A stretch of 64,000 bases of DNA from a virus (lineage: Duplodnaviria; Caudoviricetes): positions 41-64,040 of the IMG/VR virus record IMGVR_UViG_3300044695_005922; one strand, given 5' to 3'. The notes below the pieces were generated by a model. That model searched no databases. It saw only the letters and a list, made by a program, of their open reading frames with translations, and was not told the DNA's origin. Shown here one piece after another: positions 1-64,000 of this stretch (position 1 is its first letter; each line of letters starts with the position of its first letter). A program made the translations under genes and the position numbers.

Positions 1-228
1 GAAGGAAGCGCACCAATTACATTTGTAAGTGCAACGGAAGGATTCAGAATGTTGGATGTACAGCATACAAGAAAAGATGCACCTGGTATGTATACATCTA
101 ATATAGAAACTGTGGAGTCGAAAACAGGACAGTTAGTATTATTTCCAAGTTGGGTTCAACACTACGTTCCACCAAATAAAACCAATATGAGAATTACGTT
201 AAGTTTCAATACACAATATAACTTATGA
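1..228 (+). CDS. Partial 2OG-Fe(II) oxygenase (TIGR02466-like), 5' end outside window
   Basis: Frame +1 read by hand: ...GQLVLFPSWVQHYVPPNKTNMRITLSFN, the typical C-terminal H...RxxxSFN motif; its stop overlaps the next ATG (ATGA). Confidence 0.75.
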   Translation, partial: EGSAPITFVSATEGFRMLDVQHTRKDAPGMYTSNIETVESKTGQLVLFPSWVQHYVPPNKTNMRITLSFNTQYNL

Positions 229-611
229 GTCGTAAGAAAAAAGAAACTAAGTGTACAAGTAATAAAATTGAGCAAACTGTTTCTACAATATTAACGAGAC
301 TTAATCTTCCTTTTGAAGAACAAGTTTCAGTGGATAGATACACCGTTGATTTTTTGGTAAATAAAAAATATATCGTGGAATGTTATGGTGACTTTTGGCA
401 CTGTAACCCACAGCAATACACTTCTTCCTATTTTAATAAAGGTAAGAAAAAGACAGCCGAAGAAATTTGGCAACGTGATAATGAACGAAAGAAAAAATTT
501 GAGCAGATGGGATTTAAATTTTTATGTTTGTGGGAAAACGACATTAGAAATAATCCGAAAATTGTTCAATCAAAAATAAAGAAACATATTAAATTGGATG
601 AGGGGTCATGA
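225..611 (+). CDS. Vsr/DUF559-like endonuclease
   Basis: YTVDFL..IVECYGDFWH..RDNER..GFKFLCLWE motifs. Confidence 0.75.
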   Translation: MSRKKKETKCTSNKIEQTVSTILTRLNLPFEEQVSVDRYTVDFLVNKKYIVECYGDFWHCNPQQYTSSYFNKGKKKTAEEIWQRDNERKKKFEQMGFKFLCLWENDIRNNPKIVQSKIKKHIKLDEGS

Positions 612-1045
612 GAATTTTACTATTTGGTTTACCTGGTTCTGGGAAAACTACATTAGCACAAGAGTTGGTTAAGTTACTTCCAAACGCGGGTCATTTAAAC
701 GCAGATGCAGTACGGAAAGCATTTGATGATTGGGATTTCAGTCCTGCGGGTCGTGCACGACAAGCTCTCCGTATGAGAACAATGGCCGATGATTTACTAA
801 CAAATGAAAATATTAAATATGTTATTGCGGATTTCGTAGCCCCAACCGCAGAACTTCGTGCTATCTACGAACCACATTTTGCAGTCTGGATGGATACTAT
901 TGAAGAAGGTCGGTTTGAAGATACCAATAAAGCGTGGCGAGTACCTACTGACAACGAATATAACGATCGTATTACACAATTTAATCCCGTAGAGGAAGAG
1001 GCACAGAGAATATGCAATTTAATTCTAAAGCATCAACAGTGTTAA
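608..1045 (+). CDS. cysC: Adenylylsulfate (APS) kinase-like P-loop kinase
   Basis: GLPGSGKTT, LNADAVR, DWDFSPAGRARQ, ADFVAP motifs. Confidence 0.75.
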   Translation: MRILLFGLPGSGKTTLAQELVKLLPNAGHLNADAVRKAFDDWDFSPAGRARQALRMRTMADDLLTNENIKYVIADFVAPTAELRAIYEPHFAVWMDTIEEGRFEDTNKAWRVPTDNEYNDRITQFNPVEEEAQRICNLILKHQQC

Positions 1046-1120
1046 TGATTTTTTGTAAAAATCGGTGTTTTTGAGAGGCTTAATGATAAGTATAAGTATA
1101 TGGTATTTTTGGAGATACAC

Positions 1121-1783
1121 ATGGCTTATACTTATTTATTAACTCACATACCCACTGGAAAACGATACTATGGTGTAAAATACGGTAAAAACTCACATCC
1201 AGAAAATTTATGGATTACTTATTTTTCAAGTTCTAAAATAGTAAAAGATTTAATAAAATCATATGGTAAGGATAGTTTTATAGCAGAGGTTAGAAAACTA
1301 TTTGATACCCCAGAAGAAGCATTTGCGTGGGAACAAAAATTAATAAAGAAATGTAATTTAATACATAACACAAATTGGCTGAATGAAGGGTGTTTTGGAA
1401 CTGGTAATCTAACATATGCTATGAAATACAAAACAAAAGAGCATATTGAAAAAGTGACTAAAAGTAGATTGAGTAAAAATTACAAACATTCACTGGAAAC
1501 TCGTGAAAAAATAAAAGAAGCAAATTTACGAAGAACCGAAGATTGGAAAAATAAAATATCTGATAGTTTAACTGGAAAAAAACAGAGTGATGAAACCATA
1601 CAAAAACGATCAGAAAAAATTAAAGAATTTTGGAGCAATCCAAAAAATAAAGAAATGATGCGAAAAAAACAAAAAGATGCATGGAAAAGTGGGCAACGAA
1701 AAACAAAACATGTATCGGAAGAAACGAAAAGAAAAATTAGTGAAACCTTAAAGAAAAAACACAGAGGTGAACATGCAGTTTAA
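1121..1783 (+). CDS. Free-standing GIY-YIG (Seg-like) homing endonuclease with NUMOD3 repeats
   Basis: YTYLLT..GKRYYGVK and YFSSS; repeats HSLETREKIKE, QSDETIQKRSE, VSEETKRKISE; GGAG before ATG 1121. Confidence 0.8.
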   Translation: MAYTYLLTHIPTGKRYYGVKYGKNSHPENLWITYFSSSKIVKDLIKSYGKDSFIAEVRKLFDTPEEAFAWEQKLIKKCNLIHNTNWLNEGCFGTGNLTYAMKYKTKEHIEKVTKSRLSKNYKHSLETREKIKEANLRRTEDWKNKISDSLTGKKQSDETIQKRSEKIKEFWSNPKNKEMMRKKQKDAWKSGQRKTKHVSEETKRKISETLKKKHRGEHAV

Positions 1784-2129
1784 CCCCAAAGCACCCACTG
1801 GACTTATGGTGGGAAGATATCAACCCTGGCACAAAGGTCATCGTGCTCTATTTGAAAAGATTTTATCTATTGCAGGACAAGTATGTATCGGTATTCGTGA
1901 TACTCACGGAACAACCGAAAAAGATCCATTGCCAATCGAAGATGTTATTTCTAGAATTCACGACGATTTAGGACAAGATTACGCAGGTAAGTATACTATT
2001 TGGCAATTACCAAATATTTCTGGTGTATATTATGGTCGTGATGTTGGGTATAAAGTCGAACAAATTAAGTTGGATGATGAAATTGAATCAATTAGTGCAA
2101 CTCAAATTCGTAAGGAACTAGGAATATGA
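1773..2129 (+). CDS. HxGH nucleotidyltransferase (cytidylyltransferase-like), partner of the APS kinase domain
   Basis: GRYQPWHKGH, YGRDVGY, ISATQIR; GAGG before ATG 1773. Confidence 0.75.
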   Translation: MQFNPKAPTGLMVGRYQPWHKGHRALFEKILSIAGQVCIGIRDTHGTTEKDPLPIEDVISRIHDDLGQDYAGKYTIWQLPNISGVYYGRDVGYKVEQIKLDDEIESISATQIRKELGI

Positions 2130-2788
2130 TTATAAATGATACTAGTGGTAATCAATGGTGTTATGTAAAAATACCACGAACAGGTACGAAAGCATATAAC
2201 AGTTTATTTGATGAATCATTTGCAAGTGAATTAAAAAATAATAAATTCTATCCAATTGGGCACGCACCATACAGTACATTATCAACAATCAATGATAGTT
2301 CTGTTAAGTACTTCGCAGTAGTTAGAAATCCTGTTGATAGATTTATTTCTTCTTTGCGTTATATGTTTGAACGCAGAGCAACAGATCGTAGAATTTCTTT
2401 TATAATTCCAAATGATACTATTCATAATATGGTTACGTTTTTCTATGAAAATTTCAATAGAAATTGTCAACCAAAAGGAAACACATTAGGTGAAATATTT
2501 AATGTACAATCCGAATGGTTTATTGGTTCATTTTTTAAAACACAAAAGTACTGGGCAAGCAGTTCGGAAATCACTGTGTTTAAATATGAAAACATATCTG
2601 AATTTAATAACTGGATAACAAATAATTTTACATACGACATCAGTAAACTTGAAGCATTAGACTTGATAGAAACTGATCCTTTGAATCACCTAGACTTTAC
2701 TGATCCTGAATTTATTGAGTTGGTGGAGCATTTGTTCCACGAAGATTTTATTACATTTAATTACCCATTAAATTATTTAACTGATTAA
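2126..2788 (+). CDS. Sulfotransferase family 2 protein
   Basis: 5'-PSB-like YVKIPRTGTKA and 3'-PB-like FAVVRNPVDRFIS. Confidence 0.75.
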   Translation: MIINDTSGNQWCYVKIPRTGTKAYNSLFDESFASELKNNKFYPIGHAPYSTLSTINDSSVKYFAVVRNPVDRFISSLRYMFERRATDRRISFIIPNDTIHNMVTFFYENFNRNCQPKGNTLGEIFNVQSEWFIGSFFKTQKYWASSSEITVFKYENISEFNNWITNNFTYDISKLEALDLIETDPLNHLDFTDPEFIELVEHLFHEDFITFNYPLNYLTD

Positions 2789-2790
2789 TT

Positions 2791-3006
2791 ATGGTTCATG
2801 TAAAGAGACACGTTGCAAAAACAATAAGTTATAGAATTCTTAGTACTACTATTGGATTTTTTACTATATGGGTTGTTAGTGGATCTATAAAAGTTGGTGC
2901 TGCATTTGGTATAGCAGAATTATTGTGGAAACCAATACAATATTATATTCACGAAAGAGTTTGGTATAGATGGATAAAATTCGGAGTTGACAAAGACGCC
3001 GACTAA
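2791..3006 (+). CDS. DUF2061-like small membrane protein
   Basis: RHVAKTISYRI...YYIHERVW pattern, two hydrophobic helices. Confidence 0.7.
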   Translation: MVHVKRHVAKTISYRILSTTIGFFTIWVVSGSIKVGAAFGIAELLWKPIQYYIHERVWYRWIKFGVDKDAD

Positions 3007-3015
3007 GGATATATT
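2987..3015 (+). promoter_or_regulatory. sigma70-like promoter for the DNA polymerase gene
   Basis: TTGACA-N17-TATATT. Confidence 0.7.
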
Positions 3016-3043
3016 AAGAGAGACTATCAAGGAGAACTCGTTA

Positions 3044-5566
3044 ATGTATCAGAATATTTTTATTGAAGATGGTGAAGGTCGTGGTATAGTACATCTCTGG
3101 GATGACCAGGAAGGCTATACCACGTTGCCGTTTTCACAGTTTGATTATGCATATAAGGCTGACCGTAATGGGTCTAAGTTGAGTATGACAGGTGTTCGTG
3201 TTAGTAAAACCAAGATGTATAAGTGGGATGACCCAACCTTATTTGAAAGTGATATTCCCCGTGAAACGCGTGTAATCACAGATTTATATTTGGATAGTGA
3301 CGAACCATCAAAGGGTCACAAAGTTATTTTCTTTGACATTGAGGTGTCAATGGAAAATGGTATTCCGAATATTGAAAACCCGAACAATGAAGTTACCGCC
3401 GTTACCCTTTATGATAATGTCACGAAGGAATATACGGTATTGGTACTAGACAAAACAGGGTCTAGACAAAATTATAAGAAGGGTGATATTGACACGTACT
3501 TCTTTGATAACGAACTAGACTTACTTTACAAGTTCATTGATGTATATGAAGCTATCGGTCCCACTATTATTACGGGATGGAATAGTGATTATTTTGACGT
3601 ACCCTATCTTTACAATCGGTTAAAGCAACAGTGTGGAAACGGTATTGCAAACCGACTGTCCCCTATTGGAAAGTTGAAGTATTCCAAGTTTCGTAAGAAG
3701 TGGATGATTGCCGGTGTGACATCACTGGATTATCTTGACCTTTATAAGAAGTTCACCTACGGACAACAGCAAAACTATCGTCTGGATACGATTGGTCGTA
3801 TTGAAGTTGGTATGGGTAAGGTAGAATACGAAGGGTCACTTGATGACCTGTTTGAAAATGACCTTGATAAGTTTATTGATTATAACGTGCAAGACGTACG
3901 TATCATTGTGGAAATTGACAAGAAAATGAAGTTGATTGAGTTGGTTCGTGGTATTTGTCACGTTGGTCATGTACAATACGAAGATTATTGTTACAGCTCT
4001 AAGTTCCTCGAAGGAACAATCATTACCTATCTACACCGTAAGGGATTAGTGGTAAGCAACAAGCCTGCCGATGGTCGGCAGTTGATGAATGACCGTGTAG
4101 AGAATAATGACGAAGGATTCTCTGGTGCATACGTGAAACCTCCTGTACCAGGTTTGTACGATTGGATTTATTCACTCGACTTGCAATCACTGTACCCAAG
4201 TATCATTATGAGTCTCAATATTAGTCCAGAGACTAAACGAGGGTTTGTGACGAATTGGGACGTTGAGAAGCATCGTAAGGGTGAAATTGATATCTATCTG
4301 GTACGTGATAAGGACACGGACGCGATTACTCGTTTGCCTCGTGAAAACTTTATTAAGTTTATGAACACGGCAAATATGTACATCAGTTCTAATGGTGTAT
4401 TGTATGATGCTAACAAGACGGGTATTATTCCAGAAGTACTTGACCGTTGGTTCGCAGAACGAGTAGAATATAAGAATTTGATGAAGAAGTATAAGAACGA
4501 AGGTAACGCAGAGTTGGCAGACTATTACGATCGTCGTCAACACATTCAGAAGATTTTCTTGAATTCCTTGTATGGTGTTCTTGGACTTCCTATCTTCCGT
4601 TTCTTTGACATTGACAACGCATTGGCCGTTACAGCAACGGGACAAGATGTTATTAAGAATAGTGCAGAGTTTGCAAATAATTTGTATAACGACAGACTGA
4701 AAGACGATAAGGATTATTGTATCTATATTGATACCGACTCGCTATACTTTTCATCCAAAGCACTACTACCAGAAAACGCAGAACCAAAGGACTTTACTAT
4801 TAAATTGGCTCGTGCGGTGGAAAACAAGTTGAACGACTACTATAACGTAATGTCGAAGGAATTGTTTTTCTGCGATAAGCACAGGTTCTATATTAAGGGT
4901 GAGTCTGTCGCCAGTAAGGGTGTGTGGATTGCTAAGAAGCGATACGCTATGAACGCGGTGTATGATTTGGAATCTAACCTAGATATTGATAATAAAATCA
5001 AGATTAAGGGATTGGATGTAGTACGGTCAACATTTCCGCCGGCATTCCGTACGTTTATGAATGGGGTATTAAAGGACGTACTAGGTGGTATCACCAAGGG
5101 TGATATGGATAAAAAAGTATTAGATTTTCGTGTCGCGTTGGATAATGAGAACTATATCAACGTTGCTAGAAACACATCAGTTAAAAACATCTCAGAATAC
5201 GAAAAGGGTGCCGGTAAACAGTTGGGTGAGTTTAAGAAGGGAACTCCCGCACACGTAAAGGCGTGTATTACATACAATCGAATGTTGCGTCATTTTAACA
5301 TACAAAACAAGTATGAAAAAATTTCAGACGGTGAAAAGATTAAGTATGTGTATCTCAAAACAAATCCGTGGAATCTAGAAACCATTGCCGTAAAGGGATA
5401 CAATGACCCGAAGGAAATTACGGATATCGCTTCGCAGTATATTGATTACGAGGCATTGTTCGTGAACGAGTTAAAAACAAAACTAGAAGATTTTTACAGT
5501 GCATTGGGATGGGGACTTCTTCCTACTGATGTCAATCAAAAAGCAGATGAATTCTTTTCATTCTAA
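3044..5566 (+). CDS. Family B DNA polymerase (T4 gp43-like)
   Basis: ExoI DIE, ExoII GWNSDYFD, ExoIII YNVQD, DLQSLYPS, KIFLNSLYG, YIDTDS; AAGGAG before ATG 3044. Confidence 0.97.
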   Translation: MYQNIFIEDGEGRGIVHLWDDQEGYTTLPFSQFDYAYKADRNGSKLSMTGVRVSKTKMYKWDDPTLFESDIPRETRVITDLYLDSDEPSKGHKVIFFDIEVSMENGIPNIENPNNEVTAVTLYDNVTKEYTVLVLDKTGSRQNYKKGDIDTYFFDNELDLLYKFIDVYEAIGPTIITGWNSDYFDVPYLYNRLKQQCGNGIANRLSPIGKLKYSKFRKKWMIAGVTSLDYLDLYKKFTYGQQQNYRLDTIGRIEVGMGKVEYEGSLDDLFENDLDKFIDYNVQDVRIIVEIDKKMKLIELVRGICHVGHVQYEDYCYSSKFLEGTIITYLHRKGLVVSNKPADGRQLMNDRVENNDEGFSGAYVKPPVPGLYDWIYSLDLQSLYPSIIMSLNISPETKRGFVTNWDVEKHRKGEIDIYLVRDKDTDAITRLPRENFIKFMNTANMYISSNGVLYDANKTGIIPEVLDRWFAERVEYKNLMKKYKNEGNAELADYYDRRQHIQKIFLNSLYGVLGLPIFRFFDIDNALAVTATGQDVIKNSAEFANNLYNDRLKDDKDYCIYIDTDSLYFSSKALLPENAEPKDFTIKLARAVENKLNDYYNVMSKELFFCDKHRFYIKGESVASKGVWIAKKRYAMNAVYDLESNLDIDNKIKIKGLDVVRSTFPPAFRTFMNGVLKDVLGGITKGDMDKKVLDFRVALDNENYINVARNTSVKNISEYEKGAGKQLGEFKKGTPAHVKACITYNRMLRHFNIQNKYEKISDGEKIKYVYLKTNPWNLETIAVKGYNDPKEITDIASQYIDYEALFVNELKTKLEDFYSALGWGLLPTDVNQKADEFFSF

Positions 5567-5575
5567 GAGGTTATT

Positions 5576-6838
5576 ATGGAACGACCAAACAAGATTACGT
5601 TTTATAGAAATCAAAGAAATAAGTTAATCCCTGGGTGGAACGTTCGTTCTGCATCACCAAAAAGAACGTGGATGGACGAGTATAAGCATATGTACCGATG
5701 CCTTCCAATGACTATCGCAAATCAAAACGGATGGGTTATTGAATGTCCGTGTGACATCAGTGCTGTTTGGTTTGGTGGGCAAGACAAACGTTCTATGCAC
5801 TTTTGGTTGGACCCAGAATATAACGTACCAAATCAGTGGGTGAAGTGTCATTTTGTTGGCGGAGTTATTACGTTTGAATTTGATTTCTTAGTTAAAACAA
5901 ACGAAAAAGTTAATATGTTGGTTCGTGGTGCACCAAACTTCTTTATTGATGGGGCACATCCGTTGGAGGGGGTAGTTGAAACAGATTGGTTAAACTACAC
6001 ATTTACAATGAACTGGCGTGTTACAGAAATAAATAAAATTGTAAAGTTTAAAAAAGGTGACCCCATCTGTTTCATTCAACCAATTCCACACAATTATGCG
6101 GAAACGTTTGATTTTGAAATTAAACACTTGGATGAAAATCCTGAGTTGTATGAAAAATTTCATACGTATAATAATTCACGTATGCAATTCAGTGCAGATA
6201 AAAAAGCTGGAAAGCATAACAAGGATTGGCAACGGCATTATTTTAATGGAATGGAAGTAGGAAATAATACGGAAATAGGTGAGGACAGACACGCTATCAA
6301 ATTAAACTTGGTTGATCCCAAAGATCAAAAATTGGTGTCCAACACGGTTATCGTCACGAACACCCAGTATAATCACAATCACACCGATACGTTTGTCAAT
6401 GTAAATGAAGTGAAAAAGACAGCATACGAGTATGTACGAGACTGTATCAAAACCGATACATCACCAAGTCCGATTCATGGTATCGGAACGTTTGCTCTCC
6501 GTGATATTAAAAAAGGTGAAGAAGTATTTCCAAAATGGATGGGTGAAAGTGGTACATATGGTATAACCCCAAACGAATTTAATGCATTACCAACATACGT
6601 GCAGAATATTATTCTGAAATCGTATGAAAATACCAAAGAAAATTTCTATTGGTTCAAGTTACATAAAGACGGTTGTTTTAACTTAGCTAATCCCTATGTG
6701 TATATGAACACCGCAGAAGAAAATGGTAACGTGGATTCCAACACAGGAAAAGCATTAAAAGATATTAGTTCGGGTGAAGAAATTTTGGGTACTTATAAAT
6801 TAGAAAATACTAAACCTAAGTTAGAAGTTCTTAAATAG
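5576..6838 (+). CDS. DUF6065-like domain fused to a C-terminal SET-like domain
   Basis: N-term RTWMD..YRCLPMTIANQNGW..LEGVVETDW..FTMNW; C-term SPIHGIGTFALRDIKKGEEV..ALKDISSGEEILGTY. Confidence 0.7.
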   Translation: MERPNKITFYRNQRNKLIPGWNVRSASPKRTWMDEYKHMYRCLPMTIANQNGWVIECPCDISAVWFGGQDKRSMHFWLDPEYNVPNQWVKCHFVGGVITFEFDFLVKTNEKVNMLVRGAPNFFIDGAHPLEGVVETDWLNYTFTMNWRVTEINKIVKFKKGDPICFIQPIPHNYAETFDFEIKHLDENPELYEKFHTYNNSRMQFSADKKAGKHNKDWQRHYFNGMEVGNNTEIGEDRHAIKLNLVDPKDQKLVSNTVIVTNTQYNHNHTDTFVNVNEVKKTAYEYVRDCIKTDTSPSPIHGIGTFALRDIKKGEEVFPKWMGESGTYGITPNEFNALPTYVQNIILKSYENTKENFYWFKLHKDGCFNLANPYVYMNTAEENGNVDSNTGKALKDISSGEEILGTYKLENTKPKLEVLK

Positions 6839-6853
6839 TATTTAATAAAGGAC

Positions 6854-6882
6854 TTGACATTTTGTGGGATGTGGGATATATT
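6854..6882 (+). promoter_or_regulatory. sigma70-like promoter
   Basis: TTGACA-N17-TATATT; GGGATGT/ACATCCC inverted repeat flanks the -10 box. Confidence 0.75.
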
Positions 6883-6912
6883 TCATACATCCCCTATTCC
6901 TTGGAGATTAAC

Positions 6913-7035
6913 ATGCTATTCAAAACCAGTGTTATCATTGTGGGATTGTTCGCAATTTTTGTGTTGATTAGTGCAATATATGCCCATATCAGTTATGCTA
7001 TTATGAAGATGGATTCGGAGAGGGATATTTCATGA
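6913..7035 (+). CDS. 40-aa membrane peptide (not in ORF track)
   Basis: GGAG RBS; MLFKTSVIIVGLFAIFVLISAIYAHISYAIMKMDSERDIS. Confidence 0.5.
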   Translation: MLFKTSVIIVGLFAIFVLISAIYAHISYAIMKMDSERDIS

Positions 7036-7115
7036 CATGGGACTGGTTATTCGGTGCAAAGTTGTTTCTGATTTCTTTAATCATTATGTTCATCCTCGAC
7101 AGGGTTATCAAATGA
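7032..7115 (+). CDS. 27-aa hydrophobic peptide (not in ORF track)
   Basis: ATGA overlaps at both ends; MTWDWLFGAKLFLISLIIMFILDRVIK. Confidence 0.45.
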   Translation: MTWDWLFGAKLFLISLIIMFILDRVIK

Positions 7116-8212
7116 AAATCGTCAAGTCAAGTGAATGGTTGATTTCCGAAAACAAGAATGGTGGTGAAAAGTTCTGGCGGTTGCACATCGTCAAGGACGG
7201 TGCAAACTATTACACGCAGACTGAATGGTACCAGATTAGTAAGACTGGTCGTGAAACGAAACGTCAGACCTCTGAACCATACTTTGCTGCTCCCACGAAC
7301 GTTGGTCGTGCAAATGAACGAAATTCCCAAGAGCAGGCAGACTTTGAGTATGACGCCGTTATTAAGAAGCAACGTGATAAGGGATTCCGTGCAAAGGGTG
7401 AACGGAAAGATGTTCGTCCAATGCCGATGCTCGCCCATAAGTTCTCTGACCACAAGGGAAAGGTGGAGTTTCCTGTTTACGTTCAGCCCAAGTTGAACGG
7501 GATGCGAATGCTGTTCGATGGTGAGAACGGCTGGAGTCGGGGTAATAAAGAAGTTATTCCAGAAGTCATTCAGCACTTGAAGTTTGATGCAGGTGGGTTT
7601 ATTCTTGATGGTGAGTTGATGTTGCCGAACAACGTACTGTTGCAGGAGAGTATGACGGCAATCAAGAAATATCGTCCAGAATTGTCACCAAATCTTTTAT
7701 ATCACGTATATGATATTGTGGATAGTGAACTTCCTTATGCGAAACGTCAGCAGATTATTCACGATATTCTCCACGATGCTCCCCCCAACGTTGTTCGTGT
7801 TCCTACGTGGGAAGCGTTCAATGAGGCGGATGTGTTGGTCTGGCACAAGTCATTCACTCGTGATGGGTTTGAGGGAACAATGATTCGAAATCCAGATATG
7901 CAGTATGAAATTGGAAAACGGTCATATTCACTACTTAAATTAAAGGATTTTATTGATGATGAATATCGTATTGTTGATATTATTGACGGTGATGGAAGCG
8001 ATAAGAATCTCGCCATATTTATTCTCGAAACCGATGATGGACAGCATTTTAATTGCCGTCCGGAGGGATCACAAGAAAATCGTAGAGAACTTTACAAGAA
8101 CCGCTCTAAACTGATTGGTCTATATGTGACTGTGAGGTATCAAGAATTATCCAGAGATGGTATACCCATCTTCCCAGTGGGAGTCGGTATTAGAGAATTG
8201 GGAGACTTTTAA
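7112..8212 (+). CDS. lig: ATP-dependent DNA ligase
   Basis: Motif I QPKLNGMR, LDGEL, YHVYDI, FEGTMIR, LLKLK; OB-fold end VTVRYQELSRDGIPIFPV; likely start 7112. Confidence 0.92.
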   Translation: MKIVKSSEWLISENKNGGEKFWRLHIVKDGANYYTQTEWYQISKTGRETKRQTSEPYFAAPTNVGRANERNSQEQADFEYDAVIKKQRDKGFRAKGERKDVRPMPMLAHKFSDHKGKVEFPVYVQPKLNGMRMLFDGENGWSRGNKEVIPEVIQHLKFDAGGFILDGELMLPNNVLLQESMTAIKKYRPELSPNLLYHVYDIVDSELPYAKRQQIIHDILHDAPPNVVRVPTWEAFNEADVLVWHKSFTRDGFEGTMIRNPDMQYEIGKRSYSLLKLKDFIDDEYRIVDIIDGDGSDKNLAIFILETDDGQHFNCRPEGSQENRRELYKNRSKLIGLYVTVRYQELSRDGIPIFPVGVGIRELGDF

Positions 8213-8218
8213 AATACA

Positions 8219-8335
8219 GGCGGTGCAGTCGGTCGGGACGACGGTAGTAAATTGGGCTCGCTACTCGTTATATCATTTACTACGCTAGCCAAGGACTTAG
8301 GGAAACCTATGTGGGGTTCGAATCCCCCACCGCCA
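8219..8335 (+). ncRNA. tRNA-like structured RNA with non-canonical anticodon and variable regions
   Basis: Acceptor stem GGCGGTG/CACCGCC+A, D-like stem GTCG/CGAC, T arm GGGG-TTCGAAT-CCCC, 9-bp stem GTAGTAAAT/ATTTACTAC, TAGG-GAAA-CCTA hairpin. Confidence 0.65.
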
Positions 8336-8348
8336 CTGTGAGGTGATT

Positions 8349-8933
8349 ATGGCATTAGAAAACTATTTTGTAGAGCATATCAGTTTTTCGGAAACAGTTA
8401 GAAATTTTCTTCGTCGCTGGCATTATTCGGATTATGTGAATATACAAGAAAAAGAAACATTTGGATTATTTCGTGAAGGAGTATTCCTACCAGAATTGGT
8501 GGGTGTTTGCGTTTATACCCGTCCAGCAGGTGCTTCCGCGGCACAAAAATATTATCCCGCCGATCCTGACAAATGTTTGGAACTTCGTAGATTGTGTTTA
8601 ATTGATGACACACCAAAAAACGCTGAGAGTTTTTTCGTAGGTAGAACATTAAAATGGTTACGAAAAAATAGTGAGTGGAAATTCGTAGTCAGCTATGCAG
8701 ACGAACAGCAAGGACACAAAGGTATTATTTATAAAGCAGCGAACTTTAAATACGAAGGTATGACTGCACCAGGGACTACATTGATGGTAGACGGAAAATC
8801 GTTCCACGTTCGCACACTTACTATGGTGGATAGACCATACGGGGTTGAAATCAATAACAGATACAAACGTGGTGACCCAGGCGTACAGGTAATAAAAACC
8901 AAACCAAAACACATCTATACCTACGCATTATGA
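8349..8933 (+). CDS. Mom-like GNAT DNA-modification protein
   Basis: WHYS, LELRRLC, NAESFFVG, VVSYADEQQGHKGIIYKAANF, KHIY. Confidence 0.8.
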   Translation: MALENYFVEHISFSETVRNFLRRWHYSDYVNIQEKETFGLFREGVFLPELVGVCVYTRPAGASAAQKYYPADPDKCLELRRLCLIDDTPKNAESFFVGRTLKWLRKNSEWKFVVSYADEQQGHKGIIYKAANFKYEGMTAPGTTLMVDGKSFHVRTLTMVDRPYGVEINNRYKRGDPGVQVIKTKPKHIYTYAL

Positions 8934-9304
8934 ACGATGATGAAAATAAAAATCCAAACGCATTAACGTATGGAATCACGCCTAACGCACCAGCAACAAT
9001 TCATCCAGTTGATGTTGATACTTGGAAAGCAGAAGTGTCTCCCACGTTTAAACATTATTTTAAAGAACGGTATGATGTTGTTGTGCAGGATTATGAAAAG
9101 TTGGTACGAGAATATTCTATCAATAAAATGTTGTATGAAAGTTCAATAAGTTTTAAGCCGAATATTGGGGATACTTACTATCTATATAAGAAGCAAAATG
9201 GATCTGCTTTTATATCACTGGTAAATCCTGCTCAAGCGTTCTGGGGTGGATATGTCGGTACTTTTAAATTAAACGCCCAGTATGCATGGGAAGAGGTTTT
9301 ATGA
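8930..9304 (+). CDS. DUF2452-like protein
   Basis: FKPNIGDTYYLY..ISLVNP..GTFKL..W pattern. Confidence 0.6.
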   Translation: MNDDENKNPNALTYGITPNAPATIHPVDVDTWKAEVSPTFKHYFKERYDVVVQDYEKLVREYSINKMLYESSISFKPNIGDTYYLYKKQNGSAFISLVNPAQAFWGGYVGTFKLNAQYAWEEVL

Positions 9305-10155
9305 CGATAGATTATAGTAGGGTTATCCAAGCACAACCCGATGGTTATGATGTAGAGGTGTTTAAACAAATTAAGTTGCAAAAGGGATTTGTTAAAAAAG
9401 AATTTCCATACAAGAAAGTTTCTGGTATGTATGTTCATTCTTTTAATCCATCTACATTACCCACCTCATTTGCCAATAACGATTCTCGCTTAAACACATT
9501 GGCACAAATTGCTCCACGAGCAGTACCTACTATATGGAATACCATAACAAATTTAGTGGATGTATTCACTCCAATCGAACTCGCAGCCGATAGGAACGAA
9601 TTCTCATGCCAGTTGGCGGCAGTTGAATATCCAAATTCTTGGATTGTTATGGCTCCTCTTCCTGGTGATACAGTGGTTACGGTTCGAAATATGTATCACG
9701 AAATGATTCATTGGAAATTTACAGCACTAGGATTTGGAAAGGGATGTACACCAGAAGTATTCGATATGTTACATCACAATAATGAATTTGTCTTAAATCC
9801 AGTTGAAGAACTACATCACTCTATTGTGAATAGTTATGATGACACAGCACAAGCTGCTGTTGGACACAAAGCATCAGGCCGTCCCATTAGTGCGTCACTT
9901 CATGCATATGCCTCATTCTTGGGTGAAGCTGAAGTATCTCTACGTTTCGTACAACACGATTTTAAAGCACATTACCATTGGTTGGGTTACGCGAAGAAGT
10001 GGGGAGATAGATTGAACGAATCCTTGGAGGCTTTGATGTTAAAGGCACATACCACGGAAAAGGGAGCACAATTACTTCTTGGATTGTACCGATGGACTCG
10101 TGATTATCAAGAAGAATATAAAGACACACTTAAAACATTATCTAAATTGATGTAA
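9301..10155 (+). CDS. aKG-HExxH-like putative peptide beta-hydroxylase, copy 1
   Basis: HEMIHWK plus downstream RPISASLHAYASF; paralog of 61598..62437; start 9301 by ATGA overlap and paralog alignment. Confidence 0.6.
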   Translation: MTIDYSRVIQAQPDGYDVEVFKQIKLQKGFVKKEFPYKKVSGMYVHSFNPSTLPTSFANNDSRLNTLAQIAPRAVPTIWNTITNLVDVFTPIELAADRNEFSCQLAAVEYPNSWIVMAPLPGDTVVTVRNMYHEMIHWKFTALGFGKGCTPEVFDMLHHNNEFVLNPVEELHHSIVNSYDDTAQAAVGHKASGRPISASLHAYASFLGEAEVSLRFVQHDFKAHYHWLGYAKKWGDRLNESLEALMLKAHTTEKGAQLLLGLYRWTRDYQEEYKDTLKTLSKLM

Positions 10156-10760
10156 TGTATTCGTTGACCGCATCTCTTCCGTATCACTTATATGGTCAAG
10201 TTCGTCGTGAATTTATTACCAATGGAACGGACACTGGACTAGATAATTGTATTATTCATGCAGTCTCAGTTAGACCCACCCAAGCGTTGACATTTTCTGT
10301 GTTATTGGAAAATGGTGCACAATATCGTGGTGTACCTATTCACGGACTTGTTATTGGACAAGATACCACCAAACAAATACCTCCTGCAAAAAATTTGCAT
10401 ACTCATCAAGTGTGGGGATGTTTCGGTACAGAATTTGGTATTATAGATATGAAGTTTTCCAAAGGATTAAGTGCTGAGTGGGTGGATTCACACGGTAACA
10501 AATTTTCCGGCCGTGGATTAGGATGGGCAATAGAATTTTATGACGATGGTTATTCCAATGCACCACAACAAGATAAAAGTTTTAATATGTTGGTGTCGGA
10601 AGAAGGGTATCTCGCAGCCATGCCAAACAATCGGGTACGCTGGTGGGAAGATAGCTTTACTAATTGGAAATTACCAATAAAATTAAAAGTGAATCACAAA
10701 ATATATTATGTAGAAAGTATAGGAATTAATCCAGAAGAAACTGCTTTTGTAAAGGAGTAG
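10155..10760 (+). CDS. Hypothetical phage protein
   Basis: Intact 201-aa ORF coupled to the upstream gene (TAATG). Confidence 0.6.
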   Translation: MYSLTASLPYHLYGQVRREFITNGTDTGLDNCIIHAVSVRPTQALTFSVLLENGAQYRGVPIHGLVIGQDTTKQIPPAKNLHTHQVWGCFGTEFGIIDMKFSKGLSAEWVDSHGNKFSGRGLGWAIEFYDDGYSNAPQQDKSFNMLVSEEGYLAAMPNNRVRWWEDSFTNWKLPIKLKVNHKIYYVESIGINPEETAFVKE

Positions 10761-10763
10761 CAT

Positions 10764-11129
10764 ATGGGACTGTTTGATGAAATACGAGTGGAACAGATAT
10801 TACCTGGTGAATACGAAATTACGGATACATGGTATCAAACAAAATCATTTGACTGTGTAATGGCCAACTATGTTATTACTGCTAGAGGTGAATTATATGA
10901 AGAAAAGTGGGATTGGGAATGGATAGGTGATGAAACTGCATTTTTGGGTGGACACATAGAAAAAATAAAAGATAGTTATCGTCGTGAGTACTTGACAGAC
11001 TTCCACGGGGATATTATATTTTATGGAAGTAAACCAAAGGAAGGTACGAATCGTGTATGGCGTGATTACTATGCAAGATTTACTAACGGTAGATTATCAA
11101 GAATTTGGTATAAAGATAAACAATATTAA
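10764..11129 (+). CDS. Hypothetical phage protein
   Basis: AAGGAG RBS; MGLFD..WYQTKSFDC. Confidence 0.6.
   Translation: MGLFDEIRVEQILPGEYEITDTWYQTKSFDCVMANYVITARGELYEEKWDWEWIGDETAFLGGHIEKIKDSYRREYLTDFHGDIIFYGSKPKEGTNRVWRDYYARFTNGRLSRIWYKDKQY
10992..11020 (+). promoter_or_regulatory. Intragenic sigma70-like promoter upstream of the clamp cluster
   Basis: TTGACA-N17-TATATT. Confidence 0.6.
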
Positions 11130-11183
11130 AGAGGTTAACGGTTATGGTAAACTTGACAGATTGTGGATGCGGGAATGGGATAG

Positions 11184-11852
11184 ATGGTAAACGATGTAGT
11201 TTTTGAAAAAATTATTGAAGATAAAGAACGTACATTTGTTCTTACCAATTCTTGTACACCCAAATCTATATTTACGTGGAGTAATGTAGAAAGTTATATA
11301 AATGATAATTACCACAATTCTGATATTGTTATTATTGGTGATAATAAATCAAAAATAGAAACGTACAGAAGTACAGAAACAAGTAGTACGCCTACTAAAA
11401 CTATAGCTTCTGAAATTTATGATGGTAAATCATTTATATTAAATGCAATGGAACGGTATACCAAAGGACTATTCTACGCATCAAATATATTTTCACAGAT
11501 ACAAAATAGATATGTCAGTACAAATATTTACGGTGGATTGAAAAATACTTCCAAGTCATTCCACGCACACGCAGATTCCCAATATGTGTTAATATTACAA
11601 TTAGATGGAATTTCCGATTGGACAGTATACGCAGAAACTTGGAACGGAAATCCAAATGAAGTTATTTGTTTAAATGATGATTTATTAAAAAAAGATTTGG
11701 TGTACACTTTACATCCTGGGGATGTGTTGTATATTCCATACAGAAGGTATCATAAGTGTATTCCAAGAAGTAAAAGATTGTCAGCAAGTATAAGTGCAGA
11801 TTTTGGTACGGTACGCCCATCACATTACGGTGATTGGTTCGGTTTTAATTAA
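11184..11852 (+). CDS. JmjC/cupin_4 2OG-Fe(II) oxygenase
   Basis: NIY..SFHAHAD..LILQLDG..W..LHPGDVLYIP..YH..RLSAS. Confidence 0.8.
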   Translation: MVNDVVFEKIIEDKERTFVLTNSCTPKSIFTWSNVESYINDNYHNSDIVIIGDNKSKIETYRSTETSSTPTKTIASEIYDGKSFILNAMERYTKGLFYASNIFSQIQNRYVSTNIYGGLKNTSKSFHAHADSQYVLILQLDGISDWTVYAETWNGNPNEVICLNDDLLKKDLVYTLHPGDVLYIPYRRYHKCIPRSKRLSASISADFGTVRPSHYGDWFGFN

Positions 11853-11872
11853 ACAACAGAGGTTAAACGGTT

Positions 11873-12592
11873 ATGGAAAAGACAAAGTTGGAAAAGTTCA
11901 TTAGTAAGTATTCTCTTGGTGGTTCTTGTGAAAGTGTGTTGTGGAAGTCGGACGGTAATGATATCACGGTAAAGTGTATTTCCGACGACAAGAATGTACT
12001 TGGTATTGTTACAGTCAAGGACGCCAAGCTGGACGAAGGTGACTATGGTATCTTTGATACTAAGCAGTTGTCATCAATGTTATCGGTTCTTGGTGAAGCA
12101 GTTACGATTACCACCAAGAAGGTCGGTGACAGAGTTTCTGCCGTCCATCTCACTGATAATAACGTAAAGGTTGATTACGTATTGGCGGATTCCGCAGTTA
12201 TCCCCGCTGCACCTGAGTTGAAGCAGCTCCCCGCATTTGATATTGAAATCACGCTAGATCAGAAGGTAATGAATACTTTCTTGAAGGCAAAGGGTGCATT
12301 GTCCGATGTAGAAACTTTTACCGTTCTGAGTGATGGTGATTCTGCACAGATTGTTCTTGGATATTCCGATATGAATACTAATCGTATCACTCTTGATGTA
12401 GAAACTACAAAGAATGCAAAAATTACTCCCATCAATTTCTCTGCACGATACTTCAAGGAAATCATCGCTGCAAATAAGGAAGCAGCTAGTGGTGTCTTGA
12501 AGGTTAGTAGTAAGGGATTGGCATATGTCAAGTTTGGTGTCACTGATTACAACACCGACTACTACCTCGTCCAGATTCAAACAGCTTCCTAA
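11873..12592 (+). CDS. DNA polymerase sliding clamp (gp45-like)
   Basis: 239 aa, GIFDTKQL, LKVSSKGL..F..DYYLV; next to clamp loader genes. Confidence 0.75.
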   Translation: MEKTKLEKFISKYSLGGSCESVLWKSDGNDITVKCISDDKNVLGIVTVKDAKLDEGDYGIFDTKQLSSMLSVLGEAVTITTKKVGDRVSAVHLTDNNVKVDYVLADSAVIPAAPELKQLPAFDIEITLDQKVMNTFLKAKGALSDVETFTVLSDGDSAQIVLGYSDMNTNRITLDVETTKNAKITPINFSARYFKEIIAANKEAASGVLKVSSKGLAYVKFGVTDYNTDYYLVQIQTAS

Positions 12593-14028
12593 TGTCATTC
12601 TTTGAGTTCAACGATACTCCAAAGCAAGCACAGTATACACCCCCTTCTGCGAAGAAACCGCCGAAGGGTGGTGTTGTCTTGAATACCAGTGCCACTGATT
12701 TTTTCAGTGGTGAAGGTACATCGTTTGATTTTGATATAGAAAAAAATAAGTTTGTTCAACATATGGGTATGTTGAAAAATCAATCGGTGCAAGAAAATAC
12801 GTTGTATAAGAAGTGGAAAGAACTAACAACGGATTTTAATAATACAAAAGATATTCAGCTTGCACAAATTGTTGAAGCCAAGATATGGCGGCCAACAGAT
12901 ATTACGAATAAGAATTTAACTGTCCACGAGATCAACGCGATTGATCCAGAAATTATTATTGTAGAACCGGAAGATATACAATATTTCAATGATTGGAAAT
13001 ACATTAGAGTATTTTGTCATACAATGGAATTTACCGCAAATGTTGGTCGTTTGATTCGTGTACTCATTCGTGATCGTTCGTCTGGAAAATATGTTGGGGC
13101 TGCCTCACTTGGTTCCGATGTAGCCTCCATCAATGTCCGTGATCAGTGGATTGGGTGGTCAAAAGAAAATAAATTTACGCATGGGTTGTTAAATTCTACT
13201 GCAATTTGTACAACTATCATTCCAACACAACCATTCGGATATAATTTCTTGGGTGGTAAGATGATAGCTTCATTACTCACTACAAAAGTGATTCGTGATG
13301 AATGGAAAAGAAAGTTTGGTAACGTATTGGTTGGGGTGACTACAACCTCACTATACGGTTCGCATAGTATGTATCAACGTATCCCGTTTTGGAAAGAATT
13401 GGGAGTTACTGCTGGAAAGATTTCTCTTAAACCAGACGATGATGTATTTGAAAAGTGGGCAAACTATCTAAAAGTTAATCACTCAGAAGGATTTGATAAA
13501 TGTACAATTCCATATTTTGGTGATATTACACAAGAGGGTCAGTCATGGATATGCACTGATGGCACAACCAAAATAACAGCCTCGTCGCGTGATGAGTTAG
13601 TGTCCATATTGGAAAACGATAACTACTCTGTACATAGTACTGGTGAAGTATACGATAAGAAGTGTCGATGTGGGTCACCACCGACAGGACCAAAGTTACA
13701 GCAGATGTTACTTTTATATAAAATATTAGGTATTAAACCCAGTGACTACGAACATGGATTTCAACGTGGAGTTTATTTCGCTCCAATGTATGAAAATACA
13801 CGTGAGTTTCTTCGTGGAGAAATCAACGAAGATAAACTAATATTATCACAGAAGTTGACAAATGATGTTGAGAGTGTTATGTTATGGTGGAGAGATAAAG
13901 CAATCAAAAGATATTTGAATCTATTTGATAATAACCGTTTAAATGGTGAAACGTTATATTATCGTAAAATGATTCAGATGACTTGGGAAGAATCCAAGAA
14001 CACTTATCTGGGTGAGGTTGGACGATGA
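12592..14028 (+). CDS. DUF4338 (DruA-like) GNAT-related protein
   Basis: GRLIRVLIRD..GKYVG..SLGSD..RDQWIGW, IIPTQPFGYNFLGGKMIA, TTTSLYG..MYQR. Confidence 0.75.
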   Translation: MSFFEFNDTPKQAQYTPPSAKKPPKGGVVLNTSATDFFSGEGTSFDFDIEKNKFVQHMGMLKNQSVQENTLYKKWKELTTDFNNTKDIQLAQIVEAKIWRPTDITNKNLTVHEINAIDPEIIIVEPEDIQYFNDWKYIRVFCHTMEFTANVGRLIRVLIRDRSSGKYVGAASLGSDVASINVRDQWIGWSKENKFTHGLLNSTAICTTIIPTQPFGYNFLGGKMIASLLTTKVIRDEWKRKFGNVLVGVTTTSLYGSHSMYQRIPFWKELGVTAGKISLKPDDDVFEKWANYLKVNHSEGFDKCTIPYFGDITQEGQSWICTDGTTKITASSRDELVSILENDNYSVHSTGEVYDKKCRCGSPPTGPKLQQMLLLYKILGIKPSDYEHGFQRGVYFAPMYENTREFLRGEINEDKLILSQKLTNDVESVMLWWRDKAIKRYLNLFDNNRLNGETLYYRKMIQMTWEESKNTYLGEVGR

Positions 14029-14744
14029 GGCATATTGGTAAAACAATAACGAACATGTCAGGCATGCTTCCAAAGAAAAGAGTTCGTGGATCACGACCTG
14101 ATCAACAATTGTTAGCTGTTCGTACGCATAGTCCAAAAGTAATATGCCACCTCACAGGTGATTCACCCAGAGAATATTTGTTTAAATATGGAACAACCTA
14201 TTCATTACAACAAGACCATATAATTCAGTATAAGTTTGTTCCAAAATGGGAACTAGATGGTGTAACAATATTATCACCAAATGGGCACCAGCACATGACA
14301 AATTTAGAATACAATAAAACAGAACTTAAATTTGATGATACCGAAATCTGTGAAATTTGTAAGATGAATAATTACGATTATTATCGCAGAACAAAATTGG
14401 TAGTTACATTTCATACACATCATGTGGATGGAAACCGAAAAAATAATGATGTGAATAACAAACAACGGTTGTGTCCAAACTGTCACTACGCAACTGATAG
14501 TCATTCGGTAAATAAAAATAAAAATCCGTTTAGAAATAAATGGTCTAAGTTTTTGGAATATTTACACGACAGACGAAGTGTTGGATTTATGACAAGAAAG
14601 TTAAATACTAATAAAAGTAATTTACAGTGGAATTTTTACAAAATTGGATTAGATTTACATTTTGGTAGAGATATCTTGGAACCACCGAAGATCATACGAC
14701 ACTTGTTTGAAAACGAAGAAGCATCTAAATTCTTTAATATTTAA
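14025..14744 (+). CDS. HNH endonuclease
   Basis: CEIC...HTHHVDGNRKNN..NN..LCPNCH. Confidence 0.8.
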   Translation: MRHIGKTITNMSGMLPKKRVRGSRPDQQLLAVRTHSPKVICHLTGDSPREYLFKYGTTYSLQQDHIIQYKFVPKWELDGVTILSPNGHQHMTNLEYNKTELKFDDTEICEICKMNNYDYYRRTKLVVTFHTHHVDGNRKNNDVNNKQRLCPNCHYATDSHSVNKNKNPFRNKWSKFLEYLHDRRSVGFMTRKLNTNKSNLQWNFYKIGLDLHFGRDILEPPKIIRHLFENEEASKFFNI

Positions 14745-14752
14745 GAGGTTAT

Positions 14753-15667
14753 ATGGTAGAAAATACCTTGTGGGTGGAAAAGTATCGTCCCAATGCATTA
14801 GAAAATTATATTGGTAATGAACATATAAAGACTAAACTCACACAATTTATTCAAGAACAGGATATTCCACATCTATTGTTCTGTGGAACTGCCGGTACCG
14901 GTAAGACTACCGCAGCGAAGATTCTGGTCAAGAATATTGATTGTGATTATTTGTTTATCAACGCATCGGATGAAAACTCCGTAGATACGATTCGTACTAA
15001 GATTAAGAACTTCGCAGCAACAATGAGTTTTAAACCCTTGAAGATTATCGTACTCGACGAGGCGGATTATATTACCCCACAGGCACAGGCAGCACTTCGT
15101 AATTTGATGGAAGTGTTTAGCAAGAATACTCGTTTCATCTTGACCTGTAATTATGTGGAACGCATCATTGACCCCTTGATTAGTCGGTCGCACGTGTTTA
15201 AATTAACACCACCATCTAAAAAAGAAGTAGCAGTTCACTTAATGAAAATTTTGGAGAAGGAACATGTCGAATTTAATAAATCTGTTATCGCAACCTTGGT
15301 TAACGCATATTACCCAGACATTCGCCGGATTATTAATACTTCGCAAAATCAAACAAGTGGCGGTAGACTGGAACTCAACGTTGAGGAAGTAATCGCCGGA
15401 GATTACAAGTTGAAGGTGTTGGATGTCTTGATGAGTAATCTTCCATTGAAAGATAAGATTAATGAAACAAGACAGATTGTGGCAGATAGTAATGTAAAAG
15501 ATTTTACTGAACTGTATAGATTACTCTTTGATAAGGTAACTGATTACGCACCGACAAAGGTACCACACAGTATTCGAGAAATCGCAAAAGGACAGTATCG
15601 TGATAATTTTGTAGCAGATAAGGAAATTACTTTTGTAGCAACGTTGTATAACATTTTAAATGATTGA
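14753..15667 (+). CDS. Clamp loader large subunit (gp44/RFC-like)
   Basis: LWVEKYRP, GTAGTGKTT, INASD, LDEAD, FILTCNY, PDIRR. Confidence 0.95.
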   Translation: MVENTLWVEKYRPNALENYIGNEHIKTKLTQFIQEQDIPHLLFCGTAGTGKTTAAKILVKNIDCDYLFINASDENSVDTIRTKIKNFAATMSFKPLKIIVLDEADYITPQAQAALRNLMEVFSKNTRFILTCNYVERIIDPLISRSHVFKLTPPSKKEVAVHLMKILEKEHVEFNKSVIATLVNAYYPDIRRIINTSQNQTSGGRLELNVEEVIAGDYKLKVLDVLMSNLPLKDKINETRQIVADSNVKDFTELYRLLFDKVTDYAPTKVPHSIREIAKGQYRDNFVADKEITFVATLYNILND

Positions 15668-15673
15668 GGAATT

Positions 15674-15991
15674 ATGTCAAAGAATAACCGATTTGGTGGA
15701 CCACCACCGCAACAGCCGCAGTTGAATGTGGATTTGTCAAAGGCAGACGATGTTTCCTGCGAACGTTGTGGTAATTACACCTTTGAACAAGTGATGTTGA
15801 TGAAGCGGATGTCTGCACTTATTTCACCAACTGGTAAGGAAGCAATTGTACCTATTCCTACCTTTTCGTGTAATGCATGTGGTCATATTAATAAGGCGTT
15901 TCTTCCTGTAATTCCCAAGGGAATGGAAGAGGAAGCAGCAACCGAAGTGGAAAAGGCTCCGAGCAAGCCTTCACTCATTTTAGAGAAGTAA
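15674..15991 (+). CDS. Zinc-ribbon protein
   Basis: CERCGN...CNACGH. Confidence 0.6.
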   Translation: MSKNNRFGGPPPQQPQLNVDLSKADDVSCERCGNYTFEQVMLMKRMSALISPTGKEAIVPIPTFSCNACGHINKAFLPVIPKGMEEEAATEVEKAPSKPSLILEK

Positions 15992-15992
15992 T

Positions 15993-16580
15993 ATGTCAAA
16001 AACTACTAACGCAGCAGCACCAATCGTATCGGTACCAGCAGCACCAGTAACAACTATGCGAGATGCTGGAATTTATTACTTGTGTGATGAGTTTAATACC
16101 AATGTAGCAAAAGATGTCGTTACGTGGATACTAGATTCAAACATTCAGAAAAGTAAGAAGCATGACCATCTTACATTGATGATCACCAGTTATGGTGGTG
16201 ACTTGTCAGCTGCATTCGCTATTATTGACGTAATGCGAGGTAGTGCAATTCCTGTTCGTACAATTGGTCTTGGATGTATCGCATCGGCTGGATTGTTAAC
16301 ATTCATTTCTGGTGAGAAGGGACATCGTATCATTACACCGAATACGAGTATCCTCTCACATCAGTGGTCGTGGGGACAGGTAGGTAAGGAGCATGAACTC
16401 ATCGCAACGATGCGTGAGTTTGAGTTGACTACGATTCGTATGATTAATCATTACAAGAAGTGTACTGGATTGGCCGAAAAGGTTGTTCGTGAACGACTTC
16501 TTCCACCGCAGGATGTGTGGTTATCTCCGCAGGAAGCGTTGAAATATAAAATCTGCGATAAGGTACAGGATATCAAGTAA
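15993..16580 (+). CDS. clpP: ClpP-like protease subunit
   Basis: ITSYGG, GCIASAG (catalytic Ser), SHQ (His), DVWLSPQEALKYKICD. Confidence 0.85.
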   Translation: MSKTTNAAAPIVSVPAAPVTTMRDAGIYYLCDEFNTNVAKDVVTWILDSNIQKSKKHDHLTLMITSYGGDLSAAFAIIDVMRGSAIPVRTIGLGCIASAGLLTFISGEKGHRIITPNTSILSHQWSWGQVGKEHELIATMREFELTTIRMINHYKKCTGLAEKVVRERLLPPQDVWLSPQEALKYKICDKVQDIK

Positions 16581-16583
16581 TAT

Positions 16584-17411
16584 ATGGAACAAACGTTTGT
16601 TGATACGTCCCGTGTCTCAGTTAGAGAAATTAGTAAAGCTGTGGCACGGGATTTTATCGAAAAGCACCATTACACACATAAGTTCAGTTCCACACGATAT
16701 GCCCTAGGGATTTTTTATCGTGAGGAAACTGAACATATGTTCTTTGCCGGTGAAAACGAACAGTTGATTGGTTGTATGACTTATGGGCATCCTGTAAGTA
16801 ATAGAACGGTTGATAGTATCGTAGATGGATTGGAATTAGACGAAGTATTAGAACTCACCAGATTGGTTATTCTTGATGGATATGGAAAGAATATTGAGAG
16901 TTATTCTATTGCACAATCCTTCCACTGGATGAGAGATAATGATTCACGAGTAAAAGTATTGGTTAGTTACGCAGACCCAGAACAGTCACACACGGGTGGT
17001 ATTTACCGAGCAACTAATTGGATATATCAGGGATGTGGATATTCCAAGTTGATGCCTGATTTCTCACTTCTCTTAGAGGAAGGTGGATTGTGGATGCATT
17101 CACGAACAGTGGGGGCAAAGTTTGGCAATAAATCTGTGGAGAACCTAGCAAAACGAATTGGTCGTACGTTTTGGAGAAAAGAAGAAACTGCTAAACATCG
17201 GTATATTTATTTTCTCTGTGACAAGAAGGAAAAGAAACGTATGATGAAAAACTTAAAGATTCCAATCATACCATATAACGATATTAAAGAATACGTACAG
17301 TTGATTCAAAAGGTCACTGTCACCGATGGAGTTGTAGAAAACATCGAAGTTATTCAAGGTGTAGATAATGGGTGGAAACCTCAGAAAGTACAATTGAAGG
17401 AGAATGTATGA
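16584..17411 (+). CDS. Mom-like GNAT DNA-modification protein, second copy
   Basis: HHYT, VLELTRL, NIESYSI, VSYADPEQSHTGGIYRATNWIYQG, KHRYIY. Confidence 0.8.
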   Translation: MEQTFVDTSRVSVREISKAVARDFIEKHHYTHKFSSTRYALGIFYREETEHMFFAGENEQLIGCMTYGHPVSNRTVDSIVDGLELDEVLELTRLVILDGYGKNIESYSIAQSFHWMRDNDSRVKVLVSYADPEQSHTGGIYRATNWIYQGCGYSKLMPDFSLLLEEGGLWMHSRTVGAKFGNKSVENLAKRIGRTFWRKEETAKHRYIYFLCDKKEKKRMMKNLKIPIIPYNDIKEYVQLIQKVTVTDGVVENIEVIQGVDNGWKPQKVQLKENV

Positions 17412-18154
17412 GAGTAGCTATTGTTTCGACCCCACGTACATGTTCAAGTATGCTGGGAACACTTTTCTCTACAAAGTTTAATTTAACAGATTATTCGGAA
17501 TTGTTTTCCGAAGGTCCGATTGTAAAATCCGTAGAAGAAAAATTAGACATGATGACGAACACAGATGATTTTTCTGTTAAGATTACCAGTACCACCTTGA
17601 CAAGTTATAAAAATATATTGGATTACCAGACATTTCCGTGGCACGCATTTGATAGAATTGTTTTGGCCGAAAGATTGGATATCACACAACAAGCTGCAAG
17701 TTGGTTACTATTGTCGTATGCACAGGAAAATGGTAATGGTGAATACGCAGCACTGGTAGAATTTTTAACAGAGCAATTGAAAACACCTGAAAATATTCCA
17801 CTCGACAGAAGTTTGTTGAAGTATATTTTGGAAACTATTTTATATTATTACGATGTAATTAAACCACATTTATTAAAGTCTGGATTGCATGTTAGTATGG
17901 TTGACCACGAAATGATGCAGAAACCATCTACGGAATATCTACCCGAGTTAAATGAACGTTTGGGAATTGAATTTACACAAGAAGATGTTGACAAAATTTC
18001 AAATCCAACGTATATTGATTATACACCCTTCATCGAAGCCCACAAACTTCGTGATGTAATAGAAGAAATTAAACAAGAGTTAACTAATGCCACCAAAGAA
18101 GAAACAAGCACAGACGAAGGAAACGAATCAATCGAAAACGAAGGGACTGTTTGA
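17408..18154 (+). CDS. Sulfotransferase-like protein
   Basis: IVSTPRTCSS..SELF..LAER.D..QQAASW (Stf0-like). Confidence 0.55.
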   Translation: MRVAIVSTPRTCSSMLGTLFSTKFNLTDYSELFSEGPIVKSVEEKLDMMTNTDDFSVKITSTTLTSYKNILDYQTFPWHAFDRIVLAERLDITQQAASWLLLSYAQENGNGEYAALVEFLTEQLKTPENIPLDRSLLKYILETILYYYDVIKPHLLKSGLHVSMVDHEMMQKPSTEYLPELNERLGIEFTQEDVDKISNPTYIDYTPFIEAHKLRDVIEEIKQELTNATKEETSTDEGNESIENEGTV

Positions 18155-18566
18155 CCACATAGAGCAAATTTATGTTGGACAAAATCCAAACTATTTTGAT
18201 ACATTGTCCGATGCTGAGAAGAAATCATACAGTGTGTATATGGTCAATAAATTTCTGAGTATGAATCCACATCAATCTCCGTTCGTAGACGAGATGCAGA
18301 AATACACATTACCAAATGATATACATTACGCCTTCTTCAGCCGAATTATTCCGAAAGGGCGACAGTTTAATAAGTACATTAAGAGTAAAAAGGAGTCAGC
18401 ATATGAGTCGTGGATGGTTGACTTGGTTAGGAAACATTATGAAATTAGCGCAGCAGAAGCTACAGACTACCTCGAAATCTACTACAAGCACAACAAAGAA
18501 GAATTACGAAAGTTGTGTCAGATGTACGGAACAGAAGAAAAAGTAATCAAGAAGGCTAAACTATGA
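18087..18566 (+). CDS. Clamp loader small subunit (gp62-like)
   Basis: LFDHI..YMVNKFLSM..IPKGRQFNKYIK..YEIS..EA..Y pattern. Confidence 0.7.
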   Translation: MPPKKKQAQTKETNQSKTKGLFDHIEQIYVGQNPNYFDTLSDAEKKSYSVYMVNKFLSMNPHQSPFVDEMQKYTLPNDIHYAFFSRIIPKGRQFNKYIKSKKESAYESWMVDLVRKHYEISAAEATDYLEIYYKHNKEELRKLCQMYGTEEKVIKKAKL

Positions 18567-18590
18567 AAAACGACAGAGGAAATTATAAAA

Positions 18591-19046
18591 ATGGTTAACC
18601 TGAGTTGGGCCAGATATTTTCGTGGAATTGCTGGGCATGTAAAACAAAAGTCAAAAGACAAGTATACACAAATCGGTGCGGTGATTGTTGGTAAAGATAA
18701 TGAAATTGTTTCTACTGGATACAATTCGTTTCCTCGTGGTATTAACGATGATGTTCTTGAACGGCAAGAACGTCCTGAGAAGTATTTTTGGTTTGAACAC
18801 GCAGAACGAAATGCGATATACAACGCAGCACGAATTGGTGTATCTACAACAGGTTGTACAATGTATCTTACGTGTGGAATGCCGTGTGCAGATTGTGCAC
18901 GTGGAATTATAAACGCCGGCATTAAGAAAATTTATATTGAGCATTTTAGTCAAGATGGAGCAAAGGGCCCAATATGGGAAGAAAGTATTAAACGAAGTAT
19001 GATTATGTTCAGTGAAGCAGGTGTAGAGGTACTTTATTATGAGTAA
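18591..19046 (+). CDS. dCMP deaminase
   Basis: SKD..QIGAVIV, TGYN, HAERNAI, PCADCARGII. Confidence 0.92.
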   Translation: MVNLSWARYFRGIAGHVKQKSKDKYTQIGAVIVGKDNEIVSTGYNSFPRGINDDVLERQERPEKYFWFEHAERNAIYNAARIGVSTTGCTMYLTCGMPCADCARGIINAGIKKIYIEHFSQDGAKGPIWEESIKRSMIMFSEAGVEVLYYE

Positions 19047-19347
19047 TGGAAAAGGTGACTCCCCAAGACCATTAAGTGTAGATCAAAAAACATTTGCAAA
19101 TAACTGGGAACGTGCCTTCGGTACACCCATCTGTGAGTATAGTGGACTCCCACACACAGCAAGTTATGATGATGTTGATAAAGAATACACAGAACTACTT
19201 GCCTCTGGATTATTCTGGGAATTGTTTCCTGGGTTAACTGGTAATTGGCAACAAGACCAAGCAAGATGGAAACTGGCCATACTTAGCAAAGAATCACAAT
19301 TAACGGGATTATATGACACATTACGGGAAGAAAAAGGGAACGACTAA
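19039..19347 (+). CDS. Hypothetical protein
   Basis: GAGG RBS; GKGDSPRP..NWERAFG. Confidence 0.55.
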   Translation: MSNGKGDSPRPLSVDQKTFANNWERAFGTPICEYSGLPHTASYDDVDKEYTELLASGLFWELFPGLTGNWQQDQARWKLAILSKESQLTGLYDTLREEKGND

Positions 19348-19540
19348 CACTGGATGTTGGTATTCCATACTTCAAGAAAATAATATGTTTCACATAAGTG
19401 TTGGTAAAGGTGATTTCGTAATATACGAAGGTTTTGAAAATCCACCAAGCATAGAATTTTTAGATAATAATATATTATTATTGGAACAAGAGTTATATAA
19501 TAGATTTCCAGTAGGTTCAAAAATAGATATTATTGCATAA
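19313..19540 (+). CDS. Hypothetical protein
   Basis: Fills the gap before the terminator. Confidence 0.4.
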   Translation: MTHYGKKKGTTNTGCWYSILQENNMFHISVGKGDFVIYEGFENPPSIEFLDNNILLLEQELYNRFPVGSKIDIIA

Positions 19541-19574
19541 CCCACTTGACTTTGAGTGGGTTTTTTGTTATATT
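19539..19574 (+). terminator. Composite intrinsic terminator and sigma70-like promoter
   Basis: AACCCACT/AGTGGGTT stem plus T-run; TTGACT (19546) N17 TATATT (19569). Confidence 0.7.
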
Positions 19575-19601
19575 TTAAATGTATCTACCCACGAGGAAAC
19601 T

Positions 19602-19955
19602 ATGTCATTTGTGAAATATAAAGGATATACCAGAGAAGATGCACTTGCAAGTGTTGGTGCTGGGTGGGCTGGTCTAATTAATCGTGTATACGATGTACTG
19701 GAATCCATGAGAGGTGAAGTCAAGGTTGTACAGGTCAAGGAAAAATTCGCAGGACTTCGTATCTACACCGATTATGGTAACGATGAACTTGATCAAGTAA
19801 TTCGTGAAGTGGGATATGAAAGTGTTAAAATTTGTGAAACCTGCGGCAAACCTGGTGAAGTACGAGGTAAAGGTTGGTATTATACATCGTGTGGTGAACA
19901 CGCAAAACCTGGTGACCTTACACACGGAAATGACGATGCCGAAGAAGAAAACTAG
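19602..19955 (+). CDS. Conserved phage protein with C-terminal CxxC
   Basis: GWAGLI..QVKEKFAGLRIY..ICETCGKPG; GAGG before ATG 19602. Confidence 0.65.
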   Translation: MSFVKYKGYTREDALASVGAGWAGLINRVYDVLESMRGEVKVVQVKEKFAGLRIYTDYGNDELDQVIREVGYESVKICETCGKPGEVRGKGWYYTSCGEHAKPGDLTHGNDDAEEEN

Positions 19956-20172
19956 ATCAGAAAAAGAACTTAACTTGAAGTTCACAGGTAAAATGAGTAT
20001 CCTTATTGAGTTGGAAGGACATGGACCACTTGAATTTCGAGTAAATGATTTACAAGTGGTAAAGGATGCTGTACAAGTTATACTAGACCACACAAATAAT
20101 AAAACGCCCGTAAACTCTTACGATAAACGTGAACAGAAAACGATGCAGAAACTCTTGGATGGTATCGAATAA
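19935..20172 (+). CDS. Hypothetical protein (likely start MPKKK)
   Basis: 3' part of ORF 19804..20172; start uncertain. Confidence 0.4.
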
Positions 20173-20186
20173 AAGTTAATTATCAT

Positions 20187-20196
20187 ACTATTTATA
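20187..20196 (+). promoter_or_regulatory. Recurrent ACTATTTATA motif (candidate late promoter)
   Basis: Same motif at 29370, 49587, 53390 and, with one mismatch, 58227. Confidence 0.55.
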
Positions 20197-20306
20197 TATG
20201 TGAGGATTGTTCACGGCTCTCTTCACATATATAACAAAATTACCCCTACGAGTAAGCCCCATGCACCGTGAATGCGTGGGTATCTGAAAGTAGGGGTTTT
20301 GTTTTT
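20192..20306 (+). ncRNA. Structured leader RNA with a 7-bp kissing-loop interaction
   Basis: 15-bp hairpin whose loop contains TTCACGG; second domain with terminal loop CCGTGAA (exact complement); AGTA/GAA internal loop. Confidence 0.6.
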
Positions 20307-20317
20307 GGAGAAGTAGT

Positions 20318-20968
20318 ATGGAAAATAGATTTTATGTATACGCACATTACATTCCGGGTGAGGACAAACCATTTTATATTGGAAAAGGAACCGGTAGAAG
20401 AGCATATCATTTATATGACAGGAGTAAATTTTGGAAATCCGTAGTAAAAAAACATGGATATGAAATAAAAATATTATATGAAAATCTTACTCACGATGAA
20501 GCATTTGTTAAAGAAACAGAATTGATAACATTGTATGGAAGAAGGGATTTGAAAACTGGTTGTTTAGTTAATCAAACAAACGGTGGTGATGGTGTTCGTG
20601 GGCATTCTTTGGAAACCCGTGAGAAAATAGGAAAAATGTTTATTGGTAAACATTTAAGTGAAGGACATAAGAAAAAAATAAGTAATGCAAACAGAGGAAG
20701 AATCGTGTCTGACGAAGCCCGTGAAAAAATAAGAAATGCTTTTATAGGTAAATCACGACCACCCGAAGTAATTGATAAGATGAAAAAGTCCTTGACAGGA
20801 AGGGGTGGGAAGATTATATTACAATATGATTTACAAGATAACTTTATAAAAGAATATAATACAATAAAACAGGCGGCTATAGAAAATGGATTCTGTTACA
20901 GAACTATCAGACGAGTCCTCAAAGGACAACTACGACAAACCCGTGGATACATCTTCAAATACAAATAA
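20318..20968 (+). CDS. GIY-YIG homing endonuclease with NUMOD3/NUMOD1 domains
   Basis: FYVYAH..PFYIGKG..R, LVNQTNGGDG, HSLETREKI, ILQYDL..FIKEY..GYIFKY. Confidence 0.85.
   Translation: MENRFYVYAHYIPGEDKPFYIGKGTGRRAYHLYDRSKFWKSVVKKHGYEIKILYENLTHDEAFVKETELITLYGRRDLKTGCLVNQTNGGDGVRGHSLETREKIGKMFIGKHLSEGHKKKISNANRGRIVSDEAREKIRNAFIGKSRPPEVIDKMKKSLTGRGGKIILQYDLQDNFIKEYNTIKQAAIENGFCYRTIRRVLKGQLRQTRGYIFKYK
20792..20820 (+). promoter_or_regulatory. sigma70-like promoter inside the endonuclease gene
   Basis: TTGACA-N17-TATATT, about 65 nt before ATG 20886. Confidence 0.6.
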
Positions 20969-21872
20969 GCGTATATCGTATTCACAATATTCTGTGTGGG
21001 CGACTTGTGGGTGGAAATGGAAACTTCAATATGTAGATAAAATTAAATTTGATGATAATACAATAAATCTCATTTTTGGAACTGCCATGCACGAAGTAAT
21101 CCAAGAGTGGCTGGAACAATATCATTACGCGGGTAAGGACAATCTTGCAAAGAGTGTGGACCTCAGTGAACCTCTCAAAACAAAGTTCATTACATTGTTC
21201 CAAGAAAACACTACGGTTGATGCAAACGGGAATAAAGTATTCTTGTGTGATAAGAAAACCCTAATGGAGTTTTACAATCAAGGGTGTGAGATTCTGTCGT
21301 ATGTACAACAACATCGTAATAAGATTTTCCCGTCAAAAGACACCGTACTTGCGGGTATTGAATATCCTATTGAAACGGAAGTTCGTCCTGGTGTGACCTT
21401 TATTGGGTATGTGGATATCATTACCAAGAATGAAAAGACGGGCAAGGTTACAATTATTGATTTGAAAACCTCACGGTCTGGATGGACGCAGGCACAGAAG
21501 AGTGACCATATTAAACTGAATCAGATTTTGTTGTACAAGAAGTTCATCTCTGAGAAGTTTAATACTCCGTTGGAAATGATTGGGACGGAATTTATTATCT
21601 TGAAGCGGACGATTAGTGAGAACAGTCCATATCCCATTCCTCGTGTGAGTACCTTCGAACCGTCTAACGGAAAACCTTCGGTTAACCGTGCATGGGGACA
21701 TATTGAAAAGTTCTTGAATGAGTGTTTTGATGGTGAAGGAAACTATCGTACGGATTTGATTACCGCGACACCAAGTAAAGATAGTTGTAAGTATTGTGTG
21801 TATAACGATAAGGAAACGTATTGTTCTGAATCATTTTACAAAATCAAAAAGGTGAAGGTTGTCAATGGCTGA
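20886..21872 (+). CDS. PD-(D/E)XK RecB/Cas4-like exonuclease
   Basis: ISYSQ..C, FGTAMHE, GYVD..IIDLKT, QILLY, CKYC..C. Confidence 0.85.
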   Translation: MDSVTELSDESSKDNYDKPVDTSSNTNKRISYSQYSVWATCGWKWKLQYVDKIKFDDNTINLIFGTAMHEVIQEWLEQYHYAGKDNLAKSVDLSEPLKTKFITLFQENTTVDANGNKVFLCDKKTLMEFYNQGCEILSYVQQHRNKIFPSKDTVLAGIEYPIETEVRPGVTFIGYVDIITKNEKTGKVTIIDLKTSRSGWTQAQKSDHIKLNQILLYKKFISEKFNTPLEMIGTEFIILKRTISENSPYPIPRVSTFEPSNGKPSVNRAWGHIEKFLNECFDGEGNYRTDLITATPSKDSCKYCVYNDKETYCSESFYKIKKVKVVNG

Positions 21873-22173
21873 AAACCCGTGGAAGGACAAGTATCTCGCT
21901 GAAGCCGCGAAGCACGACGAGACGGTGCGGAAACTTGCAGCACTGACTTCACACCTGAACCAAGTGCATGAGGAACTAGGCGGCACCGACACTGTTCTGA
22001 CGCTGGAAGCCGCGCAGCTCGTCATGGCCCGCCTCGCCGCATGTGAGCGGGTGGTGGAGGCGGCGAAAGCGTGGAAGGCCGATCAGCGTGGATGGCTCAA
22101 ACCGCTAGACGAAGCGTTGTGCCAAGCCGTTGACGACTACCGCGCCGCCGTCACCGCCGAGACACAGGAGTAA
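21865..22173 (+). CDS. Hypothetical protein, GC-rich
   Basis: Intact ORF, markedly higher GC than its flanks. Confidence 0.6.
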   Translation: MAENPWKDKYLAEAAKHDETVRKLAALTSHLNQVHEELGGTDTVLTLEAAQLVMARLAACERVVEAAKAWKADQRGWLKPLDEALCQAVDDYRAAVTAETQE

Positions 22174-22175
22174 GT

Positions 22176-22808
22176 ATGGAAAACCCAATGGTGAATTATT
22201 CTAAAATCATCGCTGAAACAAATAGTAAAATGTATAATGTTCGGGATGAATATAAGAATAATAGTGTTGAAGAAAACATTGCCATTTGCAATAAGGAACA
22301 CTTGAAGTTCTCTGTGGGTTGTATTAACATTACAGGAGAACTCAACATTGGGATGATGATTCGGTCAGCGTGTCTTTTGGGGGCAGAAAACTTCTATATT
22401 TTCGGTCGTCGGAAATTTGATTCTAGGTCCACAGTTGGAGCGGAAAACTATATTAATATTGTCCAGTATGTGTTTGATGACCCGATACACGCCGACATGC
22501 AAATCTATTCAAAAATTAAAGAGTTGTATGTAGAGAAGCACACAATTGTATTGTGTGAACATGGTGGATATGAATTGGGGTCGGCGGAATGGAAAAACAG
22601 ATTGCCTCTAATAACAAAAACATCTTATAATAGTTATACTCCGCTGTTTTTGTTTGGTAGCGAATCGTTTGGCATCCCAGATATTATTTCTGAAAACTCT
22701 GCATTTTTTAAAGTCAGTATTCCCCAACGTGGTGTACTTCGTTCATTTAATGTCAGCGCGGCAATGGCAATAGTCTGCTGGGACTACCTACGAGAAATGT
22801 TCTATTAA
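22176..22808 (+). CDS. SpoU/TrmH family RNA 2'-O-methyltransferase
   Basis: NIGMMIRSA, FLFGSESFGI, IPQRGVLRSFNVSAA. Confidence 0.9.
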   Translation: MENPMVNYSKIIAETNSKMYNVRDEYKNNSVEENIAICNKEHLKFSVGCINITGELNIGMMIRSACLLGAENFYIFGRRKFDSRSTVGAENYINIVQYVFDDPIHADMQIYSKIKELYVEKHTIVLCEHGGYELGSAEWKNRLPLITKTSYNSYTPLFLFGSESFGIPDIISENSAFFKVSIPQRGVLRSFNVSAAMAIVCWDYLREMFY

Positions 22809-22820
22809 ATCCTATATAAT

Positions 22821-22856
22821 ACCCCACTTGACAACGGTGGGGTTTTGTATTATATT
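22821..22856 (+). terminator. Composite intrinsic terminator and sigma70-like promoter
   Basis: ACCCCAC-TTGACAACG-GTGGGGT then T-run; TTGACA N17 TATATT. Confidence 0.72.
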
Positions 22857-22881
22857 TAGGTATACTTAACAAGGACAGAAC

Positions 22882-23097
22882 ATGACGCTTGAACAACTTG
22901 CCGAAATCATTGATAGACTCAAAATGCGCCGTTCGTGGGATGACTATAAAGACCTTAAGGTAGTGGTTGTTACTGATGAACCTTCTGTGGGGCCTGTATC
23001 GGCATCTACTGTGAGTAATGCACATGTTGGTAGCGATTGGGAACGGAACAGATTTCTTATTTGGTGCGACGATAAACTTACCAAGAAGGTAGACTAA
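22882..23097 (+). CDS. Hypothetical early protein
   Basis: AAGGA RBS after the promoter. Confidence 0.6.
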   Translation: MTLEQLAEIIDRLKMRRSWDDYKDLKVVVVTDEPSVGPVSASTVSNAHVGSDWERNRFLIWCDDKLTKKVD

Positions 23098-23098
23098 T

Positions 23099-23497
23099 AT
23101 GCTCATTATCATTCGTGGATTGCCCGGCAGTGGAAAGAGCACGTTGGCAGAACATTTGGAAGCCAGTTTCAATAGCACAAACGGCGTAGTTGCCCGTGTG
23201 TTTGAGGCCGACCAGTTCTTTCATACACTTGAAGGATATAAGTTTGATGGTACCAAGTTGCGGGAAGCACATCTTGACTGTCAGGCACGTACCAGAGCAT
23301 GGTTGAAAAAGGGTAACATCGCCATCGTATCCAATACCTTTACTCAGCGTTGGGAATACGAGCCGTATCTGGACATGGCTACACAGTATAATTTTCCGGT
23401 TCAAGTAATTGAAGTACATGGTGATTTCCAGAACATTCACGGCGTTCCTCCCGATAAGATTGAGAGTATGCGTGAACGTTGGGAATCACATCTATGA
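23099..23497 (+). CDS. AAA_33 P-loop kinase (polynucleotide kinase-like)
   Basis: IRGLPGSGKSTLA, EADQFF, VSNTF, HGVP. Confidence 0.8.
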   Translation: MLIIIRGLPGSGKSTLAEHLEASFNSTNGVVARVFEADQFFHTLEGYKFDGTKLREAHLDCQARTRAWLKKGNIAIVSNTFTQRWEYEPYLDMATQYNFPVQVIEVHGDFQNIHGVPPDKIESMRERWESHL

Positions 23498-23754
23498 ACT
23501 ATGAACAAGAAACCATATTAAAAGAATTTGAAGTAGGGAGACATCCAGATATAACACATGATGCACACGCAATGGCTGATGAAATTATTAAACTCCGACA
23601 GCAAACTTCTGTGTTGCGTGAGTTGTTAATTGAATTAACTGATGTGGATGACTGCCAATATGACCATCATGGGTATTGCCAAGCACATTCTTTACACACT
23701 GCTCCGTGTCCACATAGTCGTAGCAAAACATTTATTAAGGAAATGTATCTATGA
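23494..23754 (+). CDS. Hypothetical protein with Cys/His motif
   Basis: CQYDHHGYCQAH..PCPH; ATGA overlap. Confidence 0.6.
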   Translation: MNYEQETILKEFEVGRHPDITHDAHAMADEIIKLRQQTSVLRELLIELTDVDDCQYDHHGYCQAHSLHTAPCPHSRSKTFIKEMYL

Positions 23755-23894
23755 CACCAGAACTTAAAGAAGCATTAATCAAGGCATACACATCTTCTCT
23801 TGAAGCACACAATCGTCGTTGGGAATATTTGACCTTACCATTGGATGAACGATTTAAACTTATGCAGGATTATATTAAGGAGATGCATCTATGA
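23751..23894 (+). CDS. 47-aa hypothetical protein (not in ORF track)
   Basis: AAGGA RBS, ATGA overlaps at both ends; MTPELKEA...IKEMHL. Confidence 0.6.
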   Translation: MTPELKEALIKAYTSSLEAHNRRWEYLTLPLDERFKLMQDYIKEMHL

Positions 23895-24046
23895 CAGAAT
23901 GTGAAGCAGTGGCATACGCATACTGTTTAGAATATGCACAACATACTCCGCCACACAAATGGAATCTTAGTCCAGAAATGAAAGAATGGGTATGCAAACT
24001 AATAATTCATGTAGATGAGATAAAGGAGCAGGAGAAGCATCTATGA
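23891..24046 (+). CDS. 51-aa hypothetical protein (not in ORF track)
   Basis: AAGGAG RBS, ATGA overlaps; MTECEAVA...QEKHL. Confidence 0.6.
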   Translation: MTECEAVAYAYCLEYAQHTPPHKWNLSPEMKEWVCKLIIHVDEIKEQEKHL

Positions 24047-24264
24047 TGAAAATCATTATGCGCCACCTGAAACGCAAGCACGATGCGCTCTATGTGCAAT
24101 TAGTGTGGATGGAACCATTTGGTCATCCTACGTGGTGTGTATGGATTGTTCCGTCCAAAGGAATTCCGAACAGAATTGAACCACTGCAACGTGAATTGGC
24201 ACGTTCATCATATAAATGGGTAGCCTTATTTACCGCACTAAAAGCAGAGGTACGAGAACAATGA
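24043..24264 (+). CDS. Hypothetical protein
   Basis: GGAG RBS, coupled ORF. Confidence 0.55.
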   Translation: MMKIIMRHLKRKHDALYVQLVWMEPFGHPTWCVWIVPSKGIPNRIEPLQRELARSSYKWVALFTALKAEVREQ

Positions 24265-24572
24265 ATAGTTTGTCATGGATTGAACGAGAAGCACGAGCAT
24301 TAAATAACTTTACGGAACTTACATCTAAACTTTCAGAGGAACCGATGTTTACGACTACGACTACAAATGCCCAAGTTGCCACCCTTGAAGAAATTGAAAT
24401 TGCCATCTATCGTGCCAATCAGATTATCAAGGATACGACTTATTCACACAAGACGTATCCTTCCCACGAATATATGGCACAGATGTTCCGTAGCATTTTT
24501 CCCCATGTGTTGAATGCAGTGATGACGTATGAATATGAAGAGGTTGAGGAAGAGGAGAATGAAGATGCCTAA
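24261..24572 (+). CDS. Hypothetical protein
   Basis: ATGA overlap at 24261; acidic tail. Confidence 0.5.
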   Translation: MNSLSWIEREARALNNFTELTSKLSEEPMFTTTTTNAQVATLEEIEIAIYRANQIIKDTTYSHKTYPSHEYMAQMFRSIFPHVLNAVMTYEYEEVEEEENEDA

Positions 24573-25023
24573 GCTACGACAATACAAGGGCGTGACATGG
24601 AACCAACTGCATTGGGAAACGGCGGAAGGGCGTGGGTACGACAGAGCAGCTTCTCTGATTGCCGCTTATCCGCGAAAGTTTACCGACGACGACCACGCCG
24701 CACTGATGGATTTGAAGAATAATCCATATGAACCAATCCAGACATTGGAAGATGTGGTGAATGAATGGAATGTATCTGCTGAATGGGTGCGACGAAGTGA
24801 AAGTAAATATGCTTTGCAAGAATTGTGTACATATATCCGAGAAGCATTTCCAGACATTGACAAGCCGTTTAGTGACACGCTTGGAGAAAAGACGATGGTT
24901 GCCGAGTATAATACGGTACAGGACCACGTTGATGCTTTGGTGAGAATGGGTGCAAAGTATTATTCTGGTGAACATCCGTTTATGGAAGGATACCCACGAT
25001 TGGTTCTACCGAAGGTGAAGTGA
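24565..25023 (+). CDS. Hypothetical protein
   Basis: GGAG before MPKLRQ. Confidence 0.55.
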   Translation: MPKLRQYKGVTWNQLHWETAEGRGYDRAASLIAAYPRKFTDDDHAALMDLKNNPYEPIQTLEDVVNEWNVSAEWVRRSESKYALQELCTYIREAFPDIDKPFSDTLGEKTMVAEYNTVQDHVDALVRMGAKYYSGEHPFMEGYPRLVLPKVK

Positions 25024-25024
25024 T

Positions 25025-25309
25025 ATGGATATTATATTAAAGAAAGCCGAAATGTTTGATATGTTGGCAGAATCATTGGAAGGCGTAGAACATCTACTTC
25101 TCACTACCGGTCACCCTGAATTCGGTATTGAATGTACCATTACCATTGGTGATGATTATGTCACGGTGATTAATCAGCCTGACGAAATCACGGCTATCAT
25201 TGCTGCCCGTCGTGAATTGGATTATCAAAAGATTGTGGACGATGGGTTGAAAAAGATTGGTGAGTATAACAGTCAATTCTTTAAGAAAGATGACGAGGGG
25301 GATGAATGA
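25025..25309 (+). CDS. Hypothetical protein
   Basis: Tandem + strand ORF with RBS. Confidence 0.55.
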   Translation: MDIILKKAEMFDMLAESLEGVEHLLLTTGHPEFGIECTITIGDDYVTVINQPDEITAIIAARRELDYQKIVDDGLKKIGEYNSQFFKKDDEGDE

Positions 25310-25803
25310 GAACACGAAATGATGTTATACAAGAAGCCTACGACAAGATTGGGTCAGACCTTGTTGATAAACTAGCTGACCGTATTCTGGAACTAGAAGA
25401 AAAGCTAGAACAGTATGAGTTGGCTAGAATGGCTGATGAAGACGCCGAATCACTTGGCGAGTTCCTAAATGAAGTCGGGTTTACTCCACTCAAAGATGCT
25501 GTTGAACGTTATGAGCGTGACAAGAAGGATTGGCAACGTGAAGAAACGATGAATCGCAAATACGAAAATTGTATGATGCTCAAACCATTCTTGGACGATG
25601 TGCAGAAATATCAAAAAGAAGTGTACTGTGATGGGCACGGGCATATTGCGTCACACAACATAGCATCTGGCGTTCATGTGAAACTGTTCAATAAGAAAAC
25701 TGGTGAATATACTTACGGTGATGTGCAGTGGATTGAACCGTCACGATTGATGGGGTGTGGATGTTGGGATGGGATTTATATTATCGCGGAGACTGATGAA
25801 TGA
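25306..25803 (+). CDS. Hypothetical protein
   Basis: ATGA overlap. Confidence 0.55.
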   Translation: MRTRNDVIQEAYDKIGSDLVDKLADRILELEEKLEQYELARMADEDAESLGEFLNEVGFTPLKDAVERYERDKKDWQREETMNRKYENCMMLKPFLDDVQKYQKEVYCDGHGHIASHNIASGVHVKLFNKKTGEYTYGDVQWIEPSRLMGCGCWDGIYIIAETDE

Positions 25804-26006
25804 AATGGAAATCTGATAACCACCGTGATAGACGAATTATCAAACGATTTGCTTGGTTTCCCATACGATGTAATGATGGATATACATATTGGCTGGAACA
25901 TTACTGGTCAGGTGAAACGTATTTCCGAGATGAGACGGGGACGTACTGGTGTACGGATTTTGCCAGTAAAGATTATCAACAAGTATTGAATTGGATGGCA
26001 CCATGA
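25800..26006 (+). CDS. Hypothetical protein
   Basis: ATGA overlap; KRFAWFPI..WLE. Confidence 0.55.
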   Translation: MKWKSDNHRDRRIIKRFAWFPIRCNDGYTYWLEHYWSGETYFRDETGTYWCTDFASKDYQQVLNWMAP

Positions 26007-26332
26007 ATATTGATATATACCTAGATGAAGATGGATATCCCAACGACTTTGCGTTAGAAAAGATTACTAAATGGGAATGGAATCAGACCGATAAACTTTT
26101 TGAGTTTATGCGGGAACTCTGGAAATATGATTATTGGGAAGTGGTAGATGATGGTGAGAAAATTACCTATAACATCAGTACCATAGGATGGAGCGGTAAT
26201 GAAAGTATTATTAGTGCCCTAAAAGAAAATTATATTATCTGGCATTTTACATGGGTACAGAGCCGCCGTGGTGGACATTATATCTTTGAATTGCCATATA
26301 AGAGACAGCCATCTTTGGTCGGGAAAGAATAG
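26003..26332 (+). CDS. Hypothetical phage protein
   Basis: DEDGYP..STIGWSGNE..SRRGGHYIF. Confidence 0.6.
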   Translation: MNIDIYLDEDGYPNDFALEKITKWEWNQTDKLFEFMRELWKYDYWEVVDDGEKITYNISTIGWSGNESIISALKENYIIWHFTWVQSRRGGHYIFELPYKRQPSLVGKE

Positions 26333-26337
26333 GAGAC

Positions 26338-26366
26338 TTGACTTTTCTCACCAATTGTAGTATATT
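26338..26366 (+). promoter_or_regulatory. sigma70-like promoter
   Basis: TTGACT-N17-TATATT followed by GGAGG RBS. Confidence 0.72.
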
Positions 26367-26383
26367 TCTAATATGGAGGCATT

Positions 26384-26605
26384 ATGACATCTCACTGGCT
26401 ACAAAGTAAAGAATTATTCAACTTGAAATATGCAGGACATTGTAAGTTAACCGTTGATGACGATAACAACGATGTGATGGTGTTTGAAAAAACAAACCAT
26501 ACTATACCATTGATACAGTTGTTTTTATTGATGTATGCACATAATTTACCATTGAATGAACTTATTACATTATTCAATGGTCCACGTAAGGATGAGATTG
26601 TATAA
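26384..26605 (+). CDS. Hypothetical protein
   Basis: GGAGG RBS. Confidence 0.55.
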   Translation: MTSHWLQSKELFNLKYAGHCKLTVDDDNNDVMVFEKTNHTIPLIQLFLLMYAHNLPLNELITLFNGPRKDEIV

Positions 26606-26895
26606 TGAAAGAACATGCAATTATCACCAAGCTTCGTCGCCCCTTGGAAAACTTTACGTCCAATGACCTTGCCGACCTAATCGACGCATATGATGAATTG
26701 ATGCTCACCGTTAAAGCCTGTCGTGGAACGCAGATGGATGATGCGGGAATTCATAGTGTACAGGAAATGAGTGCGGTAGTAAATGCGGCAATCAAGTGGT
26801 GGTGGGCACAAGAAAAGTCTGATACAGAATACTGGACTGCCGAACAGGAATTGTCCAACACCGTTGGGAAATATTGTGTGAGGAATAAACTATGA
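26605..26895 (+). CDS. Hypothetical protein
   Basis: TAATG overlap. Confidence 0.55.
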   Translation: MKEHAIITKLRRPLENFTSNDLADLIDAYDELMLTVKACRGTQMDDAGIHSVQEMSAVVNAAIKWWWAQEKSDTEYWTAEQELSNTVGKYCVRNKL

Positions 26896-27338
26896 AAAAC
26901 TATAAACTGTGTTACATTGAAAAGAATTTCGCATACTTCACCACCCAAGAGCTTGAGAAGCAAACTGGTGATGATTGGGATGATGCACCCTATGAACATA
27001 ATGCGGGAATTCCATATGAACCACATCGTTTCTATTCCTATATGAAGGATGGTCAGTGGGCACGAGGTTCCGATTATAATGAAGATGGTACTCCGAAGTG
27101 GGAAATCTATAAGGTCGCCTACGAAGGTCCGTGGGATATGCAAACACCCGCTGACATCGCAGGGTGTAATAGTCGGTATTCCGTAGACATGATTAATGCC
27201 AAGCTCACTCCGTGGTTGACCAAGTTTCCCGACAAGGCATTGTTTGCTGGTGCAAGTGTTGAGGAGTTTATTACTTTCATTGAAGAGTGTGGTGGTACCG
27301 TATATCTTCCCAAGGAGAAGAATAATGCAAAAGCGTGA
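26892..27338 (+). CDS. Hypothetical phage protein
   Basis: KLCY..AYFT..QTGDDWDDAPYEHNAG.PY. Confidence 0.6.
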   Translation: MKNYKLCYIEKNFAYFTTQELEKQTGDDWDDAPYEHNAGIPYEPHRFYSYMKDGQWARGSDYNEDGTPKWEIYKVAYEGPWDMQTPADIAGCNSRYSVDMINAKLTPWLTKFPDKALFAGASVEEFITFIEECGGTVYLPKEKNNAKA

Positions 27339-27567
27339 TAGATTTATGTTGGAAGAGTTGATTATACAGTGCTGGCATGTCACGGATGATATTGGAACGG
27401 TGCTCAGTTATATGGAAAAAGCAAACATTCCAGCAGAGCATATGGATGTCTTGATGAATATGTTGCATGGTATGCAAGCAATCTACCATCAGCGGTTCAG
27501 TGATATGTCGAACCTATTTGGTGAGATGATTCAGAACGGACACATTAAGGGGAAAAATGTATACTAA
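27325..27567 (+). CDS. Hypothetical protein
   Basis: AAGGAG before MQKRDRF..LEE.I..CWHVTDD. Confidence 0.55.
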   Translation: MQKRDRFMLEELIIQCWHVTDDIGTVLSYMEKANIPAEHMDVLMNMLHGMQAIYHQRFSDMSNLFGEMIQNGHIKGKNVY

Positions 27568-27763
27568 ATATAAGTTCAATGAACTGACATTGACTGCATC
27601 AAGTTACAATCGAAAAATCAGTGTTGAAATTCCTATGGATAGTACTTCCAATGAAGTGTTCGAGGCATTTAAAACCTTGATGGTGGGACTGACATTTCAC
27701 GAAGATGCATTTAATGATGCAGTAGTAAATTACTTTTATGAACACGGCTTGGCCAAGGAATGA
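27557..27763 (+). CDS. Hypothetical protein
   Basis: Tandem ORF. Confidence 0.5.
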   Translation: MYTKYKFNELTLTASSYNRKISVEIPMDSTSNEVFEAFKTLMVGLTFHEDAFNDAVVNYFYEHGLAKE

Positions 27764-27766
27764 TAT

Positions 27767-28102
27767 ATGGAACGTAGAAAATTTTTTAGTTTAGCACCGC
27801 TTGGGTTGGTGGGTATTGCTGCACTTGCCAAGGGTGAGACACCAACAGAAGCAACGAAGTCGGTCACGAAGAAGGCAATGTCGTTGACTATCGTGGGTCC
27901 AGACGGAGAGGAATATCATCCGCTGGTAGTTGAGAAGGATGATTCTACTTACGAAGAGGTACAGATGCCGAAGATGGTTACTACATACGAGTTTTCTAAT
28001 GAGAGATTTCGTGTAAGTAGTAATGGTTTGGGTGTCGGTACATCTGCTCCCGCAACTGAGGTAAAGTTTTTTACCCATGCTGTTGAAAAATTTCGTTTAT
28101 GA
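27767..28102 (+). CDS. Small protein with twin-arginine (Tat)-like signal peptide
   Basis: MERRKFFSLAPLGLVGIAALAKG. Confidence 0.5.
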   Translation: MERRKFFSLAPLGLVGIAALAKGETPTEATKSVTKKAMSLTIVGPDGEEYHPLVVEKDDSTYEEVQMPKMVTTYEFSNERFRVSSNGLGVGTSAPATEVKFFTHAVEKFRL

Positions 28103-28341
28103 ACAAAAAGTATGTGACATTGGCTGATATATTCAATCTCAGTCGTGGAAATAAACTCTTGACAATTGTGAACGCTATCCTTACTATTCTAGGTGGATAT
28201 AGGATGGCGTCACTTATTGTGGCTCCTACGTGGTGGGAGCAGTTTATTTGGCAACTAGTAATTGTTATTTCAGGTACATATAGTATTTATTATTTTGCAG
28301 AACGTAGAGTACATAAGCAATGGGAAAAATATGGACGTTAA
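28099..28341 (+). CDS. Two-TM membrane protein
   Basis: Two hydrophobic segments. Confidence 0.5.
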   Translation: MNKKYVTLADIFNLSRGNKLLTIVNAILTILGGYRMASLIVAPTWWEQFIWQLVIVISGTYSIYYFAERRVHKQWEKYGR

Positions 28342-28687
28342 AATTGTAGAGAAGCCGTGGGGGTCCGAAACGATTTGGGCACATACGGAACATTATGTAG
28401 GAAAAATTTTAAATATTCGCGGTGGTGAATCTTTGAGTATTCAATATCATCACTACAAAGACGAAACTATGCATGTGTTGTCTGGCAAAGGTATTGTTAA
28501 ATTTTATACAATGGAAGAAAACGTACCCGTGTTGACAGCAGTATATGTTATGAATCCAGGATATTCAATTCATATTCCACCCACACAAGTTCATTCCGTT
28601 GAAGCGTTTGAAGATATGCGAGTATTAGAAGCATCTACAAATCATTTGGATGATTTGGTACGAATAAAAGACAGATACGGACGGTAA
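28331..28687 (+). CDS. Cupin (mannose-6-phosphate isomerase type II C-terminal-like)
   Basis: VEKPWG..LSIQYH..KDET..HIPP..H..LEAST..DLVRI.DRYGR. Confidence 0.8.
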   Translation: MDVKIVEKPWGSETIWAHTEHYVGKILNIRGGESLSIQYHHYKDETMHVLSGKGIVKFYTMEENVPVLTAVYVMNPGYSIHIPPTQVHSVEAFEDMRVLEASTNHLDDLVRIKDRYGR

Positions 28688-28689
28688 TT

Positions 28690-29367
28690 ATGATTTTACT
28701 ATTAGGTGATATTCACGGTGATTATAAAGTATTAGAGCGTGCGGCTAAATTGGCAGAAGAGGTTGGTGCTGCGGCTGTGATACAAGTCGGTGATTTTGGA
28801 TTGTTCCGTGGATATGGAATGTCCAATGAAATTCCATTTGTGAAAGTCGCAAAGGAAAGTGCGGTACCAATTTATTTCATCGACGGAAATCATGACGATT
28901 GTGACCGATGGTTGGAGTACACAGAAGTTACAGAAGTACTCACCGGGGCCAATCTATTCTATGTTCCCCGTGGTACTGTAATGGAACTTGATGGACGAAC
29001 TATTGCGTTCATGGGTGGTGCTGCCTCGATTGATAAAGCATGGAGATTGCAGAGTGGTGCTCACTGGACAGAAAAAGAAAACATCAGCCCACAGGAAATC
29101 TTGAAGGTATTGGATAATGCACAAGGTAAAACAATTGATTTGTTCATCACACATTGTCCCCCACACTCGGTCATTGAGGAAAACTTTGACCCACGAAATA
29201 AACTGTGGTTTGAAGTTGGTTTGGATTGGACCGACCCCAACCAATTAGTTATTGAAGAACTGTGGCATAAGTTGGGTACTCCTATGGTGTATTCCGGACA
29301 CATGCACCGTCGTGTACAGGGAATGACGTATAGAATTTTAGATATAAATGAACTTTTGGCCGTTTGA
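28690..29367 (+). CDS. Calcineurin-like metallophosphoesterase
   Basis: GDIHG, VGDFG, DGNHD, THCPP, GHMH. Confidence 0.9.
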   Translation: MILLLGDIHGDYKVLERAAKLAEEVGAAAVIQVGDFGLFRGYGMSNEIPFVKVAKESAVPIYFIDGNHDDCDRWLEYTEVTEVLTGANLFYVPRGTVMELDGRTIAFMGGAASIDKAWRLQSGAHWTEKENISPQEILKVLDNAQGKTIDLFITHCPPHSVIEENFDPRNKLWFEVGLDWTDPNQLVIEELWHKLGTPMVYSGHMHRRVQGMTYRILDINELLAV

Positions 29368-29369
29368 CC

Positions 29370-29379
29370 ACTATTTATA
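29370..29379 (+). promoter_or_regulatory. ACTATTTATA motif (candidate late promoter)
   Basis: Exact copy about 24 nt before ATG 29403. Confidence 0.55.
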
Positions 29380-29402
29380 GAAGGTTATAGAAAAGGTCAA
29401 AC

Positions 29403-29567
29403 ATGAGAAAAGATAAATATTCATATACTACCGTGCAAATTACGAAAGAAATAAATCAACACATTCGTGAGTTTTGTAAACTCAACGGGTTTGTTGCAAG
29501 CACCATTACAGAAAAGTTATGGTCTAATTTTATTTCTTCTAGTATGTCCGGTAGTATTACTTTATAA
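29403..29567 (+). CDS. 54-aa ribbon-helix-helix-like protein (not in ORF track)
   Basis: YTTVQITKEINQHIREFCKLNG..TITEKL. Confidence 0.5.
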   Translation: MRKDKYSYTTVQITKEINQHIREFCKLNGFVASTITEKLWSNFISSSMSGSITL

Positions 29568-29576
29568 GAGAATTAT

Positions 29577-30659
29577 ATGGCTATACCAACAAAACAAGAT
29601 ATATATTTTGCGGCTGGAGCCGGGGATGTAGCCGAATTTAATTCTGGCAAATACAGCCGTATAGTAATTACACCAGAACGTGCAGAGGAAACTCGTAAAT
29701 TAAATAATTTACCAGCCAACGTATTAAGTACCGCCACAACTTCGGGTGGTTGGGTGTTCATTAATCCAGACTATGTTGATGCAGAGGAACTATTCAATGC
29801 ATACAGAAGTGGATTTTTCACTGGTGATTATGATGAAATTGCTCCAGGTGGTGTATACCTACGATTGTTGCCTGACAAGGGTATTGGTGCCAATTTCTAT
29901 CCACCACAATCGTTTACACCTGCACAAGAAATACCACAACCCGTAACGGATAATACTCCGGTAACGGTTACACCACCACAAACACCTACGTTAACACAGG
30001 CAACGAGTCAAGTATTCAGAACGAATAATGAATTGAATGATATGATTGAAACGCATTTAAATGCGAAATTCGTTCCACAAGCACAACGTACCCGTGAAGA
30101 TTCTACGGCAAAAAAAGGTAACAGAATATTTGCAGAAGATGTCGGTACACCAATTTATGAATATCTTGATGGTCCGTATTGGCGTAGAATTGTAGCGTAC
30201 GTAGAATCACAAGTTGCTCCTGTACGTGCATTAGCACAACAAGCCCTTGCAACGGCTCAAGCTGCAGCGGCTTCCGCAGCTGGAGCGGCACAATTAGCAC
30301 AAGCAGCATTGGATAGGGCTATGACCCCAGGTCCACCAGGTCCACCAGGACCTGCCGGTGCAGCAGGGGCGCCTGGTGCTGACGGAGCAGCGGGACATTC
30401 GGATACAGTTGTCATTGAACATGCAGATATCACACACAACGACATAACGCACACAGATACACCACACAACGATACTGTGCATAATGACACATCGGTACAA
30501 CATGCAGATACACCAGTTCACAATGACACATATGTACCGCACTCAGACATTCCGCATTCCGATACGGAAATACTCCCACACACAGATACCTACATACAAC
30601 ACGGAGATAGTGGTGGTGGCGGTGGAGGTGGTGGTGGCAGTGAAATTATAGCATTTTAA
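29577..30659 (+). CDS. Collagen-containing protein with C-terminal His-Xaa-Asp repeats and poly-Gly tail
   Basis: Ala-rich coiled coil, 7 GXY triplets, 12 HxD units, G9 tail. Confidence 0.8.
   Translation: MAIPTKQDIYFAAGAGDVAEFNSGKYSRIVITPERAEETRKLNNLPANVLSTATTSGGWVFINPDYVDAEELFNAYRSGFFTGDYDEIAPGGVYLRLLPDKGIGANFYPPQSFTPAQEIPQPVTDNTPVTVTPPQTPTLTQATSQVFRTNNELNDMIETHLNAKFVPQAQRTREDSTAKKGNRIFAEDVGTPIYEYLDGPYWRRIVAYVESQVAPVRALAQQALATAQAAAASAAGAAQLAQAALDRAMTPGPPGPPGPAGAAGAPGADGAAGHSDTVVIEHADITHNDITHTDTPHNDTVHNDTSVQHADTPVHNDTYVPHSDIPHSDTEILPHTDTYIQHGDSGGGGGGGGGSEIIAF
30396..30608 (+). repeat. 12 His-Xaa-Asp peptide repeats
   Basis: HSD,HAD,HND,HTD,HND,HND,HAD,HND,HSD,HSD,HTD,HGD with 2-5 residue spacers. 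Confidence 0.9.
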
Positions 30660-30683
30660 AATAAAAATATTATAGGAGTTTAG

Positions 30684-32084
30684 ATGAAACACGGTTATAT
30701 TCCAAAAGAACAACGTAAGAAGATTTTATTCCTCTCAGACGATATGCGAGTAACATCAGGTGTTGGTGTTATGTCTCGTGAAATAATTGAGGGAACTTCG
30801 CATAGATTTAATTGGGTACAGGTAGGTGCAGCGGTTTCTCATCCTGAGGCCGGTAAAATGATTGATATGTCCGACGCAATTAATAATGAAGTCGGATTGA
30901 CTGACGCTAGTGTTAAGATTGTTCCCTACAATGGATACGGTGACAGTAGATTGATTCGTCAGTTAATAGAATTAGAAACGCCAGATGCTATTCTCCATTT
31001 CACAGACCCAAGATATTGGATTTGGTTATATCAGATTGAGCATGAGATTCGTCAAAAGATTCCTATGTTCTTCTACGCTATTTGGGATGACCTTCCGTAT
31101 CCATTCTATAATGAAAATTATTATCGTTCCGATGATTGGATTGGATGTATTAGTAAACAAACCTACAATATCGTAAAGCACGTATCAAGAAAGGAACCAC
31201 GTGCTCCGTGGTCACTATCCTACATTCCACATGGAATTGATACAAAGAAGTTCCATCCACTACCAGAAGATGACAAAGAACTCTTGGAAGTTCGTGAACG
31301 ATTGTTTAACGGTCAAGACGTTAAATATGTAGTGTTCTACAATAGTAGAAATATTCGTAGAAAGATGACATCGGATATTCTGTTGGCATTTAACACGTTT
31401 ATGAAAAAGCTACCAGAAGAAGAACGTTCAAAGTGCCGTCTTGTATTACACACACAACCCGTTGATGAACACGGTACTGACTTACCTGTGGTGATTCGTG
31501 ACGTAATGCCAGAATTAGAAAAGTATGTTATTTTCTCAAACGAACGCATTGAATCGAAGCATATCAACATTCTGTATAACATCGCAGACGTTACCATTAA
31601 TATGTCTAGTAATGAAGGTTTTGGTTTGGGTACGTGTGAAAGTCTAGTTGCTGGTACACCAATCATTGTTAATGTCACGGGTGGATTGCAAGACCAGTGT
31701 GGATTCACAAATGATGAAGGTGAATACCTTGACCCTGAACGTGATTTCAATTATGATTGGGGTAGTAATCACGATGGACGTTTCAAGAATCACGGTGAAT
31801 GGGCATTCCCATTATTTCCAGTAAGTCGTTCTTTACAAGGTTCTCCGTTGACCCCGTACATTTTTGATGACCGTTGTTCGTGGGAAGAAGCAGCGGAGAA
31901 GATAATGGAAGTGTATAAGATGTCGCGTGAGGAACGTAAACGCCGTGGTGAGTTGGGTCGTCAATACGCACTTGGAGCTGGACAATTTACGGCAGAACGT
32001 ATGTGTGAATTATTTATCGAACATATGGAAAATGCGTGGGATAATTGGACCCCACGGGAACGTTTTACTTTGGTGAAGGCATAA
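30684..32084 (+). CDS. GT-B (GT4-like) glycosyltransferase
   Basis: YIPHGID, NSRNIRRK, LYNIADV..SSNEGFGL..ESL..GTPII. Confidence 0.88.
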   Translation: MKHGYIPKEQRKKILFLSDDMRVTSGVGVMSREIIEGTSHRFNWVQVGAAVSHPEAGKMIDMSDAINNEVGLTDASVKIVPYNGYGDSRLIRQLIELETPDAILHFTDPRYWIWLYQIEHEIRQKIPMFFYAIWDDLPYPFYNENYYRSDDWIGCISKQTYNIVKHVSRKEPRAPWSLSYIPHGIDTKKFHPLPEDDKELLEVRERLFNGQDVKYVVFYNSRNIRRKMTSDILLAFNTFMKKLPEEERSKCRLVLHTQPVDEHGTDLPVVIRDVMPELEKYVIFSNERIESKHINILYNIADVTINMSSNEGFGLGTCESLVAGTPIIVNVTGGLQDQCGFTNDEGEYLDPERDFNYDWGSNHDGRFKNHGEWAFPLFPVSRSLQGSPLTPYIFDDRCSWEEAAEKIMEVYKMSREERKRRGELGRQYALGAGQFTAERMCELFIEHMENAWDNWTPRERFTLVKA

Positions 32085-32085
32085 T

Positions 32086-33393
32086 ATGACAGGCAAACCG
32101 TTATGTATAGTTAGAGCACCATGCCAGACTCGTTCTGGTTATGGTGATATGAGTAGAGACATTATCCGTCACATCATTGAATGGGATAAGTTTGATGTGA
32201 AGGTGCATAGTGTACCGTGGGGTGATACTCCTATGAATGCACTGGATGAAACTAATCCAAAGGACAAAATGATTTTGGATAGAATCATTCGTGGTGGACA
32301 ATTACCACAACCGTCATTGTATGTTACCATTACGATTCCAACAGAATTTGAACCGTTAGGAAAGTACAATATCGGTATAACCGCCGGCATTGAAACCACC
32401 GTGGCTTCTGCTGAATGGATACAAGCATGTAATAAAATGGATTTAGTACTAACTATTTCCGAACACTCAAAGAATGTTTTTCATTTCTCAAAGTACTCAC
32501 AGCAAGATCAACAAGGTAATATCATTGGTGAACTAGCAGTCACCAAACCAATTGAAGTATTACACAATTGTATTGATAATAACATATTTAAGAAAATTGA
32601 ATATGATTTTAATTTAGAGCCAAAAATACGAGAAACATTGGATAGCATTCCAGAGAAATTCTGTTATCTTTTCGTTGGTCACTGGCTCCGTGGTGAATTT
32701 GGAGAGGACCGTAAGAATGTTGCACTGTTGGTGAAAATATTCCTTGAAACATTCCGACAAGTTCCAGAAAAAGAAAAGCCTGCGCTTATTTTAAAAACTA
32801 GTAGTGCTGGATTTTCTATCTTGGACAGAGAAGATATATTAAAGAAAATCGAACAAATCAAGAAATCTGTTACTTTGAACGCTGGACAGAGCATGCCGAA
32901 TATTTATTTATTGCATGGTGAGTTAACAGACAAAGAAATGAATTCGTTATATAACCACTCAAAGGTAAAAGCACACGTAAGCTTAACCAAGGGTGAAGGA
33001 TTTGGTAGACCATTACTCGAAGCATCAATTAGTGGTAAACCCGTAATCGCATCTGGATGGAGTGGTCAACTTGATTTCTTGGATAAAGACAATTCATTAC
33101 TAATTGGTGGTGAACTCAAACCTATCCACGAAAGTTCTGTGTGGGACGGTGTATTGATTCGGGAGTCTACGTGGTTCGCTCCTGATATGAACCAGTCAGC
33201 AAACGCAATGTACGCCGTATTTAAGAATTACAGTAATTTTAAAAAGAAGGCACAGTTGTTAGCAAAACAAAATGTTAAGAAGTTCTCGTATCAAACTATT
33301 TTTAACAGAACAGTTGAGTTGTTAGACAAATATGTTCCACAATTTTCCGTTGAAACTAAATTGGTTCTTCCAACATTAAAGAAAATTAACTAA
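32086..33393 (+). CDS. GT-B (GT4-like) glycosyltransferase
   Basis: SGYG, RKNV, TKGEGFGRPLLEA..GKPVIASGWSG. Confidence 0.88.
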   Translation: MTGKPLCIVRAPCQTRSGYGDMSRDIIRHIIEWDKFDVKVHSVPWGDTPMNALDETNPKDKMILDRIIRGGQLPQPSLYVTITIPTEFEPLGKYNIGITAGIETTVASAEWIQACNKMDLVLTISEHSKNVFHFSKYSQQDQQGNIIGELAVTKPIEVLHNCIDNNIFKKIEYDFNLEPKIRETLDSIPEKFCYLFVGHWLRGEFGEDRKNVALLVKIFLETFRQVPEKEKPALILKTSSAGFSILDREDILKKIEQIKKSVTLNAGQSMPNIYLLHGELTDKEMNSLYNHSKVKAHVSLTKGEGFGRPLLEASISGKPVIASGWSGQLDFLDKDNSLLIGGELKPIHESSVWDGVLIRESTWFAPDMNQSANAMYAVFKNYSNFKKKAQLLAKQNVKKFSYQTIFNRTVELLDKYVPQFSVETKLVLPTLKKIN

Positions 33394-33776
33394 TGGCAAT
33401 AGAAGGGTATAAAGGTACATTAGGTGTTCGTACTTTCGTTTCTCGAAAAGATTTGACTACTGGCAAAGTGGTGCAGTTTACCTATGATAATGAGCAGAAA
33501 TATGCACTCGTACTCAATCCCAATTGGGAAGGTAAAATGCACGCTTTGTCACTGGGTTCTTTAACACCAGAAAAACTTGGTCAAATATTTAAATTGATTG
33601 GTGATGAAACTGATACTCAGGTAATTTACGACCGTTTCAAAAACTCAAATTTCGTTGGTGACAGACCCTATCGAACCTATTTATTAACGAAGATATCTAC
33701 GTTACGTGAAGTATTCATTAAGAAAACTGTGTTAAAGACAGAAGAAAACGTAACGGAGAATATGTATGGGGAATAA
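33393..33776 (+). CDS. Hypothetical protein
   Basis: TAATG overlap, 127 aa. Confidence 0.55.
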   Translation: MAIEGYKGTLGVRTFVSRKDLTTGKVVQFTYDNEQKYALVLNPNWEGKMHALSLGSLTPEKLGQIFKLIGDETDTQVIYDRFKNSNFVGDRPYRTYLLTKISTLREVFIKKTVLKTEENVTENMYGE

Positions 33777-33936
33777 TGTTATAACAGAACACCCATTAAC
33801 CGAATTGAAACACGATAGAATAAACTTAAAAAGATATATACCAGAAAAAGAATGGTGGACTGTTTGGTACTACATCTGTACTGGTAAACACGTAGCAGTA
33901 GCAAAAGAATAAAACTAATACAATAGGAAGGGTTAC

Positions 33937-34956
33937 ATGACAGAAGAAGGTAACGTTAGTAAAAAACCACTGAGCACAGCGGATAAAGTCGCTGTGGTAC
34001 TCGGTGGTTGTGGTTTTATAGGCCACCACCTCGCACGACGATTACAGAAGGAAGGTTACTGGGTTCGTGTGGCAGATATTAAACTTCCAGAACATTGTGA
34101 TGTAAACACATTTGCAGACGATGTTGTACACGGAGATTTATCGGATTATCAAACATGCTTGAACGCATTAAGTTTGGGTCGTACCGATGTCGAAGTATAT
34201 CAATTAGCTGCTGATATGGGTGGGGCATCATACATCTTTACTGGTGAGCATGACGCAAATGTAATGACCAACTCGGCGTTAATCAATTTAAATACATTGA
34301 AAGCAATGGTGACGTTGGGATTAAAACGAGTATTCTATTCGTCATCGGCGTGTATCTATCCAGAGCATAACCAGTTAGACCCAGATAATCCAAACTGTGA
34401 AGAAAGTTCAGCATATCCAGCAAACCCAGATAGTGAATATGGATGGGAAAAATTATTCAGTGAACGATTGTACATGTCGTACAAGCGTAACTTCGGCATA
34501 GAACCACGCATTGCTCGTTTCCATAATGTATATGGTGTAGAAGGGACATGGGAAGGTGGTCGTGAAAAGGCACCTGCTGCGATGTGCAGAAAGATTGCTC
34601 AGACACCAGAAGGTGGTTCAATTGATATGTTTGGTGACGGAAAGCAAACCCGTTCATTCCTTTATGTAGATGAATGTGTCGAAGGTATCTTACGGCTAAC
34701 CCATTCAGATTTTACTGGTCCTGTTAATATCGGTTCGGAAGAAATGATTTCAATTAACGATTTTGCTTATATGATTATGGGCATCGCTGGTAAGAAGTTA
34801 ACTATTAATCACGTTCCAGGTCCGTTAGGGGTTCGTGGACGTTCCTCCGACAATCGGTTGATTCGTCAACACCTCAATTGGGAGCCAAATTCTCCATTGG
34901 TTGACGGCATTACCAAAACATATCACTGGATTAACGAACAGGTTACCTCTATATGA
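33937..34956 (+). CDS. GDP-mannose 3,5-epimerase-like SDR
   Basis: GGCGFIG, QLAADMGG, YSSSACIYP, YGWEK, RFHNVYG.EGTWEGGREKAPAAMCRK. Confidence 0.88.
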   Translation: MTEEGNVSKKPLSTADKVAVVLGGCGFIGHHLARRLQKEGYWVRVADIKLPEHCDVNTFADDVVHGDLSDYQTCLNALSLGRTDVEVYQLAADMGGASYIFTGEHDANVMTNSALINLNTLKAMVTLGLKRVFYSSSACIYPEHNQLDPDNPNCEESSAYPANPDSEYGWEKLFSERLYMSYKRNFGIEPRIARFHNVYGVEGTWEGGREKAPAAMCRKIAQTPEGGSIDMFGDGKQTRSFLYVDECVEGILRLTHSDFTGPVNIGSEEMISINDFAYMIMGIAGKKLTINHVPGPLGVRGRSSDNRLIRQHLNWEPNSPLVDGITKTYHWINEQVTSI

Positions 34957-35789
34957 TTACGCATGTCGGTATAGGAAACTCTGGGAGATTTGGTAACCAA
35001 ATGTTTCAAATGGCTGCACTCATTGGTATCGCAGAAAAGAACGGATATGATGTAAAAATTCCAATAGAAAATACTGGTGATAACTTCGTATTTTATGATT
35101 TAGCAAAGCAGCAAGCAGAACCAACTGGTATGGAACTTCGTAGACCATTTCTTATTCCCGACAGTTACTTTGCACCAATGGCAGAAATTTCAGATGTTGT
35201 CAAGCAACGATACCAAGAACAATTCTTTCATTTTAATGGTGCAGCATTAGATATTCCAGACAATATTGATATTGCTGGGTTCTTTCAAAGTGAAAAGTAT
35301 TTCAAACATGCAGAACAAAAAGTCCGTGAAGTATTTACCTTCCGTCCAGAAATTCGACAGCAAGCTGAATTAGAACTGGCAAAGGTAAAGGATGATGCAC
35401 CACGAGTATCTATCCACGTTCGTCGTGGAGATTACGTGGCAAACTCTGCAAACCATACGGTCACTGGAATGGAATACTATGCGGAGGCTATCAACAAGTT
35501 CTTCTCGAAAGAACCTTATCGGTTTGTAGTATTCTCCGATGATCCAGAATGGTGTAAGGAAATGTTCGAAGGTGGGTATATTGTAGATATCAATAACTCA
35601 TATGTAGAAATGTGTATGATGAGTATGTGTGACCATCACATCATTGCAAATAGTTCGTTTAGTTGGTGGGGAGCATGGTTAAATCCAAACCCCAAGAAGA
35701 TTGTAACCGCACCGTCACAGTGGTTCGGACCAAACCTTCGTCATAACAGTATTATAGACCTTCTACCAAGTGAGTGGTTTTGGATATGA
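34953..35789 (+). CDS. GT11 alpha-1,2-fucosyltransferase-like protein
   Basis: GRFGNQMFQ, GFFQSEKYF, HVRRGDY, VFSDD, IIANSSFSWWGAWL. Confidence 0.92.
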   Translation: MITHVGIGNSGRFGNQMFQMAALIGIAEKNGYDVKIPIENTGDNFVFYDLAKQQAEPTGMELRRPFLIPDSYFAPMAEISDVVKQRYQEQFFHFNGAALDIPDNIDIAGFFQSEKYFKHAEQKVREVFTFRPEIRQQAELELAKVKDDAPRVSIHVRRGDYVANSANHTVTGMEYYAEAINKFFSKEPYRFVVFSDDPEWCKEMFEGGYIVDINNSYVEMCMMSMCDHHIIANSSFSWWGAWLNPNPKKIVTAPSQWFGPNLRHNSIIDLLPSEWFWI

Positions 35790-36385
35790 GATTAAAAGAA
35801 TTTTACTACCAGATGGAAGATATTCCTGACATTGGTTTGTCTGACAAAGGAGATAGACATCCATTACATAAGCATTTTTATATTGATGCTTATGATGCAT
35901 TATTCTCTGCATGGAAAGATGAACCTGTTCAATTGATGGAATTGGGTATTGCATCTGGTGCAAGTCTGTTGATGTGGTCGCAGTATTTTACAAAGGGTAT
36001 AATTACCGGACTTGATATTGTAGAACCTGTACGAAAGGATTATCTTTCAACGTTACCTAATGTTAATATGATATTTGGTGACGCATATGATGAAGATAAT
36101 GGTAACTATCTAGTACAGAACTTACCGAAGCAAGATGTGTTTATTGAAGATGGTGCACATGATATTGATAACCAAGTCAAAGCAATATTAAAATACCACG
36201 CACTTGTAAAACCAGGTGGATATTATATCTGTGAGGATATGTACTTACCAAATCTATTTGATTATTTAACTCGTGGTGTATATATGATACCCGACCGTAA
36301 CTATGCAGTAACCATACTAGATCAACACATGCGTCCGAACGGACTCGCAGATGATGTGATGATTATAATACAGTTCTTTAATTAA
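35786..36385 (+). CDS. Class I SAM-dependent (sugar O-)methyltransferase
   Basis: SDK..H.Y..Y, LMELGIASGAS, GLDI, IEDGAH, GGYYICED. Confidence 0.8.
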   Translation: MRLKEFYYQMEDIPDIGLSDKGDRHPLHKHFYIDAYDALFSAWKDEPVQLMELGIASGASLLMWSQYFTKGIITGLDIVEPVRKDYLSTLPNVNMIFGDAYDEDNGNYLVQNLPKQDVFIEDGAHDIDNQVKAILKYHALVKPGGYYICEDMYLPNLFDYLTRGVYMIPDRNYAVTILDQHMRPNGLADDVMIIIQFFN

Positions 36386-36386
36386 T

Positions 36387-37157
36387 ATGAAAATAGCACT
36401 TTGTTTATCTGGCCAACCTCGTGGATTGCCTTTGTCATTAAAAATGTTAAAGGCAAACCTCGTTGGTATAGAAGATATGGATATCTTCTTACACGCATGG
36501 TTTGACCCAAATACTATTGGTCAACCATACGATAGTGCGCAAGCACATCAACAAGGTAGAGTAGGATTGGTTCATCCACAAACGGAAGAGATGTTACTCA
36601 GTCTTAATCCAAAAGATTATATCTTTGAACCACAGAAGGAATTTCCATTCGCACGTAGGTTCACATCACCACCAGAAGCAAATCAAGAACGTATGGCTAG
36701 TATCTTCTATTCAATCTATACAGCGAATATGTTGAAGAAGCGATACGAACTGTTAAATGGATTTGAATATGATTTGGTGATTCGTGCAAGATATGATTTG
36801 TGGTACGAGAATCCTATCAATGTAATGGATTATTTGGAACAATCACGAACACATATCGTCACCGCAGATAAGTTTCAGGGGATTCGTAATGACCCAAACT
36901 TTCATCAAGGTGGATATACGATGACGGATATATTCGCATTCTCCACATCAAAGAATATGGATGTGTTCTGTGACACCTATCCACACTTTTCCTTTATCCA
37001 TTCACAGATTCAGATTCCCTATGGTGAAAACTATATCGGATATCGTGTACGAGTAATGGGTGGAATCGAAGCATACTGTGCTCCGTTCAACTACGAAATC
37101 ATGCATCGTGTAGTAAATATCAACAATATAGAAGAATTGGAAAAGCAGTACGCATGA
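36387..37157 (+). CDS. Putative glycosyltransferase (KIALCLSGQPR type)
   Basis: KIALCLSGQPR, DIFLHAW, YDLVIRARYD. Confidence 0.65.
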   Translation: MKIALCLSGQPRGLPLSLKMLKANLVGIEDMDIFLHAWFDPNTIGQPYDSAQAHQQGRVGLVHPQTEEMLLSLNPKDYIFEPQKEFPFARRFTSPPEANQERMASIFYSIYTANMLKKRYELLNGFEYDLVIRARYDLWYENPINVMDYLEQSRTHIVTADKFQGIRNDPNFHQGGYTMTDIFAFSTSKNMDVFCDTYPHFSFIHSQIQIPYGENYIGYRVRVMGGIEAYCAPFNYEIMHRVVNINNIEELEKQYA

Positions 37158-37936
37158 AGATAGGAGTATGTTTATCTGGACATTATAGAAATTTTGATTA
37201 TAATTACGATTCTTGGGATAAATTATTATTCTCAAAACACGATTGTGATGTATTTTTACATACGTGGGATGTGATGGGAAATCGTAAAAAATCAGATGAT
37301 GTACACGTTGTAGAGAACCTAGACAAATTAATACATACAGAAACAGAGTTAAAACAAAAATATAATCTTACCGATGTAGTAATACAACCTTACGAAGAAC
37401 CACTACAAGAATTTTTAGATAAAAGTAAGAGAGTTAGAAAACTACGAAACGAGGCAGGTGTATCACAAAACAGTATAGATTGGACAACTCGACGAGTAAC
37501 TCATCTATACTCTATGTGGTACAAAGCATTAAAGTGTTTTGAGTTATTAGAGTCACACAGTACAGATTATGATTTGGTAATAAAATGTAGACCAGATATT
37601 AAATTAAAAGACAGTTTTAATTTAGACGATATAGATTTGGAATGTATTAATTGGCCGTGGTATAACTCAACAAAAGAACACTACTCAGAACCACACGATT
37701 ACTATGCTGTGGGTAATTTTGATAATATGAAAGTATACAATAACTTGTATAATCATATAGAAGAGATGGAATCTGTATTAGAACTAGAAAAACCAACACG
37801 TTCAGCAGGGAATAACGTAGAGATACCAGGTGTAGATAGGTTTTTGAATCCACATACATTATTATTTTTTTACGTAAAACATATGGGACTACCATACAAT
37901 ACAGTAATAAATCATTTAGAATTGACGCGAGGATAG
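37154..37936 (+). CDS. Putative glycosyltransferase, paralog of the previous gene
   Basis: KIGVCLSGHYR, DVFLHTW, YDLVIKCRPD. Confidence 0.65.
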   Translation: MKIGVCLSGHYRNFDYNYDSWDKLLFSKHDCDVFLHTWDVMGNRKKSDDVHVVENLDKLIHTETELKQKYNLTDVVIQPYEEPLQEFLDKSKRVRKLRNEAGVSQNSIDWTTRRVTHLYSMWYKALKCFELLESHSTDYDLVIKCRPDIKLKDSFNLDDIDLECINWPWYNSTKEHYSEPHDYYAVGNFDNMKVYNNLYNHIEEMESVLELEKPTRSAGNNVEIPGVDRFLNPHTLLFFYVKHMGLPYNTVINHLELTRG

Positions 37937-37937
37937 G

Positions 37938-38807
37938 ATGAGAACAGATTTTACACCAGATAACGTTGAACTTTGGATTTCCAACTGGCGCCGAAAGGAA
38001 TTGATGGATGGATTCGCACGTGAATGGTTAAATACATTTGATTTCGAACGAGTTAACATCATCACCAATCATTCATCAGTCACCATTGATGACTTCGCAG
38101 ATGATATTAAACCTCGTGTTAAGATTTGGAATAATGTGATGAGACACGATTACGCAATCGGTCCTATGGTTGAAAACTACAATCAAGCATATGTTCACAC
38201 TTTTCTTTCCGGTAAAAAATATTGTATAACTGCTCACGACAATATGATTATTAAGGATGGGTGGGTTGACATTATCAAGCAAACCGATTATGATTTATAT
38301 ATGGCCCCACAAGGTGACCAAGTTACCTTAATGACATTGGAAGGATTACGATTTTTCGGATGGTGGGATGAACGGTACGCTACAAACGGAAACCACGAAT
38401 TGGATTTCAGTACACGAGCGTTACGTAGAGATTTGGGACACAACAGAGCATCGTTGATTGATTATCACGCATGGCATAACTGGCCCGAACAAATAAACGT
38501 AGAGGGTCAGATAGTTAGTCCAATATGTAGAAAGGGACATTTAGAATATGGAGATGGATTCCCATATCTTAGGTGGAATGATGTAGGGTTGGATAAATAC
38601 TGGACACGAGCAAGTAAGCATGTAGTTCCACAATGCGGAGCAAAAACACAAAAGTTTGAGAAGCTGACTTGGAATGATAGAAAGTGGCGAGGACAGTCAC
38701 CAAACACGTTTGAAAACTTCGTAAACGGGCCGACCGAAGAAGAAATTGATTGGTATCCGTGGTTAGACATAAATTCATTAGACTTCGACATTTGTAAAAT
38801 CGTATAA
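37938..38807 (+). CDS. GT-A fold glycosyltransferase-like protein
   Basis: AHDN, GWWDERY..ELDF. Confidence 0.55.
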   Translation: MRTDFTPDNVELWISNWRRKELMDGFAREWLNTFDFERVNIITNHSSVTIDDFADDIKPRVKIWNNVMRHDYAIGPMVENYNQAYVHTFLSGKKYCITAHDNMIIKDGWVDIIKQTDYDLYMAPQGDQVTLMTLEGLRFFGWWDERYATNGNHELDFSTRALRRDLGHNRASLIDYHAWHNWPEQINVEGQIVSPICRKGHLEYGDGFPYLRWNDVGLDKYWTRASKHVVPQCGAKTQKFEKLTWNDRKWRGQSPNTFENFVNGPTEEEIDWYPWLDINSLDFDICKIV

Positions 38808-38819
38808 GGGGAAAGGTAA

Positions 38820-39455
38820 ATGTTATCAGAAAAAATTAAAATAGTACTGGAAGATATCCGTAACGGTAAACCAATCATCGTCGTAGATAGTTACGATAGA
38901 GAAAATGAAGGTGATTTGATGATTGCCGCCGAAAAAGCAACACCAGAAACACTGGCTTTTATTGCACGCGAAGCCCGTGGAATTATGTGTATTCCTACAC
39001 CAAAGTTTATGTTAGACCGTTTGGAAATTCCAATGAGTCCATCTAACAATAACGATAAGTTCTCGACTCCATTCACCGTCAGTATTGACGCACGTGATGG
39101 TGTCACTACGGGTGTAAGTGTGGAAGATCGTATGGTCACGATTGGATTGGTATTAGATGAAAACACCAAACCAGAACAACTCGCATACCCAGGTCACTTG
39201 TTCCCACTTCGCCCTCGTCCTGGTTTGTTGAAGGAACGGCAAGGTCATACCGAAGCATCTGTTCAACTTGCTATGATGGCTGGAACGAAACCAGTTGCAA
39301 TCATTTGTGAGATTATGAATAATGATGGTAGTATGGCACGAGTTCCAGACCTCGTTCCTTACGCAGAACGATGGGCATTGAATACGATTTCTATTGATGA
39401 AGTCATCGAATACTGTAATGAAATTGGTTGGGAACCACCAATTCAAGTTGGATGA
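38820..39455 (+). CDS. ribB: 3,4-dihydroxy-2-butanone 4-phosphate synthase
   Basis: DRENEGDL, FTVSIDA..TTGVS..DR, PGHLFPL, RQGHTEASV, ICEIMN.DGSMAR. Confidence 0.95.
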   Translation: MLSEKIKIVLEDIRNGKPIIVVDSYDRENEGDLMIAAEKATPETLAFIAREARGIMCIPTPKFMLDRLEIPMSPSNNNDKFSTPFTVSIDARDGVTTGVSVEDRMVTIGLVLDENTKPEQLAYPGHLFPLRPRPGLLKERQGHTEASVQLAMMAGTKPVAIICEIMNNDGSMARVPDLVPYAERWALNTISIDEVIEYCNEIGWEPPIQVG

Positions 39456-39458
39456 TTT

Positions 39459-40445
39459 ATGGAAAAGTTGGTCACACGAGCATACAATAGATTTGAAATA
39501 GATGAAACGCGAGGGGTTGTTCGGAAATTAAGTTCCACCGAACGACTTCGTGATGAGATATTATATTATGTAAAATTACAAAAGTATCATCCATCACAAG
39601 CAGTATTTTTTCCAAGATTACTCGATCACGTAGAACCGTTGATAGCAGACTTTTGGATGGATTTAGAATTGTATAGTTATCCAAACGTTGGTAATTATTT
39701 GTTTGGTGACAAAATTATGCCGTCGTGGTCTGAATTTTTCCTTAATTTACGAAACATCCTTGTGTCGTGGTCTAATATTAGTCCACGAGTTAAGTGGACC
39801 GACGAAGAAATTCGTGACGCGGCGTACGATATGTACATCACAAAAACAGAACGTGAGTATGGTAATTTTTATTCTGGATGGCACGATAAGTTTGATTCGT
39901 TATTTATTGACCAAGTTCGCACACATTCAGTATACATTAACAATAAACAATACTCCATGTTCGAAGTAATCTGGCCACAAATTAAGAATTACATCGAACA
40001 AAATATGTTAACTTTTACTCCATCACTTATACACGGTGATTGTTGTTTCAGTAACATTTTATATGGTGAGGATAAAAATATTATTCGTTTCATAGATCCT
40101 CGTGGTTCATTTGGTAAACTTGGAAATTACGGTGATATTCGATACGATATAGCCAAACTGTATCATTCATTAGACGGAACGTATGAAGCATTCATTACTG
40201 ATAAGTTTAAGGTTACAGCGAATGGGAATGCCTATCAATTGGACATTAAGGATGACGGTGAACTTGATTGGGCATTGAATGAGTTTGAATATATTTTCTT
40301 TCCAATGTTTAATAAGAAGGAAATAAAAATTATCCAAGGATGTATCTTTATTGGAATGTGTGCTCGTCATTATGATAGTCTGGAAAGACAACGAGCAATG
40401 TACCTCACAGGTATAAGATTATTAAACGAGGCATTGGAATTATGA
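39459..40445 (+). CDS. APH/choline-kinase-fold phosphotransferase of capsule loci
   Basis: TRAYN, IHGDCCFSNIL, FIDPRG, GDIRYDIAKLYHS. Confidence 0.8.
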   Translation: MEKLVTRAYNRFEIDETRGVVRKLSSTERLRDEILYYVKLQKYHPSQAVFFPRLLDHVEPLIADFWMDLELYSYPNVGNYLFGDKIMPSWSEFFLNLRNILVSWSNISPRVKWTDEEIRDAAYDMYITKTEREYGNFYSGWHDKFDSLFIDQVRTHSVYINNKQYSMFEVIWPQIKNYIEQNMLTFTPSLIHGDCCFSNILYGEDKNIIRFIDPRGSFGKLGNYGDIRYDIAKLYHSLDGTYEAFITDKFKVTANGNAYQLDIKDDGELDWALNEFEYIFFPMFNKKEIKIIQGCIFIGMCARHYDSLERQRAMYLTGIRLLNEALEL

Positions 40446-41212
40446 ACGTCTTAGTGTTAATGGCTGGTAGGGGTCAGCGTTTTGTAAACGAAGGATACAA
40501 AGACCCAAAACCATTAATTCAAATAAATGGTAAGACAATCTTACAATGGACAACAGAATCATGTCCATATATTCGTCACGATGGAAAGGGACAGTCGAGT
40601 AACATTCATTTATATTTTGCAGTCTTGCAAGAACATTTGGATGCTGGGTTGGATAAATTTTTATATTCCATTTACGGTCGTAACATAGAAATCATTCCGT
40701 TTAAAGAAATTACTTCGGGAAGTTTGGACACCGCAAGACAAGCAGCATCTCGTATGTGGCACAAAACTGATGACTTATTGGTTCTTGATTCCGATAACAA
40801 ATATAATCATAATGGTGTTGATGATTTTATTCGTGGTATTAAATTTAAGAGTAATGCAGTCGCGGTAGCATGTTTCGATAATCCAGACAAATCATTACCC
40901 AATAAATGGTCAAACGTTATAATTGAAGATGGAAAGGCTGTGGGTATTCGTGAAAAGGATGATTCGTGGGTTCACCACCCAACAATGATTGGAATATTTT
41001 ATTTCAGTCAAACACAATTCTTCACGGAATATGCAAAGTTTATTATGGAATTTAACAAACCAGTTGAATTTAATGGTAACGCAGAGTATTATATGAGTAT
41101 GGTGGCCTCGTATAATGTGAGTGTCGGAGTTCCAGTATACGTACATACCGTTACTGATGTGGTACCTCTTGGTACACCAGCGGACGTAAAAGCCTTTGAG
41201 GGTACATTATGA
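40442..41212 (+). CDS. Sugar-phosphate nucleotidyltransferase
   Basis: LMAGRGQRF..GY..PKPLI, EK, EYY, LGTP. Confidence 0.85.
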   Translation: MNVLVLMAGRGQRFVNEGYKDPKPLIQINGKTILQWTTESCPYIRHDGKGQSSNIHLYFAVLQEHLDAGLDKFLYSIYGRNIEIIPFKEITSGSLDTARQAASRMWHKTDDLLVLDSDNKYNHNGVDDFIRGIKFKSNAVAVACFDNPDKSLPNKWSNVIIEDGKAVGIREKDDSWVHHPTMIGIFYFSQTQFFTEYAKFIMEFNKPVEFNGNAEYYMSMVASYNVSVGVPVYVHTVTDVVPLGTPADVKAFEGTL

Positions 41213-41589
41213 TATTTGCATTTGACCTGGACAATACTATCTGTGAAAATAAAACGGGTGACATGACATACGCAGATGTCAAACCATTTCCAGAAGCATT
41301 AGAAACATTACGATGGTTGAGAGAAGAAGGGCACACCATTATTCTTCATACCGCACGACATATGAAAACTGGTGGTGGTAATCAAGGAAAAGTATTAAAG
41401 TTACAAGGTAAAGTATTATTTGATTGGTTGGAAAAGTGGGATATACCATACGATGAATTGTGGTGGAGTAAACCTCACGCCGATTTAATAATAGATGATG
41501 CAGTACATAGACATACAGATTGGGAAACCTCAATCTTAGCAATAAAAGATAGAATAAACAAAGGACCAAGAACCGTGGAGAATCCATAA
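41209..41589 (+). CDS. HAD phosphatase, EcbF/BcbF capsule-biosynthesis type
   Basis: FDLDNTI..YADVKP..HTAR.M..WL..IPYDEL..KP..IDD. Confidence 0.85.
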   Translation: MIFAFDLDNTICENKTGDMTYADVKPFPEALETLRWLREEGHTIILHTARHMKTGGGNQGKVLKLQGKVLFDWLEKWDIPYDELWWSKPHADLIIDDAVHRHTDWETSILAIKDRINKGPRTVENP

Positions 41590-42470
41590 TGTCACAACCA
41601 ACATTCTTTTTTGACACAGCAGACACCGACTATATCCGTAAGATTTGGGACAAGTTGGGTAAATATATTGACGGTAGTTCCGTCATCGGAATCACTACCA
41701 ATCCAAACGCATTGGCAAAGGTCAACTGCGATACATTGGATAAGTTTGAAACACTTGTTCCACAAATGACCTCACTTGTTAAGGAACTTCGTGGTGATGG
41801 TCCGGACGGATTGGTATACGTCCAAGTCCCAAATTCAGTTATGGAAGAAGAAGATATTATTCGGTGGGCACAATACGTTGACCAGTTCAACGGTAATGGT
41901 GCAGCTATGGCATTGAAGATTCCACATTTCAGTTATGTACTTCGAATCACCGACGCACCAGAACTCCGTAAGTTATATCTAAATGTAACAGGTGTTTCTG
42001 ATGCAAATACCATCATTAAATCGTTGAGTTATCAAAGTGTATTCTTCGCTAGTATCATTCCAGGACGTATGGAAGAAGTTGGCATTGATGCAGATGCACA
42101 TTTGGAATATTTGGCAAACCAACAAATCCAACGTCATCAAAATATCATCGCTGGTAGTATGAGAACAATTGATGGATTAAAGAAATCTATTTACTATCAC
42201 ACCGTACCAACAATCGGTAGTCGTGTTTGGGATTTAATTGATGCAGAAAATCGTTGGGAGGAATTTGCTTCATACTGGAATTATACATATTCGGTGGTTG
42301 ACTTCCCACAAGCAGATTATACTCCATTGGTAACTGACAAGAATCTTGATTTGAGTAAGCAGTTCTTCAATCAAATGGACCAGTTGGGTCAATCACTACA
42401 CGAAGAATTCATGAGTACCAAGTCGGCAGAATCATTGGGTGATTTTGCAAAGATACAATTTACTACTTAA
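41589..42470 (+). CDS. Transaldolase/fructose-6-phosphate aldolase family protein
   Basis: FFDTAD, GITTNP, LKIP (Schiff-base Lys), NVT, PGRM, AGSMR. Confidence 0.75.
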   Translation: MSQPTFFFDTADTDYIRKIWDKLGKYIDGSSVIGITTNPNALAKVNCDTLDKFETLVPQMTSLVKELRGDGPDGLVYVQVPNSVMEEEDIIRWAQYVDQFNGNGAAMALKIPHFSYVLRITDAPELRKLYLNVTGVSDANTIIKSLSYQSVFFASIIPGRMEEVGIDADAHLEYLANQQIQRHQNIIAGSMRTIDGLKKSIYYHTVPTIGSRVWDLIDAENRWEEFASYWNYTYSVVDFPQADYTPLVTDKNLDLSKQFFNQMDQLGQSLHEEFMSTKSAESLGDFAKIQFTT

Positions 42471-42486
42471 ACAGTTGCTTGATTAA

Positions 42487-43218
42487 ATGAATATTATTAT
42501 TCCAATGGCTGGTGAGGGGACTCGTGTAAAAAGCACGGTCCCCAAACCACTAGTAGAAGTATTACCAGGTAAAGTTATGATTGAAATGGCATTGGAATCG
42601 TTGAACATAGATGGCCATTATTGTTTTATTGTTCGTAGATACAACAATCAAGATTGGAATGTGGCTCTTCGTGATGCGATTCGTAAAACCGTTGGTCAGG
42701 CTGTTGTAGTAGAAATTGATTACCTTACCGATGGTCCAGCCATTTCAGCGTTACATGCTCCACAATTATTTTTTGGAGAAACTGATTTATTAGTTACCAA
42801 CTGTGACCAAATCATGCATTGGGACGCCGATAAGTTTATTGAGTTTACCAAAACCACCGATGCTGTTGGTGCAGTGGTGACCTACGAAACTAACACGCCT
42901 AAAAATAGTTACGCGTTGGTGGCTAGTGTAGAACACAAATATCCAAAATTCACAATGGTAAAGGAAAAGGAAGTGATTAGTAACTATTCACTGAATGGTA
43001 TTCACTGGTGGAAGTATGGCAAAGATTTCGCATCTTCGGTACATACTATGAAACAAGTGAAAGACACTGTTAATGGTGAATATTATATTGGTCCCTCATA
43101 CAACTATCTGGACGGAACTAAACGAGTATACGATATAACTCCGTCCGAACACTATGCAGTAGGAACCTTGGAAGATATTGAACGATACAGAGCATTATAT
43201 GGAAATAAAAAGAATTGA
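42487..43218 (+). CDS. Sugar-phosphate nucleotidyltransferase, second copy
   Basis: IIPMAGEGTR..PKPL, TDGPA, NCDQ, KEK, NGEYYIGPSYN, VGT. Confidence 0.85.
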   Translation: MNIIIPMAGEGTRVKSTVPKPLVEVLPGKVMIEMALESLNIDGHYCFIVRRYNNQDWNVALRDAIRKTVGQAVVVEIDYLTDGPAISALHAPQLFFGETDLLVTNCDQIMHWDADKFIEFTKTTDAVGAVVTYETNTPKNSYALVASVEHKYPKFTMVKEKEVISNYSLNGIHWWKYGKDFASSVHTMKQVKDTVNGEYYIGPSYNYLDGTKRVYDITPSEHYAVGTLEDIERYRALYGNKKN

Positions 43219-43531
43219 AGATATGACTCGTGGATGGTTTATTGGAAACTTTACGCCATCCGTATTGATGACCAGTGATTTTGAAGTCGGATATCTTCGT
43301 CATAAAAAAGGTGAAATCTGGGGTAAGCATTATCACAAGAGGGCTATAGAAATTAATTATTTAATTCGTGGCAAGATGCGAATACAAGGACAGCTATTGA
43401 CAACAGGAGATATATTTACTATATTTCCGTATGAAATAGCAGACCCAGAATTTTTAGAAGATTGTGAATTAATTGTTGTTAAATTACCGTCCGTCATAGG
43501 CGACAAATACGAGGTCACAGACAAACAATGA
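43199..43531 (+). CDS. Cupin
   Basis: RGWFIGNF.P..HYHK..E..G..VVKLPS..DKY. Confidence 0.75.
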   Translation: MEIKRIEDMTRGWFIGNFTPSVLMTSDFEVGYLRHKKGEIWGKHYHKRAIEINYLIRGKMRIQGQLLTTGDIFTIFPYEIADPEFLEDCELIVVKLPSVIGDKYEVTDKQ

Positions 43532-44757
43532 GCGTAAATATTTTTACAAGAGATATTGATTTATCCAAATATTTTATAGTTAAGTACTTCCTTGCAGGGA
43601 AAACTTCACTACGAGATGCCGCGTGGAATTTGGCAATTGGTCAAAGCATCGGTAATCCGAACAATCGTAGTGTATGGGAAACTGACCAGATGTTTCGTGA
43701 CCATAGTTGTTTTGTTCTCGCTGATGAAAATGAATTGAAGTCGAAGTTTTCCGGTGAAGTTGATATCGCATTCCCACTAGAAAATCTAGACTTGGAAGAA
43801 GATGGTATCTCACAAATCCTCTGCCACATCGCCGGTGGCCAAGTTGATATTCTGGAAATTGAACAGTGTCATGTGTTGGATATAACACTACCTGCACATA
43901 TTGAACAACAGTTTACATTGAAACCAGCATATGGTATTGATGGATTCCGTAAGTTTAATGGTGTCGAAGGTAAACCATTCTTCGGTGGTATTATCAAACC
44001 CAAGGTTGGAATGAGTCCAGAAGTATTGTTAGAAGCTGTGAAGGAAATGGTGTATGGTGGTGTAAACTTTATTAAAGAAGATGAACTCCTTGGTAGTCCG
44101 GCACATTGTCCGTTGACAAAGAGAGTTCCACTGATTACCAACTGGTTGGCGAATAACGCCCCGAATGTAATGTACACATTCTGTATTAATGGTGACAGTC
44201 CGTACGCACTACAACGAGCACAATTCGTTTCAGATGAAGGTGGATTGGGTGTTCATATTAACGTGTGGAGTGGATTGGGTGCATATCGTGCAATCCGTAA
44301 ACAGAATCCTAATCTGTGGATTCACTTCCAGAAGTCTGGGGATAAATTCTTCACTGACCGTCGTGCTCCGAATCATATCTACTGGCCCGTTATCTGTAAG
44401 ATTGCTGGATGGTCGGGGTCTGATTCTATTCACGCGGGGATGATTGGTGGATATATGAATCAAGATGACACAGAACTACAAGATGCCTTGAAGGTGTTGT
44501 GGAACTACAATGTTATCCCCGCACTCAGTTGTGGAATGCATCCTGGATTAGTCCAACATATTAACGGATTACTTGATAGTCATAACTGGATGGCAAACGT
44601 GGGTGGTGCAATGCATGGACATCCGATGGGTACACTCGCCGGTGGATTGGCAATGCGTCAAGCAATTGATGGTAACCACGGAGCAGAATATGACGCAGCT
44701 GTTAAGAAGTGGGGATACAAAGCAGTCAACGCTGATTTACAATACAGAATTTTCTAA
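43528..44757 (+). CDS. RuBisCO-like protein (form IV)
   Basis: LAIGQSIG, GIIKPKVG, FIKEDE, IHFQKSG, HAGMIGGY, SCGMHPG, VGGAMHGHPMG. Confidence 0.9.
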   Translation: MSVNIFTRDIDLSKYFIVKYFLAGKTSLRDAAWNLAIGQSIGNPNNRSVWETDQMFRDHSCFVLADENELKSKFSGEVDIAFPLENLDLEEDGISQILCHIAGGQVDILEIEQCHVLDITLPAHIEQQFTLKPAYGIDGFRKFNGVEGKPFFGGIIKPKVGMSPEVLLEAVKEMVYGGVNFIKEDELLGSPAHCPLTKRVPLITNWLANNAPNVMYTFCINGDSPYALQRAQFVSDEGGLGVHINVWSGLGAYRAIRKQNPNLWIHFQKSGDKFFTDRRAPNHIYWPVICKIAGWSGSDSIHAGMIGGYMNQDDTELQDALKVLWNYNVIPALSCGMHPGLVQHINGLLDSHNWMANVGGAMHGHPMGTLAGGLAMRQAIDGNHGAEYDAAVKKWGYKAVNADLQYRIF

Positions 44758-44766
44758 GAGAATACT

Positions 44767-45426
44767 ATGAATTTACTTGACAGAACGAATGATATTTTAT
44801 CAAAGGTAACCAAGTTACCCACCGATATTTATGGACTAAAATATCTTCCCTCATTGGAACCTAGCATTTCCAATGATACCGATTGGTTAGGTGACTTTGA
44901 TGCTTCACCCAATGTACATTTTTCGTCACTCAATCATGAAGCATTAAAATATGCATTTAATAAATTACCCCACCAACCTAAATTAATAGTTGAAATTGGT
45001 GTAGATGAATGTGGTGGTGTTTCCTCCACGAACACATTACTCGGTATCAAACCAACAGACTGCATGTATGTTGGAATGGATCTTAAACCCAAAACATATT
45101 TGAATAGTATAGAAAATAATATATTTACAATTCAAGGTGATTCCGCCAACTATGAAAGCTTGTATCAATTGATGGAATGGTACGGTCATGAACAAATTGA
45201 CTTTATGTTCGTGGATGGATGGCATTCTGTCAATCAAGTAATCAAAGAATGGAAGTATTGGGAAAAGATGATTCCAAACGGAGTGATGGCATTCCACGAT
45301 ACAAACTACCACCCAGGTCCAGTGGCATTGTTAGAGGCAATTGATACAGATATTTTCTCAGTTGAATGGTTTGGTCGTGGTGAAGCTGATTGGGGAGTCG
45401 GCGTGGTTCAGAGAATAACGGTATGA
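44767..45426 (+). CDS. Class I SAM methyltransferase (Methyltransf_24-like)
   Basis: VEIGV, IQGDS, IDFMFVDGWHS, GVMAFHD. Confidence 0.8.
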   Translation: MNLLDRTNDILSKVTKLPTDIYGLKYLPSLEPSISNDTDWLGDFDASPNVHFSSLNHEALKYAFNKLPHQPKLIVEIGVDECGGVSSTNTLLGIKPTDCMYVGMDLKPKTYLNSIENNIFTIQGDSANYESLYQLMEWYGHEQIDFMFVDGWHSVNQVIKEWKYWEKMIPNGVMAFHDTNYHPGPVALLEAIDTDIFSVEWFGRGEADWGVGVVQRITV

Positions 45427-46337
45427 CCAAAGGTTTAATTTCTATTTTTGTATTACCACACGAAATTGATAATTTACACCTAACTTTATATAATCTTCGT
45501 CGTAACGCAGAACTTGTTATGAAAGATGTGGAATATAAATTTGATATTACACTCTGTTTAAGTGACGAGATGGTTGATTGGTCGCAATCAAAACTTCCCC
45601 GTGAATATTTCGAAGATAAGTTTGATGATATTGTTTCCACTCTGTGGAAGTGGGCCGACCCAAAAAGTATTGCTAGAGTAGAATACGGAAATAAAATATT
45701 AGGGTGTGTATCGCAACGCCGACACACATTACAATATGTTGATGAATCTGACTTTACTCTGTGGTTGGATAATGATTTATTCTTCGGTGACAGATTTCTT
45801 GGATACCTTGGTAATGCAGTAAAAGCCATAAAAAATAGTGGAGTGGATTACTATATAGTAACTCCACAGATAACACGACAGTGGGACACTACGTGGGATG
45901 TGTTGGTACATGACGATTTATTGTCCAGAGAATTAAATGATAATCTAACAGCAAATGTGTTTGATTTGGGATTACGAGATACTGGGGTTGCGGTTCGACC
46001 AATCAATACATTTAAAGCTGCTGGTGGGTGGGGAACCGTTATCAGTAATAAACTGTTGAAAGTAACAGGAATACCCGAATCATTCGGTCACTACGGATTG
46101 GAAGATACCTATGTATTAACTTGTGCACAAATGTTACGAGAATCCAAAAAACTTCCTGTGCAGCAGTATGTATTAGACGGTATATTAGTTTGTGAGAATC
46201 ATCAACAAAACAACAAATACCTAAATGATTTAGTGTCCAGTATTGATCGTAAAGATGAGTTTAGACAAATTGCAACACAACACTTTCCAAAAGAATTAGA
46301 ACGGTTTTATAATGAAAATATTTTACAGAATAAGTGA
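45423..46337 (+). CDS. Putative GT-A glycosyltransferase
   Basis: WLDND (DxD), FGHYGLEDT. Confidence 0.6.
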   Translation: MTKGLISIFVLPHEIDNLHLTLYNLRRNAELVMKDVEYKFDITLCLSDEMVDWSQSKLPREYFEDKFDDIVSTLWKWADPKSIARVEYGNKILGCVSQRRHTLQYVDESDFTLWLDNDLFFGDRFLGYLGNAVKAIKNSGVDYYIVTPQITRQWDTTWDVLVHDDLLSRELNDNLTANVFDLGLRDTGVAVRPINTFKAAGGWGTVISNKLLKVTGIPESFGHYGLEDTYVLTCAQMLRESKKLPVQQYVLDGILVCENHQQNNKYLNDLVSSIDRKDEFRQIATQHFPKELERFYNENILQNK

Positions 46338-47058
46338 GTCCAGTAATTCACAACATGCAGCACAACGCACATGGCAAGTTAAGTTACCAAACGCCACGAA
46401 ACAACGGTGTTTGTTGAATACATTGAATTGTTTTCCCACGGCAGACATTACGATATTCGTGGATTCCATCACCGATGAAACGTGGAAATGGTTAAATGAA
46501 TTATCGGATGCAACGGAACGAGTTAATCTCGTCAAGATACAGGCTGGGTCCGATGCTAAGTCTATGCGAGTATTGTTGGACGAAGTGCAAAAGATTACAA
46601 ATGATGAAGAAATTGTTTTGTTTCAAGAAGATGATTATTTATATCTTCCTGGTTCCGAACATAAAATTATTGAGGCATTGAATTATGCACACTACGCAAC
46701 TGGGTACTTACATCCTGATAAGTTTTGGGATCCTTCTCGCGGTGGGAATCCGTATACTCCTATGGAAAATGTATCGGAACCTACGCAAGTTATTAAAACG
46801 AAAGACCATTTTTGGATGATAACAAATTCCACAACCAATACGTTCGCAACAACTGTTGGCACCATAAAGAATGATATGGATGTGTGGATGTGGGGAACGG
46901 AAGATTTAATTAATACAAAAGACTTTGCCATCTTTCTTAAGCTTCGTGAAAAAGGTCGTGCATTAGTACAACCACTACCATCTTTAGCAACACATTGTTT
47001 AAAAGGATTTGAAGCACCTACTGTTGGTCTTTCAATTGACTCGTGGGAAGATATTTGA
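46312..47058 (+). CDS. Putative GT-A glycosyltransferase
   Basis: FQEDDYL, YLHPDK, STTNTFA, PSLATH. Confidence 0.65.
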   Translation: MKIFYRISESSNSQHAAQRTWQVKLPNATKQRCLLNTLNCFPTADITIFVDSITDETWKWLNELSDATERVNLVKIQAGSDAKSMRVLLDEVQKITNDEEIVLFQEDDYLYLPGSEHKIIEALNYAHYATGYLHPDKFWDPSRGGNPYTPMENVSEPTQVIKTKDHFWMITNSTTNTFATTVGTIKNDMDVWMWGTEDLINTKDFAIFLKLREKGRALVQPLPSLATHCLKGFEAPTVGLSIDSWEDI

Positions 47059-47061
47059 TAC

Positions 47062-47090
47062 TTGACGTAGAGCAGTCACGATGTTATACT
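47062..47090 (+). promoter_or_regulatory. sigma70-like promoter
   Basis: TTGACG-N17-TATACT. Confidence 0.6.
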
Positions 47091-47120
47091 TATTAATGAA
47101 CCTTTAACAATTACTTTACA

Positions 47121-48164
47121 ATGAAACAAACTGTATTAATCACTGGTGTTGCTGGACTTCTGGGATCACGATTGGCTGATTGGATTATCGAAAACCAACC
47201 CGATGTAGACGTTATTGGTATTGACGATTTTAGTGGTGGGTATAAAGAAAATATTAATCCAAAGGTAAAGTTTTATAATATTGATTTGGGTACGCAGAAC
47301 TGTGGATACGTTTTCGATTCCTATCAAATTGATATTGTGTATCACTTTGCAGCGTACGCAGCGGAAGCGTTGTCCCCATTCATCAGACAATATAATTACA
47401 CCAATAATCTTCTCGCAACTGCGGGAGTTATCAATCAGTGTATTAAGCACAGTGTAAAGAGATTGGTATTCACTTCTTCGATGGGCGTGTATGGATTTGG
47501 TGCTGGTGAGCCACCATTCCACGAAGATATGGCACGTGTACCGATTGATTCGTATGGTATTGCGAAGGCAGCGTGTGAAATGGATATTGAAACCGCCGGT
47601 GTTCAACATGGATTGGACTGGTGTATTATCCGACCACACAACGTATTCGGTGCGAACCAGAATATTTGGGACAGCTATCGTAATGTGTTAGGTATCTGGA
47701 TGTATAAGAAGTTAACCAATCAACCATTAACTATCTTCGGTGATGGTAATCAGGTTCGTGCATTTAGCTGTATTGATGATTCTCTTGAACCTTTGTGGAG
47801 AGCGGGAACCGACCCAAAGGCATCCAAGCAAATTATTAACTTGGGTGGCATCAAGGAATATAGTATCAACGAAGCAGCAGACACATTGATTGATGTGATG
47901 GGTGGTGGTGAAATCAAACATCTTCCACCACGACATGAAGTGAAGTATGCATATCCTACTTGGCAGAAGTCTGTTGATATTCTTGGGTTTGAACACAAGA
48001 CAGACTTGTATGAAGGATTAAAGAAGATGTGGGAATGGGCACGAGTACAACCAGAACGTCCACGACAGGTGTGGAGTAAGTATGAAGTTGAACAAGGTAT
48101 TTATCCCTTCTGGAAAACCGATGTACTAGTACAGGAAGCCAAGACCGCTAAACTTAAAAACTAA
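47121..48164 (+). CDS. NAD-dependent nucleotide-sugar epimerase/dehydratase
   Basis: TGVAGLLG, HFAAYAAE, TSS, YGIAK, RPHNV. Confidence 0.9.
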   Translation: MKQTVLITGVAGLLGSRLADWIIENQPDVDVIGIDDFSGGYKENINPKVKFYNIDLGTQNCGYVFDSYQIDIVYHFAAYAAEALSPFIRQYNYTNNLLATAGVINQCIKHSVKRLVFTSSMGVYGFGAGEPPFHEDMARVPIDSYGIAKAACEMDIETAGVQHGLDWCIIRPHNVFGANQNIWDSYRNVLGIWMYKKLTNQPLTIFGDGNQVRAFSCIDDSLEPLWRAGTDPKASKQIINLGGIKEYSINEAADTLIDVMGGGEIKHLPPRHEVKYAYPTWQKSVDILGFEHKTDLYEGLKKMWEWARVQPERPRQVWSKYEVEQGIYPFWKTDVLVQEAKTAKLKN

Positions 48165-48165
48165 T

Positions 48166-48966
48166 ATGATTTCGGTTATTATTCCCTCGTATCGTAATCC
48201 AAAGTATTTGGACTTGTGTTTAAAGTCATTGGTTACTGGTCAATCCAACAAAAATCAAATTATTGTTATACTAGATGGATATGCCGAAGAAAGTTTGTCT
48301 GTGGTTGCTAAATACAAAGATATCGAAGTATTGGATTTAGAATCCAATCGTGGTATGCAAACCGCTATTAATATGGGTGTGTGGAGTGCAAACAATGAAA
48401 AGATATTCATCATTAATGATGACAATGTATTTGCACCAAGTTGGGATAGGAAATTGGAGTCGCAGTATAATCCAAATGAAATCGTAACAGTCAATCAAAT
48501 AGAACCCACTGGTCCTGGAATGTTTAACTTTCCCGTAATGGATTGTGGTCAGACTGTTGAAACATTTGATATGGAAAAATTTATTGACGAAGAACGTAAA
48601 CTTTCTTCCAACAAGAAAACACCAGATGGAAATATATTTCCATTCTTGATAAACAAGAAATGGTATATGGCCGTTGGTGGATTTGACACCTTCTACAATT
48701 CTCCAAATCTTTGTGATTGGGATTTCTTCGCAAAGTTAGAATTAATACCTGGTCTTACCAGATCACGTACACATTTCTTACATTCGTATCATTTTGGTTC
48801 TGTATCAACAAAGAAGAATTCGGAAGCACAGAAGTTCAGAGAAAGAGAACAATTTGCAATGCAACAATATTACTATAAGTGGGGTGTCCCTCCACACAAT
48901 GGCCTTAACAATACAAAATTCCCAAACGGGGATTCGTCTACTATAAGAGGATTACATGCAAATTGA
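48166..48966 (+). CDS. GT2 glycosyltransferase
   Basis: ISVIIPSY, INDD, VGGFD, DWDF. Confidence 0.88.
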   Translation: MISVIIPSYRNPKYLDLCLKSLVTGQSNKNQIIVILDGYAEESLSVVAKYKDIEVLDLESNRGMQTAINMGVWSANNEKIFIINDDNVFAPSWDRKLESQYNPNEIVTVNQIEPTGPGMFNFPVMDCGQTVETFDMEKFIDEERKLSSNKKTPDGNIFPFLINKKWYMAVGGFDTFYNSPNLCDWDFFAKLELIPGLTRSRTHFLHSYHFGSVSTKKNSEAQKFREREQFAMQQYYYKWGVPPHNGLNNTKFPNGDSSTIRGLHAN

Positions 48967-49339
48967 GTCACGTATCACAGGCAACTTAACAGTGTATAAA
49001 AAACCCGATATAGTTGCACAGATTGAACGAGAATATCCAGAGATGACCAAAGAATACTGGAATATTATGATGGAGCAATACGAAACGTTTTGTGTCAAAC
49101 AGTCCAACTATGGACCAAGTAATATTTCTGTTGGAACTTCGTTATCAACACCCGACGATGTTCAGTTGTCGTTGACTGGTTTGTGGTTCCGTATGAATGA
49201 TAAGATTCAACGGTTGAAGCAGTTGGTCGTATTAGGTAAGCAGGACAATGTAGGAGAGGCGATAGACGACACCTTTCAAGACCTATCGGTTTACGGGATT
49301 ATCTGTCAGTTGGTCAAGCGTGGTAAGTGGGCAAAATAA
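48956..49339 (+). CDS. DUF1599 / nucleotide-modification-associated domain protein
   Basis: KQSNYG..NI, RMNDKIQRL, E.IDDT..DLSVYGII. Confidence 0.75.
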   Translation: MQIESRITGNLTVYKKPDIVAQIEREYPEMTKEYWNIMMEQYETFCVKQSNYGPSNISVGTSLSTPDDVQLSLTGLWFRMNDKIQRLKQLVVLGKQDNVGEAIDDTFQDLSVYGIICQLVKRGKWAK

Positions 49340-49365
49340 CTTTATAATATTTAGGAGATTGTACG

Positions 49366-49572
49366 ATGCCAAAGTGGCAAGGTGATGTTGTGTTTGATGA
49401 CGATGATGAATTCTATGATGACGAACTTGACTATTATGAAGAAGAGTTCGGGTTGCAAGATAACTACGAAGGGTTTGAGAAAATCCGTCACCCCAGACGT
49501 TCGGAAGAAGAACACAAGGGTGGAAAAAAGAAGAACAGTTTGAAGCATCAGAAACGCCCAGATAAGGAATAA
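49366..49572 (+). CDS. Small acidic/basic protein
   Basis: AGGAG RBS. Confidence 0.55.
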   Translation: MPKWQGDVVFDDDDEFYDDELDYYEEEFGLQDNYEGFEKIRHPRRSEEEHKGGKKKNSLKHQKRPDKE

Positions 49573-49586
49573 CTTCGTACCTATCA

Positions 49587-49596
49587 ACTATTTATA
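49587..49596 (+). promoter_or_regulatory. ACTATTTATA motif
   Basis: Exact copy about 23 nt before ATG 49619. Confidence 0.55.
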
Positions 49597-49618
49597 GTAG
49601 TACCTCAATTGGATTAGT

Positions 49619-51676
49619 ATGAACGAATTGGCTAATGAACTTATAAACGAAATACTGTTACTTGGAGAAGTAGGTAAAAAACCTGCTGCCAAAAAGAGAG
49701 CATTGAAACCAGGTGAGTCAGTAAAACATCCAGGATATTATCACCGTGGTGCTGGCTATTATTCAAAGGTCAGTAAGGATGGCCCCGTTACCCACAAAAC
49801 AGATGACACGGGTAAAATGGTCCCTCTTTCTGCAAAGGAAAAGGCAGCGAAAAATAAGGGTGTACAACAACCGAAAAAACCAGAAAGAACAGGTTCACGT
49901 ACTGGACAATACCTGGGATTGGACAAGGGAACATCGGCTGCAAGAGCACAACGTTCGAAACCAGCAAAGCAACAAGCACCCACGGACACAGGTATAGACC
50001 TAAGAAGTTTTGAAAAGAAAATTTCCACCACACGCGATGTAACAAAGAAACAAAGTTTGTTGCGACTGTTAAAAGCTATACAATCCAATAATCCTTCCAC
50101 TTTACAATCTGTAATCACTGATTTAAAACTTGTAATAAGTCCAGAAGGAAAATTAAAAGCCAAGATATATTCGGGTGATGGGCAAAAAATTGCGGGTGAC
50201 GACAGAGATTTTGCTAGACAAATATATGATTCAACCAAGCAACTTGGAGTTGAAATTCCAGGCGCAATTTCTCGTGAAGATACAGAGCAAGAACCACCAT
50301 CGAAAGTCAGTGAACAATTCAAACCAAGTGCGTTATTCAAAAATGAAAACTTGAATAACTTGGATTTGGAAACAACTGATGCCGGTGTGGTAATTGAAGG
50401 CACGGAACTAACTATTATTTCCGAAGAAGATATTTCCAAAGCAGAAAATTATTGGGTAGAACGTGCCAAACAATACAAAACTTCTAGTGGTGAAGAATTT
50501 ACACCCGAGTATGAGAGTAATGTTCGACGATATGTTCGTGGTGTGTATTCCAAAGCAAACCACAACATCCGATACATGCTCGCACTAGCAGAAAGTAAAC
50601 AAGAATTGGGAACGTATGAATTCCGTGGTGATGAAGGAAAAAATGTAATTGTAAAAAATTTAACCGCAGCAATTACACAAAATGTTCCCGATAAAGAACA
50701 ACGTGCAGCAATATTATCCGCATTGGAAAAGATGAAAACTGCAAGGAACATACCAGAATTTAATTCAGCATATGAAGAATTTTCCAAGGCATTACAAGGC
50801 ACACCAATTGAAGGTAGTAAAAAATACATTGTAGAAAGTTTGACTGCTATAAGAACCATTGCAACTGGTGGTATCGCCATTATCCCGAACTCCGATGCAT
50901 TTAAATTGGCGGATGTTGTTAGCATACGACAAAATCCGTTTACCGGTGATTTGACTATCAATCAATTTATTGTTGATGTGGACGAAGAACAAACGATAAG
51001 TGCGGCTGGGTCTGTAAAACAAGGGAAGGGTAACGCCAGTAGTAATGAATCAAAAATTGAAAACTCCGAATTTGATACTGGTGAAGTTGATGGTGTAGAT
51101 TGCTCAAATATACAAACAGATTTATTATCTCTGTGCCGTATGCGAAACGAAATATTCCAACCGAATGACGGAAATGTACCAGCCGAGGCAAAACAAAAAC
51201 TGTTAAGTACAATAAAACAATATGGTTCAATAATAAAAGCATATTACGGATTGGACTCTGGTATGGGTGATGATGAGATTTATGAATTTTTATCGTATGG
51301 TAGAGAATTGGTATGTTTTGATGGAAAGCCAATGCCTACTGTACCAGATAAAAAAACTGGTGAGATGCGTCCCTACAATCAAGGATTGTCCCCAAATGGT
51401 GAGCAGTGGCGAGCTTGGAGTGTTTTGGGTAAAATAACAGATGCAATGCATAATAGAACAGTTCGTTATCAATTCTACGATACAATTAGATACAACGGTA
51501 AAATAACTACCGCTGATGGTATTCGTAGATTGTCAAAGATGGAAGCACAACATTTAAAAAATAAAGCTGGCGTGAAGGGTAAACCAGGATTTACCAAACC
51601 TGATCAAGAATTAAACGCTTTTACAAAACCAGCAACAGTAACAGAAACACGAAATGGAAACCCTTGTACTCAATAA
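49619..51676 (+). CDS. Large hypothetical protein (possible virion protein)
   Basis: 685-aa ORF after the candidate late motif; Lys-rich N-terminus. Confidence 0.6.
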   Translation: MNELANELINEILLLGEVGKKPAAKKRALKPGESVKHPGYYHRGAGYYSKVSKDGPVTHKTDDTGKMVPLSAKEKAAKNKGVQQPKKPERTGSRTGQYLGLDKGTSAARAQRSKPAKQQAPTDTGIDLRSFEKKISTTRDVTKKQSLLRLLKAIQSNNPSTLQSVITDLKLVISPEGKLKAKIYSGDGQKIAGDDRDFARQIYDSTKQLGVEIPGAISREDTEQEPPSKVSEQFKPSALFKNENLNNLDLETTDAGVVIEGTELTIISEEDISKAENYWVERAKQYKTSSGEEFTPEYESNVRRYVRGVYSKANHNIRYMLALAESKQELGTYEFRGDEGKNVIVKNLTAAITQNVPDKEQRAAILSALEKMKTARNIPEFNSAYEEFSKALQGTPIEGSKKYIVESLTAIRTIATGGIAIIPNSDAFKLADVVSIRQNPFTGDLTINQFIVDVDEEQTISAAGSVKQGKGNASSNESKIENSEFDTGEVDGVDCSNIQTDLLSLCRMRNEIFQPNDGNVPAEAKQKLLSTIKQYGSIIKAYYGLDSGMGDDEIYEFLSYGRELVCFDGKPMPTVPDKKTGEMRPYNQGLSPNGEQWRAWSVLGKITDAMHNRTVRYQFYDTIRYNGKITTADGIRRLSKMEAQHLKNKAGVKGKPGFTKPDQELNAFTKPATVTETRNGNPCTQ

Positions 51677-51679
51677 GTT

Positions 51680-51916
51680 ATGGAAATTAAACAACCTATA
51701 TTAAAAAGATTTCCACCTGGTGATCGGTGGGTAGAAATTGATAGTGATGGAAGGACGGTATATCCAACGTTAACCGCAGCACTGGAATATATGTTCCAAA
51801 AGACCAGATGTAAACAATACTTCCTTGACGCCGGTGAAGGAAGGGTGTATATTATAAAGCAGGAAGCAGACCCCGAACCAGAAATTCCAACATTTAGCAT
51901 TTACGGTGATCATTAA
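51680..51916 (+). CDS. Hypothetical protein
   Basis: RFPPGDRW; tandem ORF. Confidence 0.55.
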   Translation: MEIKQPILKRFPPGDRWVEIDSDGRTVYPTLTAALEYMFQKTRCKQYFLDAGEGRVYIIKQEADPEPEIPTFSIYGDH

Positions 51917-52578
51917 TGAAAGTCAAATTGGTTTCGTACACAACTCCGTGTGTCGAAGAGTTAGGTCCAGACAGTGACCTTACTGATTTAATAGCATTTT
52001 GTGCTCGTGTAAGTAATCCGAGCAACCAAACAAATACCGACACAACAGATAAACTTATTAGTTATCTGATTAAACATAAACATTGGTCACCATTTGAGAT
52101 GGCCAATCTTACACTTGAAATTGAAACCACCCGTGACATTGCCCGACAGATTCTCAGGCATCGTAGTTTCACCTTCCAAGAATTCAGTCAACGATATGCC
52201 GACCCTGTTAAAGAATTAACGTTTGAGAAGCGTGAAGCACGGTTACAAGACCAGAAGAATCGCCAGAATAGTATTGAAGTTGACGACGAACTGCTTCAAG
52301 CTAAATGGAACTCTATGCAAGAACTTGTATTAATTAACGCACGAAACGCATACAATTGGGCAATCGAAAACGGAATCGCCAAAGAAGTTGCCCGTGCAGT
52401 TCTTCCAGAAGGATTAACGACATCACGAATGTACGTAAACGGAACTTTAAGAAGCTGGATTCATTATATTGATATCAGAAGTGATGAAGCAACGCAGAAA
52501 GAACATCGGGAAATTGCTATCGCATGTGCAGAAGCCATTGGTAAATTATTTCCATTGATTACTAATTTTGCACACTAA
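51916..52578 (+). CDS. thyX: Flavin-dependent thymidylate synthase
   Basis: HWSPFE, RQILRHRSFTFQEFSQRY, EVARAVLP, TQKEHR. Confidence 0.96.
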   Translation: MKVKLVSYTTPCVEELGPDSDLTDLIAFCARVSNPSNQTNTDTTDKLISYLIKHKHWSPFEMANLTLEIETTRDIARQILRHRSFTFQEFSQRYADPVKELTFEKREARLQDQKNRQNSIEVDDELLQAKWNSMQELVLINARNAYNWAIENGIAKEVARAVLPEGLTTSRMYVNGTLRSWIHYIDIRSDEATQKEHREIAIACAEAIGKLFPLITNFAH

Positions 52579-52699
52579 TGCTCATCTTACTCTTTAATAT
52601 TTTCGGTTGGTCTTTACTTACATTCATTGCCATATCTGTGTTAATGATATGTGTCACCGCAATTATATTAGTAAAAATTTTTGGGTTTATATATAAATT

Positions 52700-53371
52700 A
52701 TGGCGAAAAAACAGGTAGGCAGTTCCAACACGGGTAGAAAGTCTATACCCTTATTGAAATCTGAAATAGAAGAGGCACAACGAAACACCAACAGTAACCG
52801 ACAAGCTGCGAAATGGTTAGGTGTCAGTGAACCTCGTTACCGACGTTACGCCAAAATATATAATTTGTATGACCAGCATTCAAATCCTCTTGGGTTGGGT
52901 ACCACCAAAGGATTTGCAAAGAATCCGAAAAGTATTCCACTACGAGACATATTTGCCAATAAGCATACGGATTATAGTATGATACGATTAAAATATCGTA
53001 TGGTAGCTCGTCATATGTTAAATGAACAATGTGGTCTGTGTGGATTTAATGAGAAACGATTGTCAGATGGTAAATCCCCATTGATGTTAACTTTCAAAGA
53101 CAAGATGGGAGATTTTTCAAGAGATAACCTACATCTGTTATGTTATAATTGTATGTTTTTGACTACCGGCGCACCGTGGGTGGCCCACCAAAAGTATGTG
53201 GAAACTAGTTTAACGGACCCGGAACACGCCAAGAAACAAAAGGATGAAGGACCAAAGCCAACAGATTCAATGGATCCTGTGGAAGATGCTGAAATAGAGG
53301 AAACGGTCAACCAACATCAGTCCGACATCCGTAATCTTCAAGACGAAATATTACGTGAATTGGGGAGATGA
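52700..53371 (+). CDS. HTH plus degenerate HNH-type protein
   Basis: SNRQAAKWLGVS; CGLCGF...DNLHLLCYNC. Confidence 0.6.
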   Translation: MAKKQVGSSNTGRKSIPLLKSEIEEAQRNTNSNRQAAKWLGVSEPRYRRYAKIYNLYDQHSNPLGLGTTKGFAKNPKSIPLRDIFANKHTDYSMIRLKYRMVARHMLNEQCGLCGFNEKRLSDGKSPLMLTFKDKMGDFSRDNLHLLCYNCMFLTTGAPWVAHQKYVETSLTDPEHAKKQKDEGPKPTDSMDPVEDAEIEETVNQHQSDIRNLQDEILRELGR

Positions 53372-53389
53372 ATTTTAAAATTTTATTTT

Positions 53390-53399
53390 ACTATTTATA
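53390..53399 (+). promoter_or_regulatory. ACTATTTATA motif
   Basis: Exact copy before GGAG and ATG 53433. Confidence 0.55.
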
Positions 53400-53432
53400 A
53401 TACCCTTTCACAATTACACTTGGAGAAACACG

Positions 53433-53603
53433 ATGTCCGAAAACGAAATGTTACGGGAATTCGTGCAAGAATCAACTCCTCGTCAAGTTTCTCATCGGGA
53501 CTCTACACGGCATGACCTCCGTGAATGGAATGTCCAGATGTATTATGAGGCGATGGGAATGGATTTCGGGCACGACGACGACTATGTAGAAGAAAAACAA
53601 TAA
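53433..53603 (+). CDS. 56-aa peptide (not in ORF track)
   Basis: GGAG RBS; MSENEMLREF...SHRDSTRHD...GHDDDYVEEKQ. Confidence 0.55.
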   Translation: MSENEMLREFVQESTPRQVSHRDSTRHDLREWNVQMYYEAMGMDFGHDDDYVEEKQ

Positions 53604-53611
53604 AGGTATCT

Positions 53612-54631
53612 ATGGCAAGTTACACAATATATCATCCCGCACATAAAGGACATACTCCAAATCCAGTTGACATTAACACATATGTCACTGAACTTCTGGC
53701 GTATGAATTAAAAACTGTACTGTTTGATATGGGACATCAAGCAAACATTACCTATATTAATTTGTGTGCAGATAATAGGGTGTTATATATTCCAGAAGTG
53801 GATATTAATGTAAGCTCAGATGGACCGTATATACCTGACTCCCTATGGTTTATAATAGTTAACGACGAAACAAAAAATTTTGTTGTTGTAGATTTACAAG
53901 ACGCTCCATCTGTAACGCGGTATCTACAAACACTTCCAGGTTATGTCATGTCGTTACTTGGCCAGTATTCACTGGAACGGTATCATCACGAGAATCCGTG
54001 GTTAGATTTTACGAAATTACTACCATTTGTTTATTTCCCATATTATCCAAATGTTGTTGAATCTATGATTGAAGAAATTCAAGATATTAGAAATTCATCT
54101 CATCTGGATGATAGAGTATTTTTCTTTGGAAATAATCGTGACGATTATTTACACGATGGAGTTAAAATTAGAGAAGTAATATCCGCACTAGAATACAAAT
54201 ATCCCGATGAGGTTTGTGTTGGTAGTACGGAGAAAAAACTTCCAATGCAAGACTTTTTTAGAAAAGCAGCGACGCATACAATTAATCTAGGATTACCAGG
54301 ACACCAATGGTGTTCCCGTGAACATGAATTGTGGACATTGGGACTTCCCGTTATGTTATACGAACACACACATCATCTGGCTGTTGACTTAATACCCAAC
54401 TATCATTATATTGCCGTACCTGTTGGTCCGCGGTTGTCTATTGGCATGGCCACCAATCCAACGAAAGCCGCCGACCAGATAATTAAAGCACACAGAGAAT
54501 GGATTAAACCTAGTAATAAATGGCGACTAAATAATATTGCTTATAATGGACAACGTAGAATATTAGAACAAGCATCGCCAAAGACAGTTATTCCGAAATT
54601 AATAGACCTTATACAGTTGGGTAATTGGTAA
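53612..54631 (+). CDS. Putative GT-B glycosyltransferase
   Basis: VFFFGN..R, LGLPG..CSRE.E..LGLPV, LIPNYHYI, IAYNG. Confidence 0.55.
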   Translation: MASYTIYHPAHKGHTPNPVDINTYVTELLAYELKTVLFDMGHQANITYINLCADNRVLYIPEVDINVSSDGPYIPDSLWFIIVNDETKNFVVVDLQDAPSVTRYLQTLPGYVMSLLGQYSLERYHHENPWLDFTKLLPFVYFPYYPNVVESMIEEIQDIRNSSHLDDRVFFFGNNRDDYLHDGVKIREVISALEYKYPDEVCVGSTEKKLPMQDFFRKAATHTINLGLPGHQWCSREHELWTLGLPVMLYEHTHHLAVDLIPNYHYIAVPVGPRLSIGMATNPTKAADQIIKAHREWIKPSNKWRLNNIAYNGQRRILEQASPKTVIPKLIDLIQLGNW

Positions 54632-54633
54632 TT

Positions 54634-55539
54634 ATGCAGATTATAAAAACAAACATTGAACGTCCAAACTTTACTAATATTTCTTTTAAACAAGAATATG
54701 AAAAAGACGCGGATAAATACAGAAAATTAATGTCTAATATCGTTGAGGTATTCAATCGTATTGAATATCTTTCGGTAATTGAAGGAACTCGTGACGCACA
54801 TTTATTATTTATTCGACCCGCCGATGTTGAACACAAACGTGCAGAATTTCGTAAATATGGATTGGAGATTGTTTTACTAAACAAAGAAGCAGATAATATG
54901 AGTGGTAACTACGGTAATCACTCACTTCCGTGGGATGGACAGGCACAATTTGTATGGCGTTCTATTGTAACCAAACCAGAATTAGTTTCCAAGTGGAATG
55001 ACATCTGGAAAACTCGTGAACGTGATGTATTTATGGGAGAATATCTCATTGGTCGTGGATTGGGATATCCACATTGTTGTTCAGAGCATTTTACGGAAGT
55101 ATGGATGCGGCGAGGTGGTATTGATACAACGTGGCAACAAGCAGCCTGTACAATTACCAATACATCTGATTATGTTGAAGCAGAAAACATTCTTGGTGAA
55201 TATAATGCTATCGAATTACCTGAAACAACACCAATCTGGGCTAGTAATCTTCTTCGATGGGCTGGGTTAAAGTTAGTTACACATTTACCGTGTTCATTTA
55301 ATTGTACCGAATCTAAACGAATTGCATTAGAAAATCTTGGTATTGCAACGAAATATGGATATGGATACGAATATAATATGTTATGTAAGATGTTGGATTG
55401 GGAAATAACGTGGACCGCGGAATATGGTGTAGCCACAATTGATACACCAGTATTTACCATACATACGTTAACTGATGTAACGGCAACACCTTACAAGGTA
55501 ATTAAAAAAGGTAATAAACAATGTATATTTGTTAAATAG
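54634..55539 (+). CDS. DUF483-like Cys-rich protein
   Basis: IGRGLGYPHCC..F, DTTWQQA, NLLRWAG..HLPCSFNC. Confidence 0.55.
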   Translation: MQIIKTNIERPNFTNISFKQEYEKDADKYRKLMSNIVEVFNRIEYLSVIEGTRDAHLLFIRPADVEHKRAEFRKYGLEIVLLNKEADNMSGNYGNHSLPWDGQAQFVWRSIVTKPELVSKWNDIWKTRERDVFMGEYLIGRGLGYPHCCSEHFTEVWMRRGGIDTTWQQAACTITNTSDYVEAENILGEYNAIELPETTPIWASNLLRWAGLKLVTHLPCSFNCTESKRIALENLGIATKYGYGYEYNMLCKMLDWEITWTAEYGVATIDTPVFTIHTLTDVTATPYKVIKKGNKQCIFVK

Positions 55540-55573
55540 TATTTATTACAATATTAATCAAAACGTAATGATG

Positions 55574-55608
55574 TCCCCCTTTCCTTTTCGGTGAGGGGGA
55601 TATATCTT
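55574..55608 (+). promoter_or_regulatory. Hairpin overlapping a degenerate promoter
   Basis: TCCCCCT/AGGGGGA stem; TTTCCT N17 TATCTT. Confidence 0.4.
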
Positions 55609-55636
55609 TATAGTATACCCTAAACGAAAGGTGATT

Positions 55637-57889
55637 ATGTCAAGATACTACGACACATATGAACAAGAAACTCTGTGGACACTTAACACGCGGACAGGTG
55701 TTAAGAAGAAGCAGGCTACTAATTACAGTTCGTATTGGATGGATTTTGATGATGATGAGTACACCACATCTACAATCAAAGATGACTCTGTAAATCCAGA
55801 GCGTATTGTCAAGCTTGCCTCTGTTCGTCGAGCTATTGCTAATTTTGTTCGTATTCTCACCAACGATGAAACGATTGAAGTGGCTTTTTCTTCCGGCAAG
55901 GATTCGTATACCGATGGTAAGCGTGTTGTAATTGCTGCTGAAGATGATTCGAAACATTTCGATTCTATGGTGGGTCTTGCACTACACGAGGGATCACATT
56001 GTCTCCTTTCGGATTTCAATATGTTGGAGCATTTGATTACTGAGAAGAATTGGGAGCAGTGCTACATTGCGTTGAGTACTGAACTCCGTGGTCTGCTTCA
56101 TCCCGATTATCAGATTGATTATAATCGTAACGATATCGGCCTCAACAAAATTCGTTCGCAGGTGCTGGCGATGCAGAAGATGTTGGGTATTATTATGAAT
56201 GTAATCGAAGATCGTCGTATTGATTCGTATGTGTATAAGAACGCATCGGGGTATCGTCCTTATTACGATGCGATGTATACCAAGTATTTCTTTAATACCG
56301 AAGTTACCAAAAACTTGAAGCACAACCCAGCGTGGCGTACTCCTACGTTTCAGAATTACACGAACTGGTTGATTAATATTTTTCATCCGAACTTTGACCG
56401 CAATGCACTGCCTGGGCTGTCTAAGATGGTCGGTATGATTGATTTGAAGAATGTCCGCCGATTTGATATTACTAAGCGGATGCCAGAACGTTTTGCTGAG
56501 TGGAGTTTTTCGTTCACCAATTCTCCTTGGCAAAACTGGTATATCAATGTTGGTAGTAAATCATATTCGGGCGGCCCTTCGTATGTTACGTTGTTGGATT
56601 ACGAAACCCTCCCACCGTTGTGGACTGTTGCCAATGATGTGCTGTATGAAATTATGAAGCATATTGGCGATTATGAACAGCAGATGCAAAAGGCTAACTC
56701 GGATACATCCACACAAACTGTACAGATTCAGATGGATGGTGTGCAGTTTGATATGAATTTGGATGGTTTGGAAAATCTTGATATTGGCAACACGCAGTCA
56801 TCGGTTGTTCCTGGTAAGTTCAATGAGAAGAAGGCGTTAGATGCGATGAAGAAGATGGAGCAGGTAATGCGTGGTCAGAATCGTCGTAAGAAGTTGAAGG
56901 CGAAGGAACGGGCTGACATCCAGCATCTCGAATCCGCAGATGCGAAGATTGTTGAGGCTGGTGATAAGATTGTCGGCATGTTCCCGTGTCTTGTTACACG
57001 TAAAATTAATAAACAAATTATGTTGTCGGAGTTCTTCCCATTTTCGCATGTTACGCATCATAAGGGTGAGAGGGTTCTGTACTCTACTGAACGTAACAAG
57101 AATGCAGTGGTATCTGGTGTTCGTATGGGTCAGATTCTTGTGCATAGGTTGCAGGTTCGCAACGATCCTGTTGTAACGACATTTACCCGTCAGGATCACG
57201 GTCGTATTGACCGCCGTATCCTCGCTCAGCTGGGTATGGATATTGAGAGTGTGTTCAAGCGAACCACGGTTGAAAACTTTAAGCCTGCGATGCTCCATCT
57301 GTCTCTGGACGCGTCTGGTTCTATGAGTGGTAGGAAGTGGGAACAGTGTATTACCGTGGCTACTGCATTGTCCTATGTCGCTAGTAAAATTCGTAATATT
57401 GAAGTTGTTGTTACGATTCGTGGTGATAGTGAAATTCCTATGGTCGCTGTGGTGCATGACAGTCGAGTTGATAATTTCCAAAAAGTTCGTAACCTCTTTC
57501 CTTCCCTGTGTCCGACAGGTTCTACTCCTGAGGGATTGTGCTTCAACGCAACGCTAGACCTTATCACGGAATGCTCTGGTGAATACGATACGTACTTCAT
57601 TAACTTTTCGGATGGTGAACCTGGTACATCTGTTCGTCGTGGTGGTGAATATCGTAATTATGGTGGTGAGGAAGCATTCAATCATACACGGCGACAGGTA
57701 CAAGCGATGCGTGATGCTGGTGTCAAGGTTATGTCGTATTTCATTTCTGAGTACACAACGATTAAACCCCACAGCTATTCGCATACCGCTTTCAAAAAGA
57801 TGTACGGTGAAAGCGCTGTGTTTGTGAATGTGCAGAATGTAACTGAGGTACTTCGTACTATGAATAACCTTCTACTCAAAAAGTCCTAA
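55637..57889 (+). CDS. CobT-like zincin plus VWA domain protein
   Basis: SYTDG, LALHEGSH, NVIEDRRID; MIDAS LDASGSM, TPEG, NFSDGEP. Confidence 0.85.
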   Translation: MSRYYDTYEQETLWTLNTRTGVKKKQATNYSSYWMDFDDDEYTTSTIKDDSVNPERIVKLASVRRAIANFVRILTNDETIEVAFSSGKDSYTDGKRVVIAAEDDSKHFDSMVGLALHEGSHCLLSDFNMLEHLITEKNWEQCYIALSTELRGLLHPDYQIDYNRNDIGLNKIRSQVLAMQKMLGIIMNVIEDRRIDSYVYKNASGYRPYYDAMYTKYFFNTEVTKNLKHNPAWRTPTFQNYTNWLINIFHPNFDRNALPGLSKMVGMIDLKNVRRFDITKRMPERFAEWSFSFTNSPWQNWYINVGSKSYSGGPSYVTLLDYETLPPLWTVANDVLYEIMKHIGDYEQQMQKANSDTSTQTVQIQMDGVQFDMNLDGLENLDIGNTQSSVVPGKFNEKKALDAMKKMEQVMRGQNRRKKLKAKERADIQHLESADAKIVEAGDKIVGMFPCLVTRKINKQIMLSEFFPFSHVTHHKGERVLYSTERNKNAVVSGVRMGQILVHRLQVRNDPVVTTFTRQDHGRIDRRILAQLGMDIESVFKRTTVENFKPAMLHLSLDASGSMSGRKWEQCITVATALSYVASKIRNIEVVVTIRGDSEIPMVAVVHDSRVDNFQKVRNLFPSLCPTGSTPEGLCFNATLDLITECSGEYDTYFINFSDGEPGTSVRRGGEYRNYGGEEAFNHTRRQVQAMRDAGVKVMSYFISEYTTIKPHSYSHTAFKKMYGESAVFVNVQNVTEVLRTMNNLLLKKS

Positions 57890-58182
57890 TGACATATATC
57901 AATTGGCCACACGGTAATGAGACATTAGCGGAGCACCTAAATCGTTTCTCGAAATATTTGTATCGAAAACGGAAACACGATTCAGGGAATTTGGGTGCAA
58001 TGATGTATGGGTTGTATTTACATTACAACACACAAACTGGTGAAGTCAGTGAGTTATATGCTGATTTGAATAAACCGTGGAAAGTTCGAAAGAATAATTA
58101 CTGTATTGGTGAACTGGAACAACTCGCCAAAGGATTGATTGACAGAGTACAAAATAGTTTAAATATAACGGCAGAAAAATAA
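57889..58182 (+). CDS. Hypothetical protein
   Basis: TAATG overlap. Confidence 0.55.
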   Translation: MTYINWPHGNETLAEHLNRFSKYLYRKRKHDSGNLGAMMYGLYLHYNTQTGEVSELYADLNKPWKVRKNNYCIGELEQLAKGLIDRVQNSLNITAEK

Positions 58183-58218
58183 AAAATCCCCCGTCAGAGT
58201 TGGCGGGGGATTTTCTTT
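58183..58218 (+). terminator. Intrinsic terminator (possibly bidirectional)
   Basis: AAAATCCCCCGTCA-GAGT-TGGCGGGGGATTTT. Confidence 0.85.
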
Positions 58219-58226
58219 ACATTTGT

Positions 58227-58236
58227 ACTATTTATC
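58227..58236 (+). promoter_or_regulatory. ACTATTTAT motif
   Basis: About 26 nt before ATG 58262. Confidence 0.5.
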
Positions 58237-58261
58237 TATTGGACTCTTTTCAGGAACCATT

Positions 58262-59629
58262 ATGACAATACAGTACAAAATAGACCAAATGCCATCATTA
58301 CTACCAGATGCATTGAATAATATGAATGAGCATGGTAGAGGTGGGTGGGAATTAATACACTTATACAATAATTTGGGTGTATTCAAATCTGGATTGGGAG
58401 GAACTATCACCAGTGGTTCGACTAATGTATCCGTGGATGCATTCGGGCGTCAACGAGTGGCAGACACATTCACTCTTGGTGATTACAAACATTTATATTC
58501 AATTGATTATAATTTCCTAAATTATTTTGTTAGTGGTGGTAGTTTAACCCACAACGCCAACCAAGCACTCGTTGTATTACAAACTAGCGCAAGTGCTGCA
58601 AGTAGGACAATTCATCAAACGAAAATGTATCACAATTACATGCCTGGCAAAAGTCAATTGGTGTTGTCTAGTTTTAATTTTAAAGCAGCACAACCTGGTG
58701 TTATCAAACGTACTGGATACTTTGATGATTATAATGGTATCTTTTTTGAACAAGATGCCACGGGAAGTTTAAATTGGGTAATTCGTTCTGCAACCAACGG
58801 CACGGGTTCTATTCAAGAAAATAGAATTCGTCAAGAAAATTGGAATGTTAATACGGCAAATGCTCCTGAGTTTACCTTGGATATAACCAAAACACAATTA
58901 ATATGGATTGATTTCCAATGGTTGGCGGTTGGTCGTGTTCGTGTAGGATTTGTTCACCAAGGGTCATTCGTTTTATGTCATATGTTTGACCACAGTAATT
59001 ATACAGACAAACCATATATGTCCAACCCAAACCTCCCAGTTCGTTGTGAAATACGTAACACCACAACCGCAACAGGAAGTTTTGACCAGATTTGTTCTAG
59101 TGTGATGAGTGAAGGTGGATTCGTAGAATCGGGGACAACCTGGGGAATCACAAGCCCAAACTTACGAACTATCACCAGTGCATCATCTGTACCAATAATA
59201 TCCATCAGATTAAAGAATAGTTATAACAATCTCCAAAATCGTGCATTCGTTCGTATTGATAATATGAGTGTATTCACCAAAGATCAAACAGTGAAATATA
59301 GAATGGTCAAACTACCAAGCTCTGCATCACTCACTGGTGGTAGTTGGGTATCGGTGAATGCTGACTCAACCGTGGAATACAACGCAACCGCAACCGCAAT
59401 CTCTGGTAGTGGACAAGAACTTCTTAATGGATTCGTGTTCGCCGGCGGCATTGGTGTTGGTAATGCAATCGCTGGTCAAGGGCAAGTCACTGGTGTTGCT
59501 ACAAAAAATAATTATATCGCACAAAATTACGATAGTAACGATAGTGAAATTTACTCATTGGTGGTTACCAATATGACTGCAACCTCAACTGATGTAGGTG
59601 GGGCTACAACTTGGAGAGAGGTAACATAA
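58262..59629 (+). CDS. Putative virion structural protein, beta-rich, DUF4177-like N-terminus
   Basis: QYK..LNN..GRGGWELI; DAFGRQRV; YMPGKS; DFQWLAVGRVRVGF; C-terminal WREV. Confidence 0.6.
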   Translation: MTIQYKIDQMPSLLPDALNNMNEHGRGGWELIHLYNNLGVFKSGLGGTITSGSTNVSVDAFGRQRVADTFTLGDYKHLYSIDYNFLNYFVSGGSLTHNANQALVVLQTSASAASRTIHQTKMYHNYMPGKSQLVLSSFNFKAAQPGVIKRTGYFDDYNGIFFEQDATGSLNWVIRSATNGTGSIQENRIRQENWNVNTANAPEFTLDITKTQLIWIDFQWLAVGRVRVGFVHQGSFVLCHMFDHSNYTDKPYMSNPNLPVRCEIRNTTTATGSFDQICSSVMSEGGFVESGTTWGITSPNLRTITSASSVPIISIRLKNSYNNLQNRAFVRIDNMSVFTKDQTVKYRMVKLPSSASLTGGSWVSVNADSTVEYNATATAISGSGQELLNGFVFAGGIGVGNAIAGQGQVTGVATKNNYIAQNYDSNDSEIYSLVVTNMTATSTDVGGATTWREVT

Positions 59630-59687
59630 TATATTTATTTTAATAAATACTATTTAATACAATTGTAACATTAATGGAATCCTAATG

Positions 59688-59726
59688 TACGGGGACTTGT
59701 CTTATGATGAGTCCCCGTATTATATT
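59688..59726 (+). promoter_or_regulatory. Hairpin overlapping a sigma70-like promoter
   Basis: TACGGGGACT/AGTCCCCGTA 10-bp stem; TTGTCT N18 TATATT. Confidence 0.6.
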
Positions 59727-59769
59727 ACAGAGTATGAAGTTCACGACCAACTACACTCTCTGAGGAATT

Positions 59770-60918
59770 ATGACCACTCTTGTAAAGGTTCTGGATAATC
59801 TGACGGCGGTTGACCAGCATGGTAATGACATGACTGTTGATATTCCGCTCCACGCCCGAAAGCGAGCCAACGCAAACGGTACTGCACTCCGTATGTTGAA
59901 CACCAAGACTGGTCGTACGCAGTGGCGTGATACTGATATGGCAGACTACGATGCTCTCCGCAAGACTGCGGTTCCCTCCAAGAAGGTAGAGAATGTGAAA
60001 AATGAACTGGAAAGTGATGTGGTAGAGTTTTTGAAGAACTGTGAAACTCTCAAGCCCTCGCATCTGATTATGGATTCGTTGAAGTGGCGATATTTGATGC
60101 GTTCGGTACTTCGTGGTAAGAACATTATGATGACTGGTCCTTCTGGTTGTGGTAAGACCCTCGCCGCACAGACTATCGCAAACGTGCTGGATGGCCGGCG
60201 GTTCTATTACTTCAATCTCGGTGCTACACAGGATCCCCGTTCCACGCTTATCGGTAATACCCATTTCAGCAAGGACAAGGGTACGTTCGTGGCTGAGGCT
60301 CTGTTCGTCAAGGCAATTCAGGATGACAACGCCATCATTCTTCTTGACGAGTTGACGCGTGGACACGCTGACGCCTGGAACATTCTGATGACGGTTCTTG
60401 ATGAGAACCAGCGTTACCTTCGCATTGATGAGATGCCAGACACACCGACGATTAAGGTGGCGAGGGGTGTAACGTTTATCGCTACGGCAAACATCGGTAG
60501 TGAGTACACCGCAACTCGTGTCCTTGACCGAGCGATGATGGACCGATTTGCTTCGGTGGTCGAGATGGAACCGCTTAACAGGGAAGATGAGCTTTCTCTT
60601 CTCACGATGACGTATCCAGAGGTTAATCCCGCTGCACTTCGTGCAATCGCAGAGATTGCAGACCACACTCGTACGCAGGTTCGTAGCGAAGATCCAAAGG
60701 TTACTACTTCTATCTCGTCCCGTATGACGGTTGAGATGGCTGGTCTGTTGAATGATGGGTTCACTCTCGCAGAGGCTGCTGAGGCGTGTGTCTATCCCTT
60801 CTTCTCTCCCGCTGGTGGTAATGATTCGGAACGCACGTACATGCGGCAGGTGGTGCAGAAGTACTTTGTGGACCCCACCATTACCGCTAACGTACCGTGG
60901 GAGCAAGCTCCCTTCTAA
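59770..60918 (+). CDS. MoxR-type AAA+ ATPase (CobS/CbbQ/NorQ-like)
   Basis: GPSGCGKT, LLDELTR, FIATANIG.EY..LDRAMMDRF, ISSR. Confidence 0.9.
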   Translation: MTTLVKVLDNLTAVDQHGNDMTVDIPLHARKRANANGTALRMLNTKTGRTQWRDTDMADYDALRKTAVPSKKVENVKNELESDVVEFLKNCETLKPSHLIMDSLKWRYLMRSVLRGKNIMMTGPSGCGKTLAAQTIANVLDGRRFYYFNLGATQDPRSTLIGNTHFSKDKGTFVAEALFVKAIQDDNAIILLDELTRGHADAWNILMTVLDENQRYLRIDEMPDTPTIKVARGVTFIATANIGSEYTATRVLDRAMMDRFASVVEMEPLNREDELSLLTMTYPEVNPAALRAIAEIADHTRTQVRSEDPKVTTSISSRMTVEMAGLLNDGFTLAEAAEACVYPFFSPAGGNDSERTYMRQVVQKYFVDPTITANVPWEQAPF

Positions 60919-60943
60919 CATTTAAGGGAAACGTGATAGTGGG

Positions 60944-60979
60944 TACGCCTGTTACTACGGTAACGGGCGTATTTCCGTT
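60944..60979 (+). terminator. Intrinsic terminator with UNCG loop
   Basis: TACGCCTGTTAC-TACG-GTAACGGGCGTA then TTTCCGTT. Confidence 0.7.
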
Positions 60980-61021
60980 CGTTTGAGTATATGTATTGAA
61001 GTACAATGTAATGAGGTTATT

Positions 61022-61597
61022 ATGAATCCAAAGTATAATGTCACCATTCCTACCTTTATAAAAAATAAAATCCTAGATTTTGCACTACACTCTGGATTGG
61101 AATATTTTAAATATAACATGGACCCCCGAGCGGATGCTGCCAAGTGTAGCAGACGCTTTTGTATGCTTACCAATCATCCAGAACTGGAACTGTCACAAAT
61201 AGTATCTGCGTATAGAGAAATTGTATACGAGCAAATCGGTGTCTCTAATATTTTACCCGAACCACAGTTTGGAAATTTTATCGGTGTCAACTTAACAGGT
61301 GGTAGTGTGCATGAACACCAAGACAGTCGTGACAGTAATGGGAATATCCATTTACGATTTAATTTCATGATACAGAAACCAGATATCGGTGGTAATCCAA
61401 TTATTGATGGAAAAGAATATTGGGTTGATGAAGGTGAATGTTGGATGAACTACGCATCGGAATGGTTGCACGGTTCTACCCCTGTTGTTGGTAACCGACC
61501 CAGGGTGGTATTAAGTTTAGGCGCATGTGTGCCGGAACATGTTGTTAAAGAAAAAATTTCAAAGAAAATTGGATGGATGCATCCGGAGGGTAGATAA
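61022..61597 (+). CDS. 2OG-Fe(II) oxygenase
   Basis: VHEHQD..RFN..GG..WLHGSTPV...RVVLS (HxD..H..RxxxS); GAGG before ATG 61022. Confidence 0.8.
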   Translation: MNPKYNVTIPTFIKNKILDFALHSGLEYFKYNMDPRADAAKCSRRFCMLTNHPELELSQIVSAYREIVYEQIGVSNILPEPQFGNFIGVNLTGGSVHEHQDSRDSNGNIHLRFNFMIQKPDIGGNPIIDGKEYWVDEGECWMNYASEWLHGSTPVVGNRPRVVLSLGACVPEHVVKEKISKKIGWMHPEGR

Positions 61598-62437
61598 ATG
61601 TTATTTCACGATATTGATTACAGTCGTATCTTACAACCACAAGAAGATGGTTACGACATAGATGTATTCACGAAGATTAAAAAGAACAATGGATATGTTC
61701 CTGTTGAGTATCCGTCGTCTATGACAAAGTTTCATGGAAAGGTTGCAATCGTTCCTCGTTCTGAACAAGATTATCGGACGATTAAAACCTTAGACTTTGA
61801 ATCGTTCGCTAACATTTATCAGCAAGTGTGGCCGTTGGGATATAATAATGTCCGTGGATTGGTAGATGTAATGGTTCCTAATCTTGAAGTAGGTCAGAAT
61901 TATAGTGGTCAACACGATGGTAATGAATTTGGTCATCCTGGGGCATGGGCAATTATGACTTCAATTGACCAGTACAATCCCGTTGCTGCGTTAGCTAATC
62001 TTGTGCACGAACTGATGCACTGGAAGTTGGTTGCGTTGGGATTTGGTACAGGAGCAAACACATTCTTTCCCACCACAGAAGAGTTTATTCTTAATCACGA
62101 AAGTGAATTGTGTTGGTCTATTGTAAACAGTTACGCCAACACGGCACAACCTGCGGTGGGTAACAAACCTACCAATCGTCCTGTGTCTGCCTCACTACAC
62201 GCCTACTTGTCATTTCTCGGGGTGGCACATACACATATTCATAATCTAAAATATGAACCAGACAACGGTGAGTCACGATACAAGGCTCAACTATGGGGGT
62301 CACGATTCGATAAGTGTCTTGATGAATTGTGGAAGGTGGGTAAGTTTACCCCGCAGGGTCAACGATTAATGTTGGGTGTGAGTAAGTGGACTGCTGATTT
62401 CTTTTATGATGCAAAACAAATAAAGCATTTATTCTGA
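61598..62437 (+). CDS. aKG-HExxH-like putative peptide beta-hydroxylase, copy 2
   Basis: NLVHELMHWKL, RPVSASLHAYLSF. Confidence 0.62.
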   Translation: MLFHDIDYSRILQPQEDGYDIDVFTKIKKNNGYVPVEYPSSMTKFHGKVAIVPRSEQDYRTIKTLDFESFANIYQQVWPLGYNNVRGLVDVMVPNLEVGQNYSGQHDGNEFGHPGAWAIMTSIDQYNPVAALANLVHELMHWKLVALGFGTGANTFFPTTEEFILNHESELCWSIVNSYANTAQPAVGNKPTNRPVSASLHAYLSFLGVAHTHIHNLKYEPDNGESRYKAQLWGSRFDKCLDELWKVGKFTPQGQRLMLGVSKWTADFFYDAKQIKHLF

Positions 62438-62438
62438 T

Positions 62439-62681
62439 ATGACAACCGTACTAATTATCACCACCGCTGCCGTATATGTTTTCCTTATCGGATATATTAT
62501 TCGTGACGCTGAAATTCAAAAATACAAATATACAACGGCCATACGTAATTTCGAACGTTGTGTATCTTGTAATACAATAATAGCTATTAATAAATCAACA
62601 CCAATAAAAGAACGATTGTATTATGTACAGGGGTCTGGTCAACTATGTAGAGATTGTCACGAAGAAGTATATCCTAAATAA
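62439..62681 (+). CDS. Membrane-anchored zinc-finger protein
   Basis: N-terminal TM; CVSC...GQLCRDC. Confidence 0.55.
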   Translation: MTTVLIITTAAVYVFLIGYIIRDAEIQKYKYTTAIRNFERCVSCNTIIAINKSTPIKERLYYVQGSGQLCRDCHEEVYPK

Positions 62682-62699
62682 ATCATATTTAATGTTCTC

Positions 62700-62728
62700 T
62701 TGACAAAGACTTAACAATGTAGTATATT
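62700..62728 (+). promoter_or_regulatory. sigma70-like promoter
   Basis: TTGACA-N17-TATATT, AAGGAG downstream. Confidence 0.75.
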
Positions 62729-62758
62729 TCAAGTAACCCTAACCGTAAGGAGAAACAA

Positions 62759-62965
62759 ATGCCCAAGGCGCCAGTGTTTAACCGTGGTGAGCAGGTTATT
62801 ATTAGTGAACCCGTGGATGATTTCTATGAGGGTAAGACAGGGGTAATCACTGAGGATGAGTATCGTGATTATATTGGTCAGTATGTATACTATGTTCGAT
62901 TGGATAACGATGGGTATGAAATGGAATTTACCGCTGACGAACTTATACTCGACGAGGATAATTAA
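62759..62965 (+). CDS. Small SH3/KOW-like early protein
   Basis: FNRGEQVII..GKTGVI..YYVRLD..FTADEL. Confidence 0.55.
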   Translation: MPKAPVFNRGEQVIISEPVDDFYEGKTGVITEDEYRDYIGQYVYYVRLDNDGYEMEFTADELILDEDN

Positions 62966-63374
62966 GTGAACGATGACAATATGGACGAACTGTGGGGACT
63001 GTTTGTATTTGGGTTTGGTCTGTTACTGATGGGTATTGGTAAGTGGTTTAAACGCCGTCACAAGGATTAATTATGGGTAAAACGTGGAAAGATAAAAACA
63101 AGTGGTCAAAGAAGCAAAACGATAAATCTGATAAGAAAGGTCAGAAAGATTACAAAGAATTGTATACCCACAAGAAGCCAAAGATTACCAAGTTTGAATG
63201 GTACGATGTAGATGGAAATCTATGAATATAATCATAGAGGTCGGTGATACATATAAACACACCTATTAATAGAGAATGTTATGTGGGCAATTGCTTGGTT
63301 AGTATCAATAGGAATTGGTTATTGGTTAGTATACTATCAATACCAACTCTGTAAGAAAGCGGAGCAAAAAGAGA

Positions 63375-63851
63375 ATGGACAAACAATATCGTGAAATGAT
63401 TAATACCCGACGATTGTATAAGTTCGAGGGTGAGTTCTTTTACCAACCGCAATATAAACCATTTACTAAACAATTACCTATTAGTACATTACGTACCTTG
63501 GGTCAAACTATCTGGGATAATGAGTCAAATGGAAAGTATTTAATTCCTGAAATACGATTTGGTAAAGGCATATATCATACACAAGCACGTGGGAAAAACT
63601 TTTATTATTCCTGGTGTGATCGGCAAACCATAGAGCTCGCGCCTACCCAACGAGATATGATAACCCTTATACATGAAATGGTCCACGCATTAGGATATGA
63701 TTATCATGATAGTAGATTCGTGGGGAAGTACATCTATCTCTTAAAGAAATATGCAGGCATATCTAAAAAAGAACTTATATTAGGTATGAAAGAATATAGT
63801 GTGGCATTACCCGTAAAGTATAGGAAGAGCTATCGGTCACACCAACAATAA
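63375..63851 (+). CDS. SprT-like zinc metalloprotein
   Basis: TLIHEMVHALG..H...F. Confidence 0.65.
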   Translation: MDKQYREMINTRRLYKFEGEFFYQPQYKPFTKQLPISTLRTLGQTIWDNESNGKYLIPEIRFGKGIYHTQARGKNFYYSWCDRQTIELAPTQRDMITLIHEMVHALGYDYHDSRFVGKYIYLLKKYAGISKKELILGMKEYSVALPVKYRKSYRSHQQ

Positions 63852-64000
63852 ATAATATAGATACAAGAGAGGTATAGACAAGCATCATGATAATAGTCAT
63901 GATGTTTTTGTCTTTATACCCTCTATTATACCAGAAAATACCTCATATCGTACCCTATATAGAGTAGGTCCGTTTTATCATTTTCTACAATCGTTTTATC

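Follow-up and report, generated by a model that had tools for sequence, protein, structure and literature searches.

A RuBisCO-like Protein Linked to a Nucleotidyltransferase and a Cupin in a Phage Glycan Island Is a Candidate Enolizing Enzyme of an NDP-Sugar Pathway

Gene Content of the Locus

The window, the whole 64,000-nucleotide stretch of DNA that was analyzed, is a fragment of a large marine-type phage with T4-type replication genes. It encodes a 409-residue homologue of the RuBisCO large subunit (RuBisCO-like protein, RLP) at 43528..44757 (+). The protein matches Pfam RuBisCO_large (PF00016) at 6.9e-33 (114.6 bits, cut-off 30.1) and RuBisCO_large_N (PF02788) at 8.8e-4 (19.9 bits, slightly below the cut-off of 20.7). 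A PDB sequence search returns 99 sequences at E ≤ 1e-5, and the closest solved structure is the RLP 3nwr (1e-31).

The RLP start overlaps the stop of a small metal-binding cupin gene in an ATGA at 43528-43531. The cupin (43199..43531, +; about 110 residues; phrog_24762, 1.5e-35) is better started from the ATG at 43199 than from the listed TTG at 43178, and it then overlaps by 20 nt the end of a sugar-phosphate nucleotidyltransferase gene, NT2 (42487..43218, +; 243 residues; stop at 43218). These two overlaps bear out the first-pass annotation, which had described the RLP as coupled to a cupin and a nucleotidyltransferase. NT2 scores 21.7 bits against PF00483 (cut-off 21.2) and matches PF12804 at 3.9e-5 and phrog_3980 at 1.3e-37; its profile finds the NDP-sugar pyrophosphorylase 4evw (2e-32) and Man-1-P guanylyltransferases (about 1e-10) in the PDB. 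In the N-terminal G-x-G-x-R...K motif of the family, G9 and K20 are invariant and G11 and R13 nearly so. By these matches, NT2 is a predicted sugar-phosphate nucleotidyltransferase of the NTP_transferase fold. For the cupin, single-sequence Pfam matches fall below cut-off. Its profile matches a quercetinase domain (6e-7) and a 113-residue mannose-6-phosphate isomerase (7.8e-5) in the PDB, and the H-x-H...E ligands H36, H38, and E43 are invariant in an alignment of 23 sequences. Judged from its profile and ligands, the protein is a member of the metal-binding cupin superfamily.

NT2 begins 16 nt downstream of the stop of a gene for a transaldolase/FSA-like class I aldolase (41589..42470, +; 293 residues). 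The adjacency of this gene had been noted earlier and stands, but its identity is less secure: the match to PHROG 440 is 1.6e-14, Pfam TAL_FSA is reached at only 1e-3 (18.9 bits, cut-off 27), and no PDB sequence matches at E ≤ 0.1. Its sole phage relative, from cyanophage S-SKS1 (37% identity), shares FFFDTA, TTNP, KIP, and SIIPGR, candidates for the Schiff-base Lys and Asp/TTNP motifs of transaldolase/FSA enzymes. Upstream of it lie genes for RibB/DHBP synthase (38820-39455, +; PF00926, 5.1e-73; TIGR00506, 211.8 bits, cut-off 177), an APH-like kinase (39459-40445, +; APH, 7.4e-5), a second nucleotidyltransferase, NT1 (40442-41212, +; nucleotidyltransferase matches), and a small HAD phosphatase (41209-41589, +; TIGR01689, 1.8e-16, below cut-off). 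These four genes and the transaldolase-like gene are referred to as module A.

The RLP cassette lies, as the first-pass annotation had it, inside a glycan island of about 20 kb, from about 29.5 to 49 kb. The island also encodes GT11, GT2, two phrog_2170 glycosyltransferases, two SDR epimerase/dehydratases, two Methyltransf_24-type methyltransferases, and two DUF7796-like paralogues. One of the methyltransferases (Methyltransf_24/CmcI-like; 44767..45426, +; PF13578, 1.4e-7) directly follows RLP; a homologue occurs in 22 of the 80 best viral RLP loci, making it a frequent rather than constant follower. The DUF7796-like paralogues (36387-37157 and 37154-37936, both +) match PF25072 at 1.1e-5, below cut-off, and phrog_13607 at 1.9e-23, and their Atlas clusters are named DUF7796 or capsular polysaccharide biosynthesis protein. 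In many other phages, members of this family lie downstream of the RLP cassette, and 38 of the 80 best viral loci have one within 3 kb of RLP. A weak match to DUF1599 ("nucleotide modification associated"), below cut-off, was seen at 48956-49339.

Active-Site Residues

The residues of RLP were mapped by alignment to the annotated form I large subunit of S. meliloti and to two bona fide RuBisCOs fused to e2b2. RuBisCO positions follow spinach numbering, and residue identities are taken from the alignment. K157-P-K159 aligns with K175/K177, the metal site K183-E-D185-E186 with K201-D-D203-E204, H302 with H327, S334-C-G336 with S379-G-G381, and G359-G360 with G403-G404, so that the equivalents of K175, K177, K201, D203, E204, H327, S379, G381, and G403/404 are all retained. 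Other residues of the RuBP carboxylase set are replaced. H266-F-Q268-K269 aligns with H292-x-H294-R295, changing H294 to Gln and R295 to Lys. D272 occupies the position of H298, Y309 of G307-G308-Y309 replaces the loop-6 Lys334, G104 stands at N123, and N43-P44 stand at T65-W66. The four motifs named in the first-pass annotation, KPK, KEDE, GGY, and HFQK, are all present.

RLP scores far below the cut-off of every curated NCBIfam model for RuBisCO or RLPs. The top model is form III (152.7 bits, cut-off 497.45); other scores are those of PRK04208 (135.4, cut-off 438), the OiaX model NF042437 (115.5, cut-off 700), the form II-type PRK13475 (94.6, cut-off 489), and the MtnW/YkrW models TIGR03332 (71.7, cut-off 513.6) and NF007095 (94.7, cut-off 409). 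On its residue pattern, RLP is assigned as a non-carboxylating enzyme of the RuBisCO superfamily.

These scores also bear on whether RLP could be an auxiliary gene for salvage (of methionine or of nucleotides/AMP) or for catabolism of the apiose type, or else a genuine RuBisCO that fixes CO2. That the top NCBIfam match is a form III model would fit such a role, as would the presence of RLP relatives in DPANN and CPR, which are given as users of RuBisCO in nucleotide salvage in the part of Jaffe 2018 drawn on here. However, the form III, MtnW, and OiaX scores are all far under their cut-offs, and K334, H294, R295, H298, N123, and T65/W66 are replaced. No MtnA/B/X/D, e2b2, AMP phosphorylase, or four-carbon acid kinase neighbors occur in the annotated RLP loci; a four-carbon acid sugar kinase is likewise absent from the identified conserved neighbor clusters, a minority of all neighbor clusters having been annotated. 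A catabolic or CO2-fixing role is therefore very improbable.

Phylogeny of the RLP Clade

The same residue pattern (QS-NP, GQ, KPK, KEDE, [HF]xQK..D, H, GGY, SCG, GG) is found in 88 rows, ranging from phages through Nonomuraea and DPANN. In a FastTree phylogeny of 187 rows, these 88 group with a single truncated fragment in a clade of their own (SH-like support, 99). With IQ-TREE, 28 of 28 signature rows, Beckwithbacteria and viral contigs among them, come out as a single clade (SH-aLRT, 100), and the annotated OiaX falls outside it. The trees were built without an MtnW/YkrW or DeepYkr reference, whose exclusion is by HMM scores only. The phylogeny proposed in the first-pass annotation thus puts RLP in a clade of its own, and both carboxylation and methionine salvage, which would have contradicted that annotation, are strongly disfavored by the NCBIfam scores.

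The clade itself is already known. Jaffe, Castelle, Dupont & Banfield (Mol Biol Evol 2018; PMC6389311) described roughly 80 "form IV-like" RLPs of phages. These divergent proteins cluster with Beckwithbacteria sequences and are encoded on large myovirus-type phage contigs recovered from many environments; in the part of that paper drawn on here, their "possible functionality [is] unclear" and their gene neighborhood is not described. Matched by this description, which like the present clade combines a Beckwithbacteria member with phage contigs, the window RLP almost certainly belongs to that group. Relative to the same part of that paper, our analysis adds members from SAR11, DPANN, actinomycetes, and giant-virus MAGs, the linkage to nucleotidyltransferase, cupin, and GDPD-like genes, and the RLP fusions.

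Linkage of RLP with Partner Genes

Partner genes within 3 kb of RLP were counted by HMM search in the best 80 viral and 42 cellular loci. Each search contributed its 80 best loci, many of them related to one another, so the counts should not be read as numbers of independent events. The most constant partner is the NT2-type nucleotidyltransferase, present in 76/80 viral and 38/42 cellular loci, the latter from SAR11, DPANN, CPR, Nonomuraea, and Azospirillum. The cupin is near RLP in 76 of the 80 viral loci versus 14 of the 42 cellular ones, and reciprocally, RLP is found in 76 of the best 80 viral cupin loci. Since the cupin is missing from 28/42 cellular loci, the RLP step does not require it. 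A third partner, a GDPD-like protein of 149 residues, accompanies RLP in 62/80 viral and 24/42 cellular loci, with no copy in the 64-kb window. Its H6, R7, G8, N19, E35, D37, and H49 are invariant, candidates for the HRG, EN, ExD, and HD catalytic motifs of GDPD/PLC-like phosphodiesterases. Its profile matches the GDPD 7e0v weakly (2.5e-4) and over residues 2-52 only, the N-terminal third; it has no Pfam match and is a high-scoring Atlas lead. Gene order in the cassette varies across lineages.

Module A behaves differently. The transaldolase, RibB, and kinase genes occur with RLP in only 4/80 of the best viral loci and 0/42 cellular loci, and S-SKS1 carries RibB-kinase-NTase-HAD-transaldolase in the same order, with the nucleotidyltransferase fused to RibB and RLP absent. 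The transaldolase is part of module A, separate from the RLP unit. In one version of the earlier proposal, RLP and the transaldolase together would build a branched-chain or rearranged ketose by C-C bond chemistry. OiaC/OiaX-type RLPs act on a branched sugar acid, as Carter reportedly found in 2018, and both RibB, which performs a skeletal rearrangement of Ru5P, and an aldolase adjoin the RLP unit in the window phage. Given the rarity of this association, the S-SKS1 module, and the OiaX results above (low model score, reference outside the clade), such a pathway is highly doubtful.

Gene fusions tie RLP to the same partners. An RLP-nucleotidyltransferase fusion forms a cluster of 128 members from several sources (667-671 residues in 11 of the 15 members listed), and a 546-residue GDPD-like-RLP fusion occurs on 4 contigs; both retain the signature motifs. 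A nucleotidyltransferase-cupin fusion is probably present in the GVMAG loci L063-L070, where nucleotidyltransferase ORFs of 343-371 residues show a 36-44% cupin match and a separate cupin ORF is absent. RLP-less versions of the module are also found. A beta-phosphoglucomutase-family HAD is encoded in 40/50 cellular RLP-less cupin loci versus 7/117 RLP-bearing loci (0/23 cellular, 7/94 viral), and RLP and this HAD are thus complementary in distribution among module versions. In the related RLP-less module of cyanophage Bellamy, the nucleotidyltransferase is fused to RpiB and accompanied by PfkB and GHMP kinases and by a class II aldolase with L-ribulose-5-P 4-epimerase as its best model; by analogy, this content points to pentose- or ketose-phosphate chemistry.

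The cellular contexts are GT17, GT61, a methyltransferase, and an RmlD-like gene in SAR11, GT2 in Nonomuraea, and CysD/CysNC with GT41 in Azospirillum. Examination of the neighborhoods, as first suggested, therefore finds RLP homologues linked to nucleotide-sugar and glycan genes in both viruses and cells. Because of this linkage, the anabolic, sugar-activating context in the original interpretation is well founded; the role it gave to the transaldolase is not. The product could instead be an NDP-sugar that hypermodifies phage DNA, comparable to hydroxycytosine arabinosylation in RB69-like phages. In many T4-like contigs, the five-gene cassette is surrounded by replication-type genes and lacks an adjoining classical glycosyltransferase gene, T4-like phages are known to use Ru5P as the source of NDP-arabinose for their DNA (PMC13326640, in the part drawn on here), and the DUF1599 match would fit. 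However, SAR11, Nonomuraea, and Azospirillum carry the same cassette in glycan clusters of their chromosomes, the window island abounds in genes for glycosyltransferases of the GT2/GT11 type and for proteins resembling sugar O-methyltransferases, and the window, from a record that is about 30% of the genome, encodes ThyX and no ThyA-like base-modifying synthase. DNA is thus an unlikely target.

Proposed Function

With about even confidence, we propose that RLP acts on a ketose phosphate as an enolizing isomerase or epimerase and thereby supplies a dedicated pathway to an NDP-sugar. RLP would perform the enolization half-reaction of the RuBisCO fold, the likeliest chemistry because the carbamate-lysine/Mg2+ site and both KPK lysines are retained. 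As the residues for CO2 addition (Lys334, His294, and N-domain residues) are missing, the enediolate is proposed to be re-protonated, giving isomerization or epimerization. The leading candidate substrate is a pentulose phosphate drawn from the host's pentose-phosphate pool. With R295 and H298 of the distal phosphate site both replaced, neither a bisphosphate nor a 5-phosphate is an obviously preferred substrate. The conserved unit would be RLP plus NT2, to which the viral version adds the small metal cupin, a candidate aldose-ketose isomerase by comparison with bifunctional PMI-GMP enzymes, and usually the GDPD-like phosphodiesterase-fold protein. Such a unit could convert a common sugar phosphate to an NDP-activated rare sugar or sugar phosphate, which the surrounding glycosyl- and methyltransferases may place on a glycan.

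The compact five-gene cassettes encode no kinase, mutase, or redox enzyme, and the proposal leaves unexplained the source of an anomeric sugar-1-phosphate for a classical nucleotidyltransferase in them. This absence would be accommodated if the nucleotidyltransferase acted first and RLP then worked on an open-chain ketose linked to a nucleotide, for example an NDP-5-pentulose or NDP-6-hexulose; the phosphodiester-linked sugar phosphate would then be transferred, and the GDPD-like protein would serve as the phosphotransferase or a processing enzyme. The RLP-nucleotidyltransferase fusion, the retained glycines of the near phosphate site alongside a remodeled distal site, and the phosphodiesterase-fold partner in most viral loci are consistent with this order. 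On the other hand, we know of no RuBisCO-family enzyme with a nucleotide-linked substrate, the best PDB relatives of the NT2 profile after 4evw are sugar-1-phosphate enzymes, and the GDPD-like assignment is weak. A precedent is the formation of CDP-6-D-fructose straight from F6P by a nucleotidyltransferase (PMC10918830, in the part drawn on here). We regard this order of steps as possible but rather unlikely. The linkage and fusion of RLP with a nucleotidyltransferase point to a use of the RuBisCO fold not described before, in making unusual sugars for surface or DNA decoration.

Comparison with Known Systems

The nearest annotated, characterized group in the trees is OiaX (3-oxo-isoapionate-4-phosphate decarboxylase) and related RLPs, which share the fold and the K175, K201, D203, E204 core with the window RLP. 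The OiaX group retains H294, R295, and K334 and lacks K177, whereas the window RLP shows the reverse. The OiaX group is catabolic and found beside four-carbon acid sugar kinases; an OiaX/OiaC identity was rejected for RLP on score, tree position, and the lack of such a kinase neighbor in annotated loci. MtnW/YkrW, the DK-MTP-1-P enolase of methionine salvage, is a non-carboxylating RuBisCO-fold enzyme that only enolizes a phospho-ketone and serves as the mechanistic model for the proposed reaction. Identity with it was rejected on score, methionine-salvage neighbors being absent from annotated loci. Form III RuBisCO of the archaeal/CPR AMP pathway, the best-scoring curated model, has both KPK lysines in common with RLP. 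The e2b2-fused enzymes retain H294, R295, H298, K334, N123, and T65/W66, all of which are replaced in RLP; with this incomplete residue set and scores below cut-off, a bona fide RuBP carboxylase of forms I-III was rejected.

Bifunctional type II phosphomannose isomerase/GDP-mannose pyrophosphorylases (PMI/GMP) consist of a nucleotidyltransferase domain and a cupin domain. Like them, the RLP cassette combines a nucleotidyltransferase and a small metal cupin, as separate genes or, probably, as a fusion. In PMI, this cupin is a ketose phosphate isomerase, and the profile matches to Man-1-P guanylyltransferases and mannose-6-P isomerase agree with this likeness. The similarity is remote, however: the cupin has no Pfam MannoseP_isomer match, and the PMI/GMP pathway has no place for RLP. 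The NDP-arabinose route of phages RB69, DLP3, and HY126 (PMC13326640) differs, in the part of the report drawn on here, in using a SIS-type arabinose-5-P isomerase with no RLP or cupin and in having DNA as its target. Its logic, in which a pentose-phosphate-pathway ketose is converted to an NDP-sugar by an isomerase, a nucleotidyltransferase-kinase, and a phosphatase, matches that of module A in the window, with its kinase, NT1, and HAD phosphatase.

Organization of the Glycan Island

The 64-kb window is a fragment of the virus record, with an estimated completeness of ~30%, and its plus strand holds nearly all of the long open reading frames (ORFs). Gene products typical of large marine myovirus-like phages are encoded here, among them a family-B DNA polymerase, an ATP-dependent ligase, a virion structural protein, and ATPases of the cobalamin/porphyrin type. 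A megablast search of 49.6–57.9 kb against phage records gave no match. A glycan island spans ~29.5 to 49 kb and contains genes for two phrog_2170 glycosyltransferases, one GT11 and one GT2 glycosyltransferase, two SDR epimerase/dehydratases, two Methyltransf_24-type methyltransferases, and two DUF7796-like paralogues; a PDB profile search with the DUF7796 family returned nothing meaningful. At the upstream edge lies a calcineurin-like metallophosphoesterase (28690–29367), and at the downstream edge a 127-aa ORF (48956–49339) with a weak, below-cut-off match to DUF1599, "nucleotide modification associated". No ThyA-like gene, a marker of DNA modification, was found in the window; ThyX is present (51916–52578; 147.9 bits).

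Within the island, a run of plus-strand genes encodes RibB (38820–39455), an APH-like kinase (39459–40445), a nucleotidyltransferase (NT1, 40442–41212), a small HAD phosphatase (41209–41589), a transaldolase/FSA-like protein (TAL, 41589–42470), a further nucleotidyltransferase (NT2, 42487–43218), a cupin (43199–43531), the RuBisCO-like protein (RLP, 43528–44757), and a methyltransferase (44767–45426). The coupling of the RLP to the cupin and NT2 noted in the first-pass annotation is borne out by the gene boundaries. The cupin stop codon overlaps the RLP start codon (ATGA), indicating translational coupling, and the best cupin start, the ATG at 43199, produces a 20-nt overlap with the end of NT2. 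As single sequences, NT2 and TAL gave no matches in the PDB. The NT2 profile matched an uncharacterized NDP-sugar pyrophosphorylase from Vibrio cholerae (4evw, 2e-32), followed by mannose-1-phosphate guanylyltransferases and RmlA.

Fold and Active-Site Residues of the RLP

The 409-aa RLP matches the Pfam RuBisCO_large model (6.9e-33) and 99 sequences of solved RuBisCOs and RLPs, the top match being the RLP 3nwr (1e-31). The alignment used one large subunit annotated as form I, together with two RuBisCOs that carry a fused ribose-1,5-bisphosphate isomerase; positions follow spinach RuBisCO numbering. The RLP retains the two lysines of KPK and, at its metal site, the carbamate lysine and a pair of acidic ligands (K-E-D-E in place of K-D-D-E); H327, S379, G381, and G403/G404 are likewise kept. 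The substitutions are H294 to Q, R295 to K, H298 to D, K334 of loop 6 to Y, N123 to G, and T65/W66 to N/P. The altered motifs read initially in this protein are thus confirmed. The RLP is a RuBisCO-fold enzyme that has an intact carbamate/Mg2+ site, lacks the carboxylation residues, and is locked to a sugar-phosphate nucleotidyltransferase. All curated NCBIfam RuBisCO and RLP models score far under their cut-offs (form III, 152.7 versus 497; OiaX, 115.5 versus 700; MtnW, 71.7 versus 513.6), and the MtnW score places the protein outside methionine salvage.

Distribution and Phylogeny of the RLP Clade

A word-index search returned at least 120 clusters of RLP relatives at 75–88% identity, on contigs of up to 346 kb. 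IMG/VR contributed at least 119 RLP loci, among them contigs of giant-virus MAGs (GVMAGs) at ~52% identity, and the species-representative genome set contributed 42. Cellular hosts are SAR11 (including one complete Pelagibacter chromosome), DPANN archaea, CPR bacteria (Beckwithbacteria and Saccharibacteria), Verrucomicrobia, Elusimicrobia, Nonomuraea rosea, and Azospirillum oleiclasticum. The residue signature of the RLP is common to its viral, GVMAG, and cellular relatives. A tblastn search of 50,697 phage records with the RLP gave no match, and no cultured phage model was found among them.

Trees were built from RuBisCO homologues other than MtnW and DeepYkr reference sequences. The FastTree phylogeny comprised 187 rows, namely hits of 340–520 aa plus two trimmed e2b2 fusions, with other fragments and longer fusions left out; in it, the 88 signature rows and one truncated fragment form a clade (SH-like support 99). 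In an IQ-TREE quick search with 68 rows hand-picked from those 187, all 28 signature rows are monophyletic (SH-aLRT 100) and sit within the non-carboxylating part of the tree, with annotated OiaX outside. The RLP therefore falls in a clade of its own. The supposition that this clade had not been seen before does not hold. Jaffe et al. 2018 (PMC6389311) had described ~80 divergent RLPs, termed "form IV-related", from phage contigs; these group with Beckwithbacteria, and their function is left open. Because phage contigs and a Beckwithbacteria locus both fall within our clade, we take it to be the same one. New groups of RuBisCO homologues are also noted in the earlier Global Ocean Sampling paper.

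Some nominally cellular RLPs nest among viral ones. The sequence on a Saprospirales MAG contig (L084) is 73% identical to the window RLP, and that of a Pelagibacter chromosome (L092) pairs with a GVMAG sequence; these placements could reflect the binning of phage contigs, prophage-like islands, or recent exchange. When the IQ-TREE drawing is rooted on the outgroup, cellular sequences branch earliest in the clade. The GVMAG contigs of IMG/VR (L063–L070 and L077) carry the RLP at ~52% identity, a GDPD-like gene, and an apparent NTase–cupin fusion of ~350 aa. If their binning is right, the cassette also appears to be in circulation among eukaryotic viruses. Outside the clade, a 583-aa RuBisCO-like protein (P0210) bears an N-terminal TIR_2 domain (3.3e-13), an unusual architecture, possibly part of a defense system.

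Genomic Partners of the RLP

Partners were counted with family HMMs within 3 kb of the RLP at the 80 best viral and the 42 cellular loci. A nucleotidyltransferase (NTase) is present at 76/80 viral and 38/42 cellular loci, a cupin at 76/80 and 14/42, a GDPD-like protein at 62/80 and 24/42, and a DUF7796-like protein at 38/80 and 9/42. When the island proteins of the window were used in tblastn searches, NT2 and the cupin were each found at 76 of the 80 best viral loci. Reciprocally, the RLP occurs at 76 of the best 80 viral cupin loci (555 confirmed). De novo clustering gives the usual cassette order as NTase, cupin, RLP, a 149-aa protein, and a 260-aa DUF7796-like protein, and on many contigs this unit is a compact cassette amid replication-type genes. 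The 149-aa GDPD-like protein has the HRG, EN, ExD, and HD motifs of glycerophosphodiester phosphodiesterases, and its N-terminal part gives a weak profile match to GDPD structures (E = 2.5e-4). The 64-kb window contains no GDPD-like gene, the best tblastn match being the metallophosphoesterase ORF (E = 0.006) and the best HMM match having E = 0.47.

Gene fusions tie the partners together. An RLP–NTase fusion forms a 128-member cluster; among the 15 members listed, 11 have a length of 667–671 aa and come from Tara, MGnify, JGI, and ENA data. In addition, a 546-aa GDPD-like–RLP fusion occurs on four contigs. KPK, KEDE, QKSG, and GGY are kept in both. The NTase family includes ORFs of 343–371 aa; those of L063–L070 are read as NTase–cupin fusions because these loci have no separate cupin ORF, yet show a 36–44% cupin match.

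In cellular genomes, the order RLP–cupin–NTase is found in Nonomuraea (L118) and a Sphingobacteriales MAG (L121), and, by tblastn only, in Elusimicrobia (L119) and Azospirillum (L120). SAR11 has the order GDPD-like protein, NTase, RLP, NTase, without a cupin; its chromosomal cassette directly follows pheT and lepA and is accompanied by GT17, GT61, a methyltransferase, and an RmlD-like protein. The Nonomuraea genes lie near an integrase with GT2, an AdoHcy-hydrolase-like protein, and a dNK-like protein, and the Azospirillum genes lie with CysD/CysNC and GT41. These chromosomal contexts are glycan clusters. Together with the NTase counts, they show that homologues of the RLP are linked to glycan genes, as had been anticipated. 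In Nonomuraea rosea, the cassette adjoins the phage-type integrase, with GT2, the NAD protein resembling AdoHcy hydrolase, and the deoxynucleoside-kinase-like protein following (L118, 5099–12923); this region may be a mobile island with nucleoside chemistry.

Relatives of the Module That Lack the RLP

The cupin family extends far beyond the RLP in cells. The genome set yielded no fewer than 534 confirmed cupin stretches, and the RLP is present at only 6/79 cellular cupin loci. The usual bacterial unit, which is widespread, encodes a 209-aa GDPD-like protein, a β-phosphoglucomutase-family HAD, an NTase, a cupin, and a second NTase, as in Campylobacter concisus (L244, 4979–8818) and Mucilaginibacter rivuli (L268, 4999–8022). 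It also occurs in Helicobacter bilis (L236/L237) and Citrobacter sp. (L265). No member of this unit exceeds a curated NCBIfam cut-off, and the GDPD-like protein and cupin have zero matches to these models. An orthology comparison of the bacterial NTase pair with viral NT2 was tied in 65/72, with mixed position labels.

The HAD count was restricted to non-redundant loci flanked on each side by 3.5 kb or more. It is present at 40/50 cellular loci that have the cupin and lack the RLP, as compared to 0/23 cellular and 7/94 viral loci with the RLP. The RLP and the β-phosphoglucomutase-family HAD are therefore alternative parts of one module. Because the loci are mutually related, this alternation is a pattern rather than a statistic; it narrows which step the RLP can perform.

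The module of cyanophage Bellamy (L081, MF351863; 4631–13914) also lacks the RLP. It contains an NTase fused to RpiB (subfamily model over cut-off), a cupin, a DUF7796 protein, a double NTase, GT61, a class II aldolase best matched by the L-ribulose-5-phosphate 4-epimerase model, a HAD, a GDPD-like protein, and PfkB and GHMP kinases. Gene 206, labeled "phosphatase", is the NTase–RpiB/LacAB sugar-phosphate isomerase fusion. As a cultured phage, Bellamy could be an experimental model. Two viral cupin loci without the RLP encode NTase–HAD fusions, and one of them adds a PfkB kinase and a cytidylyltransferase-like gene, a logic like that of ADP-heptose.

Proposed Reaction and Significance

The RLP would enolize a ketose phosphate, a step common to all members of the RuBisCO superfamily and presumably to this one, and re-protonation of the enediolate would make it an epimerase or isomerase. 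In true RuBisCO, re-protonation of the enediolate is a side reaction. Pentulose phosphates are the leading substrate candidates, given that RpiB, the ribulose-5-phosphate-epimerase-like aldolase, and RibB are the enzymes that are displaced or act in parallel. The cupin, the profile matches of which include a 113-aa mannose-6-phosphate isomerase, is a candidate aldose–ketose isomerase. NT2 would perform the committed activating step, and the product would be used by methyl- and glycosyltransferases. The pathway could take a classical route via an anomeric sugar-1-phosphate; for this route, no mutase or kinase is visible in the compact cassettes. Alternatively, the terminal phosphate of an open-chain ketose could be activated directly. 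The RLP would then act either ahead of the NTase or after it, and the phosphodiester would be handled by the GDPD-like protein. Such direct activation of an open-chain ketose phosphate has a precedent in CDP-6-D-fructose (PMC10918830).

We tentatively propose, with confidence well short of even, that this globally abundant, isofunctional clade of marine and freshwater phages, GVMAGs, SAR11, DPANN, and CPR is an anabolic nucleotide-sugar enzyme. Its direct substrate may be an NDP-linked ketose in open-chain form, or the enzyme may stand in for the phosphomutase; the resulting rare sugar or sugar phosphate would mark O-chains at the cell surface and, in phages, the virions or the DNA. Candidate targets in phages are either a cell or virion glycan or the phage DNA. 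The sugar pathway of the first-pass annotation thus survives in spirit, as an anabolic route, without its transaldolase and without a previously unseen clade.

To our knowledge, the RLPs with an assigned function all have salvage or catabolic roles, in methionine salvage or in apiose and related sugar-acid routes. If the proposal is true, it would be the first case of the RuBisCO fold serving a biosynthetic, glycan-directed function, and the RLP, NTase, and cupin together could give the superfamily a new reaction. Both gene order, at more than 100 loci, and outright fusion weld the RLP to the NTase. The RLP is found in many large phages, in GVMAGs, and in O-chain/glycan clusters of SAR11, which ranks among the most abundant marine bacteria. 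This context makes the function of a very abundant clade directly testable, and could reveal a widespread sugar decoration that is probably relevant to phage–host recognition. Literature searches, which extended to sources other than subscription-only papers and supplements, found no report pairing an RLP with an NTase and a cupin, and only Jaffe 2018 was on point for RLPs with phage. Searches combining RuBisCO-like proteins with giant viruses, nucleotide sugars, or pelagibacter/hypervariable regions returned nothing relevant by title or among the matches listed. As far as these searches reach, the functional context of the clade is new.

Transaldolase-like Protein and Module A

The transaldolase, named initially as a partner of the RLP, does not keep that role. 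TAL, RibB, and the kinase were each found by tblastn at only 4 of the 80 best viral RLP loci, all four of which are near kin of the window. At E ≤ 1e-3, TAL has a single phage relative, that of cyanophage S-SKS1 (37% identity), where an NTase–RibB fusion, a kinase (39%), and a HAD (48%) precede it; the window has the same gene order. A search of the S-SKS1 stretch, 14.7 kb long, detected no RLP. The window island therefore consists of two juxtaposed modules, module A (RibB, kinase, NT1, HAD, and TAL) and module B (NT2, cupin, and RLP). An ordinary cyanophage talC was considered as an identity for TAL and was rejected, the sole phage match at this threshold being the S-SKS1 gene within the same module.

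The RibB of module A (38820–42470) is a stand-alone DHBP synthase over the TIGR00506 cut-off, set in the glycan island beside the APH-like kinase, NTase, HAD, and TAL; in the S-SKS1 counterpart (L082, 7001–10518), it is fused to the NTase. This arrangement suggests that module A produces an NDP-activated unit from ribulose-5-phosphate or dihydroxybutanone phosphate, a route of which we know no description. Its logic resembles that of a published phage NDP-arabinose route, which starts from Ru5P and employs an isomerase, an NTase-kinase, and a phosphatase (PMC13326640).
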